Translations under genes and position numbers: made by a program
Notes under the pieces: model-generated
The model's input: the letters and a program-made list of their open reading frames with translations, nothing else
Database searches by the model: none
What the model was told of the DNA's origin: nothing
In this document: positions 1 through 33,786 of the stretch, one piece after another
Layout: each line of letters starts with the position of its first letter
Numbering within the stretch: position 1 is the stretch's first letter
Source of the DNA: a virus
Taxonomy: Duplodnaviria; Caudoviricetes
DNA: 33,786 bases
Virus record (IMG/VR): IMGVR_UViG_3300031519_000106
Coordinates: 1 to 33,786 of that record
Reading direction: 5' to 3' (one strand)

Positions 1-14
1 AGGAGAGTGATCGC

Positions 15-2120
15 ATGACTAAATCAAGAGATACAGCCAATATAATTAAACAGCCATTTACACAAACTCTTGGTACGTCAAACTATAGAGCAGGTGTTAA
101 CGCAGGTAATAGCATTACATCTGGTGGCAACTTCAATGTGACCGTGGGTGATGAGGCTGGTACTGCTATTACTACGGGTGATAGAAATGTTACTATTGGT
201 TTTGAAGCAGGTACTGCTATTAGTACAGGTGGGTCTAACATAGCCATTGGTTATCAGGCTCTTAAAACAGAAGACGGACATGGTTTAAATGTTGCTATTG
301 GGGAAGAATCATTAGAAAATTTAAATGCAGGTGCTGATGGTTACAACGTAGCAGTTGGTGCAAGTGCTGGTAAAAACATGACCACAGGCATCCAAAACAC
401 CTTTGTCGGTGGTCTAGCTGGTGATGCGCTTACAGTAGGCGGCAATAATGTAGCTCTTGGTCATCTAGCTTTAAGTGCTGATACACAAGGTAGTTCTTCT
501 GTTGCTGTTGGTATGTCTGCTTTAACTGCACAAAATTCTACTTCAGAAGCCAATATGTATAACGTGGCTGTTGGAAGATCAGCAGGTGCATCAGTCACAA
601 CTGGCACAGAAAACACCCTCATTGGTGGTCTTGCAGGTGATGCTATGACTACAGGTAGCTACAATACTGCTGTTGGTAAAGATTCTTCTGGTAAAGTTAC
701 TACAGGAAGTCACAATGTATCTGTGGGTCGTATGGCTCTTAGAGAAACTACAACAGGGTCTTATAATACAGCCTTGGGTAGAAGTGCTTTAGAGTCAAAC
801 ACCACCGCAGATTCAAACACCGCAGTTGGATATACTGCACTAGAAAGCAACACGACAGGTACAAGAAACACCGCAGTTGGCGTTCAAGCACTAGAATTAA
901 ACACGACAGGGACTGATAACGTGGCTGTCGGACATGACGCATTAGAAGATAACACGACAGGACTTTATAATACTGCTATTGGTAATTACGCACTCACTGA
1001 CAACACCACCGCATCTGAAAACACAGCGGTTGGATACGAGGCTTCTTATACAAATACAACAGGAACGGCGAACGTATCTTTGGGGTATCAAGCACTTCGT
1101 GTGTCAACAACTGGCAGTTTTAATACAGCCCTTGGTAGAAGGGCGTTGTACTCAAACACCACCGCATCTAACAACACTGCGGTTGGATTTAAGGCTGGGA
1201 ATAGTAATACTACTGGTACAGCTAACGTATCCCTTGGATATATTGCTGGAGAGGACAATACTACAGGGGTAAATAATGTTTATATTGGTTCATCTACTGG
1301 GAAAACTAATACAACAGCATCTCAAAATACATTTGTTGGTTCTGCCGCAGGGGAAACAACAACGGGGGGTGATAATACTTTTATTGGATATGCGGCTGGG
1401 TGGAAGGTATCGTCTGCCACAAAAAACACCATCCTTGGACAATACAACGGCAACCAAGAAAGCCTAGACATCCGCACCTCAAGCAACAACATCGTGCTAT
1501 CTGATGGGGATGGTAATCCTAGATTGTTTATTAACTCAGTAGGTAGCGTAGCAATAGGTGATCCTGCGCCTACAAGACATGGCATAACAACTAAAGCATT
1601 AATTGTTAATACTTCTACAACAACAGGTGATTTTGCTTTGCATGTTGGTAGGCTTACTGGGGGCGCAGAAAATGTAGTATGTATTAGTAATGGTAATGGA
1701 AAAGTAGGCAGTATCACAACAAGTGGATCATCCACAGCATACAACACATCCTCAGACTACAGACTTAAAGAAAACGTAGACTACGATTGGGATGCTACAA
1801 CTAGACTAAAGCAACTCAAGCCAGCAAGGTTTAACTGGATTTCTGATGATACAGATACCTTGATAGATGGCTTTATTGCACATGAAGTAACAACTGTTGT
1901 TCCCGAAGCAATCAATGGCACTAAAGACGCAATGATGGACGAAGAGTACGAAGTTACTCCAGCAGTTTTAGATGAAGATGGTGCAGTAGTTACTGAAGCT
2001 GTCATGGGTACTCGTAGTGTCCCTATCTACCAAGGCATAGATCAGTCTAAACTTGTACCACTATTAGTAAAAACAATCCAAGAGCTAGAGGCTCGTATTA
2101 CAGCTTTAGAAGGAGCATAA
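15..2120 (+). CDS. Tail fibre/spike with 17-aa beta-helix repeats and C-terminal intramolecular chaperone (peptidase S74)
   Basis: AGGAG SD at 1-5; many N-x-A-V-G-x-x-A-L-x-x-N-T-T-G repeats; SDYRLKENV autocleavage motif (Ser codon at 1752), GFIAHEV and terminal coiled coil LVKTIQELEARITALE. Confidence 0.9.
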   Translation: MTKSRDTANIIKQPFTQTLGTSNYRAGVNAGNSITSGGNFNVTVGDEAGTAITTGDRNVTIGFEAGTAISTGGSNIAIGYQALKTEDGHGLNVAIGEESLENLNAGADGYNVAVGASAGKNMTTGIQNTFVGGLAGDALTVGGNNVALGHLALSADTQGSSSVAVGMSALTAQNSTSEANMYNVAVGRSAGASVTTGTENTLIGGLAGDAMTTGSYNTAVGKDSSGKVTTGSHNVSVGRMALRETTTGSYNTALGRSALESNTTADSNTAVGYTALESNTTGTRNTAVGVQALELNTTGTDNVAVGHDALEDNTTGLYNTAIGNYALTDNTTASENTAVGYEASYTNTTGTANVSLGYQALRVSTTGSFNTALGRRALYSNTTASNNTAVGFKAGNSNTTGTANVSLGYIAGEDNTTGVNNVYIGSSTGKTNTTASQNTFVGSAAGETTTGGDNTFIGYAAGWKVSSATKNTILGQYNGNQESLDIRTSSNNIVLSDGDGNPRLFINSVGSVAIGDPAPTRHGITTKALIVNTSTTTGDFALHVGRLTGGAENVVCISNGNGKVGSITTSGSSTAYNTSSDYRLKENVDYDWDATTRLKQLKPARFNWISDDTDTLIDGFIAHEVTTVVPEAINGTKDAMMDEEYEVTPAVLDEDGAVVTEAVMGTRSVPIYQGIDQSKLVPLLVKTIQELEARITALEGA
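650..1430 (+). repeat. Coding tandem repeat, 51-nt (17-aa) period, in the tail fibre
   Basis: aacacgacagg at ~849, 900 and 951 (51-nt spacing); aacaccaccgcatct at ~1002 and ~1155 (153-nt spacing). More degenerate copies extend upstream to ~120. Confidence 0.85.
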
Positions 2121-2123
2121 CCA

Positions 2124-2369
2124 ATGGATGACTTAACAGCAGAACAAATCGCACAGAACTACTCAGCAATGGGTCACTCAGTTGCACTTATCAATGACGT
2201 GATAGCAGGTAATGCTATGGCAGATGATGATGCGGCAGATCGACAAGACTGTGTGGATCGTAATACTCAGCACCTAGAACTAATGGTTGCTAAAGATTAC
2301 TGGACAGACGAAAGTATGACAGCATCTAATGCGGCTATCGTAGCAGGAAACGGATACACCGCTTCTTAA
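2124..2369 (+). CDS. Small acidic hypothetical phage protein following the tail fibre (possible fibre-associated protein)
   Basis: 81-aa ORF, AGGAG SD upstream, in operon; function inferred from position only. Confidence 0.7.
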   Translation: MDDLTAEQIAQNYSAMGHSVALINDVIAGNAMADDDAADRQDCVDRNTQHLELMVAKDYWTDESMTASNAAIVAGNGYTAS

Positions 2370-2391
2370 TTTAACTTAACCAAAGGAGACT

Positions 2392-2601
2392 ATGATGGGA
2401 AAAGATAAAAAGACCCCAATCACTGTTAATGATAAAGAATACTTTGTTGAAGATTTAACCAACGAGCAAAAAACTATGTTAAACCATATCAATGATTTAG
2501 CGCGTAAGATAGATAATGCGCGGTTTAATATAGACCAATTAAATGTAGGACGTACAGCTTTTGTTACTCATTTAGCTACCTCTTTGGAAGCGGTTGAATA
2601 A
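2392..2601 (+). CDS. Small coiled-coil hypothetical protein (possible tail fibre assembly helper)
   Basis: AAAGGAG SD; 69 aa with amphipathic helix LNHINDLARKIDNARFNIDQL; start at 2392 or 2395. Confidence 0.7.
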   Translation: MMGKDKKTPITVNDKEYFVEDLTNEQKTMLNHINDLARKIDNARFNIDQLNVGRTAFVTHLATSLEAVE

Positions 2602-2837
2602 TGCAAATGGACGCGCTTTGGAACTTTGCCTTAACGGCGGGATTTGGTTTTTTAATATGGTGGATTAAAGCTCACCATGAAGAACTAAAGCGCGTCACTA
2701 TCTTGCTCAACAGAACAAGAGAAGAGTTGGCTAAAGAGTACGTCACTAAGGCTGACTCAAATCAGGTACTCGGTCAAATTATGAGTAAATTTGACAGGAT
2801 CGAAGAAAAAATAGACAGACTGGTAGAAAGAAAATGA
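2601..2837 (+). CDS. Small membrane protein, one N-terminal TM plus coiled coil (holin/XhlA-like lysis-region protein)
   Basis: TM ALWNFALTAGFGFLIWWI, then EYVTKAD...FDRIEEKIDRL; TAATG coupling to the upstream gene. Confidence 0.65.
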   Translation: MQMDALWNFALTAGFGFLIWWIKAHHEELKRVTILLNRTREELAKEYVTKADSNQVLGQIMSKFDRIEEKIDRLVERK

Positions 2838-3394
2838 TACGATTATTTATAGTAATACTCTTCTTTATTGCAGGTCTTGCTATAGGTAACGTTGTTTCCG
2901 CAGATGACACTATTAAATCAGAAACCACTGTTACATCTGACGGTAAAATGGACACTACTATTAACAGTCCACCGCCTTCTGCTATTACTCCAAACATCAG
3001 CGCTACTAACTCTGATCTATGTACTGTTGGTGTAGCAGGAGCCGTGCAAACACAGATACTTGGTATCTCAGCAGGGCGTACTGTGCGGGATATGAACTGT
3101 GAAAAACTAAAAAACGCCAAAACTATGTATGATATGGGCATGAAGGTAGCTGCCGTATCTGTAATGTGTCAGGACGAAAGAGTGTTTGATGCAATGATGA
3201 ACGCTGGTACACCTTGCCCCAAAGATGGTTTGATAGGTGATAAAGCTAGGTTAGCATGGGAAATGGAAGCAGTTAAAGACGAAATTAAACGCGATCAGAA
3301 TAATCCAATGAGGAAGATTTTCAATGAAAACGTTGAAACAAAAACAGGTCTTGGTATCATTATTGCTACTTTGGCCTTCTTACTCGCAATGTGA
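2834..3394 (+). CDS. Exported Cys-containing protein with C-terminal hydrophobic anchor (module gene A)
   Basis: Sec signal MIRLFIVILFFIAGLAIGNVVSA|DD; four Cys; Gly-rich predicted beta-hairpin; C-terminal GLGIIIATLAFLLAM. Confidence 0.8.
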   Translation: MIRLFIVILFFIAGLAIGNVVSADDTIKSETTVTSDGKMDTTINSPPPSAITPNISATNSDLCTVGVAGAVQTQILGISAGRTVRDMNCEKLKNAKTMYDMGMKVAAVSVMCQDERVFDAMMNAGTPCPKDGLIGDKARLAWEMEAVKDEIKRDQNNPMRKIFNENVETKTGLGIIIATLAFLLAM

Positions 3395-4196
3395 TCCGTA
3401 TAGCTACGGGACTACAGGGAATGCCGCTTCCACAGCACTAAGCTGGGGTATGAACTCTGTCTTGCCTGATATTCCCGGACTAGATGTAAACGGTTTGATT
3501 TACAGGTACACCACCGTTAAAAATCCAGAAGATGATATGAAAGTCCACGTTCGTAATTTAAATGCGGAGGGTGAGGGTTACACGTTTAGTGCAACGGATG
3601 ATTGGTCTGGAGTACCCGGAAATACAATTGTTAAATCATACCCTCTATCTAATGTAGCTTCTTCTAAGTGGGGTGACGGTTCAATTACTGTTGAAGGTCA
3701 AGGCTCTGTTACTGACCCTGTGGTTATATATAGCTACCGTATAGACGAGTGTTATGACGAACAATCTAACCCTGCATGTCCCGGATATGTAAAACCTATT
3801 CCTGTTATACCCGTTGTTGAACTGTATGATGTGCTAGAAGATGAAGCCGCTATGGACGCTATAGACGACGATGAAGATTTTCAGTATGATGAAAATGGAG
3901 ATTTAGTGTTATCTGAAGAAGAAGAGGAAGAAGAAACGCGACTTGAAATGGGGCTGACGGCATCTGCCAATGCGTTGACTCTGTTTAGAACGCAAGGACA
4001 ATCTGATATTATTATGGCTATTAACCTGCAAACAAACATAAATATGTACTACAACGCGTCTATTAACGGTGGTGCATACGAAGAAACGGTTGGTTTGGTT
4101 GATGCAGAGATATCAGATAACAAGAAAGCCTTGCGTAACAATTTGGCACAACAACTTCTGCATGAGAAAATGATAGACATGCAGTACAATAATTGA
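3324..4196 (+). CDS. Exported beta-rich protein with acidic linker (module gene B; possible adhesin)
   Basis: Signal-like N-terminus MKTLKQKQVLVSLLLLWPSYSQC; beta-rich N-domain, CYDEQSNPACPGY motif, poly-Glu tract, helical C-terminus. Confidence 0.78.
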   Translation: MKTLKQKQVLVSLLLLWPSYSQCDPYSYGTTGNAASTALSWGMNSVLPDIPGLDVNGLIYRYTTVKNPEDDMKVHVRNLNAEGEGYTFSATDDWSGVPGNTIVKSYPLSNVASSKWGDGSITVEGQGSVTDPVVIYSYRIDECYDEQSNPACPGYVKPIPVIPVVELYDVLEDEAAMDAIDDDEDFQYDENGDLVLSEEEEEEETRLEMGLTASANALTLFRTQGQSDIIMAINLQTNINMYYNASINGGAYEETVGLVDAEISDNKKALRNNLAQQLLHEKMIDMQYNN

Positions 4197-4204
4197 GGTT
4201 TATT

Positions 4205-4693
4205 ATGAAATATTCTATTGCAATACTTTCGTTGGTTGCATTTCCTGCATTAGCTAACGTTCAGATCACAGGTAGCGTAGAGGCTAAATGTGTTATCCAA
4301 ACAACTAAAGCAGGTGTATATGGCAACCCGATTGCCAGTAAGTTAAGCACTACTCCCGCTGACGGTGGTATACTACCTGTGATTAGATACGATGTATCTA
4401 TAGCGGATTCTTACACAGCTAACATAACACACCCAACAGCGTTTAGTTCATCGCCTTCTTTATCTGATACACTGGCATGGACAGGTAGTACGAGTGTTAC
4501 ACAAACATCTGTTGCCGGTATGTCAGCCTATGAAGCCGCAAAGATTGTAGTAGGAAACACCACTATATTTGATTTAACGCTTGCTGGCTCAACATGGTTT
4601 TCTACTGCGTCAAGTGCAGTTTACGGCTCTGCTAAAGCACTACCGGGAGGAAACTACACGGCAGTCGTACAGGCAACCTGCATTGCGAAGTAG
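4205..4693 (+). CDS. Exported fimbrial/pilin-like subunit (module gene C)
   Basis: GAGGT SD then ATG at 4205; signal MKYSIAILSLVAFPALA|; N-terminal VQITGSVEAKCVI and C-terminal ALPGGNYTAVVQATC resemble chaperone-usher pilin first and last strands; two Cys; Ser/Thr-rich. Confidence 0.65.
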   Translation: MKYSIAILSLVAFPALANVQITGSVEAKCVIQTTKAGVYGNPIASKLSTTPADGGILPVIRYDVSIADSYTANITHPTAFSSSPSLSDTLAWTGSTSVTQTSVAGMSAYEAAKIVVGNTTIFDLTLAGSTWFSTASSAVYGSAKALPGGNYTAVVQATCIAK

Positions 4694-5069
4694 TATACTC
4701 ATAACGTTTCTGCTTTGGGCGACAGCTATCTCTGGACATGAGATGACCCCTGCTTATCCAGTGGTAAAGCCTTCGCACGTTGCTGACGTGGTTAAAGTGG
4801 AGATGTCTTTGTTTAACTCCAGAGAAGAGATAGAGTATTATCAAATAGAATTGTTTGATTTAAACTGGATGAATATTCCTTTTTCTACAACATATCGAAT
4901 TATGAAAATAGGCTACAAAGAGAAAAAATCTTTTAATGTATATATTCGTAAAAAAGATATGGACGAAGCTGTGTATCTATGCACCACCTCAAAAGTTAAA
5001 AAGACTAATCAGTCTAGGACGCTTGTTTCGTCTAAGATATGTTCAAGGTTAGATGGTGAACCTGCATGA
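4683..5069 (+). CDS. Exported single Ig-like domain protein resembling a pilus chaperone N-domain (module gene D)
   Basis: A TTG start at 4683 gives signal (M)RSSILITFLLWATAISG|HEMTP; pattern xxTP...MSLFN...YYQIELFD...C...SSKIC recalls PapD/EcpB-type chaperone strands. Confidence 0.55.
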   Translation: MRSSILITFLLWATAISGHEMTPAYPVVKPSHVADVVKVEMSLFNSREEIEYYQIELFDLNWMNIPFSTTYRIMKIGYKEKKSFNVYIRKKDMDEAVYLCTTSKVKKTNQSRTLVSSKICSRLDGEPA

Positions 5070-5464
5070 GACTAGCTTTTGCTCTTTGTGTTATGGCTAG
5101 TTCAGCAGTTGCTGATAGTAGTTCGCTTGCGTTAAGCCTACCAAACCCACCTATGAACTACCAATCAGATTCATTTTCAACAGGTAGTCTGCGTTGCAGT
5201 AATGCTGTCGGTGGAGGTGTAAACTTAGAGTATGGTGTAACTGGTGTGTTGTCTGGACTAAATACAATGAATAAAGGTAAAGACATAGGCGTATACGCTC
5301 GTATAGTAATACCGTTAGATAAACCAAAGGCTCGTATTAACTGTAATGACCTTTACCAGATAGAGCTAACGCAACGCAGGCTAGAAGTACAAAAACTACG
5401 TGACGAACTAGAAGCACTCAAGAATTTACAAAGTGTTGGCGGTGATATGGAGTTTGAGAACTGA
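5066..5464 (+). CDS. Exported protein with Cys-flanked amphipathic beta-hairpin and C-terminal coiled coil (module gene E)
   Basis: Signal MRLAFALCVMASSAVA|DS; strands VNLEYGVTGV and IGVYARIVIPL between two Cys; heptads ELTQRRLEVQKLRDELEALKNL; ATGA overlap. Confidence 0.78.
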   Translation: MRLAFALCVMASSAVADSSSLALSLPNPPMNYQSDSFSTGSLRCSNAVGGGVNLEYGVTGVLSGLNTMNKGKDIGVYARIVIPLDKPKARINCNDLYQIELTQRRLEVQKLRDELEALKNLQSVGGDMEFEN

Positions 5465-5976
5465 TGGTTGATACAACTAGAATAGCCGATAACATTGATG
5501 GACTAGCAGATCGTGAGTTTAAGACTGGTGGTATGAAGCTGTCGTTTGGTTCTATCGTGGCTATATTTGCATTTCTATCCACAGTTGTTGGTGGTTTGTA
5601 TGGTGGTTTTGTTATGTACCAAAAGATCGAGGAGGTTGCAGGGTTAGACCTTGGCGAGTACCAACAAGCAATGGACGTTATGGATGCAAAGGTCACAGGT
5701 ATATCTGATAAAGTAGAAGAATCTGTTGAGTATACCCGTGATATTAAGAACGGTTTAAAAGATGATTTGTTACGTGTAGAACAACAAACAGACCGTATTG
5801 AAGATATGGTGCGTAAGAACGAAGACAAAGTACGTACTATGATTGATGCCGCAGAAGTTCGCTTTGAAAACCAGAGAGAACGTGTTAGAGTGTCACAAAG
5901 TGGTTCCATGAAAGACTTAGAAGATAAGATAATGGATAAACTACAGAGGGCGTTAGATAACCCTCTTGCCGATTAG
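5464..5976 (+). CDS. Single-pass membrane protein with long coiled coil (module gene F; i-spanin-like topology)
   Basis: TM FGSIVAIFAFLSTVVGGLYGGFVMY followed by ~115 aa of charged helical sequence; GGAG SD and TGATG coupling. Confidence 0.75.
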   Translation: MVDTTRIADNIDGLADREFKTGGMKLSFGSIVAIFAFLSTVVGGLYGGFVMYQKIEEVAGLDLGEYQQAMDVMDAKVTGISDKVEESVEYTRDIKNGLKDDLLRVEQQTDRIEDMVRKNEDKVRTMIDAAEVRFENQRERVRVSQSGSMKDLEDKIMDKLQRALDNPLAD

Positions 5977-5985
5977 GAGACTAAA

Positions 5986-6303
5986 ATGACAGAATTTGAA
6001 AAAGCAGATTTAGATGGTAACGGATCAGTAGACCAATCTGAATGGGATAAACTGTTGCTCGATGATAAGAGAATGCAAATTGAAGATGAAAATTCAAAGC
6101 GCGACTCTCAGCTACTAATGGTGTGGTTCTCGTTAGCAGGGCTACTACTTTATCCTGTTATGATTATTGTGTGTAACGTTTTAGGCCAAGAAGTTGCGGC
6201 GGATAATTTAACTGCCATTGCGCCCACCTATTGCATTGCCGTGGTTGGTATTGTTACGGCGTTTTTTGGCTTTACAAATATTAAAAAGAAGGGTGATTCA
6301 TAA
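5986..6303 (+). CDS. Two-TM holin/antiholin-like protein with N-terminal EF-hand loop
   Basis: AGGAG SD; DLDGNGSVDQSE loop; two hydrophobic helices; basic C-tail KKKGDS; directly upstream of holin and endolysin. Confidence 0.7.
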   Translation: MTEFEKADLDGNGSVDQSEWDKLLLDDKRMQIEDENSKRDSQLLMVWFSLAGLLLYPVMIIVCNVLGQEVAADNLTAIAPTYCIAVVGIVTAFFGFTNIKKKGDS

Positions 6304-6662
6304 TGTTAGGACTAGGATTACTAGGTAAGGTTGCTGACCTTGCTGGAGCTATGGTTGAGGGCAAAACTGCTGTAAAGCAAGCTGAAGCCCAAACTAAAAT
6401 GAAAATTGCTACTGGAGAACTTGATTGGGATTTAGCCGCAATGAAAGCTACAGAGAATAGCTGGAAAGACGAGTGGATTACGCTTTTGTTCAGTATTCCC
6501 CTTATTTTGGCGTTCTGTGGGGATTGGGGTAATCAAATAGTACAGGCTGGTTTTGCGGCATTGTCTGATATGCCCGGATGGTATCAGTATTCTCTTGGAG
6601 GTATAGTCTCTGCGAGTATAGGTATGCGTGGCGTAAGCAAGTATTTCGGGGGTAAGAAATGA
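6303..6662 (+). CDS. Holin (resembles the 3TM gene-transfer-agent-type holin family)
   Basis: SWKDEW motif followed by TM helices, P-x-WY and G-x-R-G-x-x-K C-terminal pattern; adjacent to endolysin. Confidence 0.7.
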   Translation: MLGLGLLGKVADLAGAMVEGKTAVKQAEAQTKMKIATGELDWDLAAMKATENSWKDEWITLLFSIPLILAFCGDWGNQIVQAGFAALSDMPGWYQYSLGGIVSASIGMRGVSKYFGGKK

Positions 6663-7168
6663 AAGAGAACTTTGATAAGTGTTTGAAAATGCTACTTTCT
6701 CACGAAGGAGGATTCGTAAATCATCCCGATGATCCCGGAGGTATCACAAATTTGGGAGTTACCAAAAAAGTGTACGACGAATGGATTGGTCGTGAGTCTA
6801 CAGAACAAGAAATGCGTGACTTAACGCCAGAAGATGTCGGGCCAATATACAAAAAGAACTACTGGGATAGAATTAAAGGAGATTCACTTCCTTCCGGTAT
6901 TGATTGGTGCGCTTTTGATTGGTGTGTAAATTCCGGAAAAAGTAGACCGTCCAAAGCTATCCAACGTGCAGTTGGAGCTACTCAAGATGGCTCAATAGGG
7001 CCAGCTACAATAGGGCTTATTATGGAAAAAGACCCTGAGTTTGTAATAAATTATGTTTACGGCGTGCGCCAAGACTTCTATAAGGGGTTAAAGACCTTTG
7101 AAACCTTTGGACGAGGCTGGACGCGCCGCAACAAAGAAACTCTACACCAAGCGTTGGAGATGGTATAA
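6659..7168 (+). CDS. Endolysin, glycoside hydrolase family 108 with C-terminal peptidoglycan-binding domain
   Basis: HEGGFVNHPDDPGGITNLGVT catalytic motif, YKKNYWD, FDWCVNSG, DGSIGPAT, FGRGWTRR. Confidence 0.93.
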   Translation: MKENFDKCLKMLLSHEGGFVNHPDDPGGITNLGVTKKVYDEWIGRESTEQEMRDLTPEDVGPIYKKNYWDRIKGDSLPSGIDWCAFDWCVNSGKSRPSKAIQRAVGATQDGSIGPATIGLIMEKDPEFVINYVYGVRQDFYKGLKTFETFGRGWTRRNKETLHQALEMV

Positions 7169-7169
7169 A

Positions 7170-9296
7170 ATGACCCTGAAGAAGCTCTTGTTAAAACCGG
7201 GTGTTAACCGCGAAAACACTAGATATGCTAGCGAAGGTGGTTGGTATGAGTGCAACAATATTCGGTTTAGACAAGGTACTCCTGAGAAAATAGGTGGGTG
7301 GACACGTGTTTCTAATACTACGTATTTAGGAGTTGCTAGATCACTGTGGAACTGGATAACATTGTCTAGCGAAAACATAATAGGTGTAGGTACGCACTTA
7401 AAGTTTTATTTAGAGAGTGGTGGTGGGTTTAATGATATAACTCCTATACGTTCGGCGACTAGTGCAGGAGATGTTACTTTTAGCACTTCAACGTCTACAC
7501 TAAACGGAGCTGTAACATCTACAACTGCTACTACTTTAACTCTTGCCAGTGCGTCAGGCTTTCCTAGTTCAGGGCGAATACTAGTTGGTACGGAAGTTAT
7601 TGAGTATACAGCTATTACTGGGGATACACTAGTTGGGTGTACTAGGGGCGCAAGTTATCTCTTAGCAGGAGTATCGACTAGCACAACAGCAGCTACGCAT
7701 AATAGTGGTGTAGGAGTAACGTGTTTCACTTTAAAAGTTAATGATGTTGGTCACGGAGCTATACAAAACGATTTTGTAACTTTTAGTGGCGCAAGCTCCC
7801 TTGGGGGTAATATTATTGCTGGAGCATTGAACCAAGAATACCAAGTCTTAAACGTAGAAAGTGCTAACGTATACACGATTACATCTAGGGCTTTTAGTAA
7901 TGAAACTATAACGAACGCTCCAATAACTGAAATAGCTTGTACAACTTCTGATACGGCTAATGGCGGCGGTTCTACTGTAGGCACATACCAAATAAACACC
8001 GGTGCAGCTTCGGCTGTTCCTCTTGTAGGTTGGGGTGCTTCCGCTTGGGGTGCTGGTGCTTGGGGACAAGGTATACCAGACACAGAAAAATTACGTGTTT
8101 GGACACAACAGAACTTTGGTGAAGACTTAATCTTTGGTTTCCGTGGTGGGCCAATATATTATTGGGAAGGTTCTGATGCTATAAATACACGAGCTGATGC
8201 TTTAACAGGGCAGAACGTCCCTGTAATACAGAACTTAGTGCTTGTGTCTGATATTAATAGGTTTGTATTTTGTTTTGGAACTAATAACCTTGGAGAAACT
8301 ACGCAAGACCCTATGTTAATTAGGTGGTCTGATCAAGAAGACGCTACGAACTGGACGCCTACTGCTACGACGCAAGCGGGTAGTCTAAGACTTTCTCGTG
8401 GTACAGAGATTATTGCTGCGTCTCAAGCTCGCCAAGAAGTCTTGGTGTGGACTGATTCTTCTTTGTATTCTTTGCAGTATGTAGGTGCAGAATCTGGAGT
8501 ATGGGGAGCTACCTTAGTTGGGGAGCAAATATCTATAACTTCACAAAACTCTGTAGCATACGCTAACGGTGTTGCTTATTGGATGGGTAAAGATAAGTTT
8601 TACAAATACGATGGGCGCACGCAACCATTGCCATGTGATTTACGTAAACACGTGTTTACTGACTTTAACACAGAACAGTATGCGCAAGTATTTAGTGGTA
8701 GTAACGAAGCGTTTCACGAAGTTTGGTGGTTCTATTGTTCCTCTGATGCTACAGATATAGATAAATATGTAGTGTATAACTACTTAGAAAATATTTGGTA
8801 TTATGGAGACATGGCACGTACTGCTTGGTTAGATTCGGGATTACGTTCGTTCCCATTAGCTACAACATACAACTCTGTACTACTTAACCATGAAGACGGT
8901 ATTGACGATAACGAGACAGACACACCTGTTGCTATTGCTTCGTTTATAACGTCTGCGGAATTTGATCTTGAAGATGGTCATCAGTTTGCACTTGTGTCTA
9001 AAATGATACCAGATGTATCTTTTGAAGGTTCTACAGGAAGCACACCTACGATAAACATGACGTTATTACCATTAAACTCTTCGGGGTCTGGATACAATAG
9101 CCCAGTGTCTGAAAGCGGAGTAAACACCGGTGCAGTAATACGTAGTGCTAGCGTTCCAGTAGATGTGTATACTAGTGAGATATACACACGTGTGCGTGGT
9201 AGGCAAATGTCTATGAAAATTGAATCTTCTACACTTGGAGTTCAATGGCAACTAGGTGCGCCGCGCCTTGACATGCGCCCTGATGGGAGACGCTAA
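7170..9296 (+). CDS. Podovirus tail hub/nozzle protein (P22 gp10 / DNA stabilisation-like beta-propeller) with inserted beta domains
   Basis: ATG at 7170 after GGAG; PGVNRENT..GGWY..NIRF...PEKIGGW N-terminus, IRWSDQED, YWMG...FYKYDG and RVRGRQ...W.LG..R.D..PDGRR C-terminus, typical of podovirus tail proteins. Confidence 0.75.
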   Translation: MTLKKLLLKPGVNRENTRYASEGGWYECNNIRFRQGTPEKIGGWTRVSNTTYLGVARSLWNWITLSSENIIGVGTHLKFYLESGGGFNDITPIRSATSAGDVTFSTSTSTLNGAVTSTTATTLTLASASGFPSSGRILVGTEVIEYTAITGDTLVGCTRGASYLLAGVSTSTTAATHNSGVGVTCFTLKVNDVGHGAIQNDFVTFSGASSLGGNIIAGALNQEYQVLNVESANVYTITSRAFSNETITNAPITEIACTTSDTANGGGSTVGTYQINTGAASAVPLVGWGASAWGAGAWGQGIPDTEKLRVWTQQNFGEDLIFGFRGGPIYYWEGSDAINTRADALTGQNVPVIQNLVLVSDINRFVFCFGTNNLGETTQDPMLIRWSDQEDATNWTPTATTQAGSLRLSRGTEIIAASQARQEVLVWTDSSLYSLQYVGAESGVWGATLVGEQISITSQNSVAYANGVAYWMGKDKFYKYDGRTQPLPCDLRKHVFTDFNTEQYAQVFSGSNEAFHEVWWFYCSSDATDIDKYVVYNYLENIWYYGDMARTAWLDSGLRSFPLATTYNSVLLNHEDGIDDNETDTPVAIASFITSAEFDLEDGHQFALVSKMIPDVSFEGSTGSTPTINMTLLPLNSSGSGYNSPVSESGVNTGAVIRSASVPVDVYTSEIYTRVRGRQMSMKIESSTLGVQWQLGAPRLDMRPDGRR

Positions 9297-9484
9297 TGGC
9301 TACTAATAAACATACTATAGAGTTTCGCGCTCCTGCCCTGCCATATCCTCCAGAAGAGTATAACGCGTTTCAATTTGAAGAGTTTAATAAAGTGCTTCGG
9401 CTATATTTTAACCAAATAGATAACGCTTTACGAGATAAGTCTCTTGCACGACAGTCTGAAGCTATGGGGTGGTTTATAAGCTAA
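9296..9484 (+). CDS. Small putative tail-associated protein
   Basis: 62 aa, APALPYPPEEY...NKVLRLYFNQID motif; TAATG coupling on both sides. Confidence 0.65.
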   Translation: MATNKHTIEFRAPALPYPPEEYNAFQFEEFNKVLRLYFNQIDNALRDKSLARQSEAMGWFIS

Positions 9485-9804
9485 TGGCAAATATATACAC
9501 AAATGCAAAGGTTGACCTTACAACTACAAACATAACAACTTTGTATACCTGTGCAGCTTTAACAACTGGAATAGTAAAGTCTATATTAGTGTCAGAAGAT
9601 AGTGGAAACGCAGATACTATAACTGTTACTTTGACAGCAGGTGCAGCGGTACACAGCCTATTTAAAACAAAATCAATAGGAGCTAACGCTACTGTAGAGT
9701 TGTTAACAGCTCCTTTAGTTGTACAAACAGGTGAAATATTAAAAGTCACTGCGGCTACAGCTAACAGGCTACACGTAACAGCAAGTATATTAGAGGTCAC
9801 ATAA
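9484..9804 (+). CDS. Small beta-sandwich virion structural protein (putative)
   Basis: ATG at 9484 (TAATG overlap); Thr-rich all-beta sequence ending LHVTASILEVT. Confidence 0.7.
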   Translation: MANIYTNAKVDLTTTNITTLYTCAALTTGIVKSILVSEDSGNADTITVTLTAGAAVHSLFKTKSIGANATVELLTAPLVVQTGEILKVTAATANRLHVTASILEVT

Positions 9805-10271
9805 TGGAAAGCGTAGTCGATAGTAAACAAGAACCGCTATCTGGGCCAGCAATAATAGCTATGGCCGCAGAACAACTTGATCTTGGCGGTGTGCCTATAC
9901 CTGCAGCGATTGCATCTGTAGCAGAAGAGTTACACAGTAAAGATGTTGACGCTACACAAGTGGGTAACACTGTGTTTATTGCTCATAGAGGTAAGGGCGA
10001 AAACAAAAACAAGATGGTAGGGCGTTCATTCAATGTTGATACAGCTCAGAATTTTGTAAACAACTATGTAAAGTATTTATCCGTCTTACGTAACAAAGGT
10101 GTAACACATTACTCTGTGGACTTTGATGGTCAAGAACTTTTGCCTGTAGCGAAAGCTGTAGGTAAGCGTATACGTGGTACAGGCATGAAAGCTATGATGG
10201 CGGAATTTGAAGACAATAGTGGGTATCGTATATTTTTTAAACTAAATTCAACTAAAGATAAAGGTAAGTAA
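9804..10271 (+). CDS. Hypothetical protein preceding ejection proteins (possibly degenerate GNAT fold)
   Basis: 155 aa alpha/beta, GAGG SD; occupies the slot where many podoviruses carry a GNAT-like gene; fold not verified. Confidence 0.6.
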   Translation: MESVVDSKQEPLSGPAIIAMAAEQLDLGGVPIPAAIASVAEELHSKDVDATQVGNTVFIAHRGKGENKNKMVGRSFNVDTAQNFVNNYVKYLSVLRNKGVTHYSVDFDGQELLPVAKAVGKRIRGTGMKAMMAEFEDNSGYRIFFKLNSTKDKGK

Positions 10272-10272
10272 T

Positions 10273-13200
10273 ATGAGTTTTGTTATTAGGCCAGTCAAAA
10301 AAGTTGTAAAGAAAGCTGTAGATATAGTTGAAGACGTTGTTGATGATGTTGTTGACGTAATAGAAGATGCTGCCGATTGGGTTGTAGATGAAATTGTTGA
10401 TCCTATTGTGGATATGGGTCAGGATATAATTAAATACGCTAGCGATAATCCTTTGGAAACGTTAGCTAAAATGGCGGCGTATGCTACCGGCCAAGTATGG
10501 ATGATACCCTTAATAGACGGAGCTGCAGTAGCAGCAAAAGGCGGAGACCTTGGAGACATAGTTAAAGCCGCTGCAATATCTTACGCAGGTGCTAAAGTAG
10601 GTGGTACAGTATCTAAGTTTGTTGACCCTTCAATAGCTAACGCAGGATTTAATTCAACAGTATCTGCAGCTATATCTGGTGGTACTAAATCTGCTGCCAC
10701 TGCTCTGGTGTATGGACAAGACCCATTAAAAGCCTTTGTTACTGGAGGTGTTAATGCCGGTGTAGGTGCATTCTTAGGTGAGATAGATACAAAACTAAGC
10801 AATACAATAGAAGGTAACTTAGATGCTAGTGGCAACCCTATTGTGTCTGGGTGGGAAAATCTACAAGATGGCGTTAAAGATAGCATAACCACATCATTAT
10901 CTGCTGAATTAGCGGGAGGTAATATATCTGCAAATAGTATAAGTAGTATAGTCGCTAAATATACTGGCGTAGCAGATACTATGACTAACTTTTTAGCTGA
11001 AAACACGTTACTAGATGCAACTCAAGCTATGCAAATAACCTCTGCGTTAACGAGTGCAGCTACAACTGCTTTAGCTGGAAACCCAGAAATGTCTGGTGAA
11101 GCGTTTTTCAACAAATTTAACGAATACGGTATGGAAGAACTAAAAGCTATGGCTGATAAGCCTGTTAATAAAGCTATAGATAGCGTGACAGGTGCATCTG
11201 AGAAAACGCAAAAGGCCGCCACTGTTTTGAACGAAGCTATGTCTGGTGCGGCAAACGCTGCCGAAGGGTTTAATGGGGTACGAGAAGAACTTAACGGCAA
11301 GATTCAAGAACAAGAACGGCTTAAAACCGTATACAATAATGCAGTAGACGCTCACAACGCCAACCCTTCAGATACTACAGCTAACGCCGCAAACGCAGCT
11401 TCTGCAACATATAATGAGTACGTTAATACATTAAACAAAGATTACAATGACACCTATAAACCACAAATGGACGCGTACCAAAAAGAGTACAATAAGTGGA
11501 GTCCACAGATTGCAGACTTAGAAACTGAGTATGCAGACCAGTCTCAGTATTTAATGCAAGACATTGATACTCTAAACGCAGATATGAAACCTGTGTATGC
11601 CGGTGTAACCAAAGCCGCAGCTTTAGCACTACGCCCGGGAATTGACGAAGTTTCCTATAGAGAACTAAACAACCTTGAAGTTGGTGATGATATATACGCG
11701 CACTATTTGGCAAACCAAAAAGAAGTAGACAATGTTATAGCCACGAGTGCAGTCACAGAATACAACAATAGGTATAAAGAAGGAGCTATAACAGTAACGG
11801 AATTACCTCCGGCAGCTAGGTTTAAAGGTGATAGAGACCCTACTATCCCTTACGTTGGTCGTGGTGGAGACCCTGCTAATTACGGGTTAACAGAAAAAGA
11901 TATAAAAAAATACAAATTAAAAACTGGAGCTAAAGACGCTTGGTACAATCTTGTGCAAGGTACACAAGAGATGGCAGGTTACACTGTTGGAGGGTTTGGT
12001 CGTTTTGTAGATGAGTTGACTGAAAGTATAGTAGATTCTTTTGGTGTAAACTTATCAGAAGCTAACGACATTGCTTATCAACAGTACGCTATCTATTACG
12101 ACCCCAACCTAACTAGCGAAGAAAAAAATCAAGCAATGGCTAAAAGCATGGAAAACTATGCTACTGCTGTAGACAAAGCTTACGCAGAAGACGGTGCAGA
12201 TATAACATTTGCACGAGATACTTTTACCGACCCTATGATGAACACGCTTTTAGCGGCAAGTGATGCAACAAGCGAAAAAATATCTCCAGAGATGCAAGTT
12301 AGACAGTATAACGCTTTACCTGCACCAGATACTACATGGGAACAACTTATATCAGGTAAAGCAAAAGACCGTTTAGGTCGTCCGTATGGGTCTGATCCTG
12401 TAGCTACGCTTATGTCTGGAGTGCAAGAATTACCTGATTTTGCCGTAGATTTAGCTTTACTTGCGCTTACAAAAAATCCTAAGTTCGCGACTAGCCTAGT
12501 AATGAGTTCTAGTAGTGCAGAATCGTTTGAGGCAAACCAACAAGAAATTGAGGGTATGTTAGATAATGCGTTTGATTTCGGTCAGCTCCAAGAAACTCCA
12601 GAGTTTGCTAATTTAGTACGAGTGTACGGCGGCGACGAAGAAGCTGCATTAGAAAAGCTTAAAGATAAAAGCCAAGTTTATTCTGCACAAGCAGGGCTTG
12701 TCGGTGGTTTTGGCGATTTAATTTTAGCAAAAGTAGCCGGAGCCAGTGGAGGGGCTAGCACGTTAGCTACAGTCCCTACGTACCTTAAACCTATTATAAA
12801 AACAGGTACTGGTGGTCTTTCTGAAGGTATTACTGAAGCCGGTGAACAAGGACTTGTAAACGAAGCTGTTATAGAAGCAAACCTTGCAGACAATGTAACT
12901 ACTACTGGCGCTTCAGCTTTCCTACAAGGGTTTACTACAGGGGCGCAAAGCACCGCTACCTTTGAAGCAGTGTCTAAAGCCGTAAACATTGTGCGTTCCT
13001 ACACTACGTTCGATGAAACTGATGAGTCGCGTGCTATAGCGACAGCCGTGGCGTTGGAAGCCTATAAACAACGTGCTACTGTAATAGACACTCTCACAGA
13101 ATATGGAGCATTTGAGGGTGCAAATAATGCTATAGAAGTTCAAGAACGGCTAGCTATACTCGGGCTAGATAGCAAAATTGCGGTAGAAGAAATTGTTAAC

Positions 13201-15597
13201 GATATGTTTAACAACGAAGTCGTCACACGTGCAGAAGTAGAGGCCGCTGTAACTGCCGCAGAGCCAGAGTTTAATTTTACAGGTGATGTAGCTGAAAGTA
13301 TTTATGAACAGTTTTCTGGAGTTAGAGCTGATTCTAATTTAGCTACAGAAGTAGCAGGGTATGTAGACCCGTTATACACTACCTACGAAGAAGCCAAAGC
13401 CATAGCCTTAGCTGAAGGTGTTACATTAACTGATGAACAGGCTAGAAACAATACTGGTAGAGATGAAGACGCTGTACGGGATGAAATAGACCGCAACAAT
13501 ACTTCTCGTGAAGAAGCAGAACAATTTTTTATCGATTTTGGTTACACACCTACTGAAGCCGAATTGCAACAATATACAGGCGCAATTCCAGAAACAGAAC
13601 AACAAACAATAATTGGCGAGTACGTAGACCCCAGACAAACAACAGATGCTGAAGTTAGACAGTTCTTTGATGATCAAGGGTATAACCCAACCGACGAAGA
13701 AGTAGCCGCTATGGTAGGGCAGGGTGATGTAACCTTTGAAACTGACACAGAAACAAACGTATCTCCTTACGTAGACCCCAGACAAACAACAGAAACAGAA
13801 GCTAGGCAGTTTTTTGCTGACCAAGGATACACTCCAACAGATGCTGAAGTTGCTGCTAGGGTGGGTCAAGGCAACGAAGATTTTCAAACTACTACAGAGA
13901 CAGACACAGGTGAGTATGTAGACCCACGACAAGTAACTGAAGGGGAAGCTAGACAGTTTTTTGTAGATACTGGGTACACTCCAACAGATGAGGAAGTAGC
14001 TCAATTCGTGGCGCAAGCGGAAGAAAGCGCACAACAAACCGCCATAGGTGAGTATGTAGACCCACGTTTTGTGAATATAGATGAAGTCCGTGCGGTAGCG
14101 GAAGAAGAAGGGCTTACTTTTGCGGAAGCTATGGCTGACACGTACATAGGACAGAAAGACGAAGCTTCTACGTTAGCAGAAGCCCGTGCAGAATATGACC
14201 CTTTAGCAACTACACAAGAAGAAGCGGCGGCTTTTTTTGAAAGCACAGGGTATACTGCAGATGCACAAGAGATAGCAGACTTTGTAGCTTCTAAATCTGA
14301 AACTGTTCAAGAAAGTGCTATAGGCGCTTATGTAAACCCAAGACAAATGACCGAAACAGAAGTTAGAAGTTTCTTAGAAGATATAGGGTACAACGCAACA
14401 GATGAAGAAGTTCAACAGTTTATTGGGCAGGTAAACGATGACTCTTACGAAACAACGCAAGAAAGTGTTATAAGAGATTACACAGACCCGTTGTACACTG
14501 ACTCCGCAGAGGTTCGTGCGGCCTATGAAGAGCTTGGACTTGTAGACGTAACACAAGAAGACGTAGATCGTTTTGTTGGACAATACACTGAAGAAGATCA
14601 ATTAGCGGCTGTAAAAGAATACATACCTACTGCTACTTTTAATAGTATAAAAAGTGTTTTGGGTTCACCCGCAACAGAAGATGATCCCAATACAACAGAC
14701 ATTAACGAAGCTAAGGACGCTACAGGAATATACAAACTTGTAGATGATGCTGAAGCTAATGGCGCTACACGTGACGAAGCTTTACAAGATGCTATTGATA
14801 GGATTGGTAGCGACTTAGACATTACAGAAGAGCAACTACTAACAGAAATTGGCGTTACAAAAAACGAACTTAGTAATGATATTAATGCTGTAGCTAGTGA
14901 CGTAGCTGGACTTACTGGAGATGTAGCTGGACTTGGTGATGATATATCTAACCTTGAAGGTAACTTAGCTGCTTTAGGTGTTGATGTAGACACTGTGGCA
15001 GACCTTATTGGTAAACCTGCACGTGAAGTTACCGAAACTGATGTAGACTTTGTTATAGACCTAATAGCACAAGAAAACGTTAGTGCTGAGTTAACCGCGC
15101 AGTACGACGTTACCGGAGATGGTATCGTTGACATAAACGACCAAAATATGTTAATGGATAACTTACAGGGTAACGATGTTGCCTTTGCGGATACGTCTAT
15201 GTTTAACCCTGCAACAGGGCTGTACTTGCAACAAGAGCAAGATACACAAGCTACTATGGATGCTATCACTGATTTAAATAGTACAATCACTACTAATATA
15301 AACACTCAAGAACGGCGTAGAGAAATAGCAGAAGCTAAGGATATATTAAATCAAATGAGTGCTATGCAGCAAGTAAGTGTAAAAACACCAGACACTATGA
15401 ATATTGATTATTTGTATGATTTTAACAGTATTTTTGCTAACCCTAGTCAAGAAGCTTTGTTTGGAAGCCCGTATGGAGCTAATAGACAACCTGCTAACAC
15501 TCCAATGCAACCATTAAACCGTGCAAGTGGTTTTGCAGAGGGTGGACAAGTAGAGGATGAAAATGATATGTTACTAAGAATACTAGGAGATATGTAA
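10273..15597 (+). CDS. Very large acidic internal virion/ejection-type protein with tandem ~48-aa repeats
   Basis: 1774 aa; Gly/Ala-rich N-terminal helices, coiled coil, YVDP repeats, DVTGDGIVDIND loop, terminal FAEGG motif; lies between tail and other ejection genes. Confidence 0.72.
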   Translation: MSFVIRPVKKVVKKAVDIVEDVVDDVVDVIEDAADWVVDEIVDPIVDMGQDIIKYASDNPLETLAKMAAYATGQVWMIPLIDGAAVAAKGGDLGDIVKAAAISYAGAKVGGTVSKFVDPSIANAGFNSTVSAAISGGTKSAATALVYGQDPLKAFVTGGVNAGVGAFLGEIDTKLSNTIEGNLDASGNPIVSGWENLQDGVKDSITTSLSAELAGGNISANSISSIVAKYTGVADTMTNFLAENTLLDATQAMQITSALTSAATTALAGNPEMSGEAFFNKFNEYGMEELKAMADKPVNKAIDSVTGASEKTQKAATVLNEAMSGAANAAEGFNGVREELNGKIQEQERLKTVYNNAVDAHNANPSDTTANAANAASATYNEYVNTLNKDYNDTYKPQMDAYQKEYNKWSPQIADLETEYADQSQYLMQDIDTLNADMKPVYAGVTKAAALALRPGIDEVSYRELNNLEVGDDIYAHYLANQKEVDNVIATSAVTEYNNRYKEGAITVTELPPAARFKGDRDPTIPYVGRGGDPANYGLTEKDIKKYKLKTGAKDAWYNLVQGTQEMAGYTVGGFGRFVDELTESIVDSFGVNLSEANDIAYQQYAIYYDPNLTSEEKNQAMAKSMENYATAVDKAYAEDGADITFARDTFTDPMMNTLLAASDATSEKISPEMQVRQYNALPAPDTTWEQLISGKAKDRLGRPYGSDPVATLMSGVQELPDFAVDLALLALTKNPKFATSLVMSSSSAESFEANQQEIEGMLDNAFDFGQLQETPEFANLVRVYGGDEEAALEKLKDKSQVYSAQAGLVGGFGDLILAKVAGASGGASTLATVPTYLKPIIKTGTGGLSEGITEAGEQGLVNEAVIEANLADNVTTTGASAFLQGFTTGAQSTATFEAVSKAVNIVRSYTTFDETDESRAIATAVALEAYKQRATVIDTLTEYGAFEGANNAIEVQERLAILGLDSKIAVEEIVNDMFNNEVVTRAEVEAAVTAAEPEFNFTGDVAESIYEQFSGVRADSNLATEVAGYVDPLYTTYEEAKAIALAEGVTLTDEQARNNTGRDEDAVRDEIDRNNTSREEAEQFFIDFGYTPTEAELQQYTGAIPETEQQTIIGEYVDPRQTTDAEVRQFFDDQGYNPTDEEVAAMVGQGDVTFETDTETNVSPYVDPRQTTETEARQFFADQGYTPTDAEVAARVGQGNEDFQTTTETDTGEYVDPRQVTEGEARQFFVDTGYTPTDEEVAQFVAQAEESAQQTAIGEYVDPRFVNIDEVRAVAEEEGLTFAEAMADTYIGQKDEASTLAEARAEYDPLATTQEEAAAFFESTGYTADAQEIADFVASKSETVQESAIGAYVNPRQMTETEVRSFLEDIGYNATDEEVQQFIGQVNDDSYETTQESVIRDYTDPLYTDSAEVRAAYEELGLVDVTQEDVDRFVGQYTEEDQLAAVKEYIPTATFNSIKSVLGSPATEDDPNTTDINEAKDATGIYKLVDDAEANGATRDEALQDAIDRIGSDLDITEEQLLTEIGVTKNELSNDINAVASDVAGLTGDVAGLGDDISNLEGNLAALGVDVDTVADLIGKPAREVTETDVDFVIDLIAQENVSAELTAQYDVTGDGIVDINDQNMLMDNLQGNDVAFADTSMFNPATGLYLQQEQDTQATMDAITDLNSTITTNINTQERRREIAEAKDILNQMSAMQQVSVKTPDTMNIDYLYDFNSIFANPSQEALFGSPYGANRQPANTPMQPLNRASGFAEGGQVEDENDMLLRILGDM
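13357..14620 (+). repeat. About 9 coding tandem repeats of 138-150 nt (YVDPRQxTxxExRQFFxDxGYxPTDxEV)
   Basis: tacgtagaccccagacaaacaacaga at 13621 and 13768; ggtgagtatgtagacccacg at 13909 and 14047; the protein repeats align by eye. Confidence 0.9.
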
Positions 15598-16331
15598 TGG
15601 GACTAAGTGATTTCTTGAGTGACGGTTGGAATGCGTTCACAGGTAGTTTTACCACTACAAATAGTAGCGGGCAGTCTGCTACTGATTGGGGACAAATTGC
15701 ATCTTTGGCAGGGATGGCAGGGAGTGCTGCCGGTTTGTTTGGGGGTAACACTACTCCTCCAACAGGGTATCAAGGCACTGTTCCCGAATACCAAGTAAAT
15801 AGACAAAGAGTTCCTAATACTTACGATCCTAATAGACGTGCAGGTAGTGGAGGACAACGTTACTTTACTGACACACAATATGTTCCAAAAGCAAATACAG
15901 CTACCGCAACTCCTATGTCTGCAGAAGGGCTAGCTGCTTTAAATGCGTCTAACCCTGCACAACAAATGCGTAGACCCGGAGGGGCAATGATGCCTACAGG
16001 GATTGCTGCAACTCCTGTTCCAGCGGTAGAGCCACAGCCACAGATGTTAGCAATGGGGGGTATTGCAGAATTAAAAAAAGGTAAATACTTAGACGGCGCT
16101 AGTGATGGTATGGCGGATAAAGTACCTGCACGGATAGATAACCAACAAGAAGCTAGGTTAAGCGACGGCGAGTTTGTTATTCCTGCAGATGTAGTAAGTC
16201 ATTTAGGTAATGGTAACTCAGACGCAGGTGCTAAGTTCTTGAGTGATATGATGGCCAAGGTTCGCAAAGCGCGTACAGGCAATGATAAACAGGGTAAACA
16301 GATAGACCCTAACAAATTCTTAAAGGTGTGA
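15597..16331 (+). CDS. Internal virion protein with AxGG...D.VPA.LSDGEFVIPA domain
   Basis: AGGAG SD; C-terminal DGMADKVPA...ARLSDGEFVIPADVVSHLGNG motif, similar to the C-terminal motif of many tape-measure/ejection proteins. Confidence 0.7.
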   Translation: MGLSDFLSDGWNAFTGSFTTTNSSGQSATDWGQIASLAGMAGSAAGLFGGNTTPPTGYQGTVPEYQVNRQRVPNTYDPNRRAGSGGQRYFTDTQYVPKANTATATPMSAEGLAALNASNPAQQMRRPGGAMMPTGIAATPVPAVEPQPQMLAMGGIAELKKGKYLDGASDGMADKVPARIDNQQEARLSDGEFVIPADVVSHLGNGNSDAGAKFLSDMMAKVRKARTGNDKQGKQIDPNKFLKV

Positions 16332-16339
16332 GGTAAGGT

Positions 16340-17194
16340 ATGGTTGGTGAAACTGGACAGAGTAATACAACTGCAGGAATAAACCCTGAAGTTACAGGTA
16401 AAGAATCTTCACTATCTAACTGGGCAGGTGATTATGTTACCGACATGCTTGGTAAAGGTCAGGCGCTTGGTAACGAAGGCTATAATGCTTATATGGGGCC
16501 GTTAACTGCGGGGACATCTGATTTACAAAATCAAGCTTTTGCAGGTATTGCAAACCTTACTGTACCACAAGACCAAATGGGTGTAGGTGGTTACAATACA
16601 CAACAATTTACAGGGGACGTTGCACAACAGTATATGAACCCGTATTTACAAGCTTCATTAAATCCACAACTAGAAGAAGCGCGTAGGCAATCACAGATTA
16701 GCCAAATGAATAATGCAAGTCGTATGAACAAAGCAGGGTCATTTGGTGGTTCTCGTCAAGCTGTGTTTGATGCAGAAAATCAAGCTGCGTTACAAAGAAA
16801 CATGGCGGGTATAACAGGTCAAGGGTACGCTGATGCGTATTCTCAAGCGTTAGGTCAATTCAACACCGAACAAGATCGTGGTATGAGCGCACAAGATAGA
16901 ATAAACGAATACGGAACTATGGGGTTAGCGGCACTAAACGAAGCGGGAGCTGTACAACGTGGTATAGAAGGCGAAGGTATAGCCGCAGATAAAAGACAGT
17001 TTGAAGAAGAACGAGATTTTCCATACAAACAAGTGCAATACATGCAGTCTTTGCTACAAGATTTACCCATTAGTGCGCAAGCATACAATTATCAACAGCC
17101 GAGTTACTTAAACCAGATTGCTAGTGATGCAGGAGACTTTGAATCCTTTATGTCAGGTTTGTTTGGTAGCGGTTTTAGTGGAGAAACTTCATAA
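16340..17194 (+). CDS. DNA ejection/pilot-type internal virion protein
   Basis: Gln/Gly-rich helical protein with YMNPY and AGSFGGSRQAV motifs characteristic of podovirus DNA-transfer proteins. Confidence 0.72.
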   Translation: MVGETGQSNTTAGINPEVTGKESSLSNWAGDYVTDMLGKGQALGNEGYNAYMGPLTAGTSDLQNQAFAGIANLTVPQDQMGVGGYNTQQFTGDVAQQYMNPYLQASLNPQLEEARRQSQISQMNNASRMNKAGSFGGSRQAVFDAENQAALQRNMAGITGQGYADAYSQALGQFNTEQDRGMSAQDRINEYGTMGLAALNEAGAVQRGIEGEGIAADKRQFEEERDFPYKQVQYMQSLLQDLPISAQAYNYQQPSYLNQIASDAGDFESFMSGLFGSGFSGETS

Positions 17195-19410
17195 TGGCTT
17201 TAGGTGACGGCGGTTTAGACGCACAAGTAGAACAACGCATGGATGCCTATCGAGGTAATCCACAGAAACTTCAACAACGTTACGGTCAGAATAAAGAACT
17301 GCTCGACCTACTAGCGCTACAGAAACTTACCTCTGAAAAGAAACAAGTTGCTGCAGACATGCAACTTAAAGCACAAAACAACCCCAACACTATAGCACAA
17401 CAGCGTGAAGCAGAAGCCCTACAGTTAACTAAGAGCGCTATGGGTGGTACATTAGGTGAATTAGCAGGACGTACAAAAGGTACGTTAGATCAGAAGAATG
17501 CTTTACAAAAACAAAATATGGGTAAGCTAGCACAACGTGCGGCACAACCTAACGCTGGTGGATTAGGTGGATTAAATGCTACTAGCCCTGCCCCTGTTCG
17601 TATGGCTCAAGGCGGTATAGTTGCTTTTAAAGAAGGTGAAGGTGTAGTAGGTAAAATTGGTGAACATACCCCGTTTAGTCGTGGAACTAAAAAATTCCTT
17701 GGGAATTTAACTGAAAATTCGGAACAAGTAAGGTTACGTAACCAAGTCCAATCAAAATTTGGGTTGTTTGCCTCTCCTTTTGGGGCGTTACGCAGACAGA
17801 CTGACAAACAACGTGCATACGCAAAAAATGTAATAGCTAACATAGACAACTTTAGTGTAGACGAACTCAAAGAACTTGCTGCTGCTCCTTTTGAATCGAG
17901 CATGACTGATACAGAAATAGCAGCGTTACCTAACGTTGGCGTTGCAGAGGTAAACAACCAACAACCTGAAGTAGTAAATCCAGAAGTAGTGGAAGAACCA
18001 GACCCGTTTGCAGCATACGATAAACAAACAGGTGTAGGTGGTGCAGGTAACGTAGAGTTTGCATCAACATACGAAAACCCTCAATCGTTTTTATCTGGTG
18101 TAAAAACTAGTTATGAACCAACAGAAGCTATTATACCTGCTACAAATTCATTAGACGAGTCCACCACTGCACTAGCAGCCGCAGGGCAACAAACTGCTGA
18201 TCCATCGTTATTAAATGTAGCAGACCCTGAAGTTGCAGAGTTAAAAAATGTAGCAGCTCCTTATGACGCTGAAGGCATGGAAATACAAAAACTACTTCTT
18301 GACGACGCTAAAAGTTCTATGGCTGCAGACCCTCTGGATGCAATGAACGCTGCGCGTGAAAGCTCGGACGTATATACCAGACGCGCCGAAAACGATGCAG
18401 ACTTTAGGAAAATGGAAGAAGAAGAACGAGCGTTACAAGCCAAGTTATTAAGTCCTTCAAGACTTTCTTCTGAAGCACGTATAGCCACTTTTGGAGGTGC
18501 CGCTCAAGGTAGAGGTGGTATGTCTAACGCCTACACAAATATTATGAGAAAACAACGTGAAGATTTAAGTGGTGGGTTAGGGACTATACGAGGTATTGGT
18601 GAAAATCGTATAAATAAAGATGCGGAAGTTGCTGGGTTAGGTTCAACCGCAGGGCAAAATGCTTTTAATGCGTCAGAAAATAGACGTGTAGGTGGACTTG
18701 GAACTTTACAAAACGAGTTAGCCGCACAAGACACACGTTCGCTTCAAGGGCAAGAACTAACAAGTAAGAAAAACATAGCAGTGTATAACCACAAAAGTAG
18801 TTCTGCGCAAAACACTTTTAGCGCTGCAGAAAAAGTTATTTCGCGTAATTTTGCTACTTTATCTGAAACGGTTAGAAATGACCGATCTAAATTTAAAGGT
18901 ATGGTAGAGGTAAACGTAGCAAACGCAAAAGCAAATAACACAGCGGCGGAAAAAGAATTAGATCAACTATTAGAAGTGGCTACTAAAAAAGCAGAATACG
19001 CATTTAAAAATGGAGAGTTATCTTTAACTAACCTTAATGCTGTAAACGAACTAAGATTAAAGTACGAAGAAAAAGCTGCAACTATGATGAAAGAAGTTTT
19101 AGAATCAGACTCCGCGTACCAAGCAGTTCTTTTAAAGTTAAGCCAAATGTCCGAAGCAGAAAACCCTGTTCAGTTTGCCGCTTTAGAAAAAGAAGCAAGA
19201 GTAATACACGGTGCGCATTTAAAATCGTTAATGACTGTGGCTCCAGACATATTTGGTGAACAAGAATATTTAAAACGTCTTGCTAAACAATTAACCGCAG
19301 GGTCGCCTATATCCGCTACTACTTTAACTAACGACAGTGTAACAGGTTTTAGACAAGTATCTCCTAATACAAACCCTGAAACTGAATACGGCCCTGTAGC
19401 TACACAATAA
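17194..19410 (+). CDS. Internal virion/ejection protein, helical
   Basis: 738 aa, Ala/Gln/Glu-rich coiled coils, MAQGGIVAF motif; GGAG SD and TAATG coupling. Confidence 0.7.
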   Translation: MALGDGGLDAQVEQRMDAYRGNPQKLQQRYGQNKELLDLLALQKLTSEKKQVAADMQLKAQNNPNTIAQQREAEALQLTKSAMGGTLGELAGRTKGTLDQKNALQKQNMGKLAQRAAQPNAGGLGGLNATSPAPVRMAQGGIVAFKEGEGVVGKIGEHTPFSRGTKKFLGNLTENSEQVRLRNQVQSKFGLFASPFGALRRQTDKQRAYAKNVIANIDNFSVDELKELAAAPFESSMTDTEIAALPNVGVAEVNNQQPEVVNPEVVEEPDPFAAYDKQTGVGGAGNVEFASTYENPQSFLSGVKTSYEPTEAIIPATNSLDESTTALAAAGQQTADPSLLNVADPEVAELKNVAAPYDAEGMEIQKLLLDDAKSSMAADPLDAMNAARESSDVYTRRAENDADFRKMEEEERALQAKLLSPSRLSSEARIATFGGAAQGRGGMSNAYTNIMRKQREDLSGGLGTIRGIGENRINKDAEVAGLGSTAGQNAFNASENRRVGGLGTLQNELAAQDTRSLQGQELTSKKNIAVYNHKSSSAQNTFSAAEKVISRNFATLSETVRNDRSKFKGMVEVNVANAKANNTAAEKELDQLLEVATKKAEYAFKNGELSLTNLNAVNELRLKYEEKAATMMKEVLESDSAYQAVLLKLSQMSEAENPVQFAALEKEARVIHGAHLKSLMTVAPDIFGEQEYLKRLAKQLTAGSPISATTLTNDSVTGFRQVSPNTNPETEYGPVATQ

Positions 19411-19428
19411 TAAAGTCAGGACATAGCG

Positions 19429-22400
19429 ATGCCCACATACGAACTTAATACTGCTAAAGGGCCAATTTACGTCGAAGGCCCACCTGCTGCTACCAAAGAA
19501 CAGATAATAGCTATATACAACAGTAGTATACAAACAGCTACTGACAACCGTGTAAATCAATTTGAAAATACACTTAACCAAAATTTTGAAGATCGAACTG
19601 CTGCAGCTTTAGAAACTGCAAAGGCTAGAAAAGCAACTATTGGTGATTACTTAGGAGAAATACCTAAAGGTCTTGTTAGTGGAGCGTCAAGTATGCTCGA
19701 ATCAGGTGCCTTGGGCCTTGCAGCTATACTACCTGAAGAAGCAGAAAATGTTGTGCGTGGTGGTATTAAATCTGTAGGTAAGGCTGTACAAGACTATGTT
19801 CCCGCAGATTTTAACCTTGGGTCTACGTTACAAAAAAGTATACCGCGTAGTGTAAGTGAAGCAACAGGTTCTTTTTTAGGACTTGCAGGTACGTCTATGA
19901 TAAACCCTTTAGCAGGTGTGACGTTAGCCGTATCCGCTGGTGCAGGTGAGGCAAGCGAACGTGCTAGAGAAGACGGCGCTTCGTTAGAAGATCGTAATTT
20001 AGCGGCATTGTTAGGTACAATTCCGGGAGCATTAGAGTTACTACCTATCAAATTCTTGTCGGTTATAAACAAAGCGCAAAAACAAAACTTTACTGACGCT
20101 TTAGTGCGTATTGTAGAACAAACGGGTATTGAGGGAGCGCAGGAAGCAGTATCTTCCATAGCTCAAAACCTTATTGCTCGCGAAGTTTACAAACCAGAGC
20201 AAAGTTTAACGGAAGGTACGGCAGAAGAAGCCGCGCTTGGTGGTAGTGTTGGTGCAATAATACAGTCTACATTAGAACTAATAGCCCCTAGAAAACGTGG
20301 TGGTAAAAGTAGCACAGACTCAGAAACTTTAGCAATTGAAGATATGCGTGATAAACGTATTGAAGATCAACGCCAAGGTTTAGGGTCACTACAAATTGAA
20401 GATCAACGCGTCTCACAAGCTAGAGCTGCAATAGGTGAAGCTTTAGATACAGACGGTGCTGTGTCCCTTGAAAAAATGCAGAGTATTGTAACTGATAGTG
20501 GTATACCTTTTGCAGAACTCGAGGGCGTTGTAGCTGAAGAAATGGGCAAACGTGGTAGCGACTTAGCTCAACGTGCAAAAGCAGAACTTGATGCAGAAGA
20601 GGAACTAAAAAACCGTTTGCAAATTGAAGGGCCAGAAAGCCTAGGTTTGACTTCTGATGACGATGGTAACATACTTACACGAGACCAAAAAATTCAACAA
20701 ACTGAAGCTGGTAGAGTAGAAACCAAAGAAGCCGAAAATGTTCGTATGGAAGCTCTTAGAAATGAGGCTAACCCAAAAACAGATGACTCAATTGATAAAA
20801 CTAAAGCAAAAGTAAAATCGCAGTACCAAATAAACCCAATTGTAGAGTTTAATGTAAAAAAAGATTTAGCAGGGCAAGCCAAACAACTAGACGCTCCAGT
20901 ATTAAAAGGAGGAGTTAATGAACAGACTACAGAAATTAAGCCAGACGCAAGTAGAGACGGCGTTCAACCTCCTAGCGAAGATGTGGTCAACGCCAACAAC
21001 ATTGACCTTGCTGGAAATGCCGATACCAAAAAAGGTGCCGGAGGAATTAAATCACCTGCAGGTGGCGGATTGGGAAGCACTCGCGTGGTCTCTGGACTGC
21101 CTGATGGAACAGAGGGAGCAAAACCAACTGCATTAGAAGCCGCAGGAGTTAGACTTGTAGAGACATCAGTACCTAACGAACAATATCTTGCAGATAAGAA
21201 CAAAGCCGCAGCTAAGAACCGAAAGACTGCAAAGAAAGATACTTACGAAAGTAACATAGGAAGACCTGCAACAGTTTCGGCATACTTTGAAGATGCTGAT
21301 GGTAACCGTACTGTCAATTTAAACCCTGAGATACTGGCAAACGTAAAGGGTGCATTAGGTGAAGAGGCTACACGCGGTACAGGTGTGAAAGCAGATAGAC
21401 TACGTAAGAGTATAGAAAAAGATGGGTACGACCCGAAGCTAGGCGCTATACTGGTTGAAGTACGTGAAGATGGTACTCCATTTATTGTTGAAGGTAATAA
21501 TAGGCTCGCCGAAGCTATTAGTAGTGGTAGAGAAAGTATACCTGTTGAGATAAAATATATTCGTGGCGGAGAAAAAGCTAAAGGTATCTTAGACCCTATG
21601 GAAGTAGGGATAGAGATGTACATAGAAGAAAAGTTACGTGAACCTAAACCAAAAGCTAAACCCTTTAACCGTAACGCTGTAGGTAGTGGTACTAATATTA
21701 AAGGTGCCGCTAAAGCTACCATTCCTACGGGGGTAAAAGGTGTAGCTAGCAAAAAAGCAGTTGATCCAAAGAAAACCGAAGCGGCGCAAGTAGCAAGGCT
21801 GTACGACGAAGAAACTCCCGATGCTGTTAAGAAAATTTTTGGCGCTAGCAAAACAACTAATCCACTAAGTGAACCAGACAATAAGAAAATAAAAGACAAA
21901 ATTTTGCAAGGTGCTACTAAAAGCGACAAGAGCAAAAAAGAAGATGTTCCTGTAATTGCATACTTACGAGCTTTCTCTAACCCGTTTGATGGTATAGAAA
22001 TGGCGTTGTTTGACAAAGTAAACGCTACTCCAATCGCTAAACAAGCCGCTACCTATAAAGATAAAGCAGGTAACCCAGTTAAAGATACAGATGTTGCCTC
22101 CAAGGCAGACGTAGAGGCACGCCGAGGTATGGGTGGAGTTGCTTCTAAAAAGGGAGAACTATCTTCCGCAGATCGTACGATTGCATGGGCACGTGCCAAC
22201 CTGAGCAAAGAAGCTAATGTTAAAATAAGCAAACGCCTCCAACAATTAGAAGATAACCAAAAGAATACTATGGTGTTTGAAGGTGGGCCTGATCGTGTGG
22301 TTGCATCACAGGCGGCAGGGTTATTAAACGTACGTAAAAATTTAGAATCTCTGGTACTATCAAACTATACCGACCCAATGGAGTTGGTAAAAGCTTACCC

Positions 22401-25400
22401 CGACATATACCCAAGCAAAGCCGCAGTTGAAAAAGCGATATTTGACGACCCATCATTTGGTATAAACGTTCAACTTGGTTTAAACATAGGCGCAGTTGTG
22501 GGGTTAGACGTTCCAATTAATCCTGCAGTTGAGACCGCAGTTAACGAAGGTGACCTAGGCGCGGTGCTAACTATTATAGCAGACACAAATCCCGTAAAAC
22601 AAATACGTCAGTTGGCTGAAGCATACGCTAAATTAGTAGGCAGTACAAAAATTGTCATTAAGAAAGACCTCAAAGCCGATGATGGACGTCCCGTTGCAGG
22701 TTTGTTTGACCCTAAAACAAATACAATAAGTTTAAACAAAGAAGCTGGTATCAACACGCACACAATAATGCACGAAATGAGTCACGCTGTAGCAAGTGCT
22801 GACATAGCCAACCCAGAAAGTAGTGCAGGTCAACAGTTTAACAAACTATTTAATAATGTAAAAGAATACTTAGGTACTGCATATGGAGCAAAAGATGCGC
22901 AAGAGTTTTTAGCAGAAGCGCAAAGCAACCCAGAGTTCCGCGCTGATCTTGCTAGTATAAATATCAAAGGTGAAAAAGTTACTGCGTTGCAACGGTACTA
23001 CAACATCATGCAAAACATATTAAGTCGTTATGTGCCGTTTATACAATCACGAAACATAACCTTACTGCAAGAAGTGGACAGCCTAGTAGATGCCTTGTTA
23101 GCACCTGCTCCAAAATATCGTAACGCTAATCAAATGGCCATGTCTTCTACAGTTGATGGGGTAAAAAGTTTTGCTAAAAATGTTATAGGAAAAACACAGC
23201 AGTCCGTTAACAAAGGTAGTCGCAAACAATGGGGCTACGATGCGGCAGACTTTATGAGCAAAGCAGGGTCTCAAGGTAAAGGTCTACTTATGAAGCTAAC
23301 AGCTATGCAGGGGTTAGGTGACATTGCTGAAAGCGTAGGTCTAGGTAAATTGGGGTACAAGTTAGACGATCTACTTAGTCGGCAACGTGGTGGGATACAA
23401 ACAGCAAACAAAAGACTTCAAACTAAAGTAGAAAGTATCTTAAAAACATTAGAACAAAGCTCACCTGAAAAAACAAGAAAAGTAACAGCCGCGCTTGATG
23501 ATGTTATATACAACACTGAGTATGGTGCTACTATATTTCAAGTTGACCCTTTAAAAAGCGAACTTGATTACGTAAACAAAAAAACTGGTGCGCCTATATT
23601 TGATACTTCAGGTAACAACTTACAAGCTATATGGAAAGCGCAACGAGCTAGCTGGAACGCTATGGGTACAGATGGTCAAAAAGCTTATAAAGATATGCAG
23701 TCAGTATACCGAGCGTCGTATAACAGGCTTAAAGATGTGATCTTTGGGCAAATTGATAATTTAGTTGGAGATAAAAATTCAGCTAATAAACTTAAAAAAG
23801 ATATTTTTTCGCGTATGTTTAAACAAAGTACGTTGGATGTTTACTTCCCATTAATGCGTGAAGGGGATTACGTCTTACGTTTCAATGCAAAAAATCCTAA
23901 ATCAGAGCGTGAAAAAACTACTTTAATTACTTACACTACTAAGACTGAAAGAGACGAAGCAGAAAAGTTTTACAAAAAGACTGGAGATTACATAGACTTT
24001 AAAACTGAAGATACAGGCGTAACTGCAAGTATGTTTAAAAGCGGCGGTGCAGACTTAGGCTTTGCTACTGAGACACTTAACATATTAGATAAAGCTAAAA
24101 CAAAAGAAGGGGACGCGATCCCTATCGAAGTTAAAGATCAAATTATGCGTTTGTTTGTAAACTCTCTACCGGAAACTTCTTTTGCTAAATCATTACAGAA
24201 ACGTAAAGGTACTCCGGGATATATGCAAGATTCTGTTTACGCCCTAAAAGAAAAAGGAGCTAGCCTTGCAAGTCAAACGGCAAAGTTAGAGTACGCGGCA
24301 AAACTACGTATGTATGAACAAGAATTGCGTGACGCTAAACCATTGGCAATTCCGCAAGCTAAGAGTTTAGTAGGTAAAGGAACTAAAAAACTATCGTCTT
24401 CTTTTGATGAAGTACGTAACGAGTTACTAAAACGTGCAGAGTTTGGGCGACAAGGGGCGAAAAACCAAACAGTAGAAGGTATTGCACGTAGACTTAACCA
24501 GATGGCTTTTATGTACACTATTGGTTTTAACACTTCATCTGCATTAGTTAACCTATCACAAATCCCATTGTTTGTAGCTCCATACTTAGGTGGGCAGTAC
24601 GGGTATGCTGAAACAACTAAAGCTATTTCTAATGCGTACGGTAACGTTAACTTTGGCGGTAAGCGTGGAGGTAAAACTAACTCTATATTAAATTACTACG
24701 ACATTTCTGATGATGGAACATTCACACTTAAAAAAGGTTTGGACTTACCCGCAGGTAAAGAAGCTGAGTTAAAACGTATGACTTTACTTGTAAAGACCGC
24801 TTCAGAACGTGGACTATTAGGTCAAAGTTTTCTTGCAGAAGCTATGGGTTTAAATGAAGCTAGCCCCTCTAAAAAAGGTGGTAAATTAGGAAATGCAATG
24901 GATAACGCATCCGTACTATCTGCATGGCTATTTAATCACGGCGAACAACTAAACAGACAAGTAACGCTTATGGCGTCATTTAACCTAGCCTTGGATGCTC
25001 AAACTGGTACTAAAAATATAGAACAAGCAGTACAAGACGCTATTTACAACACACAAAAAACTAACGGTGGTACATTCTTAGAGACAGCTCCTAGCTTACT
25101 GAACACAGGTGTTGGGCGTGTTGCAGGTATGTATAAAAGCTACGGACTGCAAATGTACTACGTGATGTTCCAAACTGCAAAAGTTGCGTTCGATAGTGAC
25201 AAAGGTAAATTGTTTGGTAAACAAGGTTCTATTGAACGCAAAACCGCGTGGAAACAACTTATCGGTATGCACGGAAGTGCATTGTTCTTTGCAGGTATAC
25301 AAGGGCTACCGCTATACGGAGCTGTACGTTTAATGGTTAACTTGTTTATGTTAGACGACGAAGAAGAAGATTTCGACACTATTGTAAGGCAGTACGTAGG

Positions 25401-26094
25401 TGAGGGTTGGTACAAAGGCGCGGTAAACCAGATGACAGGTATGGACGTTGCAAGTCGTATGGCTTTAACTGGACTTCTTATACAAGAAAATAGATATAAT
25501 AACGACCCATCGTTAGAAGAGTCAATAGGGTTCTACCTAGGTGGCCCTGCACTTAGTGTTGCAAACAGGCTGTACCGTGGAGGTACAGATTTATTTGAGG
25601 GTAACATTGAACGTGGTATAGAGAGTATATTACCTGCAGGTATTGCAAATGCGTGGCGTGCGTCGCCCCTTGGACGTTACCAAACAGAAGGTGTTAAAAC
25701 CCGTAGAGGTGATTTTATATATGATGACATAACTGGCGGTGAACTTGCAGGTTTATTCTTTGGCATACAGCCAACGGAGTTGACGTTTCGACAAGAGCGA
25801 AACAATATCACTAAAGGTATAGACATCGCTGTAGGCAAAAAACGTTCAAAACTTTCTAAAAAATTATACATGGCTATGCGTGTAGGTGATTTCCCTGAAC
25901 AAATAAAAATTAGAAAAGAGATGCAAAAGTTTAGCGCAAGACACCCAGAAGCAAAAATAGATGGCCCTTACTTAGAACGTTCTTTAAAGAAACACAGAGA
26001 GACATCAAAGCTTATGGCGAAGTACAACGGTATTACTTTAAGCCCTACGTACAGAAAAACGCTTGAAGAGTTCCGTGAAGGCTATGACAAATAA
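19429..26094 (+). CDS. Giant polyvalent internal virion protein (ParB-like domain, zincin HExxH metallopeptidase-like domain, helical C-terminal region)
   Basis: 2221 aa; LRKSIEKDGY...ILV...VEGNNRL...IPV (~21390-21560); GLFDPKTNTISL...HEMSH (22771-22785)...EFLAEAQSNPEF; last gene of the late operon. Confidence 0.8.
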   Translation: MPTYELNTAKGPIYVEGPPAATKEQIIAIYNSSIQTATDNRVNQFENTLNQNFEDRTAAALETAKARKATIGDYLGEIPKGLVSGASSMLESGALGLAAILPEEAENVVRGGIKSVGKAVQDYVPADFNLGSTLQKSIPRSVSEATGSFLGLAGTSMINPLAGVTLAVSAGAGEASERAREDGASLEDRNLAALLGTIPGALELLPIKFLSVINKAQKQNFTDALVRIVEQTGIEGAQEAVSSIAQNLIAREVYKPEQSLTEGTAEEAALGGSVGAIIQSTLELIAPRKRGGKSSTDSETLAIEDMRDKRIEDQRQGLGSLQIEDQRVSQARAAIGEALDTDGAVSLEKMQSIVTDSGIPFAELEGVVAEEMGKRGSDLAQRAKAELDAEEELKNRLQIEGPESLGLTSDDDGNILTRDQKIQQTEAGRVETKEAENVRMEALRNEANPKTDDSIDKTKAKVKSQYQINPIVEFNVKKDLAGQAKQLDAPVLKGGVNEQTTEIKPDASRDGVQPPSEDVVNANNIDLAGNADTKKGAGGIKSPAGGGLGSTRVVSGLPDGTEGAKPTALEAAGVRLVETSVPNEQYLADKNKAAAKNRKTAKKDTYESNIGRPATVSAYFEDADGNRTVNLNPEILANVKGALGEEATRGTGVKADRLRKSIEKDGYDPKLGAILVEVREDGTPFIVEGNNRLAEAISSGRESIPVEIKYIRGGEKAKGILDPMEVGIEMYIEEKLREPKPKAKPFNRNAVGSGTNIKGAAKATIPTGVKGVASKKAVDPKKTEAAQVARLYDEETPDAVKKIFGASKTTNPLSEPDNKKIKDKILQGATKSDKSKKEDVPVIAYLRAFSNPFDGIEMALFDKVNATPIAKQAATYKDKAGNPVKDTDVASKADVEARRGMGGVASKKGELSSADRTIAWARANLSKEANVKISKRLQQLEDNQKNTMVFEGGPDRVVASQAAGLLNVRKNLESLVLSNYTDPMELVKAYPDIYPSKAAVEKAIFDDPSFGINVQLGLNIGAVVGLDVPINPAVETAVNEGDLGAVLTIIADTNPVKQIRQLAEAYAKLVGSTKIVIKKDLKADDGRPVAGLFDPKTNTISLNKEAGINTHTIMHEMSHAVASADIANPESSAGQQFNKLFNNVKEYLGTAYGAKDAQEFLAEAQSNPEFRADLASINIKGEKVTALQRYYNIMQNILSRYVPFIQSRNITLLQEVDSLVDALLAPAPKYRNANQMAMSSTVDGVKSFAKNVIGKTQQSVNKGSRKQWGYDAADFMSKAGSQGKGLLMKLTAMQGLGDIAESVGLGKLGYKLDDLLSRQRGGIQTANKRLQTKVESILKTLEQSSPEKTRKVTAALDDVIYNTEYGATIFQVDPLKSELDYVNKKTGAPIFDTSGNNLQAIWKAQRASWNAMGTDGQKAYKDMQSVYRASYNRLKDVIFGQIDNLVGDKNSANKLKKDIFSRMFKQSTLDVYFPLMREGDYVLRFNAKNPKSEREKTTLITYTTKTERDEAEKFYKKTGDYIDFKTEDTGVTASMFKSGGADLGFATETLNILDKAKTKEGDAIPIEVKDQIMRLFVNSLPETSFAKSLQKRKGTPGYMQDSVYALKEKGASLASQTAKLEYAAKLRMYEQELRDAKPLAIPQAKSLVGKGTKKLSSSFDEVRNELLKRAEFGRQGAKNQTVEGIARRLNQMAFMYTIGFNTSSALVNLSQIPLFVAPYLGGQYGYAETTKAISNAYGNVNFGGKRGGKTNSILNYYDISDDGTFTLKKGLDLPAGKEAELKRMTLLVKTASERGLLGQSFLAEAMGLNEASPSKKGGKLGNAMDNASVLSAWLFNHGEQLNRQVTLMASFNLALDAQTGTKNIEQAVQDAIYNTQKTNGGTFLETAPSLLNTGVGRVAGMYKSYGLQMYYVMFQTAKVAFDSDKGKLFGKQGSIERKTAWKQLIGMHGSALFFAGIQGLPLYGAVRLMVNLFMLDDEEEDFDTIVRQYVGEGWYKGAVNQMTGMDVASRMALTGLLIQENRYNNDPSLEESIGFYLGGPALSVANRLYRGGTDLFEGNIERGIESILPAGIANAWRASPLGRYQTEGVKTRRGDFIYDDITGGELAGLFFGIQPTELTFRQERNNITKGIDIAVGKKRSKLSKKLYMAMRVGDFPEQIKIRKEMQKFSARHPEAKIDGPYLERSLKKHRETSKLMAKYNGITLSPTYRKTLEEFREGYDK
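20918..21136 (+). CDS. Probable overprinted 72-aa gene nested in the +1 frame of the giant protein
   Basis: AAAAGGAGG-AGTTA-ATG translation start; local GC rise; protein-like amphipathic helices, whereas the main frame here is a low-complexity linker. Confidence 0.6.
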   Translation: MNRLQKLSQTQVETAFNLLAKMWSTPTTLTLLEMPIPKKVPEELNHLQVADWEALAWSLDCLMEQREQNQLH

Positions 26095-26136
26095 AAAACC
26101 CCCGACGTTGCAGTGCGAAACCTAGCCAGTCGGGGG
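26093..26136 (-). terminator. Intrinsic terminator for the minus-strand replication arm, at the convergence of the two arms
   Basis: Minus strand reads CCCCCGAC-N22-GTCGGGGG-TTTTTT (stem arms 26099-26106 and 26129-26136, A-run 26093-26098). Confidence 0.7.
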
Positions 26137-26185
26137 AGTTCAGAACGGAGAACGACAAGTTTTTCTGCTTGTCACACGTAAGTTA

Positions 26186-26416
26186 TCACACAATTCTCCA
26201 AATGCGAACCCCAAACATTTCATTTTCTATACGAACACGTGCAGTAACCTGCCATAAGTTGCGTTCCGCTACCTCTTGAACCTGTTCTTTAGCTTTTTGT
26301 GTGTCTATACAGGGTATAAAAACTGATGCGCCAATTACCATATCGTCCCACGACACTATAATTTTTACCTTATCGGGGTTTAAATCATCAATCTTCAGAG
26401 GTTTCTGGTACACCAC
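26186..26416 (-). CDS. Small hypothetical protein with C-terminal GVRIWR motif (putative DNA-binding)
   Basis: GGAG SD and GTG start (26416 or 26413) overlapping the primase 3' end; 75-76 aa. Confidence 0.65.
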   Translation of the reverse strand: MVYQKPLKIDDLNPDKVKIIVSWDDMVIGASVFIPCIDTQKAKEQVQEVAERNLWQVTARVRIENEMFGVRIWRIV

Positions 26417-29204
26417 TCACTCCATCTAGTTTAACAGCAATCGTCCATATAGGAGGTAAGTTAAAGTTAGTACCTTTACCCAACCGTTTCTTAATTTTCG
26501 TTGCGCCCATCTGTTCAATCATACCTTGAACAGTGCTAACATGATCTATTCTTTGTTCACCTAACCATTTTTGAAAATGATTCTGCACAATAAATAGCAT
26601 CTGCGTGTCTGGTTCAAAACGTGCAACGAATGTGTTACGCGGGTTTTGTTCAGGTATAACCATAGAAGCTACGCCATCTTGCCCTGCAGATGTTTGTGTG
26701 CTTTTTATCTTTAAGATATTGCTCCAGTTCTCAGTCATGTAGCCAGTTACTAATGTTTGTACAGATGCTGTACTATCGTCAACAAAGTTTTTAACCTTTA
26801 TCAACATAGACGCTACCCAGTGATACAACTTCTTCAAGTCGTAATCTATTATACCTATTTCTTTAGCTATTGAAGCCCCAGTAAGTATAGCCGCACAACC
26901 ACCAGACCAAAAACGATTTACGCTATCTAACCCTGCTCGCTCGTCTAACTTTTCTTTTATAACCTTGTACCTAGCCAATACAGCTTCTTTGTTGTTCACC
27001 ACATACTGTACAAATATAGGGCCAAAATGCCCGTAGTTATTTTGCACGTTTAATAACTGTTTGTCCCCTTCCTCAGTGCTAATTTTAAGTCTAGGCATTT
27101 CGTCTGTTCTAAGTTCAAGTAAACGTTGCATTTCTGCCTTGGTGTCGCCCTTAAACATAGACATTTGTGAGTACATACTTGTGTTACCCGTAGAAAAAGC
27201 CAACAATCTCCAAGGTTTACCCCTAACACGTTCGTAGTTACCCCCACCTGCCATACGGTTTTTCTGCACCCCTTCAGATAATTGGTATGCGTACTGTGAT
27301 GCTTCCCTAGGCGTAAAATTCGTCAGCTCGTCTGTGTTCATAGGTATGCTGTGGTAAAGTTCTGCTTGGTTCATTTTTGAGTTAGGTGTATCTCCCCCTG
27401 TACCTATTAGCCCACGTGGGTCACCCCATATAGAAGTAGCGGCATACATGGCAGTTGTTTTACCCGCACCTGTTTTACCAAACAAATGTACGCCTAGACT
27501 ATATAAACCTGTAAAAGGCATCAATACAGAACCGAACCCCGCGCATACAGTAAACTGTTGTAGTTCCATACCGTCACGGTCATACCAATCAAGAACTTCT
27601 TTGCTACCCTCTTGTGTACCTTTAGGGGTAAGTCTTTCTATGTAACCTGCGGTTTTTGCCGAAGGCGGGTTGTACTCTATACTATCGGCAGTGATTAGTT
27701 TATCGCCTAACACAAACGCGTCTAGTTTATTATCGTCAACCCAACCAAACTGCTGATGCGCTTTACTAGCCTTGGTTGTTTGCTGTAATTCATTAATCCA
27801 TGCGGCTGTGTATGACATTAGTTTATCTATATCCTTCCCAAAAGTAGTTATACCTTGCATAGACATATGCCTACGAAATTCTTCCCGTGCTGTAACCGAA
27901 GATAAGGGCACAATAAATTCCCTTACCCCATCTCTTGGCAAGTGTAACGCAAATGCTATTACTTCCCCCAACTCTACATCCTGTAACCTACGTGTAACAT
28001 AAAAGTCGTAGTGATATACGCACACCTCTTCTGGGTCACCGTCAGCGTTTGTGCCACGTAAGTATACACCTCCGTTCTGTCCTCGAAAGTATGGCCTAGG
28101 AAACGTAGGTATTTCTACCATCTTTGTTGTATCACCAAAAGCTTCCTCTAGTATGTTATCTTCTGCAGTTGCTTCCGCTATCTCTTTAGTCAACATCGCA
28201 GGGGTAGATACCTTACCATTGTTAGGACAACCTTCGCAACCTGTCGGGTTCAACCTTTCAAACGTACTGCAGTATTGCGGCCCTCCTGTATCCTGCATCT
28301 TACGCAATGTAGCCGCGAGGTTGTAATCATCGTGTTGACTAGACATCAACTCCGCACCCATGTCACCATCTTCGCATACGTTAGCAATGGATAAACCTGC
28401 CCGCCAAAGATCGTGCGGTACTGTATCTTGGTTCTCTATTATATAGTCTATCTGCACGCACCCCGTACCGTTGGCATTTTTATCCAACAACCTCTGAAAG
28501 CTACCCTTTTGGTTTTGGTACATGGCATCTTTAAACGCGCTTAACGCTGAGGGTTCGTATCTCTTGGGTACTGGTATCGGGGCATCCCCAACTAGATCAG
28601 AGAAAACCTCAAAAGCTACAGGAACAGGCGGTGAAATTCCAAAAAACGCTACATCTAGTGGTGGGTCGTACTTGTAATTATGTGTATTAGGTACACGTAA
28701 AATCCTAGCGGCGTCAGATGTAACTGAGGGGTCAGCTTCAAAACCACTATCCTCACACAGTTTCTTTAACCGCTCCGCCACAGGCCACCACTCGTCTCTA
28801 CTTATAGCCCGTGATAAAATCCAATACACATGCAAACCACGCCCAGAGTTAATAATCGTAGGTCTTGGTAGTTTGTGTTCTTTGCAGAACGCCTGTAACT
28901 CCTGTAGCGCCGCGCGTTGCGTATCGAACTCCTTGTTCGGGCCACAGTCTAAGTCTAAAAAGAAAGACTTCATCCACTTAACGTTGTCTGCTTTACGCGA
29001 ACCTGATTCTTCGTACGTCGCCAGTGCAAAGAAAGCGTTCCAACCGTTGTGGTCAAACTCTTCAGCCGCGTCTACTAATTCTGTTACAGAAGAATAAAAC
29101 TTCTGCTTTATCTCTGGAGCTTCTCCTGTTGCGGTTCTGTTAGCCCACACACAGTAGTGCCCCTCGTGCCCTAGCACTAATTCTAAAAAACTTTTTGTAT
29201 TCAT
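26388..29204 (-). CDS. Primase-helicase: AEP/RepB-type primase-polymerase fused to a DUF927-type P-loop helicase
   Basis: FLDLDCG, SGRGLHVYW and DAARILRVP primase motifs; C..F....P..C..CP Cys cluster; Walker A GKTGAGKTT, Walker B MNTDELT. ATG at 29204 with GGTGG SD preferred over GTG at 29213. Confidence 0.88.
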   Translation of the reverse strand: MNTKSFLELVLGHEGHYCVWANRTATGEAPEIKQKFYSSVTELVDAAEEFDHNGWNAFFALATYEESGSRKADNVKWMKSFFLDLDCGPNKEFDTQRAALQELQAFCKEHKLPRPTIINSGRGLHVYWILSRAISRDEWWPVAERLKKLCEDSGFEADPSVTSDAARILRVPNTHNYKYDPPLDVAFFGISPPVPVAFEVFSDLVGDAPIPVPKRYEPSALSAFKDAMYQNQKGSFQRLLDKNANGTGCVQIDYIIENQDTVPHDLWRAGLSIANVCEDGDMGAELMSSQHDDYNLAATLRKMQDTGGPQYCSTFERLNPTGCEGCPNNGKVSTPAMLTKEIAEATAEDNILEEAFGDTTKMVEIPTFPRPYFRGQNGGVYLRGTNADGDPEEVCVYHYDFYVTRRLQDVELGEVIAFALHLPRDGVREFIVPLSSVTAREEFRRHMSMQGITTFGKDIDKLMSYTAAWINELQQTTKASKAHQQFGWVDDNKLDAFVLGDKLITADSIEYNPPSAKTAGYIERLTPKGTQEGSKEVLDWYDRDGMELQQFTVCAGFGSVLMPFTGLYSLGVHLFGKTGAGKTTAMYAATSIWGDPRGLIGTGGDTPNSKMNQAELYHSIPMNTDELTNFTPREASQYAYQLSEGVQKNRMAGGGNYERVRGKPWRLLAFSTGNTSMYSQMSMFKGDTKAEMQRLLELRTDEMPRLKISTEEGDKQLLNVQNNYGHFGPIFVQYVVNNKEAVLARYKVIKEKLDERAGLDSVNRFWSGGCAAILTGASIAKEIGIIDYDLKKLYHWVASMLIKVKNFVDDSTASVQTLVTGYMTENWSNILKIKSTQTSAGQDGVASMVIPEQNPRNTFVARFEPDTQMLFIVQNHFQKWLGEQRIDHVSTVQGMIEQMGATKIKKRLGKGTNFNLPPIWTIAVKLDGVSGVPETSED

Positions 29205-29230
29205 TGATACCACCCAATGTCGAAAGATTA

Positions 29231-29256
29231 ACCACGACTAAATTAATAGCCGTGGT
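29231..29256 (-). terminator. Stem-loop just downstream of ssb (partial terminator or mRNA-stabilising/processing hairpin)
   Basis: Minus strand ACCACGGCTA-TTAATT-TAGTCGTGGT, a 10-bp stem with one G:U pair, followed by a weak U tract TAATCTTT. Confidence 0.5.
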
Positions 29257-29265
29257 GTAGAAATA

Positions 29266-29970
29266 TTAGTCGTCCCAGTTATCGACAATGGAACTTATGT
29301 CAGTAGCATTAACTGGAGCAGGTGCCGCTTTAGTTGCGGTTCTCTTAACTGGCTCTTCGTCAAACCCATCATCTGCAGGTGCTTCATCTAACACATTGTT
29401 ACTCTTCACAACTTTTGGTGTAGAGGCAAAAGGATTAGCGTCTTCCATAACAAAGCCACCATCTACAGCACCGAACGGATTACGTACTTCCATAGGAACA
29501 TACTTAATAACCTGTACAGCCTTTAGTCGTAGCGACACATTTTGTTTACCACCAAAGTCATAAGGTATTAACTGCACAGCTATACTAACCGTACTACCCG
29601 TTGTTAGTTGAAAATCATCTGGCAACGGTGTGCCTTGAGAATCCACTTGCAATGGTTTGTTAGTAACTTCGCCTTTGTAAGCACCTTTTAAGTTTGCCTT
29701 GTGCGTGTATGTGCCATTGTCATCTTTAACAAACGGATTAACTAACTTGTCTGCCCACTTAGGTTCTTTGTTAGCGTCATACGCGCCTTTCATTTGCACA
29801 AACAACGCTTTTGCCGTTGCGCTATCCATACGGAATGCAATGGAAAAATCTGCACCCTGATCTCTTGGCCCACAAGGTACACTACGTTTTACGCTTTGAT
29901 CGAACGTATACGTCTTGTCGATCTTAGGCCATAGTGCTTCTACGTTTTCAATAATATAAGTCTCTGCCAT
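29266..29970 (-). CDS. ssb: Single-stranded DNA-binding protein (T7 gp2.5-like OB fold)
   Basis: AAGGAG SD; LWPKI, TTGSTV, VSLRLKAVQVI motifs; acidic flexible tail ending DNWDD. Confidence 0.82.
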   Translation of the reverse strand: MAETYIIENVEALWPKIDKTYTFDQSVKRSVPCGPRDQGADFSIAFRMDSATAKALFVQMKGAYDANKEPKWADKLVNPFVKDDNGTYTHKANLKGAYKGEVTNKPLQVDSQGTPLPDDFQLTTGSTVSIAVQLIPYDFGGKQNVSLRLKAVQVIKYVPMEVRNPFGAVDGGFVMEDANPFASTPKVVKSNNVLDEAPADDGFDEEPVKRTATKAAPAPVNATDISSIVDNWDD

Positions 29971-29991
29971 GTTGTTCTCCTTCTGGCTTTT

Positions 29992-30234
29992 TTACACATC
30001 TTCGTCAGCGTTAAAATCTAATTCAAGCTGATTTGTGTTTGGTTGCTCATGTACGTCTTGCGCGGCTTTAGTTAACGCGTCTGTTACTGAGTTTTTGTTA
30101 AATCGGTATGTAGTGCCGATCTTTATATACGTGGACTTAGGGATATGCCCCTGCCGTACCCACGCTCGAATAGTAGAAATTGACACTGCAAAATGCTTTG
30201 ACAACTCCTCTATATTTACAAATGGTTCTGCCAT
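29992..30234 (-). CDS. Excisionase/MerR-like helix-turn-helix DNA-binding protein
   Basis: VNIEELSKHFAVSISTIRAWVRQGHIP..YIKIGTTYRF pattern. Confidence 0.85.
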   Translation of the reverse strand: MAEPFVNIEELSKHFAVSISTIRAWVRQGHIPKSTYIKIGTTYRFNKNSVTDALTKAAQDVHEQPNTNQLELDFNADEDV

Positions 30235-30635
30235 TATTTCTTCCTAACTGAGATAACATACTCGGTATCGACGTTCATCCCTTTAGGAGAAACGTCAGGG
30301 TTTTCCTCAATAAACTGTTTCATGTTAGTCTGGTTCAAACGCCTATCGAGAAGCTGAGGTACATTATGCTCGGTAATAAATTCGTACATTTGATCCCAAT
30401 CGCTTGTCCAATATTTTGTTTTAGCAGACCTGAAAAACAGTCCTTCAGCGGTTCTTACACTCTCGACATGATGTGCATCACAGTAGTCTAACAGTGCCTT
30501 CTTCAAGGTGTCGAGTTGGCGTACCAACGCTCCATCTTTTTCTTTAAATTCCGCAGACAACAATGCTCGTTTAGCGCGTATCTTTATGTACGCTTTTGTT
30601 AATTTGTCCGCAGGTACATCAGAGTCTTCACTCAT
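30234..30635 (-). CDS. Conserved-looking phage replication-module protein (N-terminal coiled coil plus small alpha/beta domain)
   Basis: AGGAG SD; 133 aa; KLTKAYIKIR coiled coil, SVRTAEG, SDWD motifs; function unknown. Confidence 0.7.
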   Translation of the reverse strand: MSEDSDVPADKLTKAYIKIRAKRALLSAEFKEKDGALVRQLDTLKKALLDYCDAHHVESVRTAEGLFFRSAKTKYWTSDWDQMYEFITEHNVPQLLDRRLNQTNMKQFIEENPDVSPKGMNVDTEYVISVRKK

Positions 30636-30663
30636 TTTATTCTCCTATAGTAACGAGAATTAC

Positions 30664-30692
30664 ACTCTAGTACCTAATAATAAGCTAGTCAA
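30664..30692 (-). promoter_or_regulatory. Sigma70-type promoter driving the 133-aa/HTH/ssb genes
   Basis: Minus strand TTGACT (30692-30687), 17-nt spacer, TAGAGT (30669-30664), in one of the few intergenic gaps. Confidence 0.65.
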
Positions 30693-32220
30693 GTATTTCT
30701 TTGTATAAATCTATCATCTTTGTGTGTACGTCTATTCTCTTATCAAGAAGTGAGTAAACACGCTTTTCTACAGCCGAACCTTGCAGTTGTACAACAGTAC
30801 ACGGATGCTTTTGTCCTGATCGATGTACCCGTGCATTTGCCTGTGCGTAAGTCTCTAAGGAAGAGGTCGGCCCCCACCAGACTACTGTGTTTGCGGCAGT
30901 TAACGTAACACCATGTGCGGCTGACTGTGGTTGTATAACCAATACACGTGGGTTGTTGGTTGTTTGAAAACGTTTAAATATATCTGTACGCCTAGACACA
31001 GGTACATCACCACGAATAACATCAGTTGATATACCGTCTGCACGTAGTTTGTCTGTGAGTATGTCAATGGTATGTTTAAAAGGTACAAAAATAAGCACCT
31101 TCTGACTGCTCTCGTCTATAACTTCTTTGAGAACTTTGTATCTATGTTTTATATCAAACTCTAAAGTATCACCTTCGTCGGTATACACCGCCCCTGCAGA
31201 TATTTGCAGTAGCTTATTCATAATTACAGCGGCGTTAACTGCAGATACTTCGTCCCCATTTATCTGCATCACCAACTTTTTCTTGAGCATGTCATAATAT
31301 TTTTGTTGTTGACGTGTTAGCTCCACCTTACGTTTCACGTACGTCATATCGGGGAGATCAAGACACTCTTCTTTGGTAAAACGTATAGCAGGTTGCAACA
31401 CTTTAAACACAAGGTCAGTTGCTTCAGGCTTTACTATCCACCTGAACTGAGATGCCTTTGTCATAACCATATCACGAAACGAGCCGAAGAACCTTGGCAC
31501 AGTGTTAGGGTCAATAAGTTTTGCTAGGCCATACGCATCTAACGGAGACTGAGCTGCAGGAGTTCCCGTCATCATCCACAGCCACGTGTCGTCTTTCAAC
31601 AAACTACGAAGTGCTTTCCACCGTTTAGTTTGCACGTTCTTGTAATGAGTTGCCTCGTCTACAATTATTAAATCAAAGCCCGCCTTAGCCACAGCGTCGT
31701 ATACAACTTCAATACCGTCATAGTTTATTATTACAAACTCTGCCCCTTGTTCTATTATTGCTTTACGTTTCTTAGCTGAACCGTAAGCTACATCTACTTT
31801 GCGGTGTGGAGCAAAGGTAAACAAATCATCGCGCCATGCGCTATCCATTATTGATAGTGGACATATGACAAGTACACGTTTTATCTTACGTTGCTTGAGT
31901 AGGAAGTCTGCCGCCCATATTGCACTGGCTGTTTTACCTGTGCCCTGTTCGTTAAAACAAAAAGATTTTTTGTTCATAGTTAAGAACGCAGATGTTTTCT
32001 TTTGGTGTGCAAAGGGGTCATACTTACCTGTCCATACATACTGTCCTTGTATAGGAGAAGGCACGTCTATGTTTAACGCTCGAAGTGCGTGCATTTCATC
32101 AATGCCCCAATTCACTAACACTTCATTATCGCGTACCACTTTGCTTTTTACTATACTTTTAGTGACACGGTTTGGGTTGCGTAGCTTTAACAGCAACGCC
32201 TTGTCGTCTATTATCTGCAA
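30685..32220 (-). CDS. SNF2-family (SF2) helicase/ATPase
   Basis: EQGTGKT (motif I), IVDEATH (II), MTGTP (III), AHGVTLT (V), QANARVHRSGQ (VI); TTG start with AAGGAG SD. Confidence 0.92.
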   Translation of the reverse strand: MQIIDDKALLLKLRNPNRVTKSIVKSKVVRDNEVLVNWGIDEMHALRALNIDVPSPIQGQYVWTGKYDPFAHQKKTSAFLTMNKKSFCFNEQGTGKTASAIWAADFLLKQRKIKRVLVICPLSIMDSAWRDDLFTFAPHRKVDVAYGSAKKRKAIIEQGAEFVIINYDGIEVVYDAVAKAGFDLIIVDEATHYKNVQTKRWKALRSLLKDDTWLWMMTGTPAAQSPLDAYGLAKLIDPNTVPRFFGSFRDMVMTKASQFRWIVKPEATDLVFKVLQPAIRFTKEECLDLPDMTYVKRKVELTRQQQKYYDMLKKKLVMQINGDEVSAVNAAVIMNKLLQISAGAVYTDEGDTLEFDIKHRYKVLKEVIDESSQKVLIFVPFKHTIDILTDKLRADGISTDVIRGDVPVSRRTDIFKRFQTTNNPRVLVIQPQSAAHGVTLTAANTVVWWGPTSSLETYAQANARVHRSGQKHPCTVVQLQGSAVEKRVYSLLDKRIDVHTKMIDLYKEILD

Positions 32221-32231
32221 TGTGTTCTCCT

Positions 32232-32249
32232 TTTAGGGAACTCCCTAAA
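32232..32249. promoter_or_regulatory. Perfect 8-bp inverted repeat immediately upstream of the helicase SD
   Basis: TTTAGGGA-AC-TCCCTAAA filling most of the 29-bp intergenic gap. Confidence 0.45.
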
Positions 32250-32504
32250 TCACTTTTTCTTCTTGTAGTTACGAGCGCGGTTCTTGCTTGAACTCTCTAT
32301 ACGTATACCGTCCTTATTAGTGCCACCCTTGGACAAGGCTTTCTTGTGGCTAACATCTTTACCTTCACGCTTATCAGCTTTACCGTTACCGTTTCGGTCT
32401 ACACCATTTTTATCTACCTTGCGTCTGGCCCGTTGCCGTTCCATACGACGCTCAAACGTAGCTGACCCTACAGGTGCGTTAACTTGTTTTTTACGTTTTC
32501 TCAT
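32250..32504 (-). CDS. Small basic HNH-like (degenerate) endonuclease
   Basis: ATG at 32504 (ATGA overlap with upstream stop); GKDVSHKKALSKGGTN...NRARN resembles phage HNH DVDH...GG.N...NR. Confidence 0.65.
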   Translation of the reverse strand: MRKRKKQVNAPVGSATFERRMERQRARRKVDKNGVDRNGNGKADKREGKDVSHKKALSKGGTNKDGIRIESSSKNRARNYKKKK

Positions 32505-33175
32505 ACATTTGCTCCATTGTGAACACATTCAATTACAGGGCAGTGTCGTCTACACAGTCCGTTAGGCCGCGCATTCCACACATCACTTTCAGCCGCAAAC
32601 TTCATCTGGTCATACTTACTCAACCATTTCGCCCACAGCTTGTGGCTATCATACTCCATATACGTGTCTTTTACCAAGTCATTACATACAACAAATAATA
32701 ATCCTGCACGTATTGTTTTAATCTGGGGGTACTTAGCAAACAACCCCAACGCCATTAGCTCTAGCTGTCCTTTGTCTGCATACTTAGAAGACTTACCTGT
32801 CTTATAGTCTACCACCCACGCAAGGTCACCGTCGAGTATAACCAAGTCAGCTATACCACGAAACCAAACGTCCTTGGCATAGAAATCACACGCTTCTAAG
32901 TCTGAGTTAAGTCCAAGCTTTATTTCGCATAATTTTTCGCCTGTGCGATTTTTGAGTGATACCAGTGCTTGCTCTACAAAACTAAACTTCTTGGGTAGCG
33001 GCGTATCTTTGCCTACAAAATCCTCTGCGGCTTTATGAAACTCTGTTCCATACATGGTAGCATCTGTTTCTTTGAACGGAAACTCTTTGAGTATCTTGTC
33101 ATGGTAGAATTGCTTGGGGCATTGCTCAAATGCTTTAATCTTACTGAAAGACCACGGCCATACTTTATGTGTCAC
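32501..33175 (-). CDS. PD-(D/E)XK Cas4/RecB-like exonuclease
   Basis: WSFS....FEQCP, GTEFH, RGIADL, VDYKTGK, QLELMA and C-terminal LCRRHCPVIEC (1+3 Cys arrangement). Confidence 0.88.
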   Translation of the reverse strand: MTHKVWPWSFSKIKAFEQCPKQFYHDKILKEFPFKETDATMYGTEFHKAAEDFVGKDTPLPKKFSFVEQALVSLKNRTGEKLCEIKLGLNSDLEACDFYAKDVWFRGIADLVILDGDLAWVVDYKTGKSSKYADKGQLELMALGLFAKYPQIKTIRAGLLFVVCNDLVKDTYMEYDSHKLWAKWLSKYDQMKFAAESDVWNARPNGLCRRHCPVIECVHNGANV

Positions 33176-33786
33176 TCACATTCTCCATATGATTTGCCTG
33201 TGCCACTCTCACAGGTTATAGGTAAACCTTCTGCCCAGTCGGGTGTCTGGCTCATACACTCTTCCATATATGCTTGCGCTTCAACCAACTCTTCGTCAGG
33301 AACACAGATAATAATCGAGTCGTGTACAGTTAGCACAGCCTTGTACCTCTTTGCAAGGAGTATCATTTGATGCCCTATGATACAGCGAGCTATTGCTTGG
33401 CATACGTTCTCCACAACCTTACCACCATATATACGGTTCGGGCCTTTTCTTGTTCGGTACGTATACTCATACCCACGTTCAGATTTCTCTGCGGCAAGCC
33501 CATGATAAAACATAGGTAGTCCGTTAGGTAGGATGATAGCGTTCTTGTATGCGTCTACTTGCAAGACACCTTCTTTTCCAAACTGTACGCTATCTCCGCG
33601 TGCCATGTACTGTATCATGTTATTAGCATCACGCCACAACTGGCTAATCGACCCGTTAGTACCACGGTATATTTCAATGATGCGCCTCGCTTCATCAAGC
33701 TCAATGTACACACCGAACCCTTGCAACTGCGCTTGGAACTTCACAGCACCCATACCATACCCTGCACCAAGAATTGTAGTCTTACC
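33172..33786 (-). CDS. polA: Family A DNA polymerase, C-terminal part (5' end lies beyond the window)
   Basis: Frame open to the window edge: GKTTILGAGYGMG (motif B), YGGKVVENVCQAIAR, LTVHDS (motif C), PDWAEGLP. Confidence 0.92.
   Translation of the reverse strand, partial: GKTTILGAGYGMGAVKFQAQLQGFGVYIELDEARRIIEIYRGTNGSISQLWRDANNMIQYMARGDSVQFGKEGVLQVDAYKNAIILPNGLPMFYHGLAAEKSERGYEYTYRTRKGPNRIYGGKVVENVCQAIARCIIGHQMILLAKRYKAVLTVHDSIIICVPDEELVEAQAYMEECMSQTPDWAEGLPITCESGTGKSYGECE

Follow-up and report, generated by a model that had tools for sequence, protein, structure and literature searches.

The locus described here raises the question of whether a short open reading frame (ORF), lying out of frame inside a giant virion gene, is a gene in its own right and, if it is, what its product does. 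We analyzed the whole stretch of 33,786 nucleotides (hereafter, the window) of a Caudoviricetes virus record that is 55% complete (IMGVR_UViG_3300031519_000106). The original prediction proposed a real, overprinted protein that annotation would miss, perhaps a chaperone or inhibitor of the adjacent effector domains. The features needed for the argument are listed below.

19429..26094, + strand: giant gene, 2221 aa, annotated as large polyvalent or DarB-like; predicted ejection protein
20904..20912, + strand: Shine-Dalgarno (SD) sequence AAAAGGAGG of the nested gene, coding for Lys-Gly-Gly in the giant frame
20917..21138, + strand: Gly/Pro/Asp/Ser/Thr-rich linker of the giant frame, approximately residues 497-570 (from pN/pS, synonymous divergence, and composition)
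20918..21136, + strand: nested gene, 72 aa, read in the +1 frame relative to the giant gene; product predicted to fold as a helical hairpin
21122..21136, + strand: C-terminal tail N-Q-L-H and stop codon of the nested gene; family pattern S-x-[LIV]-H/Q
21391..21576, + strand: ParB-like domain of the giant protein, variable cargo (PHROG and ESM feature match)
22771..22785, + strand: HExxH motif (HEMSH), zincin-like metallopeptidase region of the giant protein
23524..23805, + strand: LPD39 (large polyvalent protein associated domain 39) of the giant protein

The giant gene and its genomic setting

The giant gene is the last of a rightward cluster of tail, endolysin, and structural genes, with the endolysin gene 12 kb upstream, and genes for primase, single-strand binding protein, helicase, exonuclease, and polymerase converge on it from the right. 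The gene upstream of it has a weak likeness to a DNA ejection protein. LPD39 was identified at E 4.3e-6 (27 bits, at the Pfam cut-off) in a scan of the separate piece and at 23.7 bits in a scan of the full-length protein, the HExxH region matched Tox-MPTase4 weakly (E 0.008, below cut-off), and the C-terminal third resembles proteins annotated as PLxRFG- or DarB-like. The gene fits a phage polyvalent protein, being large, multidomain, and placed beside virion genes, with LPD39 and a metallopeptidase region. Phage polyvalent proteins are encoded in late-gene regions, and packaging has been proposed for them (PMC5512222); judging from that study and from the position of the gene, the giant protein would be packaged and injected.

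The closest cultured primase and helicase were those of Pseudomonas phage Rollin and Rhizobium phage RHph_TM3_14A, and the capsid of a near-complete relative, G012, was 65-70% identical to the capsids of HTVC023P, HTVC027P, DSL-LC04, and MinM2. Genomes carrying such giants are approximately 58-65 kb long. G012 also encodes a GroES-like co-chaperonin in its head cluster (L284:10578-10985), as does HTVC023P. In the window, the intergenic stretch at which the two gene clusters converge (26094-26161) had abundant contig coverage in each of the four RNA runs described below and is possibly a conserved terminator or small RNA common to relatives.

Signals and composition of the nested ORF

The 72-aa ORF was recovered at the position and with the translation originally given, in the +1 frame of the giant gene. 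Its strong SD sequence was likewise borne out, with AAAAGGAGG spaced 5 nt from the ATG; its AGGAGG is 1 of 4 on the plus strand, and the full hexamer is missing from all 22 of the other listed plus-strand starts. The GC content over 20941-21120, estimated by hand at about 54%, measured 53.9%, the highest of any 180-nt window of the giant gene (best outside the nested ORF, 49.4%). The flanks had been put at 32-40%: one measured 35%, within that range, and the downstream one 42%, slightly above it. As had been described for the window, the giant frame over the overlap is a Gly/Pro/Asp linker, and it is enriched in all three residues across 106 giants (15.0%, 8.8%, and 9.8%, respectively, vs. 7.7%, 4.4%, and 6.1% outside).

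We shuffled the synonymous codons of the giant gene 2000 times. Any ATG-started ORF of at least 72 aa in the +1 or +2 frame appeared in 82 shuffles, the nested frame stayed open at 20918-21136 in 4, and an off-frame ORF of at least 72 aa with an SD sequence arose in 1. Consensus sites for an internal promoter were at chance level (18 vs. 15 +/- 3.9), as were -10-like hexamers upstream of the nested gene (28 of 99 vs. 560 of 1980 controls). The nested ORF was covered by contigs of four metatranscriptomes from one study; these contigs are blind to strand, level, and DNA carry-over, and the four runs were themselves found using this DNA stretch.

Homologues are nested in giant genes across a phage group

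Searches with the peptide, its alignments, and parts of the giant protein gave 124 sequences including the window, 119 of which, representing 61 distinct sequences, matched the family profile once each. All 59 complete distinct copies were nested in the +1 frame of an open giant frame, and the other two lay at contig ends. The five sequences that the profile missed were three C-terminal-only loci holding 1,130-1,249 residues of the giant frame, one locus with only the last 24 codons, at the edge (L018), and one spurious hit (L076), a prokaryote-genome match of 20 residues inside a 476-aa ORF at HMM E 0.12. No prophage carrying the nested gene was found among the prokaryote genomes searched.

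As a check on ascertainment, we searched with the C-terminal domain of the giant protein alone, taking the best 80 of 403 and the best 80 of 219 matches; this search was seeded from carriers, and some bias remains. It yielded 158 loci, of which 73 were partial and were set aside, leaving 85 with a 5'-complete giant (80 distinct). Among these matches, 70 of the 80 distinct giants had the nested gene, in every case in the +1 frame, and 10 did not (L189, L262, L264, L272, L274-L277, L281, and L282), the latter scattered over at least 3 positions in a tree of the C-terminal domain built by a quick method. Carriers span both deep C-terminal subtypes of the giant, and the nested gene always lies upstream of the HExxH region, at giant residues of approximately 290-860. 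The C-terminal domain of L189, which lacks the gene, is almost identical to that of the carrier L201, so loss is possible by swapping the front of the giant gene.

After exclusion of truncated, startless, and over-long rows, the pooled set comprised 106 distinct proteins of 57-88 aa, 22-92% identical to that of the window (median 34%). An SD match of at least 4 nt with a start ahead of the conserved core was identified in 97 of 102 homologues, compared with 735 of 4733 controls (15.5%). A profile search of 1.84 billion representatives returned 310 clusters at E <=0.001; 4 of the 150 clusters listed were taken as spurious, being longer than 1,000 aa with many short matched stretches. One distant match, ending in Gln, was followed, and all 18 of its loci (15 distinct) were nested in the +1 frame of giant frames of 2,000-2,970 codons. 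The expectation that homologues would also be nested in giant virion genes thus held for every homologue with enough flank, always in the +1 frame, and the SD-led start and open frame were conserved among relatives.

No free-standing copy was found in the loci examined; among the database clusters, context was seen for one. Two near-complete genomes of one lacking lineage contained no copy anywhere (controls, 5 of 5 detected). Among cultured phages, the window's protein had no match and another member gave chance matches only, and no family copy was identified in Rollin, RHph_TM3_14A, HTVC023P, DSL-LC04, MinM2, or CRP-901, with positive controls detected.

Other off-frame ORFs occur in these giants. 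Five loci of one close clade (L012-L015 and L021) share a second +1 ORF of 61-62 codons at giant residues of approximately 1380-1440, with an ATG and a weak SD sequence, which may be a by-product of giant-frame conservation. In the giant of RHph_TM3_14A (L124), a +1 ORF of up to 109 codons at residues 1626-1735 ends in SMLH; its GGAG-led ATG gives 74 aa without a family profile match. A second giant ORF in the window (10273-15597, 1774 aa) had neither a family match nor an SD-led nested ORF passing the filter.

Selection acts on the nested frame

The frame-specific comparison of substitutions, which the original prediction had proposed, gave a pN/pS of 0.135 for the nested frame and 4.07 for the giant frame over 25 pairs sharing no sequence (from uncorrected proportions), indicating purifying selection in the nested frame and not in the giant frame. 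Synonymous divergence of the giant frame was 0.03-0.08 within the ORF, compared with 0.19-0.48 in flanking bins (36 pairs). At the nested position, the giant frame has no conserved residues of its own; the linker here only needs to stay open and is a spacer. Judged from sequence comparison, the small gene is almost certainly real and independent, with its own SD sequence and start, and kept by selection across a phage group. The prediction of a real nested protein missed by annotation is therefore strongly supported by conservation, nesting, and selection, with a putative product.

The term "overprinted," in the strict sense that the small gene is the younger one, is not established because the giant frame is the passenger here. 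Giants lacking the nested gene, including those of Rollin and RHph_TM3_14A, were not alignable at the nested position, and an older small gene may have been engulfed by a growing giant gene. From its distribution, the nested gene is old and usually kept, yet some lineages have a giant that does without it.

The small protein and its fixed tail

AlphaFold2 predicted a helical hairpin with helices at residues 9-24 and 49-70 (pLDDT 78 with 34 sequences and 76 with 115 sequences), in agreement with the two helices originally proposed. Glu13, Leu44, Leu47, and Trp52 are invariant, and Leu7, Ala15, Pro41, and Leu62 are nearly so. The 19-residue hydropathy never exceeded 1.25 in the 106 members, giving no membrane helix, a lipobox ([LVI][ASTVI][GAS]C) was identified within the first 35 residues of none of them, and the proteins are mostly acidic (median net charge -4).

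The C-terminal end is the most regular part of the family. A terminal His was identified in 105 of 106 members, against 1 among 692 long ORFs in these loci; 99 of 106 end in [ILV]-H, and the distance from Trp to the end is 20 in all 106, while the inter-helix loop ranges from 13 to 30. Among the 134 full-tail database matches listed, the last residue was His in 111, Gln in 20, and Asn in 3, and in the distant subfamily, 16 of 18 loci had a terminal Gln.

The window's protein had no Pfam or PHROG match, and three other members reached only E 0.05 or worse against PHROGs. NCBIfam gave single-member matches only (E 0.04-0.1, 115 members), a PDB profile search one chance match (E 0.58), the ESM Atlas no usable match, and Foldseek against BFVD and PDB nothing at E <=0.001. 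The best VIA-align Z, 5.2, was to homeodomain- or Myb-like three-helix bundles; values of this size are typical of common helical arrangements, and the match was not read as pointing to DNA binding. A metal site formed by Glu13, His46, and His72 was rejected, the terminal residue being Gln or Asn in 23 of the 134 matches listed.

The small protein is independent of the neighbouring domains

We analyzed the giant proteins around the nested gene to examine the proposed tie to adjacent effector domains. The ParB-like domain next to the nested gene in the window is weak but plausible: it was supported by PHROG (ParB-like, E 7e-4) and by an ESM feature match of 0.93 to a ParB_N cluster, and it had no Pfam ParB match and no PDB sequence match. 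Only 5 of 106 giants had a ParB-like neighbour, and no co-variation was seen between the small protein and the domains of the giant, which speaks against a chaperone or inhibitor of the adjacent effector domains. Segments downstream of the nested gene fell into 48 clusters among 100 giants; an ART-PolyVal domain was identified in 4 of the 48 representatives (3 above cut-off) and an HATPase domain in one. Co-occurrence and co-variation with one toxin domain, as expected of a cognate immunity protein or antitoxin, were likewise not observed.

Identity of the small proteins was weakly correlated with that of five parts of the giant (Spearman rho 0.14-0.29; 820 pairs, 41 full giants). Small proteins of three loci (L002, L003, and L081) are 83-89% identical to that of the window in giants barely related to the window's (21% at the N-terminus, 27% at the C-terminus, or 13% in the downstream segment), and across small-protein matches of 83-89%, the N-terminal, downstream, or C-terminal giant parts spanned 13-30% identity. 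In close small-protein pairs, the 60 giant residues downstream were unrelated (<35%) in 21 of 36 pairs, compared with 7 of 33 for the 60 upstream residues (Fisher p 0.003). Downstream residues being unrelated more often than upstream ones, the nested gene marks the 5' edge of a swappable cassette. The switch to unrelated cargo directly past the nested stop was observed at 21136 in the window and at the equivalent position in L001, L081, and further loci. This pattern is suggestive of a recombination boundary, and we infer that the conserved DNA of the nested gene would serve as the crossover site. In one locus (L118:1291-3750), the giant frame stops 98 residues past the nested gene, in a second, different ParB-like domain; this early stop near the contig end is either an assembly error or a broken gene.

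A possible role in host proteolysis

Beyond the existence of the gene, its pattern of selection, and its independence from the neighbouring domains, the account of its function given here is what we infer. The fixed tail probably binds a partner that is conserved and is not part of the variable effector cargo; this partner is possibly the host protease Lon. In the reading that we tentatively put forward as the best of those considered, though less probable than not, the small protein would be late and short-lived and would dock on host Lon by its tail, acting as a decoy or regulator. It would be made from the late mRNA common to the ejection proteins as a soluble, helical, short-lived product with a free C-terminal tail, and its S-x-[LIV]-H(Q) end would enter the pocket of the Lon N-terminal domain that accepts the terminal His of LarA. 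Once docked, the small protein could serve as a decoy or regulator-substrate that retunes Lon during synthesis of large, partly unfolded virion proteins, when host antitoxins could be degraded.

Ends with His after an aliphatic residue are experimentally tested degrons for Lon, -TLH, -TVH, and -SLH among them (PMC11986505). LarA binds and activates Lon through its terminal-His end (PMC10665427), the pocket that it occupies in the Lon N-terminal domain is reported to be conserved in several bacteria (PMC11882793), and phage proteins T7 gp4.5 and T4 PinA target Lon (PMC10286901). The strict x-[LI]-[LIV]-H motif was found in only 3 of the 106 members; the tested degrons -TLH, -TVH, and -SLH fail the strict [LI][LIV]H motif too (PMC11986505). 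The same study ranked Val and Pro next after His and found Ser at -4 to be disfavoured (PMC11986505), and Ser is common at -4 in the family tails. The likeness to a Lon degron is weakened by the distant subfamily, which ends in Gln. A complex prediction with the N-terminal domain of Escherichia coli Lon scored 0.20 against a mark of 0.32, which counts neither for nor against docking. The fixed distance from helix to end fits a structural docking site equally well as a degron, and a degron explains turnover and not the role of the conserved helical surface (Glu13, Pro41, Leu44, Leu47, and Trp52).

Alternative explanations

We weighed the Lon reading against explanations of the ORF that require no separate function and against other functions of its product. 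GC-rich linkers are depleted in off-frame stops, and the 82 of 2000 shuffles with some long off-frame ATG ORF would agree with a chance open frame; this explanation has next to no probability and is refuted by comparison, given the frame-specific purifying selection and the conservation of start, SD sequence, and stop down to 22% identity. A +1 ribosomal frameshift from the giant frame, producing a shortened giant protein that ends in the peptide, is highly improbable. The nested ORF has the same strand and the +1 frame that this would need, SD-like sequences are able to stimulate frameshifts, and two database proteins (P0064 and P0117) carry the second half of the peptide behind giant-like N-termini, probably through assembly indels. 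Against it stand the SD-led start before the conserved core (97 of 102 vs. 15.5% of controls), closure of the +1 frame by a stop lying only 4 codons upstream in the closest cases, and the lack of a common slippery site by eye in the printed upstream sequences. It is also quite unlikely that the product is the cognate inhibitor of, or immunity protein for, the effector domain beside it, which is ParB-like in the window: the ParB-like domain does adjoin in this phage, and downstream ADP-ribosyltransferase cargo occurs in other giants (in 4 of the 48 representatives, with 3 scoring above cut-off), but the presence of the ParB-like neighbour in just 5 of 106 giants, the 48 downstream clusters among 100 giants, and the unrelated downstream 60 residues (<35%) in 21 of 36 close small-protein pairs largely refute it.

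Two functional alternatives carry more weight. The small protein could be an assembly helper that binds a conserved part of the giant or another virion protein, such as a neighbouring ejection protein or the portal, for folding or head loading, which we regard as a doubtful but real possibility. Nesting would guarantee joint inheritance and expression, no copy was identified outside a giant gene in any locus examined, the placement upstream of the HExxH region (giant residues approximately 290-860) is constant, the gene lies in the late cluster, and both deep C-terminal subtypes of the giant carry it. However, near-identical small proteins pair with N- or C-terminal giant parts of 21-30% identity, 40 of 172 pairs with similar C-termini (>=55%) have small proteins less than 45% identical, 10 of 80 giants among the matches listed lack the gene, and two near-complete genomes are without any copy. 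It is rather unlikely, though less so than an inhibitor of the neighbouring domain, that the product is a late host-directed effector with a target other than Lon, such as transcription, division, lysis timing, or a defence protein, its tail being a binding motif or turnover signal. Such an effector would agree with the independence from giant-gene domains, the dispensability in some lineages, the soluble, mostly acidic character (median net charge -4), and location within genes of a class that serves in phage-host conflict (PMC5512222), whereas no family or fold match indicates a target and a pN/pS of 0.135 would be less typical of an arms-race interface.

Comparison with known systems

Embedded two-component spanins, such as lambda Rz1 within Rz, are an established case of nesting (PMC6139136). 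As with Rz1 and Rz, the small gene lies entirely within a late gene on the same strand, in its +1 frame; unlike Rz1, its product has no lipobox and no membrane helix and is not Pro-rich, and the enclosing gene encodes a polyvalent protein of 2,000-3,000 aa rather than an i-spanin, the two products not co-varying. An embedded o-spanin of the Rz1 type was accordingly rejected for the window, in which there is no lipobox, the giant is a 2221-aa LPD39 protein, and the endolysin is 12 kb upstream. The nested genes of phiX174 (E in D, B in A) are on the same strand with their own starts, in a 5-kb genome under size pressure. Unlike these, whose discovery is cited in PMC8227390, the genomes here are approximately 58-65 kb, and the giant frame is essentially unconstrained at the overlap.

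With SulA, Smg, and LarA, the small protein shares a free aliphatic-His C-terminus after a helix and short tail (PMC11986505, PMC10665427, and PMC11882793), and with LarA also its small size, LarA differing in being alpha/beta. There was no sequence or fold match to these proteins, the strict motif was found in 3 of 106 members, and one subfamily ends in Gln. T4 PinA and T7 gp4.5 are small phage proteins directed against a host AAA+ protease (PMC10286901), and lambda CIII is described as both inhibitor and substrate of FtsH (PMC1838920); the likeness to all three is a functional analogy only. No homology to PinA, gp4.5, or CIII was detected in PHROGs, Pfam, or NCBIfam. The genes for these three proteins are free-standing.

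The giants themselves resemble the phage polyvalent proteins already described in their size, virion neighbours, HExxH, LPD39, and swappable ParB-like or ART-PolyVal cargo (PMC5512222). The word "overlapping" is absent from the main text of that paper, and the nested gene is an additional layer; open-access full text yielded no paper describing a gene nested within one for a polyvalent or ejection protein. Same-strand nested phage genes are known; the novelty here lies in a protein family, so far undescribed and spread across a phage group, whose hidden frame bears the constraint in place of the annotated one.

Significance

The finding adds an undescribed protein family (310 database clusters, including a few spurious repeat proteins) among aquatic relatives of the HTVC023P-type phages. 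It reverses the usual picture, with the hidden frame conserved and the annotated "gene" merely a spacer there. Where a linker of a giant phage protein appears to be under positive selection, as with the pN/pS of approximately 4 here, the signal can therefore be the shadow of a hidden gene. The fullest interpretation, in which a widespread but undescribed phage family of Lon decoys or regulators is encoded by an older gene across which the giant has grown and whose slowly evolving DNA, read in two frames, acts as a 5' recombination anchor for exchange of the effector cassette, is unlikely to hold in all its parts. If the tail does dock on Lon, the family would represent a new phage handle on host proteolysis.
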